DNA of 64,000 nucleotides from Candidatus Latescibacterota bacterium. Its GTDB lineage: Bacteria > Latescibacterota > UBA2968 > GCA-2709665. The notes beneath the pieces were generated by a model. It saw only the letters and a program-made list of their open reading frames with translations, did not search any database and was not told the DNA's origin. This document shows positions 1 through 64,000 of the stretch, one piece after another. The stretch is from the NCBI GenBank assembly GCA_965205485.1, contig OZ242180.1, positions 1,152,001 to 1,216,000 of the forward strand, in the 5' to 3' direction. A program made the position numbers and the translations under genes. The stretch's first letter is position 1. Each line of letters begins with the position of its first letter.

Positions 1-5
1 CAGGC

Positions 6-785
6 ATGCGGATCGATGCGCATATGCACGTCGCCGGTCATCTTGCGTCCGTGGGCTGGCGAGGCAAATGGACCGACGACAGGGCGGTGATCGAAGCGGC
101 GGACCGGCTGGGGATCGATCAGCTTTGCTGTTCGATACCGATTCAGGGATTGGAAAACCCCCGGCCGGACGGCATGCGGGAGGTGAACGACAGCGTCCTG
201 CACGCCATGCGGCGGTTTCCCGATCGCATTCTGGGGTATGTATTTCTGGATCCCCGGTTCCGGAACGAAGCGAAGGATGAAATCGACCGGTGTATTCTGA
301 AGCACGGTATGATGGGCGTGAAGCTTTACAACCAGTGCAGGTGCTGGGACCCCGTGGTGTTGCCCATTGTGGAGCGGTGCATCGATCTGGGGGTGCCGAT
401 TCTTCACCACGGGGGAAAGCAGACGCCGGTTTCCGGCAGGCCATGGCAGACGTACCGCTCGGACAGTGGGGACTTTGCGCGGCTGGCGCGACTGTATCCG
501 GAAGTTGCCATTATCGAGGGGCATCCGATCGTGGGAGACTGGGAGTGGGCGATCAAGACGCTGCGGGATGTCCCGAACGTCTACGTGGACACCAGCGGAA
601 GCCTGAACGACGACGGGTTCATCGAGATGGCCGTGCGCGAGTTGGGGGCGGCCCGTGTGCTGTTTGCCACGGATGTGTCGATGGAGGCCGGGGTGGGCAA
701 GGTGTTGGGAGCGGCAATCACGGCGCCGCAACGCAAGGGAATCTTCGGGGGAAATATGAAACGAATTATGCAGCAACGAGTGTAA
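6..785 (+). CDS. Amidohydrolase family protein (Amidohydro_2, TIM barrel)
   Basis: N-terminal IDAHMH metal motif, GVKLY, PILHHG, VYVDTSG and VLFATD motifs. Confidence 0.85.
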   Translation: MRIDAHMHVAGHLASVGWRGKWTDDRAVIEAADRLGIDQLCCSIPIQGLENPRPDGMREVNDSVLHAMRRFPDRILGYVFLDPRFRNEAKDEIDRCILKHGMMGVKLYNQCRCWDPVVLPIVERCIDLGVPILHHGGKQTPVSGRPWQTYRSDSGDFARLARLYPEVAIIEGHPIVGDWEWAIKTLRDVPNVYVDTSGSLNDDGFIEMAVRELGAARVLFATDVSMEAGVGKVLGAAITAPQRKGIFGGNMKRIMQQRV

Positions 786-803
786 CTACTGAACACGAAG
801 CGC

Positions 804-831
804 TTGACGGCAATACGTTTTTGTTTATATT
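804..831 (+). promoter_or_regulatory. Putative sigma-70 promoter of the radical SAM gene
   Basis: TTGACG-N16-TATATT in an AT-rich intergenic stretch; palindrome TTCCAC-AAC-GTGGAA at 878-892 downstream. Confidence 0.45.
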
Positions 832-928
832 CTCTTTGCCTCTCGCATTGGCCAACCGGTATTGCCGTAACTCTACGTTCCACAACGTGGAAACGGGTTC
901 ATTTGGACCATTTTGAAGGGACCTTCAG

Positions 929-2866
929 ATGAGTTTTCGCGACCGCGTCGTTTCGGGGGCAGCCAACGTCGCCTGGAATGTCTTCCAGAGCGTGAATACC
1001 AGGCTCCCCGAGGGTCAGCCATTCCAGCCTGAATGGGCGTCGGCGCCGCTGTTGAAGAGCTATCAGCGGTCCATGCCCACACTCGGTTTTCCGCGTGAAA
1101 CCGATTCGCTGTGTCCCGATTGCGTGAAGGAGGTCCGGACCGCCATCATCGAAGGCACCCGGGACATTGGGGAACTCGTGCACGGCAATCCCGGTGAGAT
1201 CAAGGCGCAGATCCTCGAGGAAAACGGATGCATTCTGATGCGGAAGACGTGTTCGGTCCATGGCCCGTATGAGGACGTACTCTCAATCGATCCGGAATTT
1301 ACGCGCATTATAGAAAACCGGTTTCCGGGGCGTGATTACAGCACCTGGGGAGACGAACACATCCACCGCCACGGCACGTCCAGCATCAAATACGGGCGGG
1401 GGGCGGTGCTGACGATTGACCTGACCAACCGCTGCAATATGATGTGCAATCCCTGTTTCATGGACGCGAACCAGGTCGGTTACGTCCACGAACTGACGAT
1501 GGACGACGTAAAGCGGATCCTGGACGCATCGATTTCCTTCAAGCCGCGCCGGCAGATGTCGGTACAGTTTTCGGGCGGAGAACCCACGATTTCGCCCCAT
1601 TTTCTCGACGCGTGCCGGTATGCCAAAGAGGTCGGATACTGGTGCGTGCAGGCGGCGACCAACGGGCTTCGTTTCGCCGAAGAACCGGATTTCGCGTTCG
1701 AGGCGAAGGCGGCCGGTTTCGACATGGCGTACCTGCAGTTCGACGGCGTAACCAATGCGGCCAACCAGCACCGGCACATTTCCAACCTGTTCGACGCCAA
1801 GCTGCTGGCCATGGAGAACCTCTCCCGCGCCGGTATAGATATCACGCCCGTCACGACCGTTTTGAACTCCATCAACAACGATCAGGTAGGGCCGATTCTC
1901 CAGTTCTGCATCGACAACAGCGACAAGGTCGGTTCGATTTCCTTCCAGCCCGTTTCGTTTACCGGGCGCGACGAGGATATCTCCGACGAGATGCGGCATC
2001 GGCAGCGCTATACCATTTCACACCTCGCCCACGATCTCCAGTCGTGGTCAGGGGGGAAGATCGACGCCCACCGGGATTGGTACCCCCTGGGATCGGGGAC
2101 GCTGTTTACCACGCTTGCCGACCATCTGCGCGGGCAGGACGTTGAGTTCGGGGGACAAACCTGCTCCTGCCATCCCAATTGCGGTTCCGCCGTCCATATT
2201 GTCGTGAACGAGAAGACCAGGCAGTGGGCGTCCATTACCCAGTTCTTCAACCAGGAACAGTTCATGAAGGACATCGAGGTGATGACGGACACCGCGCGCG
2301 ACCCCGGATGGATCAAGATGCAGGTGGGCATGTCGCTGCTTCGGAATTTCAACCCGCGGAGAGCGCCGGCCGGGTTCGGCATTCAGGATCTCGCGCGCAT
2401 ACTGGACCGCAGGGTGGGGGGTTCCATCAGCGGCGGTCCGAGGCCGGACGACAGGCAATGGCGCATCATGTGGGTGGGCGGAATGTGGTTCCAGGACCTG
2501 TGGACCTACGATTTCCGCCGGACTGAAATGTGCGTGATCCCTTACGGTACCCAGGAAGGCGAAATCTCCTTCTGCGCGTACAACACGGGGGTCGGTTGGC
2601 GTCAGATCATAGAGAATATGCATATGACCGCCTCAACGGCGGACTGGTTCAAGACGAGGGGCCGGCACCCCATCTATGCGGGCAACCGCGACATGCCGCT
2701 TCCGGGGGCGGAACACACACTGCGGGTCCGGGAGACGGAAGACGGCGAACTCGAGCTTCCCGTCATAGACGGTAATCATGACGGCAACGGATGCTGCGGC
2801 TCCGAAGAGGACGCCATTCGCAAGATCATCGCGGCGCCCGACACACGGGAGCCGGTGTCCTCCTGA
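929..2866 (+). CDS. Radical SAM protein, tetraether lipid synthase (Tes/GDGT-MAS, MJ0619) family homolog
   Basis: N-terminal SLCPDC...KTCSVHG metal site, DLTNRCNMMCNPC radical SAM motif, SGGEPT, YLQFDG, FQPVSFTGR, and C-terminal CSCHPNC plus CVIPY...ISFCAYN auxiliary-cluster motifs. Confidence 0.8.
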   Translation: MSFRDRVVSGAANVAWNVFQSVNTRLPEGQPFQPEWASAPLLKSYQRSMPTLGFPRETDSLCPDCVKEVRTAIIEGTRDIGELVHGNPGEIKAQILEENGCILMRKTCSVHGPYEDVLSIDPEFTRIIENRFPGRDYSTWGDEHIHRHGTSSIKYGRGAVLTIDLTNRCNMMCNPCFMDANQVGYVHELTMDDVKRILDASISFKPRRQMSVQFSGGEPTISPHFLDACRYAKEVGYWCVQAATNGLRFAEEPDFAFEAKAAGFDMAYLQFDGVTNAANQHRHISNLFDAKLLAMENLSRAGIDITPVTTVLNSINNDQVGPILQFCIDNSDKVGSISFQPVSFTGRDEDISDEMRHRQRYTISHLAHDLQSWSGGKIDAHRDWYPLGSGTLFTTLADHLRGQDVEFGGQTCSCHPNCGSAVHIVVNEKTRQWASITQFFNQEQFMKDIEVMTDTARDPGWIKMQVGMSLLRNFNPRRAPAGFGIQDLARILDRRVGGSISGGPRPDDRQWRIMWVGGMWFQDLWTYDFRRTEMCVIPYGTQEGEISFCAYNTGVGWRQIIENMHMTASTADWFKTRGRHPIYAGNRDMPLPGAEHTLRVRETEDGELELPVIDGNHDGNGCCGSEEDAIRKIIAAPDTREPVSS

Positions 2867-2892
2867 GCGTACCGCCCTCAGACGTCGAACCG

Positions 2893-2924
2893 ATCCGGGC
2901 AGAAGTCGTGTCCGGATTTTTTTT
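2893..2924 (+). terminator. Rho-independent terminator
   Basis: ATCCGGGCA...TGTCCGGAT stem followed by a T-tract right after the radical SAM stop codon. Confidence 0.65.
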
Positions 2925-2979
2925 CGGGGCCGGTTGAAAGGGTTCTTTCCCGCGCAGCCCCGGAGTTACGGCAAACGAA

Positions 2980-3008
2980 TTGACAATTCCGCAGCATTTG
3001 CTTATCAT
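2980..3008 (+). promoter_or_regulatory. Sigma-70 promoter of the tig-clpPX operon
   Basis: TTGACA-N17-TATCAT. Confidence 0.65.
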
Positions 3009-3061
3009 TTGCGTTTGGATCGTTTTGAGGAATACAACCTGAACATGCACGCGTCGGAAGG

Positions 3062-4369
3062 ATGCCGGACGTCATGAAGGTGACCGTTTCAGAGGCGGAT
3101 ACGTGGCGCAGGACGCTCGAGGTCGAGGTACCGGACGAAGACGTGCGCCGGCGATTTGAGACCGCATACAAGAATTACAGTAAATCGTTGAATTTGCCGG
3201 GCTTTCGCAAGGGAAAGATACCTGTGAACCTGGTTAAAAAGCGGTTCGGCAAGGCGATCCAGGGCGAGGTACTGCAGGAGGTGATTCAGGAGTACTACCG
3301 TGAGGCCAGCCGATCGGAGGGACTGACTCCCATCTCGGAAGCCACCATCGAAGACGTGAACTACGAAGAGGGACAGCCGCTGAAGTTCACGGCTTCTGTC
3401 GATGTCAAGCCCGAAATCGTGGTACAGGATTACCGGGGCCTGAAAACCACCCGCCCGGTATTCGAAGTCGCCGACGCCGATATCGAAGAGCAACTCCAGC
3501 GCGTCCGGGAACAGAACGCCACGGAGCAGGAAGTCGACCGGCCTGCGGAATCGGGCGACGTTGTCGTTGCGGATCTTCAGGAACTGGATGAGAACGGGCT
3601 GCCGATTATCGGCCGCAAACAGGAAGAGCGGCCGTTTCATATTGGCGGGAACAACGCCAACCACGACCTCGACAACCAGCTGGTGGGCATCTCCACGGGC
3701 GAAACCCGGCAGATTCGGCTGACGCATGCGGAGGGAGACGAACACGAAGCCCACGCCGGCGGCGCCCATCACGAGGAGGGTCGTGAGATCCGCATGATGT
3801 TCTCCGCCAGGGAGGTCCGGGAACGCACGCTGCCGGAACTGGACGACGAGTTCGCCCGGGACCAGGGTCAGTTCGAGTCCCTCGATGAATTCAGGGCTCA
3901 GATCCGGACGGACCTCAAGACGCAGGCGGACTTCGCCTCGCGTCGCTACCTCGAGGGCCACATCGTTGACGAGCTGATTCGAAAGAACGCGTTCGATCTC
4001 CCTGAGACCATGATCGAGAACGCGCTCGACACACTGGTGGAGAATCAGAAGAAGGAACACGAGGGGCACGACCACGAAATCGATGAAGAAGCGCTCCGCC
4101 GCGAAGGCCGGGAGGGCACCATTCGCGGGTTGAAGCGTCATCTATTATTGGAGGCCATTCAAAAGCAGGAAGATCTGGTGGTGGAAGCGGCGGACGTGGA
4201 CCGCCAGCTCGACGTCATGTCGCGTCGATACAACACGGAACGCGAGCAACTCCGCCAGATACTCAAGCGTTCGGACCAGATCGAACGAATCGAGTCCAAC
4301 CTGCTGACGGAAAAGACGTTCGATCTACTGATCGAACACGCGGAAATCGAAGACGTCGAGGCGAAATAG
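3062..4369 (+). CDS. tig: Trigger factor
   Basis: [10 protein letters not shown] ribosome-binding motif, FKBP-like middle domain with LPELDDEFA, position upstream of clpP-clpX. Confidence 0.95.
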
Positions 4370-4421
4370 GACGGCCCGCGATACGTATTTCGGCAAGGAG
4401 AGGGAGGGAGAGCACACGCTT

Positions 4422-5036
4422 ATGGCACTTGTACCCATGGTATTGGAGAAGACGGGGCTCGGCGAACGGTCTTACGACATCTTCTCCCGTCTCTTGCGGG
4501 ACAATATAATCTTCATCGGGTTTCCAATTAACGATACCATCGCAAACCTGGTGATCGCGCAGATGCTGTTCTGCAGTTCGGAATCGCCGGAAAAGACCAT
4601 TCGGCTGTATATCAATTCGCCCGGTGGCAGCATTACAGCCGGGCTGGCGATTTACGATACCATGCAGTACGTGCCCAACGAGGTTGAAACCGTGTGCGTC
4701 GGACAGGCATTCAGTATCGCCGCCGTACTCCTCGCCGGAGGCACCAGGGGACAGCGTCGCGCCCTCCCGAATTCCAGGATCCTGGTCCATCAGCCCATGG
4801 GCGGCGCGGGCGGACAGGCTTCCGACGTGGAACGTCACGCCAAAGAAATCCTCCAGTGGCGGGACAGGCTGAACGAGATCCTGGCGGAACAGACCGGGCA
4901 GCCGATAGAGCGGGTCGCCAAGGATGCCGACCGGGATTTCTTCATGTCCGCCGCCGAGGCCATGGAGTACGGCGTGATCGATGAGGTACTGGCGCCAAGC
5001 AAGGAAGAAAGTCTGGCGATTGAGGACGACGAGTAA
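4422..5036 (+). CDS. clpP: ATP-dependent Clp protease proteolytic subunit
   Basis: [19 protein letters not shown], catalytic Ser (GQAFS), His (HQP) and Asp (DRD). Confidence 0.96.
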
Positions 5037-5098
5037 ACGGTTGCAGTTGGGCGACAAAAACGCCCAACTTCCACGATTGCGTTATCCTGGGTGAATGT

Positions 5099-6340
5099 AT
5101 GAAGCGACGAACTTCCAGAGCCGAGGTGCGGTGCTCTTTCTGCGACAAGGGCAACGACCAGGTCGACAAGATCATCACGGGGACTTCGGTGCACATTTGC
5201 AGCGACTGTGTCAAACTTTGCAACGAAGTGCTGCAGGAGGACGCCAGACAGAAGCCGGTTTCGTCGCGGCAGAAGCTGCCCAAACCGGCGACGATCAAAA
5301 CCCGGCTCGACGATTACGTGATCGGGCAGGAGGCGGCCAAGCGCACGCTTTCCGTCGCCGTCTACAATCACTATAAGCGGATCCGGTCCCGCGTCATCAC
5401 GGACGACGTTGAGCTCGAAAAGAGCAATATTCTGCTCGTCGGGCCCACCGGAACCGGGAAGACCCTGCTTGCCCAGACGCTCGCGCGCATCCTGGACGTT
5501 CCGTTCTCCATCGCGGACGCGACCATTCTCACGGAAGCCGGATACGTGGGCGAAGACGTTGAGAATATCCTGGTCCGCCTGCTGCAGGCGGCCGACTACG
5601 ACGTGGCGCAGGCGGAAATGGGCATTCTCTACCTGGACGAAGTCGACAAGATTTCGAGGAAGGCGGCCAATCCGTCGATTACCCGCGACGTATCGGGGGA
5701 GGGCGTGCAGCAGGCCCTGTTGAAAATCCTCGAGGGCACCGTTGCCAGCATTCCGCCGAAGGGAGGACGGAAACACCCCGAGCAGCCACTGATCCAGGTG
5801 AATACGCGAAATATTCTGTTCATATGCGGCGGCGCATTCGACGGCCTGGAAGAGGTTATCAGCAACCGGATTGGTGAAAAGACCATCGGTTTCGGCGCGA
5901 AGGATGGTCCCGGAGAAAAACGGAACGCGGGCGCCTTCTTTGCCGAGGTGGAGCCGGAGGACCTCATCAGGTACGGCCTGATTCCCGAGCTGGTCGGCAG
6001 GCTGCCCATAACGTGTTCCCTGAGCGATCTCGATGAAACTGCATTGTACAAGATTCTGACCGAGCCGAAGAATGCGATAACCAAGCAGTATCAGAAATTG
6101 TTCGAAATGGATGGCGCCGATCTCGAATTCGAAGACGGGGCCCTGAACGAGGTGGTGCGGCGAACCGTCCAGAAGGGTACGGGCGCCAGGGGGTTGCGTT
6201 CCGTTCTGGAGGACATCATGATCGATCTGATGTACGACCTTCCGTCCTCCCCGGATCGCAAGCGGATTGTGGTCACGAAGGAAATGGTGGCCGGCAAGTC
6301 CAAACCCCGCCTTCACATTGAAGAGAAGAAAAGCGCGTAG
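5099..6340 (+). CDS. clpX: ATP-dependent Clp protease ATP-binding subunit
   Basis: C4 zinc finger CSFC...CSDC, Walker [13 protein letters not shown] pore loop, RKH and IGF loops. Confidence 0.97.
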
Positions 6341-6434
6341 GATCGGCTCTATCGTTTCGTGCGCCTTCGGAACCGGGGTCCATTGCCCCGGTTTTCTATG
6401 TGTCCGGCAATGAACACGTCCCCGGCTGCCCGTT

Positions 6435-7022
6435 ATGCAGATCCGTTCCGCCGATTTTGTGACCAGCGTCGCCCATCCGGACCGGCTGCCGATGGAAGGA
6501 CTGCCGGAAATCGCCTTCGCCGGCCGTTCGAACGTGGGGAAATCCTCCCTCCTCAACCGGCTGTTGAACCGCAGGCAACTGGCGGGCACCAGCAAGACGC
6601 CGGGCAAGACGCGTACCCTCAACTACTACCGCGTCAACGGGGCGCTGCATTTCGTGGATCTGCCCGGTTACGGTTACGCAAAGCGGGGGCTGCAGGAGCG
6701 CCGTCAGTGGGCCGAACTGATCAACGGATATCTGGATACGCGGACCTCATTGCGCGGCATCTTGCATCTGATGGATGCCCGGCACGACCCAACGGCCAGC
6801 GACGTGGAGTTGGCGTCCTGGCTCATGCAGTTCGACCGTCCGTTTCTGGTGGTTGCCACCAAAGCTGACAAGCTCCCGGGAAGCCGGCGGAAGTCGCGGC
6901 TGGACCGGACGCGGGAACTGCTTTCCGGGGTGGGCGAATTCGACCTCGTACCGTTTTCGGCGGTATCCGGTCTGGGCAGGCTGGCTGTCTGGAGGTGGAT
7001 CCGGGATGTCGTTGAAGAATAG
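6435..7022 (+). CDS. engB: Ribosome biogenesis GTPase YihA/YsxC
   Basis: GRSNVGKSS, SKTPGKT, DLPGYGYA and TKAD motifs; follows clpX. Confidence 0.95.
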   Translation: MQIRSADFVTSVAHPDRLPMEGLPEIAFAGRSNVGKSSLLNRLLNRRQLAGTSKTPGKTRTLNYYRVNGALHFVDLPGYGYAKRGLQERRQWAELINGYLDTRTSLRGILHLMDARHDPTASDVELASWLMQFDRPFLVVATKADKLPGSRRKSRLDRTRELLSGVGEFDLVPFSAVSGLGRLAVWRWIRDVVEE

Positions 7023-8199
7023 TCCCGCGTGTGTCGAATATCGCGGTTCGCCCGATGGGCTGAAGCGGCAACGGCTTTTTACACCCGGTCCGACACCCAT
7101 TCCCGAAAGGGTCCAGGCCGCGATGGCCGGAACCCCGGTCTATCACCGCGGCCCGGCATTCCCCGCGCTGCTTCGAAATGCGGTCCAGGGGCTACAGGAG
7201 GTCTATCCCACGTCCTGTGACGTGTTCCTCCTCTCCTGCTCGGGCACGGGCGCGATGGAGGCCGCGGTTGCCAATACCCTCTGTGCCGGAGACCGGGCCC
7301 TGGTCGTGCAGGCGGGGCAGTTCGGCGCGCGGTGGACGGACCTCTGCCGGGCTTACGGGGTTGAGGTGGTCGAACGTGAGTTTCCCTGGGGCGAGGCGGT
7401 GGACCCGCAGGTCGTGGCCGAGGCGCTGCGGGACGACCCCGGTTTGCGGGCCGTGTTCGCCACACACAGCGAGACCTCGACAGGCGTCTTGCACGACATC
7501 GCCGCAATCGGCGAGACCGTAAGGGAAACAGATGCGCTGTTCGTCGTGGACGGCGTCTCCAGCGTGGCGGCTCACCCGCTGCCTCTGGAGGCGTGGAACG
7601 TGGACCTGGCGGTCACGGCGTCCCAGAAGGGGCTGATGCTTCCTCCGGGTATGGGTATCGCGGCGGTGGGGCCGCGGGCATGGAAGGCGCACGGGAGGTC
7701 CCGGCTTCCGAAATACTATTGGGATCTGGAGGGTTACAGGAGGTCGATGGCGGAGGGCCGGGCGCCGGCCACGCTGCCGGTTACGCTGCTGGCGGGTCTT
7801 CGGGCCGCGCTGCAGATGCTCCGCGAGGAGGGTATCCCGCGGGTCTGGGAACGGCATGCCCGGCATGCGCGAGCGGTGCGGCGGTCCGTGGCGGCGCTGG
7901 GACTGACCTGTTTCGCGCGGCGGCCTTCAAACGCGCTGACGGCGATTTTGCTGCCCGAGAGCGTTGACGGCCTCGCGTTAATGGAAACCATGCGGCGCGA
8001 GTGCGGCGTGGTCGTCGGCGGCGGGCTGGGCGATTACAGGGGCCGGATGGTGCGGATTTCCAACCTTGGGCACGTGGACGATGCCGGAATTCTGGAGGCA
8101 GTTTCGGCGCTTGAAATCGGTCTTTGGCGGACCGGATGGGAATTCGAAGCAGGCGTGGGCGTGAGGACTGCGCAGCACGTGCTGACGGCTGACTGCTGA
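7006..8199 (+). CDS. Class V PLP aminotransferase (alanine-glyoxylate/serine-pyruvate type; possible SerC substitute)
   Basis: LFTPGPT, SGTGAME, HSETSTG, DGVSS and SQKGLMLPPG motifs. The start was moved to ATG 7006 (GGAGG upstream) from the ORF-track start at 6775. Confidence 0.88.
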   Translation: MSLKNSPACVEYRGSPDGLKRQRLFTPGPTPIPERVQAAMAGTPVYHRGPAFPALLRNAVQGLQEVYPTSCDVFLLSCSGTGAMEAAVANTLCAGDRALVVQAGQFGARWTDLCRAYGVEVVEREFPWGEAVDPQVVAEALRDDPGLRAVFATHSETSTGVLHDIAAIGETVRETDALFVVDGVSSVAAHPLPLEAWNVDLAVTASQKGLMLPPGMGIAAVGPRAWKAHGRSRLPKYYWDLEGYRRSMAEGRAPATLPVTLLAGLRAALQMLREEGIPRVWERHARHARAVRRSVAALGLTCFARRPSNALTAILLPESVDGLALMETMRRECGVVVGGGLGDYRGRMVRISNLGHVDDAGILEAVSALEIGLWRTGWEFEAGVGVRTAQHVLTADC

Positions 8200-8330
8200 C
8201 AGTTTGTTTACCCTGCGCATTGACCCGGGCAACCACAAGGGTTGCCGTTGAAGAAGTACTGATGAGCGTGGACGTTGCCTGTCTGGCCTTTTGCTGTACG
8301 CTGACGGCTGAACGCTGACAGCTGACAGCT
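8181..8330. repeat. GCTGA(C/T)(A/G) heptamer tandem repeats flanking a REP-like hairpin
   Basis: Runs at ~8181 and ~8300, with GGGCAACCACAAGGGTTGCC between them. The same heptamer runs occur at ~10129-10159 and ~46925-46953. Confidence 0.7.
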
Positions 8331-8342
8331 TGTTTGATAACT

Positions 8343-9929
8343 ATGAAGCGGGTTTTAATCGCAGATACGTTGTCCCGCGGCTGGCTAAGTGTGTTCGCGG
8401 AGGCGCCGGATGTCCGGGTGGACGTCCGGACGGGCCTCTCGCCGGAGGCGCTGGCGCGTGAAATCGGCGCCTACGACGGGATGATCATTCGAAGCGAAAC
8501 GCACGTGACCCGGGAGATACTGGCAGCGGCGCACCGGCTCCGCGTGATCGGACGCGCCGGAGTCGGTGTGGACAATATTGACGTTGGGGCCGCCACGGAG
8601 CGGGGCGTGGTGGTGGTGCATTCGCCCGGCGGGAACACCATTGCCACGGCCGAACATACCGTTGGGATGCTGCTTGCGCTCAGCCGTAACATTCCGCAGG
8701 CCACCGCTTCTCTGAAACGCGGGGCGTGGGAACGAAAGTCCTATACGGGCGTGGAGTTGAACGGAAAGGCGCTGGGTATTATCGGCGTGGGTCGGGTGGG
8801 ACAGCACGTCGCCCGCATGGCACGGGCTCTGGGGATGACGGCACTGGGTCACGATCCGTTCCTTTCCGAAGAGATGGCCGCCAGATACCAGGTGAAGCTG
8901 ACGTCCCTGGAAGAAATCTACGCGACGTCGGATTATATCACGCTTCACACGCCGCTGATGGAGGCCACGCGCCACCTGATTTCGGCGGCGTCACTGGAGA
9001 AATGCAAAACCGGGGTGCGCATTCTCAACTGTGCGCGGGGCGGGCTGGTTGACGAGAAGGCGCTTCTGAATGCAATCGAGGACGGAAGGGTGGCGGGAGC
9101 CGCGCTAGACGTGTACGAGGAGGAACCCCCGCCGAAGGACCACCCGCTTCTCCGGCGTCGCGAGGTGATCTGCACGCCGCATCTGGCCGCTTCAACCACG
9201 GAGGCGCAGGACCGTGTGGCGCGCCAGATCGCACAGGACGTCTGGGAGGTCCTGAAGGACAGGCCGGCACACCGGGCGGTCAATATGCCTTCGGTGGATC
9301 CGTCGCTTTACGAGGACGTCCGTCCGTACCTCCTGTTGGCCGAGAAGGTGGGCGCGTTGCAGGCCCGGTTGAGCCGGGGCAGCCTGCGGCGAATCGCCAT
9401 CGAGTACCACGGAGACATCCTGAAATTCGCAACCTCGCCGATGACGGCGGCGGTTTTGAAGGGGGCGATTACGAATCTGACGGATGAACTCGTGACGTAC
9501 GTGAACGCCCCTCTTTTCGCGCAGAAACGCGGGGTCAAGATCGACGAGACGCGGAGCAGCGCCCACAAGGACTATACGAATCTGATGACGGTGGATTACG
9601 AAACGACGGCGGGAAGGACCTCGATATCGGCCACCGTTTTCGGCAGCAGCGACGCGCGGGTCGTGCGCATCGACCGTTTCGAAGTGAAGGCCAGACTGGA
9701 AGGCGACGTGCTGATCTGCTGCAACCGCGACGTTCCGGGCGTGGTCGGCTGGATCGGGACGCTCCTGGCCGAAGAGGAACTCAATATTGCCGATATGGCG
9801 CTGGGGCGGGACAGCCGGGGCGGGCAGGCCATCATGATGATCAGCCTGGATTCGCCCGCGCCGGAGGACGTGTTGAAGCGCATCGCCGAAGCGCCGGAAT
9901 TCCTGTGGGTGAGGCAGGCGAAATTCTAA
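8343..9929 (+). CDS. serA: D-3-phosphoglycerate dehydrogenase (long form with ASB and ACT domains)
   Basis: GRAGVGVDNID, GVGRVG, NCARGG, PHLAAST and a C-terminal ACT domain (NRDVPGVVG). Confidence 0.95.
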   Translation: MKRVLIADTLSRGWLSVFAEAPDVRVDVRTGLSPEALAREIGAYDGMIIRSETHVTREILAAAHRLRVIGRAGVGVDNIDVGAATERGVVVVHSPGGNTIATAEHTVGMLLALSRNIPQATASLKRGAWERKSYTGVELNGKALGIIGVGRVGQHVARMARALGMTALGHDPFLSEEMAARYQVKLTSLEEIYATSDYITLHTPLMEATRHLISAASLEKCKTGVRILNCARGGLVDEKALLNAIEDGRVAGAALDVYEEEPPPKDHPLLRRREVICTPHLAASTTEAQDRVARQIAQDVWEVLKDRPAHRAVNMPSVDPSLYEDVRPYLLLAEKVGALQARLSRGSLRRIAIEYHGDILKFATSPMTAAVLKGAITNLTDELVTYVNAPLFAQKRGVKIDETRSSAHKDYTNLMTVDYETTAGRTSISATVFGSSDARVVRIDRFEVKARLEGDVLICCNRDVPGVVGWIGTLLAEEELNIADMALGRDSRGGQAIMMISLDSPAPEDVLKRIAEAPEFLWVRQAKF

Positions 9930-10093
9930 AAGCGGTGAGACGGAAGAGGTGAGACGGGAGAAGAAACTCTTGCCCGTTACGTTATTCCTTCTTGCCTCCG
10001 GCACGAGAAGATATCTTACAGGGCAGGCAATCTCTACCCTTGGTTCTGCAGGGCGACCGGCCGGTCGCCCCTACGAAAACGGGCACCCGTGAA

Positions 10094-10122
10094 TTGACAT
10101 CGCGTGTCCGTATCGTTAACCT
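10094..10122 (+). promoter_or_regulatory. Putative sigma-70 promoter of purA
   Basis: TTGACA-N17-TAACCT. Confidence 0.5.
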
Positions 10123-10179
10123 GGTTTGGCTGACGGCTGATAGCTGACAGCTGATAGCAGTTTTTTTGGGAGATAAACC

Positions 10180-11460
10180 ATGTCCGTGCGCATTGTGCTC
10201 GGGGCTCAGTGGGGAGATGAAGGCAAAGCCAAGGTGGTGGACTATATGACGGCGGACTCGGACGTCGTGGTGCGTTTCCAGGGTGGAGCCAACGCCGGGC
10301 ACACCATCAAGGCGGGCGATCTGGAGTTCGTATTTCATCTCATTCCCGCGGGGATCGTGCATCCGGACAAGACGTGCGTGATCGGCAACGGCGTGGTGAT
10401 GGATCCGGAGGCGTTGTTTCTCGAGGTGGAAGAGCTGGAGTCAAAAGGCATTTCCATCGAGAATCGGCTGTTCGTCAGTCCGAATACCCACCTGGTCATG
10501 CCGTATCACAAACGTGTCGAACAGGCCAGTGAGGAAAGGGATGGGGCGGAAGCGATCGGGACCACGCTGCGGGGCATCGGACCGTGCTACCAGGACAAGG
10601 TCAACCGCTCCTCCGGCATTCGCGTGGGAGACCTGTACGACACCGACGCGCTGCCTGCCAAAGTGCGGGAGAACGTCCGACAGAAAAACGAGATCCTCGA
10701 AAACGTGTACGGCCAGGCAGGACTGGATCCAACGCCGATCATCGAGGCCTATACCGCATTCGGCGAACGCCTAGCGCCGTTCGTCACCGATACCTCCGTG
10801 TACCTGAACGATATGATCGACGCGGGCAGGGACGTCCTGTTCGAGGGCTCGCAGGGCACATTGCTGGATATCGACCACGGTACGTATCCTTTTGTGACCT
10901 CATCGAACACGACGGCCGGCGGCGCATGTACGGGCGCCGGTATCGGACCCACCCGGGTTTCCGAGGTCATCGGCGTGGTCAAGGCGTATACCACGCGCGT
11001 GGGCAACGGGCCGTTTCCCACCGAACTGACGGGCGCCATGGGCGACCGGATCCGGGAAATCGGACACGAGTACGGGGCGACCACGGGCCGGCCGAGGCGG
11101 TGCGGCTGGCTGGATGCCGTGATCCTCAGGTTTGCCGCGAGGGTGAACGGTCTGTCCGGTATCGCGGTGACACGTCTGGACATACTGGATCCCCTGGACG
11201 AGATCCGGATCTGCACGCACTATACCCGCCGCGGGAAGCGATTGGAACACTTCCCGAGCGACGTGAAGGTGCTGGCGGAATGTGAGCCCGTGTACGAAAC
11301 GATGGCGGGCTGGCGGTCCTCCACCAGCGATGCGAGGCGGTGGGAGGAACTCCCGGACAACGCCAGGCGGTACCTGGACAGAATTCAGGAGTTGAGCCGT
11401 ACGCCCATCGCCATGGTGTCCGTGGGACCGGACCGCAAGGAGACGATCGTGGTGGATTGA
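10180..11460 (+). CDS. purA: Adenylosuccinate synthetase
   Basis: GAQWGDEGKAK, QGGANAGHT, GTYPFVTSS and GATTGRPRRCGW motifs. Confidence 0.98.
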   Translation: MSVRIVLGAQWGDEGKAKVVDYMTADSDVVVRFQGGANAGHTIKAGDLEFVFHLIPAGIVHPDKTCVIGNGVVMDPEALFLEVEELESKGISIENRLFVSPNTHLVMPYHKRVEQASEERDGAEAIGTTLRGIGPCYQDKVNRSSGIRVGDLYDTDALPAKVRENVRQKNEILENVYGQAGLDPTPIIEAYTAFGERLAPFVTDTSVYLNDMIDAGRDVLFEGSQGTLLDIDHGTYPFVTSSNTTAGGACTGAGIGPTRVSEVIGVVKAYTTRVGNGPFPTELTGAMGDRIREIGHEYGATTGRPRRCGWLDAVILRFAARVNGLSGIAVTRLDILDPLDEIRICTHYTRRGKRLEHFPSDVKVLAECEPVYETMAGWRSSTSDARRWEELPDNARRYLDRIQELSRTPIAMVSVGPDRKETIVVD

Positions 11461-11566
11461 CCGGGGGTCGATGACGCGCGTATTAAAGTCAGGGATACAG
11501 GTTGACCGCCATGGCAAGTTTGTTATATTTCCACCAAATGAAGCCGATTTCGAAAAGGGATACCGG

Positions 11567-12148
11567 ATGAACGCCGTGTTCGTCGATAAGGAATCGTTGA
11601 TCGCCAGGGCGAAATCGTCCGGCGATCTGGCTGGAGAGGATCTCACGGGGATTGACTTCGACGGAGAGGACCTCTCCGGCGTGGATTTCTCAAACGCGCG
11701 GCTGGACAACGCCAGGTTCAAAAGTGCAACGCTCCTGGAAACCCGATTTCACAACGCGAGCATGAAGGACGCCGACCTCAGCGGCGCGAAAATGAACCGG
11801 GTTTATCTGGTCGCCGCGGACCTGCTGGGCGCGAACCTGTCGGACGCGGTGATGGACGATGCGTTCCTGTCGGGCGCGATACTCGGCGGTGCGAATTTCA
11901 CGGGCGCCAGTCTGAAGCGCGCGCGCCTGGGCGTGGTACACGCGTCGTTTCCGAATCCTTCGGGTCGGCCGACGAGTTTCAGGAACGCCAACCTCGAAGC
12001 GGCGGTTGTGGGCGCGACGGACTTCAGGGGAACGGATCTGCGCGGCGCCAACCTGAATGGCGCATTCCTGTACGAGGCGCAACTGCGTGGGGCGATTGTC
12101 GATAAGAAACAGTTTGAGAAAGCGGTAACACGGGTGGAATCGTATTAA
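11567..12148 (+). CDS. Pentapeptide repeat protein
   Basis: Tandem A(D/N)L(S/T)G pentapeptides. ATG 11567 is preferred because a TTGACC-N16-TATATT promoter lies at 11502-11529, inside the longer ORF call. Confidence 0.85.
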
Positions 12149-12158
12149 AAAAAGACGC

Positions 12159-13205
12159 GTGAGTGAGGAAGTGGCTATTCCCATGGTGGACGCGGCGACC
12201 GACAGATTGGGCAGACCGCTCAGGGATCTTCGGATTTCCGTTACGGACCGTTGTAATTTCCGGTGTCCGTACTGTATGCCGGCCGAGGTCTTCGGGGAGA
12301 ACTATGCGTTCCTGCCCAGGGCCGAGATACTGACGTTCGAGGAAATCGAACGGCTCACGCGTCTCTTCGTGGGTCTGGGGGTGCGCAAAGTCCGCGTCAC
12401 CGGAGGGGAGCCGCTGCTCAGGCGGGAACTTCCGGCGCTGATCAGGCGGCTCGGGGCGATCGACGGCGTGGAAGACCTCACGCTCACCACCAACGGATAC
12501 CTGCTGCCGCGAACGGTCGGGGAACTTAAGGGCGCAGGGCTGTACAGGATAACCGTCAGTCTGGATTCCCTGGACGAGGACGTATTCGAACGGTTGAACG
12601 GACGAGGGTATCACGTCTCTCAGGTGCTGGCGGGAATCCGGGCGGCGGAAGCTGCGGGATTTACCCCGCTCAAGATCAACGCGGTGGTTCAGCGCGGGGT
12701 GAACGACCATACCGTCGTCGATCTCGCCCGGCACTTTAGCGGAACGGGGCATATCGTCCGCTTTATCGAGTATATGGACGTGGGCAACCGCAACGGCTGG
12801 CGCCTGGATCAGGTGGTGCCCGCCGCGGAGATCGTGCGGCGAATCCATGAGGTCATGCCGGTGACCGCCGTGGCGCCGAACTACCCGGGCGAGGTCGCGC
12901 GGCGGTATCGATATCTGGACGGGAGCGGGGAGATCGGCGTCATCGCCTCTGTTACCCAACCGTTCTGCGGCGACTGTACGCGGGCGAGGCTATCCACGGA
13001 CGGCAAGGTATATACGTGCCTGTTTTCGGGTACTGGCGTGGACCTCAGGGGTCCCCTCCGCGACGGGGCCACGGACGACGCCCTTCTGGCGACGATCTCC
13101 GAGATCTGGGAGGGGCGTGAGGACCGATATTCTGAAATGAGGACGGCCGAAACCGCGGAAATGCCGTCATTTTCCAAGGTGGAAATGTACCAGATCGGGG
13201 GTTGA
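12159..13205 (+). CDS. moaA: GTP 3',8-cyclase (molybdenum cofactor biosynthesis)
   Basis: [26 protein letters not shown]...YTC and C-terminal IGG. Confidence 0.96.
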
Positions 13206-13594
13206 TCACCGTCTGAAAGCACGATTCACGTGCCGGGTCTGCAAATCGCGACCGGGAGAGCGGTGATTTATTCCGGCAGAGAGACACGAATGTCTCTCTT
13301 TTTTGTTGACATCGGCGCCTCGCAACCTTTCTTTTACGCATAACATTTATGAGTATCTTGATCATAATACTCAACAATTAGATTCACGTCAAATACCGGG
13401 CGGAAACCACTTGAACCTTGAGGAGAAAGACAAGCACTGTCACGCTGCGGGTCGACGACCTGATCAGATCCACTGAACCTGATCGTGACGGCCCTGGTTT
13501 CCGGATAATTTCGTTGACTTCACACAGTGAGTTCAATAGATTACCCGCCTGATCGACGCGTTCGCCCTGCAATCGGGATACAGGAGGCGTTGCC

Positions 13595-15850
13595 ATGTCT
13601 GACTCTGCAACCTGGAAGGCAGTTCTCTCGGACCGCATACCCGACGAACTGGGCCGGGAAGTCGATATCTTCGCCACCCAGATCGAGCTGCGGAAACAGG
13701 ACAAGATTGACGATACCGTATTTGCCGAAACCCGCCTGCGCAGGGGGGTTTACGGGCAGCGCTACGACAACGGCAAAAGGTTCGACGGCAGCAATACGCA
13801 GGTTCTGGATTTCCCGAGCGGAGACCTGGTGAAGGGACCTGATACGGTGTGGGACGCACCGGGGATGCAGCGGATCAAGATTCCGTTCGGGGGCCTGACC
13901 GCGGACCAACTGGATATGCTGGCTGACGTGGCGGAGGAGGTTTCGGACGCGATCCTGCACATTACCACCCGCCAGGACGTTCAACTGCATTACGTGCATA
14001 TCGACGATACGCCGGACCTGATGTACCGCCTGGCGTCTGTAGGAATCACAACCCGAGAAGCCTGCGGCAATACGGTGCGGAACGTGACGGCCTGCCCCCT
14101 TTCCGGGGTGTGCAGGACGGAGACATTCGACGTAACGCCCTACGCAAGGGCGTGTTCCAGGTTCCTCCTGGGTCACCAGGACGCGCAGGACTTCGGCCGG
14201 AAGTTCAAAATCGCTTTCTCCGGATGCGAACACGAGGCCTGCGGGCTTGCCAGTATGCACGACATCGGCGCGATCGCGGTTACGAGGACCGTGGACGGCA
14301 GGGAGAAACGCGGGTTCAGGTTCTACGTTGGCGGCGGGCTGGGCGCCGTGCCTCACCAGGCGAAGTTGTTCCAGGAATTTCTGCCGGAAGAGGAGCTCCT
14401 GCCCGTGTCCCAGGCGATCTCCCGCGTGTTTGCCCGCCTCGGCGAGAAGCGTAACCGGGCGCGCGCGCGGCTGAAGTTCCTGATCGCCAAATTGGGCCTG
14501 GAGGAGTTCAAGCGCCTGGTGGACGAGGAGCGAAAGGTGATGCCCGACGACCCCGAGTGGACGGCGTACCTTTCGGACCTCCACGCTTATGACGAAAAGC
14601 CGCTGAAGATCGCACAGCCGCTGAACGGCGCCGCGGCCGGCGACGGCTTCGAGGAATGGGCGCGTACCAACGTATACCGGCAGCGCCAGGACGGCTACGC
14701 GGTGGTTACGGTCACGCTGCCGCTCGGCGACCTCACGTCCATTCAGACCCGGGCCCTCGCCGATATTTCAAGACGATTCGTCAACGATACCATCCGCGCC
14801 ACCGTGGAGCAGAACATCGTGCTGCGCTGGGTGAGCGAGGCGGACCTCCCCGAACTCTACAACGCGCTGGCGGAAATCGGATTGAATGAACCCGGCGCGG
14901 GGACGATCGTGGACGTGACGGCATGCCCCGGAACGGATACCTGCAAGCTGGGCATCGCGTCGTCCCGCGGGCTGGCCGCCGAAATGCGCACGCGCCTGGC
15001 CGAAAAGGGCCTGGATATGGACGCCGCGGTTGAAGGCCTGCGCATCAAGATCAGCGGCTGCTTCAATTCCTGCGGGCAGCATCACGTCGCGGACCTGGGA
15101 TTCTACGGAATCAGCCGCAAGGTTGGCGGTTACACGGTGCCGCATTTTCAGGTGGTACTCGGCGGCCAGTGGACGGGAAACGCCGCATCCTTCGGACTGG
15201 CGATGGGAGCGGTCCCGTCCAAGCGGATCCCCGACGTCGTCGCGCGAATCAGCGAAAGCTACATTGAGGGACGAACGGGTGACGAAAGCTTTCAGGAGTA
15301 TATCCGGCGGATCGGCAAGGTGCAGGTGAAACGGATGCTGGACGACCTGACCGAGGTGCCGCCCTATGAGATCGACTCCTCCTATTATATGGACTGGGGA
15401 GACAGCCGGGTGTTCACCACCGGGGACATGGGGAAGGGCGAGTGCGCGGGCGAAGTGGTGCCGCTGGTACAGTTCGAACTGTCCGGTTGCGAGCGGGAGG
15501 CCTTCGAGGCCCAGGTGCTGCTGGAAAGCGGTCAATACGAACCGGCCTATAAACAGGCGTACAGCGCAATGGTACACGCCGCCAAGGCCCTGGTAAAGAC
15601 ACAGTTCCTGGACGTCCCGGAAGACCCGGATACAATCGTGTCGGAATTCCGCACCAGAATCGTCGACTCCGGCCTGCTGCACGACAATCCGGTAACCCGC
15701 GGCAAGTTCGCCAACTATCTCTTCCACGCCCAGAGGCGTAACGTCGAGTCCTACAACGAAGACCTGGCGCACCGGTTCATCGAGGAGACGCAGCTCTTCA
15801 TCGAAGCCGCGTACGCCTGCTACGGGCGGATGAACGTCGTAAGCTCCTGA
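13595..15850 (+). CDS. Ferredoxin-type nitrite/sulfite reductase with a C-terminal HEPN-like helical extension
   Basis: HITTRQ, RKFKIAFSGC, CPGTDTC...SGCFNSCGQH siroheme/[4Fe-4S] ligands; C-terminal AYSAMVHAAKAL segment. Confidence 0.88.
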   Translation: MSDSATWKAVLSDRIPDELGREVDIFATQIELRKQDKIDDTVFAETRLRRGVYGQRYDNGKRFDGSNTQVLDFPSGDLVKGPDTVWDAPGMQRIKIPFGGLTADQLDMLADVAEEVSDAILHITTRQDVQLHYVHIDDTPDLMYRLASVGITTREACGNTVRNVTACPLSGVCRTETFDVTPYARACSRFLLGHQDAQDFGRKFKIAFSGCEHEACGLASMHDIGAIAVTRTVDGREKRGFRFYVGGGLGAVPHQAKLFQEFLPEEELLPVSQAISRVFARLGEKRNRARARLKFLIAKLGLEEFKRLVDEERKVMPDDPEWTAYLSDLHAYDEKPLKIAQPLNGAAAGDGFEEWARTNVYRQRQDGYAVVTVTLPLGDLTSIQTRALADISRRFVNDTIRATVEQNIVLRWVSEADLPELYNALAEIGLNEPGAGTIVDVTACPGTDTCKLGIASSRGLAAEMRTRLAEKGLDMDAAVEGLRIKISGCFNSCGQHHVADLGFYGISRKVGGYTVPHFQVVLGGQWTGNAASFGLAMGAVPSKRIPDVVARISESYIEGRTGDESFQEYIRRIGKVQVKRMLDDLTEVPPYEIDSSYYMDWGDSRVFTTGDMGKGECAGEVVPLVQFELSGCEREAFEAQVLLESGQYEPAYKQAYSAMVHAAKALVKTQFLDVPEDPDTIVSEFRTRIVDSGLLHDNPVTRGKFANYLFHAQRRNVESYNEDLAHRFIEETQLFIEAAYACYGRMNVVSS

Positions 15851-15854
15851 ACTT

Positions 15855-16436
15855 ATGAACGCGTATCGAATTCAGATCAAATTCTACCTCGAGAGCGGGG
15901 AGGACGTGGCGCCGGAAACCTGGTTCAGGGTCTTCAACACCTGGATTCCCGAGACCACGGACGAGGTGCTCGTCGACGTGGCGGACTACAGCCACGTGCA
16001 CCGCGGGCCGGTGACCCTGCTGGTCGGGCACGAGGCGAACTACAGTATCGATCGGACGGACGGGAAGGCCGGCCTCCTGTACGACCGCAAACAGCCGTCC
16101 GGGGGCGGCTTCGGGGACCGGTTGGAGTCCGCATTGGTCTCCGCGCTGAAGGCCTGCGGCAAGCTGGAACGGGATTCCTTATTGGCCGGCGCCGCCAGAT
16201 TCAGGACGAATGAGGTTCTCATCGGCCTGAACGACAGGTTGCTGGCCCCGAATTCAGAAGAAACGCATGCCGCGATCCGGGTGGAGCTGGACAGGGTGCT
16301 CGACAGGCTGTTCAATGGCGCCGACATGGCCATCGAGCGCGATCCGGACCCCAAACAACGATTCACGCTGAAAGTCGATTCAGGCAGCGAGGAAAGCGTC
16401 GCTGATCTATTGCGGCGTCTCAATGGGAATTGTTAG
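15855..16436 (+). CDS. Conserved hypothetical protein, co-transcribed with the reductase
   Basis: 193-aa ORF 4 nt after the reductase stop, with typical codon usage; DVADYSHV and LNDRLLAPN blocks look conserved. Confidence 0.7.
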   Translation: MNAYRIQIKFYLESGEDVAPETWFRVFNTWIPETTDEVLVDVADYSHVHRGPVTLLVGHEANYSIDRTDGKAGLLYDRKQPSGGGFGDRLESALVSALKACGKLERDSLLAGAARFRTNEVLIGLNDRLLAPNSEETHAAIRVELDRVLDRLFNGADMAIERDPDPKQRFTLKVDSGSEESVADLLRRLNGNC

Positions 16437-16622
16437 AAGCCGTTTTGAAATTACCGGTGAGTTCCCGAGCGCGAGCGAAAAAGTGGCGGTCAAGGCGGGC
16501 AAATCCGGCTATGAGAGGCGAGCAAGCGCAGGCTCGATCTCGTAGGACGGGTGGGTTTGACCAACGCCGACCGCCGCTTTTGCAGCCGCGCGAAGACCGC
16601 TGGGAATTTTAAGACGGCTTCT
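16435..16622. mobile_element. MITE-like element, copy 1
   Basis: Terminal inverted repeats AGAAGCCGTTTTGAAATT / AATTTTAAGACGGCTTCT, no coding capacity, near-identical copy at 45614-45825. Confidence 0.75.
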
Positions 16623-16636
16623 TGTCTTTTTGACGC

Positions 16637-16664
16637 TTGACAAACCGAAAGAAAGTTCTATATT
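16637..16664 (+). promoter_or_regulatory. Sigma-70 promoter of the ferredoxin gene
   Basis: TTGACA-N16-TATATT. Confidence 0.55.
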
Positions 16665-16816
16665 TCGAATGAGATTTACGTGGATGTCGTGGTAGCGAGG
16701 TGGACTTCGTGAGCCGTTCCAATATCCGTCTCGGTTCGCCGGATTCGGTCTCACGAACCTGCATTCCATGATTCAGGATAGATCTTCAAGACGACTCAAG
16801 GAAAGGGGTGAAGAGA

Positions 16817-17080
16817 ATGACGTACATTATCGCCGAGCCATGCATCGACGTGATGGACAGGGCATGCGTGGAGGTCTGCCCGGTCGACTGCATCTACGAG
16901 CCCGATGCAACCAATCTGCCAGAGGACGAGCAACGCCAGATGCTCTACATCCACCCGGATGAGTGCATCGATTGCGGGGCCTGCGAACCCGAGTGCCCGG
17001 TTGAGGCGATTTTTGAAGAAGACGATACACCTGACGAATGGAAGGAATATATCGAAATTAACGCGAAGGCTTTCGAATAG
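16817..17080 (+). CDS. Ferredoxin (FdxA-type, 7Fe/8Fe)
   Basis: MTYIIAEPC...[11 protein letters not shown]...[17 protein letters not shown]. Confidence 0.93.
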
Positions 17081-17846
17081 GGCGTTTCAACCTCTTCGTT
17101 CGTTCATTCGACGTGGAGAAAATGCCAGGATCGGCCGATCCTGGCATTTTGAATTTGGAACAACCGAAGCGTGCAGACCTCTCTTACCGGCTTAACGCCT
17201 CCGGCGGTGAAAGGAAAATAAATTTGGTACACCGAATTCAGAATCCAAATCTCCCCAAATTCCCTGCCTACGGCGTGTTCCTTTTGAAGCGACCAAAAGG
17301 AACCAAAAGTCGCCGTTGGGCGCGGGGCCTGCCTTATGCATGGCGCGAATACCCTCATGGGACGCACGCGATACGCTGGCCTGCCAACCCGGAAGGATAC
17401 CGCAAATCCGTGCGGGACGGAACAACGCGCCCTGCTCTGGGAGTGTCTGGAAAGGGTTCGAGCAGCTGTCAGCCAAATGCGGTTCCTGTAAAGGATACGC
17501 GTCGGGAATCACAGATATCTCCACCGCAATGTGGGCAACCGCAAGGGTTGCCCCTACAGATGAGAATGCAGCGTGTCCGGTGGTTGCGTGGGGGGTTTTT
17601 CCGTGCTGATCCGTCCAGCACAATTGCACTGTTGCCGGTGATAGGTTCGTAGGCAACCAAAGTCACGTTTTCGCCTCTGAGGGGGTTCACGGAAAACCGG
17701 CCCCCCGCCGAGGGGCGCCCTTCTTTTTCGCCCTTTTTCTTGGGCGATTCAAGAAAAAGGGCAAGGGAATAGGGGACGTTTGGGGGGAGGAGCAGAAGCA
17801 GGATTTGACCCATTATGACATTTCACACGGAAGGACGAAGGCGTTA

Positions 17847-20800
17847 ATGCAAGCAACCACCAAAACCGGGCTGTACCGGCCCGAATTCGAACACGATGCA
17901 TGCGGCGTGGGTTTTGTTGCGGATATCGGGGGATAGCTTTCAGGCCGTTGCATTTTCTCGACTTAGAGAAGGATCCGCTTTTGTTGCGGATATCGGGGGC
18001 AACCGAAACAGTGAAATCATGCGCCAGGCGGTGCTCGGGCTGGCCAATCTGACCCATCGGGGCGCGATGGACGCGGATGCCAAGACCGGCGACGGCGCCG
18101 GTGTGCTCACCCAGATTCCCGGCCGGTTGATCGTAAGGGAGGCTGAACGGCTGGGATATCGTGCGCCCCGCGCCGAAGACCTGGCCATCGGCATGCTGTT
18201 CCTGTCTCAGGACGCGGTGACCAACGACCGGTACCGTATTATCGTCGACGAAGCGACCGATCACTACGGGCTGACACTGATTGGTTGGCGGACGGTTCCG
18301 GTTGACCGCACGGTTCTCGGAGACCGGGCCGCGGAGTTGATGCCCGATATTCAACAGGTGCTTCTGGCCAGGGGACAGCGGATGTCCGATGCGGAATTCG
18401 AGCGGGCGCTGTACCTGGTTCGACGGCAGGTGGAAAGATCCGTGCGCAGGCACGGTATAGAGGGCTGCTATATCTGCTCGCTGTCCAACCGAACCATCGT
18501 CTACAAGGGGATGATGGTGGCGCCGCAGCTTGCGAGGTTTTACCGGGACCTGCAGAATCCCGATTTCGAAACCGCGCTGGCGGTCTTTCACCAGCGCTAC
18601 AGCACCAACACGCTGCCCGACTGGTTCCTGGCGCAGCCGTTTCGATATCTCGCGCACAACGGTGAAATCAACACCCTTCGGGGCAACGTGAACTGGATGC
18701 GCGCGCGCGAGGCGGAACTCAAATCCAGAGGCTGGGGGCGGTATCTGGACCGGATCAAACCCATCGTCGACGCGACCCGGAGCGATTCGGCGATGCTCGA
18801 CAACGTATTTGAGGCGCTGGTGGTGGCAGGCCGGAATCCGATGCACGCGATGATGATGCTGATCCCGGAGGCGTATCGGGAGATTCCCGACATGCCGGAG
18901 AACCTGCGCGGCTTTTATGAATACAACAATTGCCTGATGGAGCCCTGGGACGGGCCCGCCGCGGTCGCGTTCAGCGACGGCACGGTCGTAGGCGCAACGT
19001 TGGACCGAAACGGGTTGCGGCCGGCGCGCTACAAGATAACGGATAACGGGCTGATCGTCATGGGCTCTGAAGTCGGAATGCTGGAGATTGACGACCGCCA
19101 CGTCGTGGAGAAAGGGCGCCTGGGGCCGGGGCAGATGATCGCGGTGGACACGCACAGGGGCGTATTGCTGAAAAACGATGAGATTAAATCCCATTTTGCT
19201 GCCCGCCGGCCCTACCGGCGATGGGTGAGGGACAACCTGGCCTGTTTCGAGCAATCGGACACCCGTAATGAACCGAATCCCGTTGGAGAAAGGACGGACC
19301 TGGCGCGGCGGCGGGTGGCATTCGGATACACCGCCGATGAAATCGAGTATGTGCTGGTGCCCATGGCGAACGACGGCAAAGAGCCGGTAGGATCCATGGG
19401 CGACGATACGCCTCTCGCTATGTTGTCCGATCGGCCCCAGATCCTATACAATTTCTTTACGCAGCGATTCGCGCAGGTCACGAATCCGCCAATCGATCCC
19501 CTGCGGGAAGAACTCGTGATGTCGCTGGACGTCCTTCTGGGGCGTCGACGGAATATCTTCAGAGAGAAGGCGGGGAACGCACGGCTGATCCGCATCCCTT
19601 CTCCTGTATTGCTGGATTCAGAATTCCGCCGGCTTTTCAGTTCCGGGTTGCCGGGGTTGAAAACCGAAAAACTGTCCGCGCTGTTCGTAGCTTCCGAAGG
19701 AGTCGACGGCCTTCGAATTGCTTTGGACAGAATGTGCGACCGGGCGATACGCGCGGTCGAGTCCGGCAAGACCCTGTTGATTCTGAGCGATCGCGGGGTG
19801 GATTCGAAACACGCGCCCATCCCCATGCTGCTGGCTGTGGGCGCCGTTCATCATCACCTCATCCGGAACGGTAAGCGAATGCAGGCGAGCCTGATCGTGG
19901 AGTCGGGCGAGCCCAGGGAAGTGCACCACATCGCCTCGCTGATCGGATATGGCGCCAGCGCGGTGAATCCGTATCTGATTTACGAGAACCTTTACGAGCT
20001 TGTCCTGACCGGCGCGCTGGAAGGTGAAATCACCTACGCGAAAGCGCTGGACAACTACAGGAACGCGTTGGAGGCGGGTATCCTCAAGGTAATCTGCAAA
20101 ATGGGGATATCCACACTCAGCAGCTATTGCGGTGCGCAGATTTTCGACGCCGTCGGCCTGCATCCGGACGTGGTAGACCGGTATTTCCCGGGTACCGTAT
20201 CACAGGTTGGCGGAATCGGACTCGCGGAAATTGCCGACGACGCGGCCGAAAGGCACCAACTGGCGTTCCAGCCTGAGGCGTCACCCGCGATGAAGGACGC
20301 GGGCATCTATCGGTTCCGGAGGGATGGTGAGTACCATGCGTTCAATCCTCCCGTTTTCAAGGCGATCCACAGCGTGGCGAAGACCGGAGATTTTCAGGAC
20401 TTTACGGCTTACTCCAGGCTGGTGGAGCGGCGGCCGGCCGCGACGCTCCGGGACCTGATGACCTTTCGTGAAGCTCACGCCGTCCCGATTGAGGACGTGG
20501 AGCCGGCCGAGGCCATCTGCAGGCGCTTCGTGTCCTCGGCGATGTCGCACGGGGCGCTATCGCGCGAGGCGCACGAAACACTGGCCATCGCGTTGAACCG
20601 GATTGGCGCGAAGAGTAACAGCGGAGAGGGCGGCGAAGATCCGGCCCGGTATCGACGGCTGCCCAGCGGAGACTGGCCCAACAGCGCCATCAAGCAGGTG
20701 GCCTCCGGCAGATTCGGCGTGACACCCGAGTACCTGGCGTCGGCCAAGGAACTGGAAATCAAGATGGCGCAAGGATCCAAGCCGGGCGAAGGGGGGCAGC

Positions 20801-22524
20801 TTCCAGGACACAAGGTCTCAGCGGAAATCGCGATGATCCGCCATTCCGTTCCCGGGGTTACGCTGATTTCGCCGCCGCCTCATCACGACATATACAGTAT
20901 CGAAGACATCGCACAGCTGATCTACGACCTGAAACGGGTGAATCCCAGGGCAAAAGTGTGTGTCAAGCTGGTGTCCGTCGCGGGCATCGGCACCATCGCG
21001 GCGGGCGTGGTCAAAGGGTTCGCGGACGTGGTCCATATCAGCGGGCACGACGGCGGCACCGGCGCTTCCCCCTTAGGCGCCATCAAGCATTCGGGCGGGC
21101 CCTGGGAACTGGGCCTGGCGGAGGTGCAGCAGACACTGGTGATGAACGACCTGCGCGGGCGGGTTGTGCTTCGCGTGGACGGGGGTCTGAAGACGGCCAG
21201 AGACGTGGTCGTCGCGGCTGCTCTGGGTGCCGAAGAGTACGGATTCGGCACGGCGGCGCTTGTCGCCATGGGTTGCGTGATGGCCCGCCAGTGCCACCTG
21301 AATACCTGTCCCGTCGGCGTGGCCACGCAGAAGCCCGAATTGCGGGGGAAATTCAATGGCACCCCCGAAAACGTCATTCGCTATTTTACCAATCTTGCCG
21401 GTGAGGTCCGGGAGGTCATCGCGGGCCTGGGGTATCGGTCTCTGGAGAGCCTGATCGGCCGCACGGAGATTCTGGAAGCCAGCGTCGACCCGGGCAAACA
21501 ACGGTGGCGGGGAATCGACCTGAGCGAACTGCTGGCCGATCCGGACCCGGCAGGCACCCGGCCCCGGCTGCATACCCGCGAGCGCAACGACCGGCCCGAT
21601 GCATCAATTGACGACCTGCTGCTTCAGGACGCAATGGATGCGATCAAGGAAAACAATTCGATTACGCTGAGTTACGATATCCAGAATACGCGGCGGGCGG
21701 TTGGGGCCAAGCTGGCAGGGGAGATCGCGTTTCACTACGGAGACGGCGGCCTCGACAGTACCATCGAGTGCCGGTTTCGAGGCAGCGCGGGACAGAGCTT
21801 CGGCGCGTTCTGCGTGCGAGGGTTGCGCCTGGTCCTGACCGGTGAGGCCAACGACTACGTCGGCAAGGGCATGCACGGCGGCGAACTCATCGTGCGGCCG
21901 CCGGGTAACGCCGCATTCCCGAGCCACAGAAACGCCATCGTCGGCAATACGGTCATGTACGGCGCCACAGGGGGCGTGCTCTACGCGGCGGGCGTTGCGG
22001 GCGAGAGATTCTGCGTGCGTAACAGCGGAGGGCGTGCCGTCGTGGAGGGCGTGGGAGACCACGGGTGTGAATACATGACCGACGGGGTGGTGATCGTGCT
22101 TGGAAGTACGGGGCGAAACTTCGGTGCAGGGATGACGGGCGGCGTCGCGTACGTGCTGGACGAAGAGGGATCGTTCGAGAACCGATACAACCCGCAGCTT
22201 GTCAGCATCCATCGTGTGCACCACCACGACGACATCGGACTGCTGAAAAAGACGATCGGTCGACATCTCGAAAATACCAACAGCCGCCGCGCGAGCGCAA
22301 TTATCGCCCGATGGGAAGAATTCCGGCCCATGTTCTGGAAGGTGACCCCCCAGGCGCCCGACCTGGGCGACGAACTGGTCATCCCGGACCGTTACCGGGA
22401 AACACACCGGGAAACCCGCCAGCAGAAAGCGCAGGACCAACGGGAAACGCGCCCGGTGGGGAATGCCGGCGGCGAGGCCGTTGCCCCGCGCACCCGCGAA
22501 TCCGGCGGCGCCAGCGGGGAATAG
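17847..22524 (+). CDS. gltB: Glutamate synthase large subunit; 5' end interrupted by a 67-bp insertion/duplication
   Basis: The true N-terminus MQATTKTGLYRPEFEHDACGVGFVADIGG begins at ATG 17847 and hits TAG at 17934. The rest (HQRYSTNT, HNGEINT, EPWDGPA, KQVASGRFGV, CVMARQCHLNTCP, GXGXG domain) continues in another frame from about 17980. Confidence 0.93.
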
Positions 22525-22587
22525 CATTCTAGCCCGGAAAACCTCGGGGGTTTTTCGCGCCGGCTAATTCGAAGAGGTAGGGAACTT

Positions 22588-23343
22588 ATGGTTGAAATGA
22601 CAGGAAAGGTTGCATTGATAACCGGCTCTTCCAGGGGCATCGGGCGTGGCTGCGCCGTAGAGATGGCCCGCGCCGGCGCCAATATCGCGGTAAATTACCA
22701 TTCGCATCCTGAAGACGCGGAGACCGTCGCGAACGAGGTCCGCGCGGAGGGTCGTGAGGCGCTGGTCATGCAGGCCGATGTTTCAGACCGGGCGGCCGTG
22801 GACCGGATGGTCGAAGCAACCGTAGACCGGTTCGGAAGGCTCGACGTCGTCGTAGCGAATGCCTATTACAGCAAGCGCGAGCCTTTCCTGGAACTCTCGA
22901 TACAGGCTGTGCGGCGGACGTGGGAGGTCTGTATGTGGGGCAGCTTCCACACCGCACAGGCCGGCGCCCGGCAGATGGTGGACCAGAGCGGCGGCGGAAG
23001 CATCCTGTTCATCAGTTCCGTGCTGGCGCACGTACCGATGCCAACCTCCATGCCGTACAATTCTGCAAAAGCGGGCATCAACCAGATGTGCCGTACCATC
23101 GCGGCCGAGCTTGCGCCTCATCGTATCCGCGCGAACGTGATCGAACCCGGTTATACGGACACGCCCGGCGAACGGCAATTCGCCACGGACGAACAGATTA
23201 CGGAAGCGGCCAGGGGCATGCCATGGGGCAGGCTGGCCACGATTGAGGACCTGGGAAAAGCAGCCACGTTTCTGTGTTCCGACGCGGCGGACTATATTAC
23301 GGGGACGATTCTGAAAGTGGACGGCGGGTTATGCCTTAAATAG
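22588..23343 (+). CDS. Short-chain dehydrogenase/reductase
   Basis: TGSSRGIG, YNSAK catalytic motif, VDGG. Confidence 0.92.
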   Translation: MVEMTGKVALITGSSRGIGRGCAVEMARAGANIAVNYHSHPEDAETVANEVRAEGREALVMQADVSDRAAVDRMVEATVDRFGRLDVVVANAYYSKREPFLELSIQAVRRTWEVCMWGSFHTAQAGARQMVDQSGGGSILFISSVLAHVPMPTSMPYNSAKAGINQMCRTIAAELAPHRIRANVIEPGYTDTPGERQFATDEQITEAARGMPWGRLATIEDLGKAATFLCSDAADYITGTILKVDGGLCLK

Positions 23344-23428
23344 GCGTCCGGTTTCCGTCTGGCCGCGGGCCGGCAATCCAAACGGCGCTGCCGCTCGCCG
23401 CCGCATTCCGGATTTTCCGAAGTGAGAC

Positions 23429-24562
23429 ATGATGCGAGTCGTTCGATTCACCATCTTTCTGTGCGCGTGCCTTTGGGGTGTTTCAGTTCCGGCCGCCGAC
23501 GTGGTCGTGGAGATGCACCAGGAGGAAGAGGTGACGGAGTTGAGGTACCGGGTCGGCGTGATAGACGCGGTGTCAGAGTCAGTCGACTGGGGTGAGGTGG
23601 GAGCGCACGACGACGGCCGGTTTCCGTCCGTTGCCGTGGACGGCGGAATTGTCGTGGAGGTACACCAGTCCCACCAGGGAACGAACCTGTGGTACAAAGT
23701 CGGCAAGGTCGACGCGGCGACAAAGACGGTCCGGTGGGGCGCGGGGAGAAAATTCGACGGTGGCCAGTACCCGATGGTGGCGCTGGACGGCCGTGCGGTG
23801 GTGGAAGTACACCAGTCGCATGCCGGCACGAACCTGTGGTATCACGTGGGCATCGTGGATACCGCGGCCGATTCGATTGCCTGGGGCGCTTCGGAGAAGT
23901 TCGATGGAGGGCGGTTCCCGTCGGTGGCGCTGTCTGACGGGGTGGTCGTGGAAGTCCATCAGTCGGAAGAAGGCGAACGTCTATGGTACAATGTGGGTAC
24001 CGTGGATACAACGTCGAAGTCAATTGCGTGGGGTGAAGCGCAGGAATACGACGGCGGCCAGACGCCCTCCGTGGATATGGACGACGGCATGGTCATTGAG
24101 ATGCATGAGTCGATAGGCGGAGGCGACCTCTGGTATCGGGTGGGCGTTCTGGACGCGGAGCGCAGGACTGTCGATTGGGGGGAGGCGAGGAAGTTCGACC
24201 GCGGTATCGCTCCCAACGTGGCGGTGGACAACGGAGTCGTCATGGAGGTGCATGAATCCCACAGCGCTTCGGACCTCTGGTACCACGTCGGATCGGTGGA
24301 TGCGGACGCGAAGTCGGTGTCCTGGGGGACGGGCTGGAACTACGGTGAGGGCATACTCCCCGCCTTGAGCGTCAGCATCCGGCGAGGGCCCGCGGATTTC
24401 GACGGCAGCGGCCAGGTGGACTTTGCCGATTTTCTGTTGTTCGTAAAGGCCTTTGGTTCCGAGGCCGGGGACGTGGATTTCGAAACCCGATTTGACCTGG
24501 ACGGAGACGGCCGCATCGGATTCAACGATTTTATCCGATTCGCCCGGGAATTCGGCACATAG
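23429..24562 (+). CDS. Secreted six-repeat beta-propeller-like protein with a C-terminal EF-hand/dockerin-like domain
   Basis: Signal peptide, six ~49-aa repeats (VVEVHQS...LWY.VG.VD...WG...DGG..P.VA), then ADFDGSGQVDFADFL...FDLDGDGRIGFNDF. Confidence 0.8.
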   Translation: MMRVVRFTIFLCACLWGVSVPAADVVVEMHQEEEVTELRYRVGVIDAVSESVDWGEVGAHDDGRFPSVAVDGGIVVEVHQSHQGTNLWYKVGKVDAATKTVRWGAGRKFDGGQYPMVALDGRAVVEVHQSHAGTNLWYHVGIVDTAADSIAWGASEKFDGGRFPSVALSDGVVVEVHQSEEGERLWYNVGTVDTTSKSIAWGEAQEYDGGQTPSVDMDDGMVIEMHESIGGGDLWYRVGVLDAERRTVDWGEARKFDRGIAPNVAVDNGVVMEVHESHSASDLWYHVGSVDADAKSVSWGTGWNYGEGILPALSVSIRRGPADFDGSGQVDFADFLLFVKAFGSEAGDVDFETRFDLDGDGRIGFNDFIRFAREFGT

Positions 24563-24809
24563 GGAAGAAGCGAACACCTGGCGCGTAAGTGAGGCGTCGT
24601 CACCGCCGCGGGGAGGGTTCCGCGGCGGTATCTTTATGCCTGTTCCGTGAGCCGGGCGGAAGGACTTTTGCGGGCTTTTTTGTACACCTTGAAGAGTCTA
24701 TTTCCTATATTTTCTGAGGTACCGGCAGGGCGGTCCGGATCGAATTGGAATCCCCTGCGGATCTTCCGGTTCCCCGGCGTTCCGTAAAGCCGCATCGACC
24801 CAATTTCCT

Positions 24810-25571
24810 ATGAGACGATTCCAGAAAATCATCATCGGGACCCTGATCGGATCCACGGCATACGCGGCCGATCCACCGGCTCACTTTTATACGCCGTCCC
24901 GGGATTCCGTTCTGGTTCTGGAGAAATTCGAGTACCCGGGACAACTCGGGCGGTTTCCCGGGAACTGGGAAGCACGGGTGGGCTGGCGACAGAAGAAGAC
25001 CAGGAAGAAGAAGGACCTGTATTACACGATACAGGAGGAGAACGGCGACCACTTTCTGAGCGCCGAGACCGTGGGCGGGGCGACGAATGCAGGCCGGCCG
25101 GAAAAAATCAACCTTCGTATCTGGAAGATGCTCAGATGGCGTTGGCGGGTGCACAGCCTCCCCGCGCACGGCAATGAATCCCGCAAGAAAACCAACGACA
25201 GTGCTGCGGCGGTGCGCCTGGTGTTCGGTAGCAGATTGCGGCCCAAAACGCTCAAGTACGTGTGGAGCGCGACGCTTCCCGAGGGCACGCAAACGGAAAG
25301 CCCGCACCACGAAAGCACGAAAGTAATCGTCCTGCAATCCGGACGCAGGAATACGGGCAAATGGATGTGGGAAGAGGTCAATGCCTATGAAGACTACAAA
25401 CGTGTTTTCGGTAGCGATCCGAGGCCTGTTCAGGCTGTTGCCGTGCTGACGGATTCGGACAACACAAATTCGCTCGTAAAGGCGGACTACGACGACATCA
25501 CATTCCTGATGGAGCCACCCGATTCATCGAAGGCCGATGCCTTACACGAAGACAGGGGGGAAGAGAAATGA
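24810..25571 (+). CDS. DUF3047-like secreted protein
   Basis: LRWRWRV, DSAAAVRLVF, LKYVWS, VLQSG...W and AVLTDSDNT pattern; signal peptide. Confidence 0.75.
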   Translation: MRRFQKIIIGTLIGSTAYAADPPAHFYTPSRDSVLVLEKFEYPGQLGRFPGNWEARVGWRQKKTRKKKDLYYTIQEENGDHFLSAETVGGATNAGRPEKINLRIWKMLRWRWRVHSLPAHGNESRKKTNDSAAAVRLVFGSRLRPKTLKYVWSATLPEGTQTESPHHESTKVIVLQSGRRNTGKWMWEEVNAYEDYKRVFGSDPRPVQAVAVLTDSDNTNSLVKADYDDITFLMEPPDSSKADALHEDRGEEK

Positions 25572-25726
25572 CAGGAAAAACGGGAACGAGGAGACAGCAT
25601 CTGCGAAGGGCGAGTGTGGGCCGGCCGGCGGGTCCCGGCTGCGGTCCGGCACGAAGTTGCACTGTGAGAGGGACGTATCCACATGGACGGGCGCTGGCGG
25701 ACCGTCCACGCGAACTGGCGGAACAC

Positions 25727-26896
25727 GTGCATTTCCTTCTCAGGTTGGCTCTTGTACGGGCGGCCGGTTTCTGCCTGCTGACGGCATCCGCGGCGACGGC
25801 GCAAAACGTGTCGATTACGGACTACGTGGTGCCGGTCAGCAGGGCGCACAACCTGCGCGTCGACGCGCTCAGCTTCAACTACGTGACGGAAGGTGACGAA
25901 ACCGTGGTTCAAAACGGCAACGTGACCGTCGTCTACAAGAAGTTCTACGAGTCGCTGCCGTATGCCTATTCCGTGGACGCAACCGGCCGGGGTTCGATCA
26001 GAAAGAATATCATTACCAAGGAAAACGAGCGCCACGCCCTGACCAACCTGAAGACGAATCTCAAGAAGTACCACCGGAACGAGGGCAGCCTCTTCTATTC
26101 GTGGGGCACGGACTCAGACCTGGATTCCGGATACGACCGACCGAACGTCGAGATGACGCTGGGCTTCGGACACGGACGGTTCATCGACGCCACCGCGCTT
26201 CGGAAGGCCGGGAGAATCGAGGAATTCTTCCTGGAGGAGGGGATCATCGGCGAGCATTTCTCCAGGGAGACGATGATAGAACTGGCGCATATAATCGACA
26301 GGGAACGGGAATACAAGGAACAGCACGGAGACCGGTACGAAAACTACTGGTTCGAGGACATGCTTGCCGAGATCAGGAGATCCCGCAGGGTCCTGGGCGA
26401 TGAGATCGGATTCGGCCTCGTGCGGATACAGGAAGTGTTGACTCAGGAGCAGATCAGCAAGAGATTCTACGGATGGGACATCACCACCGGTGTGCAGTTT
26501 CAGGTGTTGAATCCCTATGAAGATACGGACCGGCCGCCGCCCGGTCTCCTGATCAACTTTCGATATTCCCACCCGATCAGCTGGAGCACGCAGATCAATA
26601 CCGATTTCCACTACGATACGCCGTTTTCCAGGACCTTCGGGAGCGACTACAACCTGCGCTGGAATACAGATTTCATCTACGAGGTGACGAACAGGATCCG
26701 CTTCACGACACTGAAGACGATCCGTGCAAGGAAGCGCGAGGACAGACAAGCCGAGATTATCTCAGACATCGCGTTTGCGCTCAGCTTCTACATCGAAAAC
26801 AAAATCAACATGACGCTTTCCGAGTCCTTTCGCGTCGCCAGAGGCGAAAAGTCCAGGCAAAGCTTCAATATGGGCTTGAGCTACAGGATTTTTTAG
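25727..26896 (+). CDS. Probable outer-membrane beta-barrel protein
   Basis: Signal-like segment ending AATA-Q, amphipathic strands and C-terminal ...MGLSYRIF barrel signature; start uncertain (25568 or GTG 25727). Confidence 0.6.
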   Translation: MHFLLRLALVRAAGFCLLTASAATAQNVSITDYVVPVSRAHNLRVDALSFNYVTEGDETVVQNGNVTVVYKKFYESLPYAYSVDATGRGSIRKNIITKENERHALTNLKTNLKKYHRNEGSLFYSWGTDSDLDSGYDRPNVEMTLGFGHGRFIDATALRKAGRIEEFFLEEGIIGEHFSRETMIELAHIIDREREYKEQHGDRYENYWFEDMLAEIRRSRRVLGDEIGFGLVRIQEVLTQEQISKRFYGWDITTGVQFQVLNPYEDTDRPPPGLLINFRYSHPISWSTQINTDFHYDTPFSRTFGSDYNLRWNTDFIYEVTNRIRFTTLKTIRARKREDRQAEIISDIAFALSFYIENKINMTLSESFRVARGEKSRQSFNMGLSYRIF

Positions 26897-27106
26897 TGTC
26901 GGAAAGGATCCGTGCGGAAACAGGGTCGTAACCGCACGTCTACGCGTGTTGCGGATACTTTGCCTCTCACAAAGACACACGCGACCAAAGCCTCGTTCCT
27001 CCCGCCCGTGTAAGCTCCGGGTCCGCGCGTCGGTCGGCGCCGTCTGACCCGCCCGCCTCCAGTTGCCCCTTCCACGAACTTCACAATTTACCCGAACAGA
27101 AGATGC

Positions 27107-29371
27107 CTACAGACTCTCAACCGCATCGACCAGCGCGCCGGTGGTGATGCCGAAGTGCGCCCAGGTCTCCATATGTCCGTCGGAAGGTGCGATTGTCGGA
27201 ACCGTCAGGCCCACGTGCGCATGGGCGATGTTCGTGGACGAGGCCGCGGTGGCCACCAGGCCCGCAAACCCCCTGAGTCCGGTTTGAGGCGTGCCGATCT
27301 TTCCGTCTTCGATCGTGACGACTCCCAGTGGGTACTGTGATATCAACGATTCCAGGCGCCCCTCGGGCAGGGGCAGCCCGTTGACAACGTACACGTCCGC
27401 CACCGCGCCCCGGTCGTTCAGGACGTCCGCGGCTTCTACGGCCAGGAAGGCCGGCGCGCCGAATGCCAGGATCGCGCGACGGGCGCCGGCATGGGTCCGG
27501 CAGGGCGTGACGGGTTGCCACTCATCCTCCCCGGTCCAGAGCGGGCCGGAGCCGTCCTGCTTTTCGAGGACGGGCAGGTTGTCCCGGGGAATACCGATGA
27601 TATGTCCGCCGTAATTGGCGGCGAGGTCGATCACGGCAAGAAAGGCGGACCGCGCGTCGGCCGGGGCGTAGAACCGGTGCAGGTACGGAAGGTAGTTGAG
27701 GCCCACGTTGATCCAGTCCAGTCCCCATCCGGAGAAATGGTCCCGGCCCGTACACGCGCCGACGTGAGAGAGATGGAAGGTGACGTTCAGACCTTCGTTC
27801 ACGCCCGTCAGATTGCGCTGGTACTGCCACATGTCGAAGCCTTCCCGGGCGATGCCTTCGAAGAAGGCCGCGAAGGTGGACACCACGTTCAGTTGCGAAT
27901 TCGGGGTACTGGTGGCCAGGCCGTTGGCGATGAGGGTGGCCGCCTGCTCTTCGATGCTGATCTCGAACTGATGGTTTTCGGCCAGATGACTCCTGGCCTT
28001 TGACAGTTTGGTGGACGCGTCCAGGTCGCAACTGACCACGAATACATGATCCGGAAAAGTCTCGGCCACCAGCGCGTAACCGGCTTCCGAACCGTCACGG
28101 GCGCTCTTCATCTCACCCGGTCCGGGCAAAGAGACGCTTGCCGCCGCGCCCTCAGGCAGTACCAGATTCGGGCTTCCAGGGGCCGGGCGGGCGCGGGTCA
28201 CAACCTTCCTGGACGACCGTGACTTCAGGTTTTCCAGCGCTTCCGACTGGCCGGACGTAGCCCGGAACATGGAACCGGCGAGTACGTCGGCTTCGTTACG
28301 TCCCTTCATGCCCCCGTCGTGGTGGCCGGCGCCGCCGGGCAGGTCGTTCACGAGGAAGAGGCACTCCAGCATGGGCTCCACGTCTCTGTAGCTCATCAGC
28401 GATCCGGGGACCCAGATCTCGCGGTCCATAGGCACGTCGTGCTGTCCCGCGAAGGCTTCCACCTCTTCGAGAACGCCGTGGGTTTCGCCGAAATGCGACA
28501 GGTCGATCCGTTTGCCGTTCCCGGACCTGAAGCCGACGGGATAGATCAGACTGGGGCGGCCTCCCTGCGCCAGTCCGTATGCTTCGCGGTACGCGCTGTA
28601 CAGGCCGGCGGGATCGTGTAGCGTGGGGATCTCGAGAATCTCGATCCCCATTGCGCCGATGATGGACCGCGGGTCCTTGTCCAAAATGCTTCTGGTGCTG
28701 CCGGAAAGCTGGATCCCGTTCCGGTCCATGACGAACGTGATTGGCGCGCCGTGGACGTGCGCGGCGTTGAAGCCGTTCAACGCCTGGCCCGAAATCCAGC
28801 CGGCGTCTCCGCAATGGGCAACAACCCAGCATCCGTCGCCGTACGAACCGCGCTTGCCCAGCGCATTGCCAACCGCGACCGGAATCATCACGCCCAGGCG
28901 TCCGCCGTTCATCTGAGTCCCCCCCGGCAGCCACGAAACGTGGCCGGGAAGATCCAGACCGCGGCGGAAGTCGGTAACGACGTGTTCGGGATCCACGAAT
29001 CCGACGGCGGAAAGCGCGGCGAAATACCCGACGCTGGTATGGGCGTGTTCGATGGTGTATTCGATGCGCCCGAAGTCGACCACCGCCAGGGTGAGCAGCA
29101 AGGGGGGAATCAGGCCGATGCCGCCGCCCAGGTGGTCCGCCTCGCCGACTTCGGCCAGGGATGCCAGCGAACGCACTGCCGTACGGGCCGCGTCAATCTG
29201 CAGGGCGGTGAGGGCGTCACTCTGTGTTTCCGTTAATGTTTCGGTCTGGCGGATGTCGATGTGTATTGGCAGGATCTCTGACGTGACGATGTCGGACAGA
29301 TACCGCGAACCGTCCAGAAGCGTCCGGTTGCGGCGCTCCTGTTGGGTTGTCGCGTGCTGCAATGCGGACAT
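27107..29371 (-). CDS. Divergent single-chain transketolase-like ThDP enzyme
   Basis: LPGHVS, GRLG, CGDAG...MDRNGIQLSG ThDP motif, CDLDAST, SIEEQ, STFAAF, GRDH. Confidence 0.75.
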   Translation of the reverse strand: MSALQHATTQQERRNRTLLDGSRYLSDIVTSEILPIHIDIRQTETLTETQSDALTALQIDAARTAVRSLASLAEVGEADHLGGGIGLIPPLLLTLAVVDFGRIEYTIEHAHTSVGYFAALSAVGFVDPEHVVTDFRRGLDLPGHVSWLPGGTQMNGGRLGVMIPVAVGNALGKRGSYGDGCWVVAHCGDAGWISGQALNGFNAAHVHGAPITFVMDRNGIQLSGSTRSILDKDPRSIIGAMGIEILEIPTLHDPAGLYSAYREAYGLAQGGRPSLIYPVGFRSGNGKRIDLSHFGETHGVLEEVEAFAGQHDVPMDREIWVPGSLMSYRDVEPMLECLFLVNDLPGGAGHHDGGMKGRNEADVLAGSMFRATSGQSEALENLKSRSSRKVVTRARPAPGSPNLVLPEGAAASVSLPGPGEMKSARDGSEAGYALVAETFPDHVFVVSCDLDASTKLSKARSHLAENHQFEISIEEQAATLIANGLATSTPNSQLNVVSTFAAFFEGIAREGFDMWQYQRNLTGVNEGLNVTFHLSHVGACTGRDHFSGWGLDWINVGLNYLPYLHRFYAPADARSAFLAVIDLAANYGGHIIGIPRDNLPVLEKQDGSGPLWTGEDEWQPVTPCRTHAGARRAILAFGAPAFLAVEAADVLNDRGAVADVYVVNGLPLPEGRLESLISQYPLGVVTIEDGKIGTPQTGLRGFAGLVATAASSTNIAHAHVGLTVPTIAPSDGHMETWAHFGITTGALVDAVESL

Positions 29372-29637
29372 ATACGGGCTCCTCCGCGAGGAAGGCGGGT
29401 TCGTATGAAAAAAGGGGGATGGCGAGATACGGGGGAGGGAGAGGGGTGCAGAAACTTCAGGTTAAAAATACAGCGGTTTCGGAAAAATACCAGCTAAAAA
29501 TGGTTCCCGGTATCGTGGAAAGCCGATAGGCTTCAGGCGGGAAAACTTGCCTTGGAAGTCGCGCGTTCCTGTGGTATTTTAAGGCTTGAAATCAAGTCTC
29601 TACAGTAAGTCCTTGCGAATGTGGAAAGGAGCGGAAC

Positions 29638-30408
29638 ATGCCCGGTACGGTATTGGCTGCGCAGATGTATACGGTGCGCGAATTCACGCAAACACCAGCG
29701 GACGTCGCGGCCAGTCTGAAGAAGGTGAAGGCGCTGGGATATGATGCGATGCAGGTGTCGGCATTCGGAGAAATCAGCCCCCTTGAACTCAAGGACATGG
29801 CCGATGGCGAGGGCCTCGAGATCTGCGCCACCCACACCAGCTACGAACGCATGAGGGATGAAACCCAGGCTGTCATCGACGAGCACCGGTTGTGGGGATG
29901 CCTGTACCCGGCGATCGGCGGGCTGCCCCAGAGCTATCGCGAAGACGGTGGGGAAGGTTACAGGCGTTTCGCCCGCGAGGCATCCGAAGTCGCGCGAAAA
30001 CTCGGGGCGGCAGGACTCACGTTCGGGTACCACAACCACAGTTTTGAACTGGAGCGATTCGGCGATCGAACGGGGCTGCAGATCCTGTTTGAAGAAAGCG
30101 ACCCGGAGGTCTTCCAGCTCGAAATCGATACCTACTGGATACAGCACGGAGGCGGGGATCCCGCCGCGTGGATTCGCAGGGCCGCGGGCCGGGCGGACCT
30201 GGTTCACGTGAAAGATATGGCCATGCGCGGCCGGGAGCAGCTCTACGCCGAGGTGGGCGAGGGCAACCTGAACTGGCCGGCCATTCTTGATGCGTGCAAG
30301 GCGGCCGGCACCCGGTGGTACATCGTGGAGCAGGACACGTGCCAGCGGGACCCGTTCGAGAGCCTGGGCATCAGTCTCCGGAATCTGAAGGCGATGGGAC
30401 TGGAGTGA
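29638..30408 (+). CDS. Sugar phosphate isomerase/epimerase (xylose isomerase-like TIM barrel)
   Basis: QMYTVR, YHNHSFE, EIDTYW, HVKD, VGEG and IVEQD motifs. Confidence 0.9.
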   Translation: MPGTVLAAQMYTVREFTQTPADVAASLKKVKALGYDAMQVSAFGEISPLELKDMADGEGLEICATHTSYERMRDETQAVIDEHRLWGCLYPAIGGLPQSYREDGGEGYRRFAREASEVARKLGAAGLTFGYHNHSFELERFGDRTGLQILFEESDPEVFQLEIDTYWIQHGGGDPAAWIRRAAGRADLVHVKDMAMRGREQLYAEVGEGNLNWPAILDACKAAGTRWYIVEQDTCQRDPFESLGISLRNLKAMGLE

Positions 30409-30436
30409 GCCTTCTGCGCCGAATTGAGGATTCAAC

Positions 30437-32425
30437 ATGCCTGCGGTAAGCAATCCACCCGTAAAATCCATCCTGCAGTCCGGAAACGAATCGGTTTTCG
30501 AGGTCCGAACGCGCGCGCCGGGACCCGAAGGCCGGCTGATTTCCCTGACCGAAGAGCTGGTGGTTGAATCGCCCAGCGGGGATATCTTCGGCTACAGCCA
30601 GAATGCGGGTATGGGATGGGACCCGGCGGAACTGGGCCGACCCGAGTTCCTGATCCTGAGTACGATGGGAGGGATTCGCGAGCCGGACGGGCGCCCTGTC
30701 GCGCTTGGCTATCACACCGGGCACTGGGAGGTGGGTCTGCTGATGCGGGAGGCCGCCCTGGAGATTCACCGTTTGGGCGGCATTCCCTTTGCGGGGTATT
30801 GTTCGGACCCCTGCGACGGACGTACGCAGGGCACCACGGGGATGATGGACAGCCTGGCTTATCGCAATGACGCGGCGACCGTGCTCCGGCGCCTGGTCCG
30901 GTCGCTTCCCACGCGAAAAGGGGTGATCGGCGTTGCAACCTGCGACAAGGGATTGCCCGCGATGATGATCGCACTGGCGGCGATGCATTCGCTGTCCACG
31001 GCGATCGTTCCCGGCGGCGTGACGCTTCCGCCGGAAGACGGGGAGGACGCCGGCAAGATCCAGTCGGTGGGCGTCAGGCTGGCGCACGGAGAGATGTCGC
31101 TTTCGGACGTGCAGGACCTGGGCTGCCGGGCTTGCGCAACGCCCGGGGGCGGCTGCCAGTTTCTGGGTACGGCCGCGACTTCGCAGGTGGTGGCCGAGGC
31201 GCTTGGATTTGCGCTCACCCATTCGGCCCTGGCGCCTTCGGGCGAGGCGGTCTGGCTGGATATGGCGCTCCGGTCCGCCCGTGCGGTGTTCGCGATGCAG
31301 TCGGCCGGGCTCACCACGGCCGACGTGATCACCGATGCCGCTCTTCACAATGCGATGGTGACGCACGCCGCGTTCGGCGGATCCACCAACCTGCTCCTGC
31401 ATATTCCGGCTGTCGCCTATGCGGCCGGGCGCTCCCGGCCCACCGTGGCCGACTGGAGCCACGTGAACCGGCACGTCCCTCGTCTGGTTGACGTTCTGCC
31501 CAACGGTCCGGAGTTCCATCCCACGGTCCGGGCGTTTCTGGCGGGCGGCGTGCCGGAAGTCATGCTGCATCTGCGGAAACTGGGGTTGCTGGAAACGGAT
31601 GCCCTCACGATATCCGGTGGAACGCTGGGCGAGAACCTGGACTGGTGGGAGGGATCCGAAAGACGAGTGAGACTCAGGCAGGCGCTGCGCGATCAGGACG
31701 GAGTCGACCCGGACCATGTCATCATGGACGCCGACCGCGCCCGTGAGAGAGGGCTGACCAGCACGGTCTGTTTCCCCACCGGGAATATCGCGCCGGAAGG
31801 GTCTGTGGTAAAGAGCACGGCCATCGACCCTTCGGTCGTCGACCAGGATGGCGTCTACCGGACGACCGGACCGGTCAAGGTGTTCACCACCGAGAGGGCG
31901 GCTGCCGCCGCGCTGAAGGATTCCGGTCCCAGAGGCATAAAGCCGGGGGACGTCATGGTGTTGATCGGGCGCGGACCGATGGGCGCCGGGATGGAGGAGA
32001 TCGCCCAGATCACCACCGCGCTGAAGTACCTGGACTTCGGGAAACACGTCGCCGTTCTCACCGACGCGCGTTTTTCGGGGTTTTCTACCGGAGCCTGCAT
32101 CGGCCATATCGGACCTGAGGCGCTGGCCGGGGGCCCGATCGGCAAGCTGGCGGACGGTGACGTCGTGGAGATTGTGATCGACCGGAAGGCGCTTTCCGGC
32201 AGCATCCATTTCGTCGGCGTGGGCGAGACGCGTTTCGGGCCGGAAGAGGGTCGCCGCATTCTGGCCGACAGGCCCACGCGGCCCGACCTGGCGCCCGATG
32301 CGGACCTGCCCGACGATACCCGGCTGTGGGCGGCCCTTCAGAACGTTGGCGGTGGAACCTGGGGGGGATGCGTTTACGACGTGGACGCGATTGTTCAACG
32401 GCTGAACGGCGGTACATCTCCGTGA
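30437..32425 (+). CDS. D-xylonate dehydratase, YjhG/YagF family (IlvD/Edd superfamily)
   Basis: [45 protein letters not shown] and [18 protein letters not shown]. Confidence 0.9.
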
Positions 32426-33186
32426 GTCAACTCAACCGATCGACAACCGATGTCTGGCGCCGGCCGCCCGATCGTCCGGTGGCGTCGGACCACGAGATTC
32501 AGGTCTGGCGAATGAATCTGGACCGTCCCGCATCGGAGGTCCAGGAGTTGCGGGCTGTGCTTTCCGAAGACGAAACCGCCCGCGCCGCCCGGTTCGTCTT
32601 TGACAGACACCGGGCGCGTTTTGTTGCCGGCCGGGCGTCTCTCAGGAGAATTCTGGGGCAGTACGTTGGGCTCGCCCCCCGGCGGCTGGAGTTCGGCTAT
32701 GGATGGCGGGGCAAACCTTACTTGAAAAAGGGTTCGGATGGGGACCGGCTGCGCTTCAACCTCTCCCACTCCGGCGAACTCGGTCTGCTCGCGGTGATCA
32801 GAGCGAGGGAGATCGGTGTGGACGTGGAACGCATCCGGGAGGTGAAGGCGCACCTGCGGCTGGCGGGGCGCTATTTTGCACCGGGTGAAGTCGCCGCGAT
32901 CCAGGCGCTGCCCGGGGAGGTCCACTACGAGGCGTTCTTCAACTGCTGGACCCGAAAGGAAGCGTATATCAAAGCGTTGGGAGCTGGACTGGCCTGCCCG
33001 CTGGACGGCTTCGAAGTCTCCCTGACTCCGGGAGCGCCCGCGGCGATGCTGCGCATCGACGACAATCCGGTGGCGGCGTCCGAATGGTTCATGCGCGCGC
33101 TGGCGCCCGGGCGCGGCTTTGTGGGGGCCGTGGCGCTGAAGGGAAGGGGATACAGGGTGACCTGCTGGGAGTGGCGGGACCGTTGA
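32422..33186 (+). CDS. 4'-phosphopantetheinyl transferase (Sfp/HetI type)
   Basis: GKP, FNLSHS, IGVDVE and [10 protein letters not shown] motifs; GTG start overlaps the dehydratase stop (GTGA). Confidence 0.9.
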
Positions 33187-33225
33187 ATCGGCCGGGACTC
33201 ACCCGGTCGTAGCAACGTGCCCGGT

Positions 33226-34215
33226 TTATCCCCCGGGAGCGGCGCCGGACTGCTCCCGGATATCTCTGTACGCTTCTGTCGCCGACTGGGGTTTCCCGTA
33301 GTCCGCGTCCCATTCGCGCTCTTCGGCGGGCATCTTGCCGATTGCGCGCGCCATCTGGCGGACGTGCGAACCCTCGCAGCCGCAGCAACCGCCGATAAAA
33401 TTCACGCCGAGGTCCAGCGCATTGCGGGCGAAATCGCCCATTTCATAGCGGCTGATCTTGAACGAATCGAGCCTGTCCGGAAAGCCTGGCTGGCCGGTGA
33501 AGAAGGGCACTTCGGGCGTGCATCGATAGGCGACCGGCTGGGCGGCCACGTGGCAGGTTACCGCCTCGCGCATCTGTTCGACGGCGGGGAGCATGAACGT
33601 GGGGTCCTGCCAGCAGTTGGCGCCCACGACGTCGGCGCCCGCGCCCTCCAGGATGCGCGCGGCCTCTCCCGGGGACTTTCCGTCCCGCGTCTCGGGGCCT
33701 TCGAATGCCATTGTGATCACCGCGGGAAGGCCGGTTTTTCGGGCGCATTCGAGGGCGATTAGGGCCTCGCCCACGTGGAGGAACGTCTCGCCGATGATGA
33801 AGTCGACGCCTTCGGCCATCTGGTAGCCGAGTTGGGCGTCAAACAGCCGCCGGCATTCGTCCTCGGATTCGGGGTACTTCCATGTTAGACAGATGTTCCC
33901 CGCGACCAGCGCCTTGCCGGCCGCGGCCTCGCGGGCGATTCTGACGGCCGCCCGGTTGATCTCTTCAAGGCGCCCGGCGTAGCCCGTCTGCGCCAGTTTG
34001 TTTTCGCTGGCGTAGAACGTGAGTACCTGCAACACTTCCGCGCCGGCGTGAACGAACTCCTCGTGCAGGGCCAGAAGCGCGTTGGGATTCTCGATCGTCA
34101 CTTCCGGCGTGAACGGACCGGCCTGAACGTAGCCCCGGTTCTCCAGGGCAAGCAGGTATCCCCCGTCCCCCAGCACCACCCCCTCATTCAGTCTTTCCAA
34201 TATCGATTTGGGCAT
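33226..34215 (-). CDS. Homocysteine S-methyltransferase family protein (BHMT-like)
   Basis: GDGGY, GPFTPE, HEEFVHAGA, GANC and IGGCCG zinc ligands. Confidence 0.88.
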   Translation of the reverse strand: MPKSILERLNEGVVLGDGGYLLALENRGYVQAGPFTPEVTIENPNALLALHEEFVHAGAEVLQVLTFYASENKLAQTGYAGRLEEINRAAVRIAREAAAGKALVAGNICLTWKYPESEDECRRLFDAQLGYQMAEGVDFIIGETFLHVGEALIALECARKTGLPAVITMAFEGPETRDGKSPGEAARILEGAGADVVGANCWQDPTFMLPAVEQMREAVTCHVAAQPVAYRCTPEVPFFTGQPGFPDRLDSFKISRYEMGDFARNALDLGVNFIGGCCGCEGSHVRQMARAIGKMPAEEREWDADYGKPQSATEAYRDIREQSGAAPGG

Positions 34216-34255
34216 TGGATTTTCTCCGTTTTTCAAAAAAGATAATCGGAAGACC

Positions 34256-34935
34256 GTGCGCCCGCAAGGGACGCCCGGGCAAATTTACATTCCCACGCAA
34301 TTATGCGGATGTCGAGGCAGGCGGGCGCCCACAAGGGGCGCCCCTACAAATTTACATTCCCAGGCGATTATGCGGATGACGAGACTGACGGGCACCCACA
34401 AGGGGTGCCCCTACAAATCTACATTCACAGGCGATTATGTGGATATAAAGCCAGGTGGGCGCCCACAAGGGACGCCCCTACAAACGCATATTCCAGGCAA
34501 TTATGCCGATGTCGAGACAGGCGGGCACCCATAAGGGGTGCCCCTATGATTGGGATAATTTCGCGCAGGAGGTCGGAAATTGAAACATACCTCCTAAATT
34601 CATCGGACTATAATCGGTGCGGCATGTTCCCCCAATTCGCATGCACCTCTGCTCCGTATTCATCCGCGACCGACCGTGATGGTGTAGGGGCACCCCTTGT
34701 GGGTGCCCTGGTTTTCGTTATAGCGACGATAGCGTCCTGGAAGGCCGGACGCCCACAAGGAACGCACCTACAATTTGAACAACTTCGCGCAGGTGGTCAG
34801 ACATTGCAACATATGTTCTCAATTCATCGGGAAAATATCGGTTCGGCATGTTTCACGAATTCCTATGTACCTCTCAACCGCATTCCCCCACGACCGCCCC
34901 TGACGTCGTATGGGCACCCCTTGTGGGTGCCCTGG
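34256..34935. repeat. Tandem array of GTAG-type REP palindromes (BIME/REPIN-like)
   Basis: GGGC(G/A)CCCACAAGGGG(C/T)GCCCCTAC units at 34256, 34323, 34390, 34457 and 34523 (period 66-67 bp, mutually similar linkers); inverted copies at 34684 and ~34908; degenerate forward copy at ~34747. Confidence 0.9.
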
Positions 34936-35167
34936 TTTCTCTTTCAGCGACCATCGTTCATGCCGCTGGTACAACAAGACTCTGCCTTAAAAATGCCAAA
35001 ATGACGAATTACTCAATGCACTGAGTAAAAATACTCGATGTATTGAGTAAATCGTCGAGATGTTGTTGGTGTGCGTTTGTCGAATAGAGGAGAGAATTAG
35101 TGGACTACGTCGCGAATCCGTTGTGGTTTTCACACAGCTCCGCTTATGCTTCTCACAGAATCGAAGT

Positions 35168-35267
35168 TTGTTGGACAGCTGTGGCCAACAACACATTTTG
35201 ATGGCCACTTTTTATCAATAATGTCCAACAACTTCCGTTGTTGGACATAAGTGGCCGTCAAAACACC
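35168..35267. repeat. ~100-bp direct repeat, copy 1 (palindrome-rich, downstream of fic)
   Basis: Aligns with 36480-36579; contains the hairpin ATGTCCAACAAC-TTCC-GTTGTTGGACAT at 35221-35248. Confidence 0.75.
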
Positions 35268-36394
35268 TTTCTGCCTTCAGCGACGTTTATGAGTTCGGGA
35301 AATGCAAGAACAGCTGCCTGGCGGCCCCTTCCATGATGAAACACCTTCAGGACATCGCCTTCGCACAAGACATCCAGAATTCGCCGTGCAGTCCTGCCAG
35401 CAAACCCCGCGGACGCCGCAAAATCAGAACTGCGGAAAACCGGACGTTCAAAGATCCAGTCCAGCGCGTGCACCGCGTAGCGGGACTGGGTGAGGTCGGC
35501 CACGCGTCGCTTCATCTCTTCGTAGAGGTCGATAATGCCCTGTGCCTTTTTCAAGTTGTCCTGAGCCTGAAACTGGACTGCTTCGAGGAAAAACTGGCAC
35601 CATCCGGTCCAGTCGTCGTCACGCGAGACAGCAAGCAACCCGTCATAGTAAGCGTCACGATGGGTTTCGAAGTAAGCGCTGATGTAGAACATGGGAGATC
35701 TTATAAGGCCACGTTGCCACAGGAACAGCGGTACCAGCATTCGACCAAGACGGCCATTGCCATCCAGAAATGGGTGCAGGGCTTCGAATTCGGCGTGCAA
35801 AATAGCGAGTTGAACCAATTGGTCGGCCGCATCTATGTGGATGAAACGCTCCCACGCACTCATTGCCTCCGGTAGCTTGTCCGCTCCAATCGGCACAAAC
35901 TTGGCTTCATCCGGGAAGCATCCAGGAGGGCCGATCCAATTGGGAACGCGACGAAATTCGCCCGGAGACTTACCTTCTCCCCTTACCCCGTCCAATAGCT
36001 CCTTATGGGCTTCGCGAATTACTCGATTGGAAAGCGGCAATTTCACCAGCATTTCTTCCGCCCGCCGCATGGCGGTGCGATAATTGATTATTTCGTGAAT
36101 GTCCTCTCTGCGTGCGGGAGAATCCGGCTCCCGTCCGGCTTCAAACTCCAGTACCTCGCCCATCGTTGCCTGAGTACCCTCAATGCGCGAGGAGAGCACG
36201 GCTTCCTGGGTTGTCAGCGGCGCAAGCAAAATGCCGGTGTTAGGGATGGTGGCAAGTGTCCCGTCGTATCGTGCCACCGCCGCGGCGGCAGGGCCAATAA
36301 GTGGAATGAGTGCAGGCCAGTCGAGATTATCGGGAGGGAACCGGCCGGCGTGGTATTGGACAGGCGCCATTAACGTCTCCAAGCTCACATACAT
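35258..36394 (-). CDS. Fic family protein (Fic/DOC N-terminal domain, Fic, C-terminal HTH)
   Basis: Canonical HPFLDGNGRLGR motif and EAVLSSRIEGT inhibitory helix; lower GC than the flanks. Confidence 0.93.
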   Translation of the reverse strand: MYVSLETLMAPVQYHAGRFPPDNLDWPALIPLIGPAAAAVARYDGTLATIPNTGILLAPLTTQEAVLSSRIEGTQATMGEVLEFEAGREPDSPARREDIHEIINYRTAMRRAEEMLVKLPLSNRVIREAHKELLDGVRGEGKSPGEFRRVPNWIGPPGCFPDEAKFVPIGADKLPEAMSAWERFIHIDAADQLVQLAILHAEFEALHPFLDGNGRLGRMLVPLFLWQRGLIRSPMFYISAYFETHRDAYYDGLLAVSRDDDWTGWCQFFLEAVQFQAQDNLKKAQGIIDLYEEMKRRVADLTQSRYAVHALDWIFERPVFRSSDFAASAGFAGRTARRILDVLCEGDVLKVFHHGRGRQAAVLAFPELINVAEGRKVF

Positions 36395-36479
36395 GTTATG
36401 GCCGCAACCCTTGATGCAATGCTGCGGCTTTTATAAAAAAAACAGCCTTCTACATCCATACCTGCTGAAATCATGATCG

Positions 36480-36602
36480 TTGTCGGACGGCTGTGGCCAA
36501 CAACACAATTTGTTGGCCACTTTCCGATATTTTTGGCCAATAAACGCCGTTGTGGGACAAAAGTGGCCATCAAAATACCCGTTTGACTTCCGCAATACTC
36601 AA
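36480..36602 (-). pseudogene. Direct repeat copy 2 plus the 3' remnant of a paralogous fic gene
   Basis: The minus strand reads LSIAEVKRVF* at 36570-36602 versus INVAEGRKVF* in the intact Fic, followed by the same downstream 100 bp. Confidence 0.6.
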
Positions 36603-36733
36603 TCGGAACCGCTATTGCCAGCTCATCCTCGTTATTCTGAATGTCGCACAGATATTTGAGGCTTCAAGCCGCGTAGAGCGGTTTCCTGGTCTCGTCGACG
36701 CAGTCATTAAGGCACGCTCGGGAAATCCGAACA

Positions 36734-36985
36734 TCAATCCAGACCATCAGCAACCGCCACGTCGAGATCGCTCCAGTCCTCATTGCTGACGGACATGGCA
36801 CGGTAGGTTTCCTTCCAGGACAGTTTCTTGCGCGTAGTACCGGAAATGAAGACGCCTTGCTCCGTCTCTTCGAGGACGAGTGATTCGCCCCAGTCGTATT
36901 TCTCCAGAAGCGCGCTGGGAAGTCGAATGCCCCTGGCATTTCCGATTCGGATCAGTTTGACGTTCCACCTTGTAAGGTTGCGGAT
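36734..36985 (-). pseudogene. AbrB/MazE-family antitoxin lacking a canonical start codon (absent from the ORF track)
   Basis: The minus frame reads NVKLIRIGNARGIRLPSALLEKYDWGESLVLEETEQGVFI...LSWKETYRAMS...EDWSDLDVAVADGLD*. A TTGACA-N17-TATATG promoter lies at 37015-37043. No toxin follows. Confidence 0.75.
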
Positions 36986-37254
36986 CTCCGTCGGATTGAT
37001 TCGGCTACAGAATTCATATAGTTACTTTACCGGAGGTTGTCAAGGATTCGTTGGCAGAATTAACCAAACGGGCGCCCACAAGAGGCGCCCCTACATCGAA
37101 ACTAAAAACGCGTATGTTGTTGGGAATCGCGTGAATCGTACGGAATACACGTTCAGAATCTTACAGTCCGAGTTCTACGCCAAATGCGTACATGCTTAGC
37201 CATGCTGCTTGCATCCGGTAGGGCGTTGAAATCCCCCCACCGCATCAGCCGTCG

Positions 37255-37515
37255 CCGGTCCCTTCGATAAACTCAGGGCAACGCCTTCGACCCTTCGACA
37301 GGCTCAGCGACCGCAGGCTCAGGCAGGTTATGGGTCTCCTGACAGCGACTTAACGACGTCCAATGAACCAAATAACGCGTGGTCATTGAGCATGCCTGCA
37401 TTGAGCTTGCCGAAATGCCCGCTATTCAACAGCCTTTCGACAGGCTCAGGGCAGCGCCTTCGACAAGCCTGAGGACCGGCTCGGCTTCTGCGACTCCCCC
37501 TCAAGGGGGGAGTGA
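37255..37515. repeat. Cluster of a second small-repeat family (CCTTCGACAGGCTCAG) plus a CTCCCCCTCAAGGGGGGAG hairpin
   Basis: At least four variants of CCTTCGA(C/T)A(G/A)(G/A)CTCAG in 260 bp. Confidence 0.65.
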
Positions 37516-37663
37516 TTCGGTCGTCAAACGGCCTTGCGTTAGCTTCCGCCTTTTTTGGCTGCTGCTGAACAATGCAAGGCCGCAATAGGACATATTCGCC
37601 GGAATTGCGATCGCCCATCGTTCGTAGGGGCACCCCTTGTGGGTGCCCTGGTTTCTCTCTCGC

Positions 37664-38083
37664 TCACTCGTGTTCCCACGGATTGATGACGCGGACGTCC
37701 AGGCCGCTGAAGTCGACGATGTTTCTGGTTACAACCGACAAATCATGTGCCCGCGCGGTTCCGGCGATGAGCGCATCCCCAAGATCCAGAGCCCGTCCGC
37801 CGCGATGCGCCTGCGATCGAAAGACAGCGGCCCACTCTGCCACTTCCCTGTCGACAGGTAGGACACGGTCCTGGTATTCGTTGACAATTCCAGACTGCGC
37901 GGCGCTCAACAGGTCGCGCCGTTGTCCGTCAGGCGACAGCTGCAAGCCGAACTCCAACTCATGCAAAACCACCGCGGACAGCCACAGGTCCTGATGCTCT
38001 GACAGGAATGCGATTACATTCGAGTTCGGCTCGGTCCGGGTCAGTTCCGACACGACGTTGGTATCCAGGAGAAACCCGTTCAC
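37664..38083 (-). CDS. vapC: PIN-domain toxin (VapC/FitB type)
   Basis: FLLDTNVVSE, DALIAGTA and VVTRN..DF..L...INPW motifs. Confidence 0.92.
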   Translation of the reverse strand: MNGFLLDTNVVSELTRTEPNSNVIAFLSEHQDLWLSAVVLHELEFGLQLSPDGQRRDLLSAAQSGIVNEYQDRVLPVDREVAEWAAVFRSQAHRGGRALDLGDALIAGTARAHDLSVVTRNIVDFSGLDVRVINPWEHE

Positions 38084-38364
38084 CCGGCGCCTCCGTCGGC
38101 GAACGGGATCTCACGCCGGGACGCTCGATCGGCAGGAATGTCGAGATTCGTGCCGCGCGGCATCGTGTTGATCAACCACTGGCCGAGCGGCTTGCGCGGT
38201 GACGCCTGAGCCTTCCATATATGCTCGGGCACCACGACATATGCTTTCCGCACACCAATGCGCTGGGGACCTTCGTCTACGGAAAGGCGGAGGACTTCCG
38301 ACAGGCGCGCCTTGGCCTCCGCGACCGTCCAGACTCTGCCTGGCTTGTCATATTGTATGGACAT
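38080..38364 (-). CDS. Phd/YefM-type antitoxin
   Basis: WTVAEAKARLSEVL...GPQRI; overlaps the vapC start. A TTGATT-N17-TATATT promoter with GACTATAT repeats (likely operator) lies at ~38378-38420. Confidence 0.88.
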   Translation of the reverse strand: MSIQYDKPGRVWTVAEAKARLSEVLRLSVDEGPQRIGVRKAYVVVPEHIWKAQASPRKPLGQWLINTMPRGTNLDIPADRASRREIPFADGGAG

Positions 38365-38500
38365 TCTATCTCCTCTCGACTGATATAGTCCAATATAGTC
38401 TATATATATCCTAAAATCAAGGCGGTCTGTGCATGCGAACCACAAAAAAGCCGATCCTCAGTCAATGAGGACCGGCCATCCACGCAGGCGAAAACAGGCT

Positions 38501-38760
38501 GGGCGCCCACAAGGGGCGCCCCTACGAATGTATTATCCCAGGCAATCATTCGGATGTCGAGCCAGGCGGGCACCCACAAGGGGTGCCCCTACGATTGGGA
38601 TGATTTCGCGCAGGTGGTTGGAGTTTACAACATATGTCCTCAAATCATCGGATGATAATCTGTGTGGCATGTTCCCCGAATTCGCCTGTACCTCTCCTCC
38701 TCATTCATCCACGACCGACCGTGATGGTGTAGGGGCACCCCTTGTGGGTGCCCTGGTTTC
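38501..38760. repeat. Second copy of the REP composite (REP-linker-REP-long spacer-inverted REP)
   Basis: REPs at 38501, 38568 and inverted at 38729; linker and spacer homologous to 34457-34714. Confidence 0.88.
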
Positions 38761-38980
38761 TCTCCAGGTCACGGCGGTTCCCATGGACTGATGACGTCGA
38801 CGCCCCCGCTAAGGCGTCAATCCTGCGGATTTCCGTTCCACCGGATATTGGGATCCCATCGGATCTTGAGTGTGCAGGCGTCGAAGCTGTTTCGATCTTG
38901 AAACAAATAAAGATGCCTTGTTGTCTAAACTCACAGTAACCGTGGACTGAGATGGAAGCAGAAACCACAGGAGGCCGAAA

Positions 38981-39442
38981 ATGACCTATGCGGGATTCTG
39001 GAAGCGTTTTGCAGCAGCGATTGTCGATGTGCTGATTACCGGGACATTTGCCGGAATCTATGCGGCTTTGGGTTCGTTGTTCTATGACTTCAGTACGGGT
39101 ACTGCAGGTACATTTTTCGTAGGAGATGCATTTTATGCAACTGTGGTGATCGGGTTCGTGATCTGCTATCTCTCCATTGACTGGCTTTACTATGCCATTA
39201 TGGAGTCTTCCAGTCTCCAAGCCACGTTAGGCAAGTTGGCTCTCGGCATTGTAGTTACCGACCTCAAGGGAAACCGTATTTCGTTTGCGCGAGCTTCCGG
39301 TCGTCATTTTGCAAAGATGATCTCCAGAATGACTGCCTATATTGGTTATGTGATGGCGGCGTTTACTGAACGAAAGCAGACCCTTCATGATATGATGGCC
39401 GGTTGTATAATCTTGAATAAAGAAGATCGCGAGGAGGAATAG
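38981..39442 (+). CDS. RDD family membrane protein
   Basis: YAGFWKRFAAAIVD, QATLGK and KQTLHDMMAG motifs. Confidence 0.92.
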   Translation: MTYAGFWKRFAAAIVDVLITGTFAGIYAALGSLFYDFSTGTAGTFFVGDAFYATVVIGFVICYLSIDWLYYAIMESSSLQATLGKLALGIVVTDLKGNRISFARASGRHFAKMISRMTAYIGYVMAAFTERKQTLHDMMAGCIILNKEDREEE

Positions 39443-39469
39443 AACGAACCATCCGGGCAACACACATGT

Positions 39470-39512
39470 GACCCCCTGGGCGAACGATATCGCCCAGGGG
39501 GTCTGTCTTTTC
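39470..39512 (+). terminator. Probable terminator hairpin between convergent genes
   Basis: GACCCCCTGGGCGA...TCGCCCAGGGGGTC followed by TGTCTTTT. Confidence 0.6.
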
Positions 39513-39599
39513 CTGACAACGCGATCCCTGCGCGGCAATGGCAAAACGTAAGGGCGCCCCTTGTGGGTGCCGTGATTTGCGCCCGCCCGGTTTAGCCCG

Positions 39600-42050
39600 T
39601 CACGATTTCATTCTTTCCCCCCGGGGGTCGTAGAGCGGTTCGCGCGAGACCGTGGCCGGATAGCGTTCGCCGAAGTATTCGATTTCCACGGATGTGCCCT
39701 GCTGCGCGTATTCCAGCGGGAGGTAGCCATAGGCAATGTATCGGCCTACGGTGTATCCGTGATTGGCGCTGGTGACGTACCCGAGAACCCGGTTGCCGTC
39801 CAGTATGGGTTCCTTGCCCATCACAACCGCTTCCGGATCGTCCAGGGTGAGGCAGCAGAGCTTCCGTTGGATTCCCTCTTCCCGGATTTTCAGCAGGGCG
39901 TCCCGCCCCGTGAAGTCGCCCTTGTCGAGTCTGACGGCCCATCCCAGACCGGCTTCATAGGGGTTGTACTCCGTGTGAATATCCGCGCCCCACAGGCGGT
40001 ATCCCTTTTCCAGCCGGAGCGAATCGAATGCCCCGCCGCCGAGCGCGACGAGACCGCAGTCGCCGCCGGCCTCCCAGAGCGCGTCCCACAGGCAAAGCCC
40101 GAATTCAGCCGGCGCGTAGAGCTCCCATCCCAGTTCTCCCACGTAGGACAGCCGCAGCGCGAGGGCGGGGACGGCGCCGATTTGGATCTCCTGCGCGGAG
40201 AAGTACGGGAATGCACGTTTGGTCAGATCGTCGTCGCAGACCCTTTGGAGGATCCTTCGGGCTTCGGGCCCCCAGAGGCCCAGGCCGCAATAGCTGGAGG
40301 TCACGTCCGCAATGTGAACCGCGCGTTCATCCCGCGCGTGGCGGGTAATCCATGCCAGGTCGCGCATCCCGGAAGCGGCGCCGGTGAGCACCAGGAACCG
40401 GTCGGCCGCCAGACGCGTGACGGTCAAGTCGGCGATAATGCCGCCCCTCGAGTTGAGCAGCGCCGTGTAGACGACCTTGCCGACGGGTCGGTCGATCCGG
40501 TTGGCGGCGATGCGCTGCAGAAAATCCAGGGCGCCCGCGCCAGCGATTTCGATCTTCGTGAACGGCGTGATGTCGCACAGCCCCGCGCCGCGCCGGGTGG
40601 CCCGGTGTTCCGCACCCTGGATGGGAGACCAGTACCGCGCCTCCCACCCGGTGCGCGATGGCAGGTCGTCTTCCTCGTCCACCAGGACGCCATTGGCGCC
40701 GAACCACTGCGGGCGCTCCCATCCGGCGTTTTCGAAGAACACCGCGTCGAGTTCCTCAAGCCGCGGATGAAACGGGCTCACGCGCAGGCCGCGCGGATGG
40801 TCCATCTGTGCCAGCGGGTGGATGATATCGTACACTTCGCGGTACTGCTGCGCCCCCCGGGCTTCGACATATTCCCGGGTGTGGACGTGCGGCCGAAGCG
40901 GTTCAGGTCGGCGTCACCCAGATCGATTTCGGGCGCGCCGGAATCCATCCATTCCGCCACCGCCTGTCCGACGCCGCCCCCATGCGTGATCCACACGGCC
41001 TCCGCAACCCAGAGACCGCGAACGTCGACGGACTCTCCGAGAAGAGGCAGTCCGTCCGGCGTGAAGGAGAAGAGACCGTTGATCCTGTAGTCGAGTCTCG
41101 CGTTCCTGAGGGCGGGAAGGAGTTCGTCCGCCGCTTCTCGCGCCGCCGTGAAGTGCTCCGGGGTGAACTCCATGATGGAGGGTGAAAGCCTGGCTTCATC
41201 CGGGCTGACCAGGTCGTCCGGACGTACCAGAAGCGGCTCGTGTCTGTAGGAGCCGATGCCGTACCGGTCGCCCTGCTGCCTGAAATACATGGCGGAGTCC
41301 TGGTGGCGCAGGATGGGATGGACGACCTCCCGGTTTTCGCCCGCCAGTTCCGGCAGCGGCGCGGTGAGGGCGTAGAGATGCTGCACAGGGGTGAGCGGAA
41401 TCGAAATACCGGCCATGCGGCCGATGCGCGGGCCCCATATTCCCGCGCAGATCAACACCTGGTCCGCGGCAATGCGACCTCTGTCGGTATTTACCCCCCT
41501 CACCCTGCCGTTGACGACCTCGATACCGGTGACTGTGGTTTTACCGTGAAACGCGGCGCCGGGTTCCGACGCGCGCGCCATCGCTTCGCAGGCGCGTACG
41601 GCTTTGGCGATGCCGTCTGAGGGGACGTGGTATGCGCCATGGATCCGGGTCCGCATCGAGGAGAGGGAGCCTGGATCCGGCCTCTTCAGGCGAAATGAGG
41701 TGGGCTTCCAGCTCCCAGGACCTGGCGGCGCCCAGTTTACGTTTCAGGTCTTCCAGCCGTTCGGGCGTGTAAGCGACTTCGAAGCTCCCGACAGGATAAA
41801 AACAGGGATTTCCGTCCAGGTCCAGCGCGTTGTACAACGAAACCGTCTTGCCCGACAGGCCGGTCATCATCTTTGAAAAGTTGGTCTGGAAAACCAGCCC
41901 CGGCGCGTGAGACGTCGAACCGCCGGTATCGAACAGCGGCCCCTGGTCCAGGACCGCAATGTCCTTCCAGCCCATCCGGGTGAGATGGTAGACCGTGCTG
42001 CATCCAACGATGCCGGCGCCGATGACAACCAGGCGCGCGTGGTCCCGCAT
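39600..42050 (-). CDS. GcvT-family FAD oxidoreductase (dimethylglycine/sarcosine dehydrogenase or oxidase type), split by two single-base frameshifts
   Basis: VVIGAGIVG, GSTSHAPG, FTPDG, WERP.W, SYVGELGWE and LRLEKGY across three ORFs. An extra C near 41648 and a missing base near 40892 rejoin them. Confidence 0.88.
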
Positions 42051-42280
42051 GGCGGCCTCTCCTGCTATTTCAGTCATCGGTGTCGTCCGTTCATCGACAG
42101 ACAGATGATGCGCGCGGTTTCAAACAAATCCCTTGACATCGATATTCCAGTTCCTTTCTTTATAATCCTATCCGATTTCGGGTCGCGGTACCTGAAAACG
42201 CGTCGGATGGACTTCGTTTGCCGGAAGACACACGGTGAACCGGAGCATCACAACGTATCACAAGCATAAGGAGGCCTGCC

Positions 42281-42916
42281 ATGCCACTACGACTGGGGGA
42301 CGACGCGCCCGATTTTACGGCCGAGACGACCGAGGGCACGGTCCGCTTTCACGAATGGCTTGGAGACGGCTGGGGTATCCTGTTCTCGCATCCCGCCGAT
42401 TATACGCCGGTCTGTACCACCGAACTGGGCGCGGTTGCCAAGTTGAAGGCGGAGTTTGAAAAGCGGAACGTCAAGGTGATCGGGGTGAGCGTGGACCCGC
42501 TGGACTCGCATCACGGCTGGGTCAGCGACATCAACGAGACCCAGAACACCACCATGAACTTTCCGCTGATTGCGGATCCGGACAAATCGGTGGCCAGCAT
42601 GTACGACATGATCCATCCGAACGAGGACGACAAGGCCACGGTCAGGTCCGTATTCGTGATCGGGCCGGACAAGAAAGTCAAGCTGACATTGACCTATCCG
42701 GCTTCTACCGGGCGGAATTTCGCCGAAATCCTGCGGGTGATCGATTCGCTGCAGCTGACGGCCTACCACCAGGTGGCAACGCCCGTCAACTGGGAGGACG
42801 GCGAGGACTGCATCATCGTTCCCGCGGTAACGGACGAAGAGGCAACCGAGAAATTTCCCAGGGGGTTTACAACCATCAAACCCTACCTGAGGTACACCCC
42901 GCAACCGAATAAATAG
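42281..42916 (+). CDS. 1-Cys peroxiredoxin (Prx6 class)
   Basis: FSHPADYTPVCTTE, YPASTGRN and ATPVNW motifs. Confidence 0.95.
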   Translation: MPLRLGDDAPDFTAETTEGTVRFHEWLGDGWGILFSHPADYTPVCTTELGAVAKLKAEFEKRNVKVIGVSVDPLDSHHGWVSDINETQNTTMNFPLIADPDKSVASMYDMIHPNEDDKATVRSVFVIGPDKKVKLTLTYPASTGRNFAEILRVIDSLQLTAYHQVATPVNWEDGEDCIIVPAVTDEEATEKFPRGFTTIKPYLRYTPQPNK

Positions 42917-42957
42917 CCTCAGAAGCTGTTTTTCAATTTCCGGGCATCGAAACCTGT

Positions 42958-43006
42958 CAGCCTGCAATGCGTCTTCCGAGGAAGCGTATTGCAGGCTGTT
43001 TTTTGT
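42958..43006 (+). terminator. Rho-independent terminator
   Basis: CAGCCTGCAATGCG...CGTATTGCAGGCTG followed by a T-tract. Confidence 0.75.
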
Positions 43007-43065
43007 TCGGTCGACGGCTGGTCCGGTACCCGAAGAGTCCGGAATCGGTTGCGGGAGGACTTGAA

Positions 43066-43743
43066 CTATGACGCCAGTCCGGCAACCTCCCGGAGGCTGG
43101 ATATCTCGTAGTCCGGCTGCGGGACGTTCGGCTTGAGCGTATCGCCCTTGCGGTTCAGCCAGGCGACCCGGATGCCCGCCCGCCGCGCGCCGACGATGTC
43201 GTCATCCTGGGAATCCCCCACGTAGAGGGTCTCATCCGGGCGGCTGCCGATCAGGCGCAGGCCTTCATGGAAGATCTCCGGCGCCGGTTTGTACGCGCGG
43301 GCGGATTCCGAGCTGACGACCACCGGAAATGACAGGTTGTTTTTCCGGAGCGCGATGTTCAGATGGTCCTCGTCCGCGTTGGATATCACGCCTGTCCGAA
43401 AGGACTCGAGCCCGGCCACCGCGGGTTTGACATCTTCGTAGAGAGGCGCGTCGGCGAAAACCTCGAACAGGCCGTCGACGTAATGTTCGAAGGAGACGCG
43501 TTTGTCCAGTTTCTCAAGCGTCCGCTCGAGGCTGATGAGATGCGCCTGCCGCATCGTGTAAAACGTCTCGCCCCTGAGGAGCGGAAAAAACGACAGGTCC
43601 CACGTGTTGAAGAAATCCATTGCGGACATGTCGAGTTCCTGCTCACGGACGATGCGGCCGCACATCGCATGCAGTTTGTCCATAGCGCCAGCGAACAGCG
43701 TCTCGTAGCCATCGAAGAATATGGTGGTGACGTCTGTCGGCAT
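43066..43743 (-). CDS. HAD-superfamily hydrolase (haloacid dehalogenase-like)
   Basis: FFDGYETL, ISNAD, YKPAPEIF and YVGDS..DDI motifs. Confidence 0.88.
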   Translation of the reverse strand: MPTDVTTIFFDGYETLFAGAMDKLHAMCGRIVREQELDMSAMDFFNTWDLSFFPLLRGETFYTMRQAHLISLERTLEKLDKRVSFEHYVDGLFEVFADAPLYEDVKPAVAGLESFRTGVISNADEDHLNIALRKNNLSFPVVVSSESARAYKPAPEIFHEGLRLIGSRPDETLYVGDSQDDDIVGARRAGIRVAWLNRKGDTLKPNVPQPDYEISSLREVAGLAS

Positions 43744-43827
43744 CAGTTCCCCTAACAGTCCGTTGGAAGAGTCGCTCTGAAGACGAGGCTTGGTGTCCCG
43801 GCCCGGATGGGCTTCTTCAACGGGCTG

Positions 43828-45601
43828 CTAACGCTGTTTGGATGTGCTGCTGTCTTTCGAGGCGAGCGGCCCGGTTGGGGCATCCTTGCTGTACAGGGCG
43901 CCGCCCCGCTCGTACGACACCGAGACCTGCCCGTCGCTGACTTCCAGCCGGGGGACGTTCTGGTTGAAGACGTCCCGGTCCGGTCCGCGCATCACGGCCA
44001 GTTGGGCGTCGGTCATATCGTCGACAAGCTTACCCCATCGGTTCTCCGGATGCACCATCTCGCCGCCGCTGCGGTTGAAGTTGCGGGAGGAGTACTTGAT
44101 CAGGATCGCGCGGCGGGCGATCTCGTTCTTCCACGCCAGCGCGCCGTGCGTCTGGCCCCCGTCCATAAAGAAGAGTACGTCGCCGGCCTTCATCTCGGGC
44201 TGCACGACCAGCCCCATGTCGTCGTCGCACGACCGCACCCCCGGCGGCACGCGGTACTGGGCTTTATGGCTGCCGGGCACGCATGCGAATCCGCCCAGTC
44301 GCGCGGGCACGTCCCGCAGTTGCCAGCTCACCGTCACGGCCTCACAATAGCTGCGGCCGTTCTGGTAGACATAGCCGCGCCCGGGATTGAGCGGTTCGTT
44401 CGCATCGTGCAGGGAGTGGCCGGAACCGCCCTTCACGGAACAGAAGGCGGTGGCGTCGCCAAACCGTACGCCGCTGCCGCCCATCCAGTTGAGACGGTGC
44501 TCCACAACGGGGTGCGCGACCATGCGCCGGAAGGGATTGCACCAGGGTTCCGGAAGGCGCAGCAGGTTTGGCAGCAGCGGCCGGCCGGTTCCGGCCAGCG
44601 CCTTCGATCCTCGGGAGAGTTCGCCGCCCACCTCGATCCTGTCGTCGAACCGGTCGATTGCGGCGTTGGCCTGTTCCAGCCACGCTTCGTCCATCACGTT
44701 CCGGAGGACGAGATGACCGCAGAGGTCCCAGAAATAGAACTCCTTCTCGTCGATGCCGGAATCGGGATTCCTGGCGTAGATGGACGGATGGTAGACTTCC
44801 CGGGACTCGTCCAGGCGCGCCGTCTCTCCGTCCGTGCGGACCGTGGGCGGCGGCGACGTGCTCCGGTAGCCGGGCCGCCAGATCGATGCCCTCTGCTCGG
44901 GTGAAATGGCGGACATCCATTCAGGCGTGGGGGCTTCTCTGGTTTTCGGACCTGTCCCCGCACAGCGGATGGCGCCCCGGCCCGCGAACTCGTAAGATAG
45001 CAGGCGCTGGGGTCCGCTTCCTTTCCACGGCCGCATGCCCTGAAGCAGGGCGCCGGCGACCAGAAGCAGGTCGCCCGCCCTCCAGCGCGGGCTGCAGCGT
45101 GAGACCCATATCGTCATCGCCGGTAAGCACGTCGTCCGGGGTCTCCACATTGGATTTGTGAGAGCAGGGCACCATGACAAAGCCGCCCGCCCCGGCTTCC
45201 GCGTCCGCAAGGGCCCACACCGCGCGGACCGTTTCACTGAAGCGGCGTCCGTTCTGGTAGTAGTACGCCCGGGTTGGATCGCGCGGTTCGTTGCCTCCTT
45301 GAAGGGGCGCCTCCGTTTCGCAGGTGTCGTCGCAAAGCAGCTCCGGTTCGGTTTCCAGGCGGAAGCCCTGCCCGACAATCTGGTTCAGGTACCAAACGAG
45401 GTGCGGGTGGACCAGCAGGTCGCGAAAGGGCTCGCGCAACGGATGCGGCCAACCCAGCATGCCCTCATTCCTCCCGCTGGTATCGATCGCCGAATTCAGG
45501 GCGGCAACCTCGCCCCTTCCGAGGACGCCCCTGACAACGAGGTAACCTCCAACGTCGAAGCAGTAATTCTCTTCGTGACTCATGGATTCCTGGTCCATCA
45601 C
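43828..45601 (-). CDS. Tandem two-domain PhyH-family Fe(II)/2OG protein, with one frameshift near 45080
   Basis: Two homologous PhyH repeats (Y.FD..G.LV...V, GGF..VP.SHK, AGD.L). An extra G in GAGGGCG joins ORFs 44921-45601 and 43828-45378. Confidence 0.82.
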
Positions 45602-45613
45602 GCTTCCTCCCTG

Positions 45614-45825
45614 AGAAGCTGTTTTAAAATTACCGGTGAGTTCCCGAGCGCGAGCGAAAAAGTGGCGGTTATGAGGCGCGAGGGGCGCGCAGCGCCGACG
45701 GGAAAATCCGGCTATGAGAGGCGAGCAAGCGCAGCCTCGATCTCGTAAGACGGGTGGATTTGACCAACGCCGACCGGCGCTTTTGCAGCCGCGCGAAGAC
45801 CGCTGGGAATTTTAAGACTGCTTCT
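45614..45825. mobile_element. MITE-like element, copy 2
   Basis: Same TIRs and body as 16435-16622, with a ~24-bp internal addition. Confidence 0.75.
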
Positions 45826-45842
45826 GAAATGCGGGTCGGGAA

Positions 45843-46754
45843 TCAGGACACAGCCGCCCATTTTTCCCGTTCCCATTGCTTCTGTCCGATCCTTTCCACG
45901 TAGGACTCGCCCTTGTATTCCAGTATCCATCCCTTGAGCGGCACGTCGGCATCCGTCGGCTGCCACCATCCCTTGACGTCCACACCGTCTCCCAGTAGCT
46001 GGCGCCGGATCGGATCGCATCCCTCGAGGATTTCGTCCGGAATCAGATTGTAGTCCAACCCTCTGAGCCAGCGGTAGCTGTAACCCAGAAACAACACTTT
46101 TCGCGTGATATCGGATGTATTGAACCCCCGTGAATGCCACAGTCGCCTGTCGAAGAGGACCGCTGTTCCGGCCTTTACCCTGACCTGCATCATGTCTTCG
46201 AACACCGACGCTCCGGACGACCCGTTTCCGCCTTCAGGCCAGCGTTCCGGGGGGATGTCGCGCTTGTGGCTGCCCGGAACGATGCGAATTCCGCCCCGGT
46301 CCGGCGCGCTCGTGTCAGTCAGCCAGAACGCAACTTTCAGGGACAGCCGTGGATGCGGACGCTCCATCTCGGGTACGGGACGGCCGCCGTCCTGATGCCA
46401 ACCGCCCGTTTTCGAATCTGCCCTGTCCGGGTGCTCCGGCGGGTAATAGACCAGGTGGGAAATGTAGTGCTGGACGTTCCAGCCCAGGATGTCCCAGATG
46501 AGGGGAAACGTCTTTGGCAGGTCCAGCAGATCCAGGAACGCGGCGTCTTCGACGATGCTTCGAAATTTGTTCATGATTTGACCGGCTCCGAGACCCTGTA
46601 TTTCCCGTTCACGCGCATCCACGCGGTCACCGGCGTCCAGGAGCCTTTCCAGCATTCCCGGATCCAGCGCATCTTCGACGATCAGAAAGCCCTGCTGATC
46701 GAAATGTTCCCGCTGTTCGTCCGTCATGCAGTGGTCAAGACATGCGATATCCAT
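45843..46754 (-). CDS. Phytanoyl-CoA dioxygenase (PhyH) family protein
   Basis: Canonical WHQD motif, VPGSH and LWHSRGFN...R. Confidence 0.9.
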   Translation of the reverse strand: MDIACLDHCMTDEQREHFDQQGFLIVEDALDPGMLERLLDAGDRVDAREREIQGLGAGQIMNKFRSIVEDAAFLDLLDLPKTFPLIWDILGWNVQHYISHLVYYPPEHPDRADSKTGGWHQDGGRPVPEMERPHPRLSLKVAFWLTDTSAPDRGGIRIVPGSHKRDIPPERWPEGGNGSSGASVFEDMMQVRVKAGTAVLFDRRLWHSRGFNTSDITRKVLFLGYSYRWLRGLDYNLIPDEILEGCDPIRRQLLGDGVDVKGWWQPTDADVPLKGWILEYKGESYVERIGQKQWEREKWAAVS

Positions 46755-47196
46755 TGTTCTTCCTCCGACCAGCGCCCACGAACCGGGTGCCACGGTCACG
46801 GGTGTTTTGGCTTACAACTGACGGAAAATAGCCGAAGGCTCTGTCTGAGGCGCCCGGAGAGAGGTCTCCGCGACCGCGGCCGTCGTGAAACGTCGTCGCC
46901 TGTCCGTGTCGTAAACCCGGTTTAGCTGACGGCTGAAGGCTGATAGCTGACAGCAATACATGAGGGACCGGTGCGGTTTGGTCTTCTTCCGTCTACAGCC
47001 TTACACCTGCGTCCTTTGTTAGAATACCGCCCTTGACCGATAGAAGGCAAGGACAAATGACGCGGGGGTCGCAGGGCATTCACGTTGATTTTTCCGGGCG
47101 GTCTCATTAGATTGCGAAATTGAATATTCCGTATGAATTGCGGCATTTCAAGCGATGCCCCGGCGGGCTGGAGTCTTTGAAAAAAGGGAGCGGATC

Positions 47197-48594
47197 GTGG
47201 CTTCCGGCAGATCGAACGTCGTGTTTATTCTTACGGACGACCAGGGGGTCTGGGCGGCGGGATGCTACGGAAATCCGGAGATCCGTACCCCCAATATAGA
47301 CCGGATCGCGAATGCTGGCGTGCGTTTCGAGAATTTCTTCGTGGCCACACCCGTCTGTTCCCCCAGTCGCGCGACGTTTCTGACCGGGCGCATCGCCTCG
47401 CAGCACGGCGTACACGATTGGATCAGCGGCGGAAACGTGGGGGAGGACGCTGCATCCTACCTGGCGAAAGAGGTCACGTACACGGATGTGCTGGCGGAAC
47501 ACGGATGGACGTGCGGAATCAGCGGCAAATGGCACCTCGGCAACAGCCGGATACCGCAGCACGGGTTCGCACACTGGTTCGTACACCAGCGGGGCGGCGG
47601 CAGGTACAACGATGCGCCGATGGTAAGAAACGGCAAACTGATCGATGCGCCGGGATACGTAACCCACGTCATTACGGACGACGCGCTGGCATTCATCGAC
47701 CGGCACGCGAACGATGAAGACCCGTTCTACCTTAGCGTCCACTATACGGCGCCGCACAGCCCGTGGACCGGTCATCCGCAGGACGTCGTGGATTCCTACG
47801 ACGACTGCGCGTTCGAGTCATGTCCTCAGGAAGCCCGGCATCCCTGGGCCATCGGCCTGACGGACCAATGCCTGGGCAACCGCGAAATGCTGAAGGGATA
47901 TTTCGCCGCGGTGACCGCAATGGATACGGACGTGGGGCGGATTCTGGACAGGCTCGAAGCGCACGGAATTCGCGAACAGACGCTGGTGGTCTTTGTCAGC
48001 GACAACGGGTTCAGTTGCGGCCACCACGGGTTCTGGGGCAAGGGGAACGGCACGCGCCCCCTCAACATGTACGAGAATTCCGTCAAAGTGCCGGCGGTGA
48101 TGAGCCAGCCGGGACGGATTCCGGAAGCCTCCGTACAGTCCGCGATGGTGAGCGCGTATGATTTCATGCCCACGCTTCTGGAGTACCTGGACCTGCCGCT
48201 TCCTCAGGGTCGGAATCTGCCGGGCGGGAGTTTCCTGCCCGCGTTGCTTGGCTCCGGCAACTCCGGCAGGGAATCTGTAGTGGTCTACGACGAATACGGC
48301 CCGACCAGAATGGTCCGGACCGCGGAATGGAAATATATTCACCGGTACCCGGACGGGCCGAGCGAACTCTTCGACCTGGTGAACGATCCGGATGAACGCG
48401 AGAATCGGATTGGTGAAGCCCTTCATGCATCGCGGGTTGCGGAGATGAGTGGAATGTTGGAAGACTGGTTCGCGACCTACGTGGACCCCGAAAAGGACGG
48501 ACGCGAGCGGGGCGTCACAGGCGGCGGCCAACAGCGTCCGGTTGGAGGGGCATGGGAGGATGGCGCGCCGGCGTTTCGAGGGAAAATACAGTGA
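47197..48594 (+). CDS. Sulfatase (formylglycine-dependent)
   Basis: NVVFILTDD, CSPSRATFLTG, GKWHLG, APHSP and SDNG motifs. Confidence 0.93.
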   Translation: MASGRSNVVFILTDDQGVWAAGCYGNPEIRTPNIDRIANAGVRFENFFVATPVCSPSRATFLTGRIASQHGVHDWISGGNVGEDAASYLAKEVTYTDVLAEHGWTCGISGKWHLGNSRIPQHGFAHWFVHQRGGGRYNDAPMVRNGKLIDAPGYVTHVITDDALAFIDRHANDEDPFYLSVHYTAPHSPWTGHPQDVVDSYDDCAFESCPQEARHPWAIGLTDQCLGNREMLKGYFAAVTAMDTDVGRILDRLEAHGIREQTLVVFVSDNGFSCGHHGFWGKGNGTRPLNMYENSVKVPAVMSQPGRIPEASVQSAMVSAYDFMPTLLEYLDLPLPQGRNLPGGSFLPALLGSGNSGRESVVVYDEYGPTRMVRTAEWKYIHRYPDGPSELFDLVNDPDERENRIGEALHASRVAEMSGMLEDWFATYVDPEKDGRERGVTGGGQQRPVGGAWEDGAPAFRGKIQ

Positions 48595-48604
48595 GGAGAT
48601 CTTT

Positions 48605-50239
48605 ATGAACGTAGCAGATGTGGTAGCCCATATCATGAAGGCGGAGGGCGTGGAGTACCTGTTCGCCTATCCTGTAAATCCTCTCATCGAGGCCGCGGCC
48701 AAGGTGGACATCCGGCCCATTCTCGTCCGGCAGGAACGTATCGGCCTGCATATGGCCGACGCGCTGAGCCGCATGACGTCGGGCAGGCAGATCGGTGTCT
48801 TCTGCATGCAGAGCGGCCCCGGGTCGGAGAACGCCTTCGGCGGAGTCGCGCAGGCGTATGGGGATTCTGCGCCGATCCTGGTGCTGCCGCTGGGATATAA
48901 TAGAACGCTGACCAACGTGCAGCCGAATTTCAACTCGGCGCTGAATTATCGGCACGTCACCAAGCACTCAGAGCAGGTTATCCTCTCGGAAACCGTGCCC
49001 GAAGTGATGCGGAGGGCATTTACGCAGGTGCGCAATGGACGCCCGCGCCCGGTGCTGGTGGAGTTTCCGGGAGACGTGTTCGACGAGGAGATCGCCGGTC
49101 CTTTCGACTACCGCCCCGTGCCTTCGTTGAAAACGGGTCCGGACCCGCGCGAGGTCGAGAAGGCGGCAATTATGCTCCTGGAAGCCGAGCGACCCGTTAT
49201 CTACGCCGGGCAGGGCGTGCACTATGCCGAGGCCTGGGATGCCCTGCGCGACCTCTCCGAACTCCTCGAAGCGCCGGTCACCACGAGCCTGGGCGGAAAG
49301 AGCGCGTTTCCGGAAAACCACAGACTGTCCCTGGGTTCCGGCGGCAGGTCCATTCCCGGAACCGTGCACCACTTTCTTCAGGAGGCGGACCTGATCTTCG
49401 GGATCGGGTGCAGTTTTACGCGTACCAATTTCGGGGTGGCCATGCCAGAGGGGAAGCGCGTGATCCACGCCACGCTGGACCCGGGGGATATCAACAAGGA
49501 CGTGGAAGTCGAACACGCCCTGGCGGGCGATGCGAAACTCACCCTGGAGGCCCTGGCGGAGGAGGTTCGTGCGCGCCTGGACGGACAGACGCGGGGTCGT
49601 GCGGACCTTGTAGCGAAGGAAATTGCATCTGTGAAGCACGAATGGCTCTCTCAGTGGATGCCCAAGCTGACGCTGAACGAGGCGCCCCTCTCACCGTATC
49701 GGGTGATCCGGGACCTGATGCAAACCGTGGACGTGCCCAATACGATCATCACCCACGACGCCGGCAGCCCCCGCGATCAACTCTCACCCTTCTGGGAGTC
49801 CCATACGCCGCTTTCCTACATCGGCTGGGGAAAGACGACGCAACTCGGTTACGGACTCGGCCTGGCGATGGGCGCCAAGCTCGCGTGCCCGGACAAGCTG
49901 TGTATCAACGTGTGGGGCGATGCCGCCATCGGGTTTACGGGAATGGACTTCGAGACGGCCGTTCGTGAACGGATTCCCATTCTGTCGGTCCTCTTCAACA
50001 ATTTCAGCATGGCAATCGAGCTGCCGATAATGCCGGTGTCCACGGAAAAATACCGCAGCACGGATATTTCCGGGCACTACGCGGACATGGCCAAAGCGTT
50101 TGGAGGCTACGGAGAGCGCGTGGAATCGCCCGACGATATCGTCCCGGCAATCGAGCGGGGAATCAGGAAGACGGAGGAAGGCGTTCCGGTGCTGCTGGAG
50201 TTCATCACGGCCAAGGAGATCAAGTTCTCGCTGTACTGA
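48605..50239 (+). CDS. ThDP-dependent enzyme (acetolactate synthase-like family)
   Basis: VRQER, GPGSEN, HDAGSPR and WGDAAIG...LFNN motifs; ATG 48605 with GAGGAG RBS. Confidence 0.9.
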   Translation: MNVADVVAHIMKAEGVEYLFAYPVNPLIEAAAKVDIRPILVRQERIGLHMADALSRMTSGRQIGVFCMQSGPGSENAFGGVAQAYGDSAPILVLPLGYNRTLTNVQPNFNSALNYRHVTKHSEQVILSETVPEVMRRAFTQVRNGRPRPVLVEFPGDVFDEEIAGPFDYRPVPSLKTGPDPREVEKAAIMLLEAERPVIYAGQGVHYAEAWDALRDLSELLEAPVTTSLGGKSAFPENHRLSLGSGGRSIPGTVHHFLQEADLIFGIGCSFTRTNFGVAMPEGKRVIHATLDPGDINKDVEVEHALAGDAKLTLEALAEEVRARLDGQTRGRADLVAKEIASVKHEWLSQWMPKLTLNEAPLSPYRVIRDLMQTVDVPNTIITHDAGSPRDQLSPFWESHTPLSYIGWGKTTQLGYGLGLAMGAKLACPDKLCINVWGDAAIGFTGMDFETAVRERIPILSVLFNNFSMAIELPIMPVSTEKYRSTDISGHYADMAKAFGGYGERVESPDDIVPAIERGIRKTEEGVPVLLEFITAKEIKFSLY

Positions 50240-50323
50240 TCCAGGCGGGGGTTTTCCAGGCGAGACAGGAATCTTACCTGAGACAATAACGAATCTACCA
50301 TTCAACGGAGGGAGGGCATAACG

Positions 50324-50866
50324 ATGAACAGGCTGTCGGTTTTCGGTCTCGTAGTCATTGCGGGAATTGCGATATCGTGTGGTGACGACAAACCAACGGC
50401 GCCGGGTCAGGACCTGGTTGGATCATGGACGTACCAGGGAACCGATTTCAGTTCGACCGCGGCGACCAACCTGCAGGAATACCTGCTGAGTCAGGGGGTG
50501 GACGCAGCGGCCGCGCAGCAGTTCGTCACAGAATTCAGGAACGAGATGGATAGAGGCTTCCGCGAGACCGGCCTGGAAATCGTGCGATTCAATGAGGACC
50601 GGACCTACGAAGATAATTCAGGCAACTCGGGCGTCTGGTCGGTCCTGGGCGACGTACTCACGATGGTGGAGGAAGACGGGTTTACCATTCAGTGCCAGTA
50701 CTTTATAGACGGCGAAGACCTGACGCTCATCCTGACCAAGGAGCGGTACCTGAATATAATCAGGCAGACGGAAGATGCAGTTGAGCTCGACACGGATTCG
50801 CTGGCGCTTCTGGATATCCTTTTTGGAGACGGCGACTCCCTGAGGCTCTTCTACAGGGCCAGATGA
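50324..50866 (+). CDS. Lipoprotein, lipocalin-like (paralog 1)
   Basis: Lipobox AISC and LVGSW motif; strong similarity to the next gene. Confidence 0.8.
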   Translation: MNRLSVFGLVVIAGIAISCGDDKPTAPGQDLVGSWTYQGTDFSSTAATNLQEYLLSQGVDAAAAQQFVTEFRNEMDRGFRETGLEIVRFNEDRTYEDNSGNSGVWSVLGDVLTMVEEDGFTIQCQYFIDGEDLTLILTKERYLNIIRQTEDAVELDTDSLALLDILFGDGDSLRLFYRAR

Positions 50867-50940
50867 CCCGCGGGAAGACGCTCGCGCCTCACTGATGGAT
50901 GCGCGAAGCTCAGGTGGCGACAAAGTCGGAGGGCGTCCTG

Positions 50941-51483
50941 ATGAGCCGGATGTCGGTTTTCGGCCTGACGGTGTTGATCGGTCTTGCGATATCCTGCGGC
51001 GATGACAAACCCACGGAGCCGGTTCGCGACCTCGTTGGATCGTGGACCTACCGGGGTACCGATTTCGCCTCGACCGCGGCGGCCAACTTGCGCGATTACC
51101 TGCTGGGGCAGGGCTGGAACCTCGCGTCCGCGCAGCGGATGGTGGATGGATTCCGGAACGAGATGGAAGCAGGGTTCCGGCATACCGGGTTGTCGGTCCT
51201 GCGGTTCAACGCGGACGGGACCTTCGAAGACAATTCCGGCAGCAAGGGCGTCTGGTCGGTTCAGGGCGACGTGCTTGCGATCGTCGCCGAGGATGGCTAT
51301 ACCATCCAATGCCAGTACTCTGTGGACGGCACCGACCTGACGCTCATCGTGAACAAGGAGCGATACCTGAACCTGATCCGGCAGTCCGAAGGTACGGACG
51401 AGATTAGCCCGGAGATTCAGGGGCTTCTGGATATTCTGTTCGGTGGCGACAATACGCTCAGGCTGTTCTACAGGGCCGCATAG
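50941..51483 (+). CDS. Lipoprotein, lipocalin-like (paralog 2)
   Basis: MSRMSVFGL...AISCGDDKPT; tandem duplicate of 50324-50866. Confidence 0.8.
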   Translation: MSRMSVFGLTVLIGLAISCGDDKPTEPVRDLVGSWTYRGTDFASTAAANLRDYLLGQGWNLASAQRMVDGFRNEMEAGFRHTGLSVLRFNADGTFEDNSGSKGVWSVQGDVLAIVAEDGYTIQCQYSVDGTDLTLIVNKERYLNLIRQSEGTDEISPEIQGLLDILFGGDNTLRLFYRAA

Positions 51484-51606
51484 CGGGTCGAATGAACCCA
51501 GGGAGGGGGTCCGCGAGGGGGTTGAGAATTGCCCAAGTTGCGGTCCCGAATCCCTTCGCGGTAAATTTGCCAAACCCCACAGGCAGTCGGTTGTCGCGTT
51601 CAACGA

Positions 51607-54600
51607 TCAGTTCGACTTTTTGCCGAAAGCGCCTGCAAAGATGAGAAAATCACTGAACCCGATCGTGCCGTTTCCATCGAGGTCGAATCGCGCGTCATAC
51701 CCCTCGTCTCGCTGACTCGTCCCGAATTGCGCCGCAAATTGCAGAAAGTCGGCAAAACCCACGGTCCCGTCGCCGTCGAAGTCCGGATTGCGGATGGTAG
51801 GCGGGAGGTACCGCGCGATATCCCACAGCAACATCGTGCCGTCTCGGCTGCCACTGATCAGGGTCCTTCCATCCGGCGAAAACGCAACGGAATGAACCTC
51901 ACTCGAATGTCCGTCCAAGGTGGCGATCTGGTTCCGGGTTTCCACGTCCCACAACTGGACCGAACCCCTTGACCCCGAAACGAGGGTTTCCCCATCAGGT
52001 GAGAACGCCACCGAATAGACAGAACCCGGATTGTGCATCGTACCGATAAGGGACCGGGTCCCCACTTCCCACAGCTTGATCGTGTGGTCCTCTGCCCCGG
52101 AGGCAAGAGTTGAGCCGTCCGGCGAAAACGACACCGCACGCACAGCGGACCCGTGTCCGGCCAGCGTGGCAATCTCTGTTCTCGAGGCCACGTCCCACAA
52201 CCGCGCCGTATTGTCACGACTGCCGCTGGCCAGCGTGCTCCCATTGGGCGAAAACGACAGGGACATCACATCATCGGTGTGTCCTTCCAGCATGCCGACC
52301 ACGGCCCGCGTGGCAACGTCCCACAACCTGATCGTTCGATCCTTGCCCCCACCACCCCCCGTCGCCAACAGCGCACCGCCCGGTGAGAACGCCACCGATG
52401 GAATCATACCAGGATGTTTCTTAAGCGTGGCAATCTCCCTTCCCGTCTCGAGATCCCACAGATGGAGCCGGTAAAGCGACCCGGCAGCCAGGATGCCGCC
52501 GTCAGGCGAAATCGCCACCGATTGCAATACATGTGGTGTGGCCAAGCTGGCATCCCACGAGAGCGTGGCGATCCTCGACTGTGTTGGCGTGTTCCACAGG
52601 TCGACCTGGCTGTTTGCCAATGCCGTGGCGAGGATGTTGCCGTCGTCAGAGAGCGCCATCGAGTTGATTTGCACATGCCCGTAGAGCGTGACGGAACTTT
52701 CCGTCTCCAGATCCCGCAGCAATATGCCTTGTGACGAGGCGGAGGCGAGAGTGACACCGTCCGGAGAAACCGCCATCGACGTGACGCCCCCTCTCACATG
52801 CTCATTTCCTCCTATCGAGCCAATCCGATTCCCCGTTGCCACATCCCAGAGGAGAATCGTACCTCTACTACCCGGGCTCAACCCGGTAAACAGAACGGAC
52901 CCATCTGAGGAAAACACAACTGACTCGGCATACCTTACACCAGGGGGGTCCAGCGTGGCGACCTGCGTTTGCGCCGTGACATCCCACAGAATCACCGTGC
53001 CATCTCCGTAGGCGCCTGCGGACGCAAGGCGGTCTCCCTTGGGCGAATACGCCACCGATGTAACTGCTCTTTTGTGTCCTTCAAGGGTAGCGACCTCGGC
53101 TTGCGTGGCCATGTCCCACAGCCGTACCGTGCCATCATCAAACCCGGATACCAACCGCGAGCCATCCGGAGAAAAGGAAATCGACCCGCGCCGACCGTTT
53201 CCCTCCCGCACCACCTCCCACGTGGCAAGCTGGACCCTTGTGGCTACGTCCCAAACGCGGATGACCTGATCCCACGAGCCGGAAGCCAGTCTCGAGCCGT
53301 CCGGAGAGAAGACCACCGTGACCTCGCCCCGATCCGCGTGCCACAGCGTGCCGATCCGTTCGCCAGTTTCCACCTCCCTCAGCTCAACCCGGCCGTTGTC
53401 GAGTCCCGCCGCCAGCGTGCCGCCGGGGGAGAACGACACCGAATGGACCGCACTCCCCGTCGGCAACAGGGCCTGCGCCCGGGACGTGGTCGCCCCGTAC
53501 AGCCACACGCCGACGGACGTGGCAACCGCCAGCGTACGTCCATCCGGAGATAGCGCTACCGCACGGTCAGTAATACCCATGGTTCCTTTGCCCAGGCGCG
53601 CGGCGGCGCCATATGGCAGATGCCACGCCGTGTAGTCTCCCTCCAGGGAGGCGACCCCGGTCTCCACGCCTTCGGATCGAAAAGTCGCAACTTCCACGCT
53701 GCCGACGAATACCCCCACGGCGTATGTACCCGGACGCGGACCCAGGGTAAGTGTCAACTCCGCGTGGCCGTTGGCATCGCTGATCGCCTGCTGAGACGTG
53801 TACCGGCCGCTGAGCCTGCCATCGCCACCCGTAACCGTGAACGTCACCGACGCATTGGAAAGAGGATTGCCGTGCTGATCCTTGACCAGTACAACGAGTG
53901 GCTGTGCAAGTACCGATCCTGGCGCGCCTCGTTGCCCGTCGCCGGAGACGATCTCCAGCGCATAGGGACGGGGACGCGTCCACCGGGACGTGTTCCACAG
54001 GTTGACGGTGTTGTCCCGCGAGCCCGCGGCCAGGGTGGCGCCATCAGAGGAAAAGACCGCATCCAACACGGAACTCGTTTGCCCGGTCAGCGTTGCGATC
54101 CGCTCCCGGGCTCTCACGTCCCAAAGATAAACCGCTGAATTACCCGCAGCGCCGGCCAGAATCGCACCGCCGGGAGAAAACGCAACCGACTGCCACCCAT
54201 CGCATTGATAATCGAGGTTGGCAATTCGAACCCGTGAGGCCACGTCCCACAGCATGATCGTGCTACCCCTGGAGCCGGCAGCCAGCATCGTACCGTCAGG
54301 CGAAAATGCGACCGACGTCATCCCGCGGGTATCGCCTTCAAGCATCACAACCTCTATGCGCGAGGCCGCGTCCCACAAACGCACCGTTCCATCCCGGGAC
54401 GCAGAGGCCAGCGTGTTCCCATCCGACGAAAACGCCACGGATCTGACGGAAGCCGTATGTCCTGTGAGGGTGTGTTTTTCCTGAATTGTGGCCACGTTCC
54501 ACAGCTTGAGTGTGCCGTCGTCCGATCCGGAAGCCAGGGTGGCGCCGTCAGGTGAGAACGCCACCGAGTTCACAGCACCCGCGTGTCCTTCCAGTGTGGC

Positions 54601-55962
54601 GACCCCGGTACGCGCGGCCAAATTCCACAGCTTGAGTGTGCCGCGGTTCGATCCGGAAGCCAGGGTGGCGCCGTCAGGTGAGAACGCCACTGAGTTCACA
54701 GCACCCGCATGTCCTTCCAGTGTGGCGACCCCGGTACGCGTGGCCACGTTCCACAGCTTGAGCGTGCCGTCGTCCGATCCGGAAGCCAGGATTGCACCGT
54801 CAGGTGAGAACGCCACTGAGTTGGCTCCGCGCGTATGCCCTTCAAGTGTGGCGATCTGTTCAGGGGAATCCCTCACAAGCTGGAACCGGTGGTTTGCTGT
54901 GTTTCCCCGGGTATCAACAGCAGTGATCGTCAAAGGTTGGGTGGGGTCCTCATGGAGACTATTGTCTTTGCGAGCATAGGTGCTGCCGCTGAAGTCGAAT
55001 TCTACAATGGCATTTTCTTCACCCTTAACGCCGACACAAGCGTATAAGTCCCACGAAGTATAAAGTAGGGACACTTGATGGACCCCGTCTGAATCCCCGA
55101 TTTCAACACTGATAGGGACTTTGGTAGATCCAGGAGGATACTTCAGCGGCGTTGTAACTGTGATGGTGGGTGGGGACGCCTGTTCAATCGGGATGTCGGC
55201 ATTGAAATAGGGATGCACAGCGAGGAATTCAGCGTGACAGGCAGAAAGCCGAGTCTGTCCCGGTCCCTGGGACATGACGTAATCAAAATTGCTGTTATCG
55301 TGCAGGAGACCGAACGCGTGTCCAATTTCGTGTCCAAAGAGAGCTACGTGGGAGCTCCGGAATTCGCCGGTTATGTACACGGCCCCGCCGGCTTTCCCGA
55401 CCCGTCGTGCCCTCCCTATCGACCACGGCTCTTCGTGCGGGCTAGCGCCAATCTTCCCCGAACTGTTATCGATTACGATGACATACACATTCGTTGCCAG
55501 GTCGAATGTTGGTGCAAGCTCTCCATCCACAAGCGATAACGTATTCCTGTAATAATGGCTATCGGGGTGTTGCCCATCCACCCGATGCACCAGCGGCTGG
55601 CCGTCGGAATCGGATTCGACCCGGAAGGTCCTGGCGCCGTAGCCGTGCGCCTCCATCTGCTCGGCATAGAAGGTCTGCACCCGCTTGATCTCCGTCTTCA
55701 TCGAATCGACCACCTCCTGTCGGTAGGTGCGGTCGTTGGGCAGGAAGTAGGCCATCCGCACAGTTCGCGGTTCGCCCACGTTAAGGTCGTCCGCACGCTT
55801 TGCCGCCGGAAGAGGGTGATCGCGCCACCACTGTTCGTGGTCGTCGAAGGCGGAGATATGCACGCTGTCAGGAAGGATCGACGACGCACCCACGGCGCCG
55901 GGCATCGAAACTACGAGAGCGAGCGACACATATTGGGCGAAATGACGAACAAGCGTTTTCAT
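51607..55962 (-). CDS. Secreted metzincin protease + WD40 propellers + Ig-like domain + C-terminal EF-hand/dockerin-like domain
   Basis: Signal peptide, HEIGHAFGLLH...YVMS, about 20 GH...SVAFSPDG...WD repeats, Big-1-like IVSGDGQRG...VKDQHGNP, PDFDGDGTVGFADFL. Confidence 0.9.
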   Translation of the reverse strand: MKTLVRHFAQYVSLALVVSMPGAVGASSILPDSVHISAFDDHEQWWRDHPLPAAKRADDLNVGEPRTVRMAYFLPNDRTYRQEVVDSMKTEIKRVQTFYAEQMEAHGYGARTFRVESDSDGQPLVHRVDGQHPDSHYYRNTLSLVDGELAPTFDLATNVYVIVIDNSSGKIGASPHEEPWSIGRARRVGKAGGAVYITGEFRSSHVALFGHEIGHAFGLLHDNSNFDYVMSQGPGQTRLSACHAEFLAVHPYFNADIPIEQASPPTITVTTPLKYPPGSTKVPISVEIGDSDGVHQVSLLYTSWDLYACVGVKGEENAIVEFDFSGSTYARKDNSLHEDPTQPLTITAVDTRGNTANHRFQLVRDSPEQIATLEGHTRGANSVAFSPDGAILASGSDDGTLKLWNVATRTGVATLEGHAGAVNSVAFSPDGATLASGSNRGTLKLWNLAARTGVATLEGHAGAVNSVAFSPDGATLASGSDDGTLKLWNVATIQEKHTLTGHTASVRSVAFSSDGNTLASASRDGTVRLWDAASRIEVVMLEGDTRGMTSVAFSPDGTMLAAGSRGSTIMLWDVASRVRIANLDYQCDGWQSVAFSPGGAILAGAAGNSAVYLWDVRARERIATLTGQTSSVLDAVFSSDGATLAAGSRDNTVNLWNTSRWTRPRPYALEIVSGDGQRGAPGSVLAQPLVVLVKDQHGNPLSNASVTFTVTGGDGRLSGRYTSQQAISDANGHAELTLTLGPRPGTYAVGVFVGSVEVATFRSEGVETGVASLEGDYTAWHLPYGAAARLGKGTMGITDRAVALSPDGRTLAVATSVGVWLYGATTSRAQALLPTGSAVHSVSFSPGGTLAAGLDNGRVELREVETGERIGTLWHADRGEVTVVFSPDGSRLASGSWDQVIRVWDVATRVQLATWEVVREGNGRRGSISFSPDGSRLVSGFDDGTVRLWDMATQAEVATLEGHKRAVTSVAYSPKGDRLASAGAYGDGTVILWDVTAQTQVATLDPPGVRYAESVVFSSDGSVLFTGLSPGSRGTILLWDVATGNRIGSIGGNEHVRGGVTSMAVSPDGVTLASASSQGILLRDLETESSVTLYGHVQINSMALSDDGNILATALANSQVDLWNTPTQSRIATLSWDASLATPHVLQSVAISPDGGILAAGSLYRLHLWDLETGREIATLKKHPGMIPSVAFSPGGALLATGGGGGKDRTIRLWDVATRAVVGMLEGHTDDVMSLSFSPNGSTLASGSRDNTARLWDVASRTEIATLAGHGSAVRAVSFSPDGSTLASGAEDHTIKLWEVGTRSLIGTMHNPGSVYSVAFSPDGETLVSGSRGSVQLWDVETRNQIATLDGHSSEVHSVAFSPDGRTLISGSRDGTMLLWDIARYLPPTIRNPDFDGDGTVGFADFLQFAAQFGTSQRDEGYDARFDLDGNGTIGFSDFLIFAGAFGKKSN

Positions 55963-56477
55963 GGTGTTTTCATCCTTTCAGAAATCGGTCATCCCGGCGT
56001 CGTGGCACGTGAATGCCAGCAGCGCAAGCGCGGCAAAACGTATAGCGACCTTCGATATCGTCACTATGCGAACCCTCCTGTTCGTAACTGCCGAACACGT
56101 CCTCCGACCCATCAAACCTGCTTGACGTACCGTCTGTCTGAAGTATTCCGTTTTATGAATCTGGACCTCTGCGTATTGAGGGGTCGAATCCGGCTTATCC
56201 GACGCAGAATCTCGACGAATCAGGGTTCTATCGTGCCGACGACTTGTCCTTTTGGGTCAACAACGCAAAGAGGTTCCCGGATGAACCCGGCGCCGCTGGT
56301 CAACTCATGCTCAGCGCTGGCGGGCGTACCCTCGATCCCGGTATGGCGGTTATTCCCGACGCCAATTGTCGCGCCCCGGTCCCAAATGTCCTCGGCGTCA
56401 TATTGTGGCACGGTTTTTTTTCATCATGGTGATGTCAGTTGGCGCTTATGACATTGCCCTCGATGGACGAATCACGG

Positions 56478-56885
56478 CTAATTCGACGTCGAACCTGAGC
56501 ACCGCTGGGACCGTTCCACCACACTCGCGAGCGTCACTCCGCCGGAACTGACGGCCACCTGGAAATCCCGTCCCGACTCGCACGTGCTCCTAAGGTCGCT
56601 GCTGAGATCGAGCTGTGCACAAGCGGCTCTGTACGCCGCGTTCAGGGCTTCCTGCTGGGTGGCGCCAGAGCCGGTACCCCGTCCGGTGCCAGACGGTGAA
56701 CTGAGGCTTCCCAATCTTGAGGGAACCAATGTCAGCGTCACTTCGCATTGAAATGAACTCAATCCAGTACCGTTGTCCTTTCCGCAGGCAAAGGCGAAGA
56801 ACAGGGCGAACACGCTGATCCCAAACAAAGCCTGAAACCCTGACGTTGACCCAATGCGCCCCATCTGACTTGTAAGACGATTCAT
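56478..56885 (-). CDS. Small Cys-containing lipoprotein
   Basis: FAFAC lipobox after a hydrophobic stretch; four further Cys. Confidence 0.6.
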   Translation of the reverse strand: MNRLTSQMGRIGSTSGFQALFGISVFALFFAFACGKDNGTGLSSFQCEVTLTLVPSRLGSLSSPSGTGRGTGSGATQQEALNAAYRAACAQLDLSSDLRSTCESGRDFQVAVSSGGVTLASVVERSQRCSGSTSN

Positions 56886-56923
56886 CCTGGACTCCTTGAT
56901 TTGGACCGGCGTGATACCTGATA

Positions 56924-57157
56924 TCATCGACGTGCTTCGGATCTAAGGGCATTCACGTCTACAAATATGAATACATCCGCGAATTCCGCCGTGCCGTTGC
57001 CATCGAGGTCGATCTTCGCATCGGTACCGCGGTACGCATCGGCAAAGAGGAAGATTTCCACGGAATCCGTCCTGCCGTCACCGTCGAAGTCTGAGGCTGC
57101 AGCTGTGTTTGGAGAGGGTGTGGTCCTTGCGGGCATTTTTTTTGAAATCACGTCCAA
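56924..57157 (-). pseudogene. Degenerate orphan EF-hand/dockerin-like fragment
   Basis: SDFDGDGRTDSVEIFLFADAY...KIDLDGNGTAEFADVFIF; no signal peptide or upstream domain. Confidence 0.7.
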
Positions 57158-57217
57158 CCGATCCGTGATCGTCCTAGTCGTCCTGTCGGACTAGATTCCG
57201 CGACCGGTTCTCCGTTG

Positions 57218-58009
57218 TCAAAACAGACAACCGCCAATTGTAAGGGCGCGAAAACCGTCCTTGCTATACATTTGATCTTCCGTGTAATTCAGACGGTAAC
57301 GTCTTTTCTCAGACGGTTTTAGAACGCTCTTCCGGCCTTCGAATTCTATCTGGCATTCGTCGCTGGTATCATTGTCCAATTCAATGCTGAATCGGCCAAG
57401 CAACGGTAGCAGAGCGTCTCCGTCTTTCATGGTAATCCGGGCGCTGCTGAATTCGTGGACCTCGTTCGCGAGGTTACGATGTATTTCTCTGTTTACGTAC
57501 ATTCTCAATATCATCGAGTCATCGCTCGTTTCGGCCGAGAATGAGAACAGTTCCAGATGTGGGATTACAAGAGTAACCGGCACCACGGCGCTAACCATCA
57601 TAACGCCGTATGAACCCACTCCCGAACCAGCTGACATCTGGTGTTTGGATATGAACTCATCCTTTCTCAACGTATATTCTTTCGTCTTATTGCCGTTTTC
57701 ATCGGTGATGGTTCGGCTTGTCAATGTTCCGCAATACTTCACTTCCGGCCTGTTGAAATATCTCCGCAAGACAGGGTTTAACTGATCTATGCTTTCCTGG
57801 CAGTTCTTTGCTTTCGAACTGCTTGGAACCAGGAACTCCGCCGGCAACAATATTCCGTCCTCGGATCGCCACACGGCTTTCAGACTCGTGATACGAATGA
57901 AGAAGTCCGCGTCGATACTTACACAGGCCGAAAACAACAACAGCACCAGGACACCAACGAAATCCGTTGCCCGCCGGCCGCTTTTGGCGATATCCAGGTT
58001 TGCCATCAT
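57218..58009 (-). CDS. Hypothetical exported protein (possible lipoprotein)
   Basis: 263-aa ORF with a VLVLLLFSAC segment; lower GC than the genome average. Confidence 0.6.
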   Translation of the reverse strand: MMANLDIAKSGRRATDFVGVLVLLLFSACVSIDADFFIRITSLKAVWRSEDGILLPAEFLVPSSSKAKNCQESIDQLNPVLRRYFNRPEVKYCGTLTSRTITDENGNKTKEYTLRKDEFISKHQMSAGSGVGSYGVMMVSAVVPVTLVIPHLELFSFSAETSDDSMILRMYVNREIHRNLANEVHEFSSARITMKDGDALLPLLGRFSIELDNDTSDECQIEFEGRKSVLKPSEKRRYRLNYTEDQMYSKDGFRALTIGGCLF

Positions 58010-58080
58010 GCCCTCCAGGTATAACGGTTTAATGTACCTTCCAGTTATTCCATCTGTACGATGGTCATGATCCCATGCGA

Positions 58081-59283
58081 TCAGGGCAGGCTGACAATCG
58101 TCCAGACGTTGCCGCTTCGGGTCAGATGCAGCCTGTTCAGTCGGACAGTGCCGCCGCTGAACCGCGTATTGCCCAACCGTATCCCTCCGATATTGCCGTC
58201 CACAACCAAAACGCTCGCGTCGTTACGAAGCGTGTATCCTGAACCCTGACATCCTTCTCCCGGTCTCATCGTCAACCCAACCGTGCACGTCTGGCTGGCG
58301 CCACCGCCACCGCCGGATCCCGTCACGGTCACATCGATCGTCCGTTCGGCACTCAAGCTGCCGGGGTCGGTCGCCGTGACGGTCACCGTCGCGTCCCCGG
58401 CCGACCTCGGCGTTATCTCCAATGTCGAATCCGTAACACTCACTGCCGCCACCGAGGTATCACTGGAAACCGCCGAATAAGTCAACGCGTCGCCGTCAGG
58501 ATCGCTGAAACCGTGAGACAGGTCCACCGATGCGGCCGCGCCGCCTGCTGCCAGGGTCTGTGCGGGGATGTCGGCGGCGGCCACAGGCGCTCCGTTCTCT
58601 CGCTCAACGATCTGAAACTCGCCACGCAGGGTCAGTGGCGCGGAACCCGCCTCGGTATAGGTGCTGACGAACGTGCCCGACGTCGTCGATGTGAACGTCA
58701 GTTGGATCACGACCTTCTCCCTTTCAGGGTCGTTTCCCGTCACATCGTAGGTGTACGTAACCGTCCCGGTATTCGGGCCGGTATTGACGTAACGGTAACT
58801 GCCCTCGTGGGCGACGCCATCCTCGATTTCCCGTATTCGTCCCGGGGACAGGAAGATCAGCCTGAGGCCGGTGGCGGGCGTAACCTGCCTGCCAACCGCG
58901 AAACGGTCGAAGGCATTCCGGTCCGCCGGCGCAAAGCCGGAAGGCGTCGATTCGACCGTCTTGCCAAAATCGGCGGCAAACGCGACAAAGTCCGGGAACC
59001 CGATAGCGCCATCGCCATCCAGGTCGAACCGGGCATCGAACCCTGCGTCGCCCTGTTGGGACCCGAACACGCTCGCGAATGCCAGGAAATCGGAGAATCC
59101 AACAGTCCCGTCACCGTCGAAGTCGGGAGACGGGACGCCAACGTCTCTCTGGTTACCCGCCCCCGCATCGACAATCAGATCAAGTGACAACACGGCGTTT
59201 GCATTCGAACCGGCGATCGCGTAGTCCAACGTTATCAGCACACCCAGGACGGCGATCCACTTTATGCCATTTCTCGTAAACAT
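58081..59283 (-). CDS. Secreted protein: dockerin-like + unknown + cadherin/Ig-like + C-terminal Cys module
   Basis: Start MFTRNGIKW with AGGAGG RBS; PDFDGDGTVGFSDFL; FSDPDGDALTY...VTATDPGSLSA; CTVGLTMRPGEGC...WTI. Confidence 0.82.
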   Translation of the reverse strand: MFTRNGIKWIAVLGVLITLDYAIAGSNANAVLSLDLIVDAGAGNQRDVGVPSPDFDGDGTVGFSDFLAFASVFGSQQGDAGFDARFDLDGDGAIGFPDFVAFAADFGKTVESTPSGFAPADRNAFDRFAVGRQVTPATGLRLIFLSPGRIREIEDGVAHEGSYRYVNTGPNTGTVTYTYDVTGNDPEREKVVIQLTFTSTTSGTFVSTYTEAGSAPLTLRGEFQIVERENGAPVAAADIPAQTLAAGGAAASVDLSHGFSDPDGDALTYSAVSSDTSVAAVSVTDSTLEITPRSAGDATVTVTATDPGSLSAERTIDVTVTGSGGGGGASQTCTVGLTMRPGEGCQGSGYTLRNDASVLVVDGNIGGIRLGNTRFSGGTVRLNRLHLTRSGNVWTIVSLP

Positions 59284-59466
59284 TGACGTATCCTCCTGTT
59301 GTTTAAGGACACCGGCGCCTTGCCACTGTCGCATCGTGCTGAAGTTTCGATTGAATGTGCAGCCATACCTGATACCTGATGGGCCATGCATTACTCACGG
59401 GGATCCGGGTCGCGGCGACTTCCGGGTCAGAGTATGGTCGGGCGAATAACAGGACTACATATAAAG

Positions 59467-59481
59467 GCAATATGTGTGCCA
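59467..59481 (-). promoter_or_regulatory. Sigma-54 (-24/-12) promoter
   Basis: Minus strand TGGCAC-ACATA-TTGC, an exact consensus match. Confidence 0.75.
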
Positions 59482-59508
59482 ATGTGTTTCCATGGCATTG
59501 AATGACTG

Positions 59509-59521
59509 TAAGACATTGATT
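59509..59521 (-). promoter_or_regulatory. IHF binding site
   Basis: Minus strand AATCAATGTCTTA matches WATCAANNNNTTR and lies between the sigma-54 site and the UAS palindromes. Confidence 0.6.
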
Positions 59522-59580
59522 TTATGTGGGATAAAAGTGTGGCAAGGTACAACAATAAAAAGGCCAGGCCGAATTGCAGG

Positions 59581-59668
59581 GACGATATATCGACCGACAA
59601 TTCAGCCTGGCTCGCTTATATTATTGAAAAACAGTTAGATACAACAGGGTCGATATATCGACCCTGTT
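59581..59668. promoter_or_regulatory. Two palindromic upstream activator (bEBP) sites
   Basis: GACGATATATCGAC at 59581 and the perfect 26-bp palindrome AACAGGGTCGATATATCGACCCTGTT at 59643-59668. Confidence 0.55.
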
Positions 59669-59766
59669 CCGGAATTTGGCCCCCTACGGTTGGGTAACGG
59701 ACTCCGTCATCCCTGCCGGCGACACAGGCCCCGTGGCCTGATCAGCCGGCAACACAGTTTTATACA

Positions 59767-59976
59767 GTGGAACGATGGGTAGAGGATGGGTTTACGATTC
59801 AGTGCCAGTACTCTGTGGACGGCGCGGACCTGACGCTCATCTTAGACAAGGAGCGATACCTCAACCTGATCCGGCAGTCCGAGGGTTCGGACGAGATTGA
59901 GCCGGAGATACAGGCGCTTCTGGATATTCTGTTCGGTGGCGACAATACGCTCAGGCTTTTCTACAGCGCTACATAG
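59767..59976 (+). pseudogene. Orphan 3' third of the lipocalin-like lipoprotein (third copy)
   Basis: EDGFTIQCQYSVDGADLTLILDKERYLNLIRQSEG...RLFY, nearly identical to the end of 50941-51483; 5' part absent. Confidence 0.85.
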
Positions 59977-60017
59977 TGGGTTGAATCCCTGCGCACGTCT
60001 CCCTTCCGAACCCCCCC

Positions 60018-60910
60018 TCAGTTCGCCGGAATGGTGTAATAAGGCGATGCATTGGGATCACGTGCCGTACTTCCTCCGATGACCAGTTCGAGTCCCGCAG
60101 CATGTTCGCGTGCCACGACGTTCGCGCATCTCGGTGTCCCGGGGTTTAGGGGTCATCGGGCCTCGAGGTAAGCGTACCTCGCTTCATTTCGTCGAGCGCG
60201 ACCCAGTCGCCGTCGAGCCACGCCCTTGGACGGCGGATGGCTGCGCTTCGAACCTGCCGGGCAAGACAGTGCCGTGCTCTCACTACAAAATCCTCCACGA
60301 ACATCCCGAAGCGCTTCATCTGTGCACGCCTGGCGAAGCGTAAAGTGCCCACGAAGCGCCTGCTTTCCGTCGCGAGATCGGTTACGTGCAGGGTGATCGC
60401 ACTGCCCCCGTTCATCTCCACCTCAGTAACTTCGAAGCGATATGTCGACTCTACGGTCCATCGATAGTCCAACCTGCACTTTACCCCCGTTCCTTCACCT
60501 CCGAAAGGCCCGCACACGACGTCGCTCGCCTTGTCGATGAGCTTCGCATCGCCAAATCCCGGAGCGTCCCAGACCGAGAGTTGAAGCTGTCGATCGAAAC
60601 GGTCTCCTCCCCGCTGCAGTCCCGTGTATCCTCCGTCCCACTGGATTGCTGCGTAAAAGGTACCCGTCGGTTCGGTCAGCGGCGTCATGTCGATCGAGTA
60701 ACCCGCGCTGGGGTGACTCCGGTTGTGGATCCAGATGGTGGCATCTCCTGCGGGAGGATTGGCGGGTGTCGTGGACAGCGTCGCCAGTTCTTTCGTTACG
60801 CGGGAGTTTTCGTCTTCCACGGTGATCGATAGTGTGCCCGCTCCCGGCCAGCCCGCCTCCCAGGTCGTCTGGAAACGCCCAAGGCTGCTTATGCACTTCC
60901 AGGAAACCAT
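60018..60910 (-). pseudogene. DUF3472-like protein, 5'-truncated and frameshifted near 60150
   Basis: TFYAAIQWDGGYTGLQ...LSVWD, FGGEGTG and FVEDF motifs. Adding one C at GACCCC(C)TAAAC extends the frame to TGA at 60018. Confidence 0.6.
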
Positions 60911-61167
60911 CGTCCGCGAGCTCCTTCATTGTCTCCGCAGGACGTTTCAGACCGATCCAATTACACCAAATAGGAAAACCGTACGTATCCAGCCGGCTTC
61001 ACGACAACAGGGGCCGGCTGGCCAGAGCCTGTGCCTGAACTATCGCAATTTTCGACAGTTGGCCGCGCTGTGTTGCCGCAATCCGCGACTTCAAAGAAGC
61101 ACTTTGCGACGCGATTGCGCGCACGGTTCCGGATTTCCCGTGCGTCTCGGCAACGGTTCTTCGAGAA

Positions 61168-61340
61168 TCAAGGCACAGCAGTGATTCGAAAATCATCACC
61201 GACACGGGTGCCCTGGAGTCCGTTCAGGTTGAAACTCGCGCTGCAAATCCTTCCCGATCCGAACGGCGTATAGTTGTAACAGCCGCCGCCGATACTTCTG
61301 AACGACCCTCCGCTGACGGTACAGCTCTGGTTGGGACGCG
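61168..61340 (-). pseudogene. Orphan alternative C-terminal Cys module
   Basis: RPNQSCTVSGGSF...FNLNGLQGTRVGDDFRITAVP* aligns by eye with the C-terminus of the 58081 protein. Confidence 0.55.
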
Positions 61341-61373
61341 AAGCTGGTGGACGCCGTCTGACGACCTCAGTCA

Positions 61374-63434
61374 TTAATCCGCTACGTGAATTGTCCAACT
61401 GTTGCTGCCACTGTTTTTCGTGGCGTGAAAGTTCCACCGTACGCCGTTTATGTTGGCGCCTCTGGCGTCTATACCGGTACCGGCGCTGAAGAACGCGATA
61501 GATCCCCTTCCGGAACTGGATACAGAGAAGGTATTGCCCTTGTAAGTGCAGGTTTCGCCAGGATTCACGACCAACCCGGCCCTGCAAGCGCCCAGGTTGG
61601 ACGTGCCGCCGTCGAATTCTACGGTAACGCCTCGGCGCTGAAGAGTTGGAATGTGCGTGTTGCGCGATGCATTGCTCAAGGGATTACTCTTCAGATTTAC
61701 TGTATCACCGGTACCCAGGCCCGTGTTTGCCACCAATGGCGAAACATCCGAGATGTCGTTGTCTTCCAGTCCCAGGATTTCCAGGTTGGTCAAGGTGGAC
61801 AACGCGGATATGCGAGAGATATCGTTCTGGTTAAGGTACAGGTATTTAATGCTGGTCAAGTTGGACAGTGCGGAGATGTCTGAAATGCTGTTGTTCCAAA
61901 GAACCAGATTCACGAGGTCGGTCAAGTTGGACAGTGCAGCAACATTCGAGATGCTGTTGTGTTCAAGACCCAGCCGTGTCAGTTTGGTCAAGTTGGACAA
62001 GGCGGATATATCAGAGATACTGTTGTAATCCAGAAACAGCCATGTCAGGTTGGTCAAGGTGGATAGCCCGGATAGATTCGTGATGCTGTTTTCGAAAAGA
62101 TCCAGATAGAAGAGTCCGGTCAAGTCGGATAACGCGGAAATATCCGAGATCCCATTCTGGCTGAGTCCCAGCCGCGCCAGGTTGGTCAGGGTGGATAGCC
62201 CGGATAGATTCGTGATGCTGTTCTCGTTAAGGAACAGGTCTGTCAAGCCGGTCAAGCCGGAGAGGTCGGATATATCCGAGATGCTGTTTCTGTAGAGATC
62301 CAGATATGCCAGGTTTGCCAAGCCGGAGACGGGCGAGAGGTCGGATATATCGTTGCTGTTGACCCACTTCCCCCCTTCTTCCGCCCGCACTCGACCAAGG
62401 TTCAGGCCCCGCAAACTGGTGGCATGTTCGAGACCCGCAAGGTTACGAATCCCCATATTGGGCGCGTCAATACGTCTCAAGGTCGCCACCTCGGCACGGG
62501 TAATCGGCGCATTGGGCGCTTTGCCCAGGCTATCCGCGATCACCGCACGCAGGTTGTCATCGGGAATGGTCACCGTCTCTCCGTCGCCGGAAGATGTCCC
62601 CCCGCCGCCGGAGGGCGGAACCTGACTTCCGAACGCGCCGGCGAAGATCAGAAAATCCGAAAAAGCAACGGATCCGTCGCCGTCCAGATCGAACCTCGCC
62701 TCATACCGCGCGCCGCCCCGGTTGGACCCGAAACTGCCGGCAAATGCCAGGAAATCCGGAAACCCCACAGTCCCATCGCCGTCGAAGTCGGGCGACGGCG
62801 CGGTGTTGAACGAGATCTCAATGCTCGTCCTGAGTACGTCGCTGGACGTTGAACTCTCGGCGAGTGTGACAGACGCGATGCCGATGGAAAACGCCCTTCC
62901 CGTTACGTCTGCAACCGTCTCGAACTCCGCGCGCGCCAGGAATCCCGAAGATGCCAGTGTCGCGGGCGAAGTGGAGGCGAGGGCTGCGCCGACGGATCCC
63001 TCGGGCAGCGAAAGGGCAAACGCGCTGTTTTCGGCTTTGACGAAAGACACGAGAGAGGCATCGAAGTCGAATCTGAGGATGACGCCGCGCAGAGTGGTCG
63101 TGACCCCCGTGGCGAAGACTTCAAGGGCGATGGTCGTGCCGCGTCCCGACACGTTGCCCGTCGTCACCCCGTCGTCCCTCCGGTTGCCCGCCCCGCCGTC
63201 AGCGATCAGGTCAAGCGACAAAACCGCATTCACATTGTTACCCAGGGCGATTTTCGCGGCGCGTTCCGACATCGTACGTTCGACGGCGTCTGCATCCCCG
63301 GCGGTAGCCAACTCACCGCCTTCAATCAGGTCAAGAGTCAAGATCCCGTCTTCGCTGGACACGACGAGAGCTGCACCTGTTATCACGGAGAAGCCGACAA
63401 CCGCAATCGACAACAGGCGAAATACAGGATTCAT
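61374..63434 (-). CDS. Secreted internalin-like LRR protein with cohesin-like, dockerin-like and C-terminal Cys modules
   Basis: Signal peptide, beta-sandwich LRGVILRFDFDASLVSF, PDFDGDGTVGFPDFL, IPDDNLRAVI LRR cap, ~11 22-aa LRRs, CRAGLVVNPGETC...WTI. Confidence 0.88.
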   Translation of the reverse strand: MNPVFRLLSIAVVGFSVITGAALVVSSEDGILTLDLIEGGELATAGDADAVERTMSERAAKIALGNNVNAVLSLDLIADGGAGNRRDDGVTTGNVSGRGTTIALEVFATGVTTTLRGVILRFDFDASLVSFVKAENSAFALSLPEGSVGAALASTSPATLASSGFLARAEFETVADVTGRAFSIGIASVTLAESSTSSDVLRTSIEISFNTAPSPDFDGDGTVGFPDFLAFAGSFGSNRGGARYEARFDLDGDGSVAFSDFLIFAGAFGSQVPPSGGGGTSSGDGETVTIPDDNLRAVIADSLGKAPNAPITRAEVATLRRIDAPNMGIRNLAGLEHATSLRGLNLGRVRAEEGGKWVNSNDISDLSPVSGLANLAYLDLYRNSISDISDLSGLTGLTDLFLNENSITNLSGLSTLTNLARLGLSQNGISDISALSDLTGLFYLDLFENSITNLSGLSTLTNLTWLFLDYNSISDISALSNLTKLTRLGLEHNSISNVAALSNLTDLVNLVLWNNSISDISALSNLTSIKYLYLNQNDISRISALSTLTNLEILGLEDNDISDVSPLVANTGLGTGDTVNLKSNPLSNASRNTHIPTLQRRGVTVEFDGGTSNLGACRAGLVVNPGETCTYKGNTFSVSSSGRGSIAFFSAGTGIDARGANINGVRWNFHATKNSGSNSWTIHVAD

Positions 63435-63657
63435 TGCAAGTCCTCCCTTGTATCCGTTTGGATAATTGGCCTGTGGCGCGGTCAGCCGTCAAAACAGGCC
63501 CTTACTGCACGCCAAAAAATACTGCCGATGCCCGTCCCAGTCGAGACGTTCTTGCGTAACCGCCAGACATCGGGATTCGTCGCGGAACCACCCATCTTCA
63601 GGTTCTGCACGGAAGATTCGCCAACGACCACCGGCATTACGTCGTCAGGTTCAACGA

Positions 63658-64000
63658 TCAGTTCAAGCTCTTGCCGAAGTCGGCGGCAAAGATCAAAAAA
63701 TCGCTGAACCCGATGGTACCGTTGCCGTCCAGATCGAAGCGTGCTTCGTATTCCGCATCGCCCTTTTTCGATCCGAACTTCCCGGCGAACTGCACGAAAT
63801 CCCCGAAGCCTACGGTCCCGTCACCGTCGAAGTCAGGGTTGGCGACAGACGGTGCGATGTACCTGAAAACATCCCACAGCAGCACGGTACCATCCGATGC
63901 GCCCGAGGCCAGGACGTGGCCGTCACCTGAAAACGCCACAGAATGGACATGCCCATTGTGCCCTTTCAGATTGGCTATCTGTTCATGTGTCGCCATGTCC
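63658..64000 (-). CDS. 3' end of a WD40 protein with a C-terminal dockerin-like domain (truncated by the window edge)
   Basis: GHNGHVHSVAFSGDG...LWD then NPDFDGDGTVGFGDF...FDLDGNGTIGFSDFLIFAADFGK. Confidence 0.88.
   Translation of the reverse strand, partial: DMATHEQIANLKGHNGHVHSVAFSGDGHVLASGASDGTVLLWDVFRYIAPSVANPDFDGDGTVGFGDFVQFAGKFGSKKGDAEYEARFDLDGNGTIGFSDFLIFAADFGKSLN

Follow-up and report, generated by a model that had tools for sequence, protein, structure and literature searches.

A 55-residue dockerin-like tag and the cohesin-like domains encoded with it in a Latescibacterota genome are, judging from sequence comparison and predicted structures, probably part of a non-cellulolytic surface-display scaffold, tethered by proteins that join a second cohesin-like type (s2) to a type IX secretion system (T9SS) signal; we put the probability of this reading at about 0.55. 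The organism is likely a sponge symbiont, and the tagged genes described first lie in a 64,000-nucleotide stretch of its contig OZ242180.1, which we call the window.

Tagged genes in the window

The initial annotation described six copies of a duplicated EF-hand module in the window, fused to unrelated cargo. Five are intact two-loop copies and the sixth is degenerate; the diversity of the cargo was borne out by Pfam or motif matches (metzincin/WD40/Big_1, the Ig domain Big_9, LRR and WD40) except for a claimed beta-propeller. That claim concerned the gene at 23429..24562 (+), whose product has a signal-peptide-like start, tandem repeats of ~49 aa and a C-terminal long-class tag (24392-24559) scoring 24.4 bits against Dockerin_1, where the cut-off is 22.9. 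Searches of Pfam and the PDB returned no propeller match for the repeats, which may nevertheless form one.

The other intact copies are on the reverse strand. The 1451-aa cargo protein at 51607..55962 (-) has a signal-peptide-like start, a metzincin motif (HEIGHAFGLLH, 55300-55332), WD40 blocks (53986-54858 and 51811-53625), a Big_1 domain (53656-53970) and a C-terminal long-class tag (51610-51789), and it lacks a T9SS signal. In the 400-aa protein at 58081..59283 (-), a signal-peptide-like start is followed by only the first ~24 residues of a cohesin-like domain (59134-59205), a long-class tag (58963-59133), a Big_9 Ig domain (58318-58596) and a Cys-containing C-terminal domain (58084-58287). 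A Cys-containing C-terminal domain (61377-61586) also ends the 686-aa putative adaptor at 61374..63434 (-), and a family search found no match for this type of domain. The putative adaptor otherwise consists of a signal-peptide-like start, a predicted cohesin-fold domain, a long-class tag (62628-62798; 20.4 bits, under the Dockerin_1 cut-off) and LRRs (61614-62573). At the window's edge, 63658..64000 (-) is the 3' end of a WD40 cargo gene, a 1569-codon frame that continues beyond the window and carries a C-terminal long-class tag (63661-63840). The lipoprotein-like genes at 50324 and 50899 are untagged.

The degenerate copy (56927..57094, -) is the relic of a tag of the short acidic class; its 88-codon frame has neither cargo domain nor signal peptide. 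It most resembles short acidic-class tags at other places in the genome (49-67% identity), and it is not part of the 149-aa ORF beginning at 56927. A 205-nt direct repeat, with copies at 51289..51493 and 59782..59986 that are 88% identical, flanks an ~8.4-kb block holding two tagged genes and the relic; the right copy reproduces part of the lipoprotein-like gene at 50899. A sponge-metagenome contig joins across this block, and cargo genes may be gained and lost in such blocks. An assembly artefact is ruled out by public-run contigs (X1 and X4, of which X1 is possibly from the source sample) that show 0-3 differences from the relic tag and from the 58081 gene's truncated sandwich.

The tag across the genome

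Using a profile built from copies within the same genome, we found the tag in 94 of 72,893 stop-to-stop frames and in none of the same frames reversed, so the matches are not due to chance. Each tag comprises two 12-residue Ca2+ loops (D1, D/N3, D/N5, D12), with a helix after each. The dockerin identity proposed at the outset agrees with the predicted fold: the tag, taken from a joint model of sandwich and tag, superposed on the NagH dockerin (2ozn_B) with Z 7.6 and an rmsd of 1.7 Å over 53 residues. The Dockerin_1 (PF00404) cut-off was exceeded by 24 of the 94 tags genome-wide and by one of the five intact tags in the window.

The tags fall into two main classes, in an assignment that leaves out 18 unparsed tags of the 94. 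The long class is the majority (at least 52 of 94), and the short acidic class differs from it consistently at two helix positions, 14 (F) and 18 (D). No short acidic tag in the genome (11 in all, plus the window relic) is more than 10 kb away from a gene with the window-type sandwich (S). In three relatives, each of the eight full strict short acidic copies has an S gene no farther than 15 kb away. The short acidic tags of this genome amount to only about three loci, and S and s2 are inseparable as short-tag partners because two of these loci also hold an s2 gene.

A cohesin-like domain before the tag

The beta-sandwich that precedes the tag of the LRR protein had been placed at about 62810-63150 with a length of ~110 aa. 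The tag does follow it directly, but the domain is larger, a nine-stranded sandwich of 146 aa at 62799..63236 (-), and the resemblance to cohesins noted in the initial annotation extends to the predicted structure. Sandwich and tag together were modelled with pLDDT 94 and pTM 0.82; when the whole 686-aa protein was folded from its single sequence, residues 1-283 had no model. In a structural search of 48,161 chains with the sandwich, the top five matches were all cohesins (Z 9.9-11.8), with 2vo8 best (Z 11.8, rmsd 2.8, 123 aligned), then 2w1n (11.5) and 5aoz (10.2) among the best, and the best non-cohesins, pilin/Ig-like sandwiches, reached Z 9.8, a margin of ~2 units. The best Foldseek match was a CipA cohesin-X-dockerin chain (3kcp). 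With an S profile built with tags masked, all five PDB matches were cohesins (E 0.12-0.26), and 23 of 30 Atlas matches were clusters in which a minority carries Pfam Cohesin. Since the window sandwich had no Pfam match up to E 10, PF00963 included, its cohesin label rests on the fold search and these weak profile matches, from which we predict that it adopts the cohesin fold. Profile-profile comparison gave weak matches between the window S and a second S subtype (E 0.0013) and between S and s2 (E 0.09 and 0.008), so that a common origin of the cohesin-like types rests on their shared cohesin matches.

The tag directly follows S in 118 of 120 and 109 of 133 homologs and is of the long class in 220 of 229. 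This genome has at most two S domains per frame, and relatives have tandem S arrays ending in a single tag: seven S in P0121, and three S, a tag, s2 and a T9SS signal in P0159 and P0253. One 1835-aa frame in G021 has nine S matches. Among the matches, S domains and strict short acidic tags number 43 and two in G021, six and none in G055, and 12 and none in G057; S is therefore not specific for the short acidic class everywhere.

We were concerned that S might be a stalk or stabilising module, like the X of X-dockerin dyads, that binds nothing in trans, which would leave s2 as the sole socket of a one-tier assembly. Such a role would suit the near-constant placement of the tag after S, the ~3-residue linker which, with the pTM of 0.82, suggests a fairly fixed S-tag orientation, the arrays of up to 7-9 S that could be spacers, and the excess of S over short acidic tags in the three genomes just named. 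S is nearer to cohesins than to other sandwiches, however; most tags lack an S domain, which precedes the tag in only eight of the 94 tagged frames and has been lost from the 58081 gene, and short acidic tags occur only near S genes. We consider a stalk possible but doubtful.

A second cohesin-like type fused to a T9SS signal

A T9SS type A signal comes after s2 in every frame that has this type (7/7). Pfam Cohesin gave eight matches in the genome, two of them above the cut-off, which s2 exceeds in two of its seven frames. Five genes, all outside the window, encode stand-alone s2 plus signal; these candidate carriers, of ~270 aa, have a signal peptide and a C-terminal TIGR04183 domain (30.4 bits against a cut-off of 23). 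Four of the five lie 0-214 bp from a tagged frame, compared with 0.65% of random 900-bp windows that fall within 300 bp of one. Across 20 genomes, s2 is a stand-alone s2-plus-signal gene in all of the top 20 loci, and in only six of 20 loci in relatives is a tag within 1.5 kb of s2 (5% by chance). These proteins are likely the anchor of the tagged cargo. The ratio of ~13 tags per s2 gene and cargo of up to 1600 aa both strain a carrier model, and modelling the s2 cohesin in complex with the window long tag, without controls, scored 0.05 and 0.02 (mark 0.32) and counts neither way.

Cargo and its predicted export

Repeat proteins, proteases and adhesin-like proteins all carry the tag. Tags are present on 22 of 27 WD40-like frames, 16 of 19 LRR frames (the remaining three overlap tagged frames), all five YWTD frames and 11 of 12 metzincin frames, and none of these has a T9SS signal. 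When 40 of the 94 tagged proteins were scanned at E 1e-7, we found one GH5, two heparinase II/III, no CBM and 13 proteins without a family; cache domains, FGE-like domains, thioredoxin-like starts, cadherin and fibronectin III are further cargo types. We reject a canonical cellulosome on the dominance of WD40 and LRR cargo and on the lone GH5 and absent CBMs among the 40 scanned, and the suggestion that the cargo is non-cellulolytic mostly holds.

A signal-peptide-like start is present in 83 of the 94 tagged frames by a crude heuristic with a 25% background, and the C-terminal T9SS signal (TIGR04183) in only two. This genome has SprA, nine PorV and one C25 (PorU) matches above cut-off, and SprA is present in 61/61 genomes. 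No secretin was matched in this 97%-complete single contig, in the four other genomes of the same family or in any of the 18 genomes of genus g4, which have 45-105 tags each. GldM/GldN had no match in seven family genomes, and control genomes were equally without one. Eight TolC-type genes are also present.

The cohesin-dockerin assembly could be real and yet reside in the periplasm, or be released in outer-membrane vesicles, with no part for the T9SS. The cargo has no recognised outer-membrane signal, and some of it (cache domains, FGE-like, thioredoxin-like starts) would suit a periplasmic role, which is consistent with this location. The T9SS type A signal on every s2 frame argues against it, and heparinase-like lyases, cadherin, fibronectin III and LRR would seem to fit an extracellular site better; we consider it rather unlikely.

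It is less probable still that the tag serves to bind Ca2+ or to self-associate, or is recognised directly as a signal by a PorV-like shuttle, and that the cohesin-like domains do something else. Calmodulin-type EF-hands rank best in a PDB sequence search with the tag, one of the nine PorV paralogs lies 569 bp from a tagged cluster, and specialised shuttles are known for other T9SS signals (PMC12618676). Against this, 40 of the 94 tags are N-terminal or internal, unlike known T9SS signals, which also makes an ordinary C-terminal sorting signal unlikely; the model fits a dockerin, and s2 genes and tagged genes show tight linkage.

The proposed scaffold

In the scaffold that we favor, Sec would bring cargo into the periplasm, where the tag would fold on Ca2+. 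The T9SS would export the s2-signal protein and a PorU-like sortase would anchor it. Long tags would bind s2, and proteins with S plus a long tag, such as the window LRR protein, would serve as adaptors, with short-class cargo docking onto their S domain. In the least certain step, cargo would cross the outer membrane bound to its s2 carrier, the simplest route given that the cargo has no outer-membrane signal of its own.

The existence of two tag classes favors a two-tier scaffold of anchor, adaptor and cargo over the self-polymerisation that had been suggested. We regard as improbable a head-to-tail polymer of the S-plus-tag protein, bearing cargo and held together by the binding of long tags to S: S and tag do share one chain, long tags are the majority and S occurs in genomes without strict short acidic tags, but a separate tag class (F14, D18) tracks S loci, S-tag genes are adjoined by genes for a second, dedicated cohesin that bears a T9SS signal, and an adaptor better fits the long tags that follow S and the short acidic class that adjoins S genes. 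To our knowledge, the dockerin of characterised adaptor scaffoldins does not bind cohesins of the same protein, which also counts against polymerisation. More tentatively, the T9SS signal may be split from its substrates, such that a few s2 carriers capture ~90 tagged proteins, export them via SprA and anchor them while a second orthogonal tier branches the display.

Discussion

Adaptor and anchoring scaffoldins are exemplified by ScaB/ScaC of Acetivibrio cellulolyticus and ScaB/ScaE of Ruminococcus flavefaciens. Multi-tier cellulosomes resemble the present system in that a row of n cohesins ends in one dockerin, the anchor is a separate protein with a single cohesin, and the dockerin classes are orthogonal; they differ in their SLH/sortase anchoring on a monoderm wall and their cellulase/CBM cargo. 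The best structural matches are the non-cellulosomal pairs of Clostridium perfringens (NagJ/NanJ cohesins, NagH dockerin; 2vo8, 2w1n, 2ozn), but these belong to Gram-positive glycoside hydrolase complexes without a T9SS and share only 10-23% sequence identity. Early Latescibacteria genome papers reportedly mention cellulosome-type domains.

Non-cellulolytic scaffolds have already been predicted in Planctomycetes and Cloacimonadota. The 'Planctosome' of freshwater Planctomycetes (Nemodlikiaceae) comprises a predicted cohesin anchor, a dockerin-plus-cohesin adaptor and a dockerin-tagged M12B-like peptidase, so that a non-cellulolytic anchor/adaptor/cargo hierarchy is predicted in both systems; its anchor, in contrast, is a lamin-tail-domain protein rather than a T9SS substrate, its components are few, and the sections of that paper seen by us do not describe a WD40/LRR expansion (PMC6461901). 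The cellulosome-like complex of Ca. Stygibacter (Cloacimonadota) is closer in export, with signal-peptide enzymes bearing C-terminal dockerins and a cohesin scaffoldin with a T9SS-type C-terminal domain. Its only scaffoldin is a 3,755-aa protein that has CBMs, and the complex is directed at starch, chitin and protein (PMC8542988), whereas the Latescibacterota system has small carriers with a single cohesin each, cohesins and tags of two classes each, and cargo that consists mostly of repeat proteins. WD40 proteins with TIGR04183 in Poribacteria likewise tie the eukaryote-like repeats of a sponge symbiont to the T9SS signal, which sits there on the repeat protein itself (PMC3909097); here it is on none of the WD40/LRR frames.

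Our literature search, which covered most papers through their title entries, found neither a cohesin-dockerin system in Latescibacterota nor cohesin-mediated T9SS piggybacking described, and 'cohesin', 'cellulosom' and 'type IX' have no occurrences in the main text of PMC12993501 on sponge Latescibacterota. Robbins et al. (2021) reported numerous eukaryote-like repeat proteins in sponge Latescibacterota, secretion systems in few lineages, and a largely unknown route of these proteins to the host (PMC8163846). The interest of the present system lies in a testable export route for such proteins of sponge symbionts: most eukaryote-like repeat proteins in this genome share the 55-residue tag, and the export question narrows to the tag-carrier pair. 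If confirmed, the model would widen the capabilities of the T9SS and offer new orthogonal cohesin-dockerin pairs for synthetic scaffolds; if true, piggyback export through the T9SS would explain how eukaryote-like repeat proteins leave the cell throughout an order of sponge-type symbionts, a route that has so far been missing.

Tag and sandwich are predicted to adopt dockerin and cohesin folds

The source genome is a single contig of 5.13 Mb (97% complete), of which the window covers positions 1,152,001 to 1,216,000; where the window's proteins have named homologs, these bear the label Gemmatimonadota or Ca. Latescibacteria bacterium, and membership of Latescibacterota is likely. Using a profile made from this genome's own copies of the dockerin-like tag, we found tags in 94 of 72,893 frames and in no reversed frame, which supplies the genome-wide count that the initial annotation called for; of the six modules it had placed in the window, five are intact and the sixth is a degenerate relic (56927-57094, minus strand). 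The tag was C-terminal in 54 frames, internal in 13, and N-terminal in 27 (a class that takes in a few short fragments), and a crude rule, which flagged 25% of 500 random long frames as well, gave 83 of the 94 a signal-peptide-like start. In the tag, a Phe-rich helix comes after each of two canonical Ca2+ loops; two paralogs (G000:C1 757992-758957 and 2919064-2920197) end in a single-loop half tag. Its match to Dockerin_1 exceeded the cut-off for 24 genome copies but for only one of the five intact window copies, and a plain PDB sequence search with the tag returned calmodulins.

The beta-sandwich of the LRR protein (gene 61374..63434, minus strand), hereafter type S, had been claimed as a cohesin-like domain of ~110 aa at 62810-63150; the cohesin fold is predicted, but the domain covers 146 aa at 62799-63236. 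A Pfam search of these 146 aa gave no match. The model of sandwich plus tag, built from an alignment of 81 rows, had nine strands, a pLDDT of 94, and a pTM of 0.82. In a structure search, the five top chains of 48,161 were cohesins (Z 11.8 to 9.9; top non-cohesin, Z 9.8), and model residues 145-204 superposed on the NagH dockerin with 53 residues aligned and an rmsd of 1.7 Å (Z 7.6), while Foldseek ranked cohesin-X-dockerin chains first. Searched against the PDB, the S family profile drew weak matches to cohesins and to nothing else, and an Atlas search agreed with cohesin as a lead. Dockerin and cohesin folds are predicted from these models for tag and sandwich, respectively. The source genome holds 10 S domains in two subtypes; in the tag-plus-Ig gene 58081..59283 (minus strand), S is reduced to its first ~24 residues, ahead of the tag.

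Cargo and its local variation

The cargo agreed with the proposal of a non-cellulolytic assembly. Among 40 tagged proteins picked to cover the non-WD40 clusters, Pfam families included LRR (6), heparinase II/III (2), subtilase (2), FGE-like (2), and one GH5, together with matrixin, NHL, cadherin, fibronectin III, Ig, and cache; 13 of the 40 had no Pfam family. These cargo families are not those of a cellulosome, which they rule out. One tagged fibronectin III protein (G000:C1 433809-437885) carries a PPDK_N-like domain, odd in an exported protein.

Two tagged genes and the relic lie in an 8.4-kb block flanked by a 205-nt direct repeat, formed by a partial third copy (59782-59986) of tandem lipoprotein-like paralogs (50324-50866 and 50899-51483, plus strand) with weak lipocalin-like matches and no tag. 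A contig whose run is recorded as a sponge metagenome spans window positions 59983-63221 with 223 letters differing, so a close relative is present in sponge; because the contig lacks the repeat-bounded block, cargo appears to be exchanged blockwise. The DUF3472 gene fragment (60146-60910, minus strand) looks truncated because its end differs by one base in length from contigs of two other runs. A ~70-aa Cys-containing, beta-rich domain ends two tagged proteins (61377-61586 and 58084-58287, minus strand), with an apparent spare copy after the LRR gene's stop (61171-61380, minus strand); it matched no Pfam or NCBIfam family and had weak Atlas matches. Many homologs reuse the same few C-termini.

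S domains precede tags, and a second cohesin type carries a secretion signal

A tag directly followed S in 118 of the 120 homologs listed (326 found) and, among the best 150 of 667, in 109 of 133 further representatives, of which 20 had no tag (truncated entries may be among these). Arrays of two to seven S domains ended in a single tag, as adaptor and primary scaffoldins do, although a stalk fits too; two relatives showed the order S-S-S-tag-s2-T9SS signal. The most scaffoldin-like protein found, a single 1835-aa frame in a relative (G021:C1 586549-590379), has nine tandem S matches. Just outside the window (G000:C1 1225268-1233555; L011:9268-17555), there is overlap between an S-tag frame and one of 2446 codons that encodes fibronectin III, cadherin, LRR, and leishmanolysin-like (M8) domains; the two are probably one giant gene split through a frame change.

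A Pfam Cohesin search of the source genome revealed the second cohesin type, s2. The seven s2 frames all end in a type A signal for type IX secretion (T9SS): five are stand-alone (270-370 aa) and two are tag-s2-signal fusions. Of the five stand-alone genes, four have a tagged frame 0-214 bp away (0.65% of random windows fall within 300 bp), and one s2 gene sits ~3 kb past a PorU-like gene, first in a run of tagged genes. Stand-alone s2 is conserved, with 109 homologs and the same form at all 20 top loci, which come from 20 genomes; a tag falls inside the 1.5-kb flanks at only 6 of these 20 loci (chance, 5%). In 20 larger stretches, picked for s2 or dense tags and hence biased, s2 genes mostly adjoin S-tag genes.

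The source genome encodes SprA, PorV, one C25 sortase-like match, and eight TolC-type genes; a secretin search of it found none. Its PorV paralogs number nine over the curated cut-off versus one SprA. Searches for GldM and GldN drew no match in seven genomes of the family, and none in the control genomes. Only 2 of 25 T9SS-signal frames are tagged. Tags occur on 22 of 27 WD40-like, 16 of 19 LRR, 5 of 5 YWTD, and 11 of 12 metzincin frames. The T9SS signal is absent from all of these, whereas passages of PMC3909097 place it directly on poribacterial WD40 proteins. Tags and SprA co-occur in 61 of 61 genomes of the class, which are kin rather than independent. With a query that favours close kin, tags number 24 to at least 105 in 28 other same-order genomes, 50-67 in family f4, and 1-31 in family f3. 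Secretin was found in 26 of the 61 and in none of five same-family or 18 genus-g4 genomes.

A proposed tethered display and its possible wiring

Given the parts observed, their domain arrangements, the linkage of their genes, and the secretion genes that were or were not detected, we favour a functioning cohesin-dockerin display tethered through s2 (probability roughly 0.55). Sec would export tagged proteins, Ca2+ would fold the tag, and T9SS would export and anchor s2; that cargo is co-exported piggyback is a doubtful further step.

Long tags may bind s2 and short ones S. The 76 parsed tags comprise 52 long ones, with a loop spacing of 31-33, and two short groups: 11 acidic tags, in which each repeat carries F14 and D18, and 13 others. 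Every one of the 11 acidic tags, like the window relic, has a window-type S gene no more than 10 kb away, and these tags occupy about three loci. In relatives, all 8 full strict short copies have an S gene within 15 kb, whereas 9 of 10 non-strict ones are more than 170 kb from one. Against strict S-short pairing, two relatives (G055, G057) hold S without a strict short tag, only two such tags accompany the 43 S in G021, and an s2 gene also occurs at most short-tag loci. We regard such two-tier wiring as less likely than not. Self-polymerisation through S and its adjoining tag is improbable; that tag was long in 220 of 229 cases (8 unparsed) and never had spacing 27.

Passages of three sources predict non-cellulolytic scaffolds, in Planctomycetes (PMC6461901), Cloacimonadota (PMC8542988, with a T9SS-type anchor), and Chlorobium (10.64898/2026.03.19.712371), and part of PMC8163846 terms the export route of eukaryote-like repeat proteins unknown. 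Our literature search, supplements aside, found no description of the tag/S/s2 system. This system is real and order-wide, a variant of the scaffolds already predicted in other phyla.
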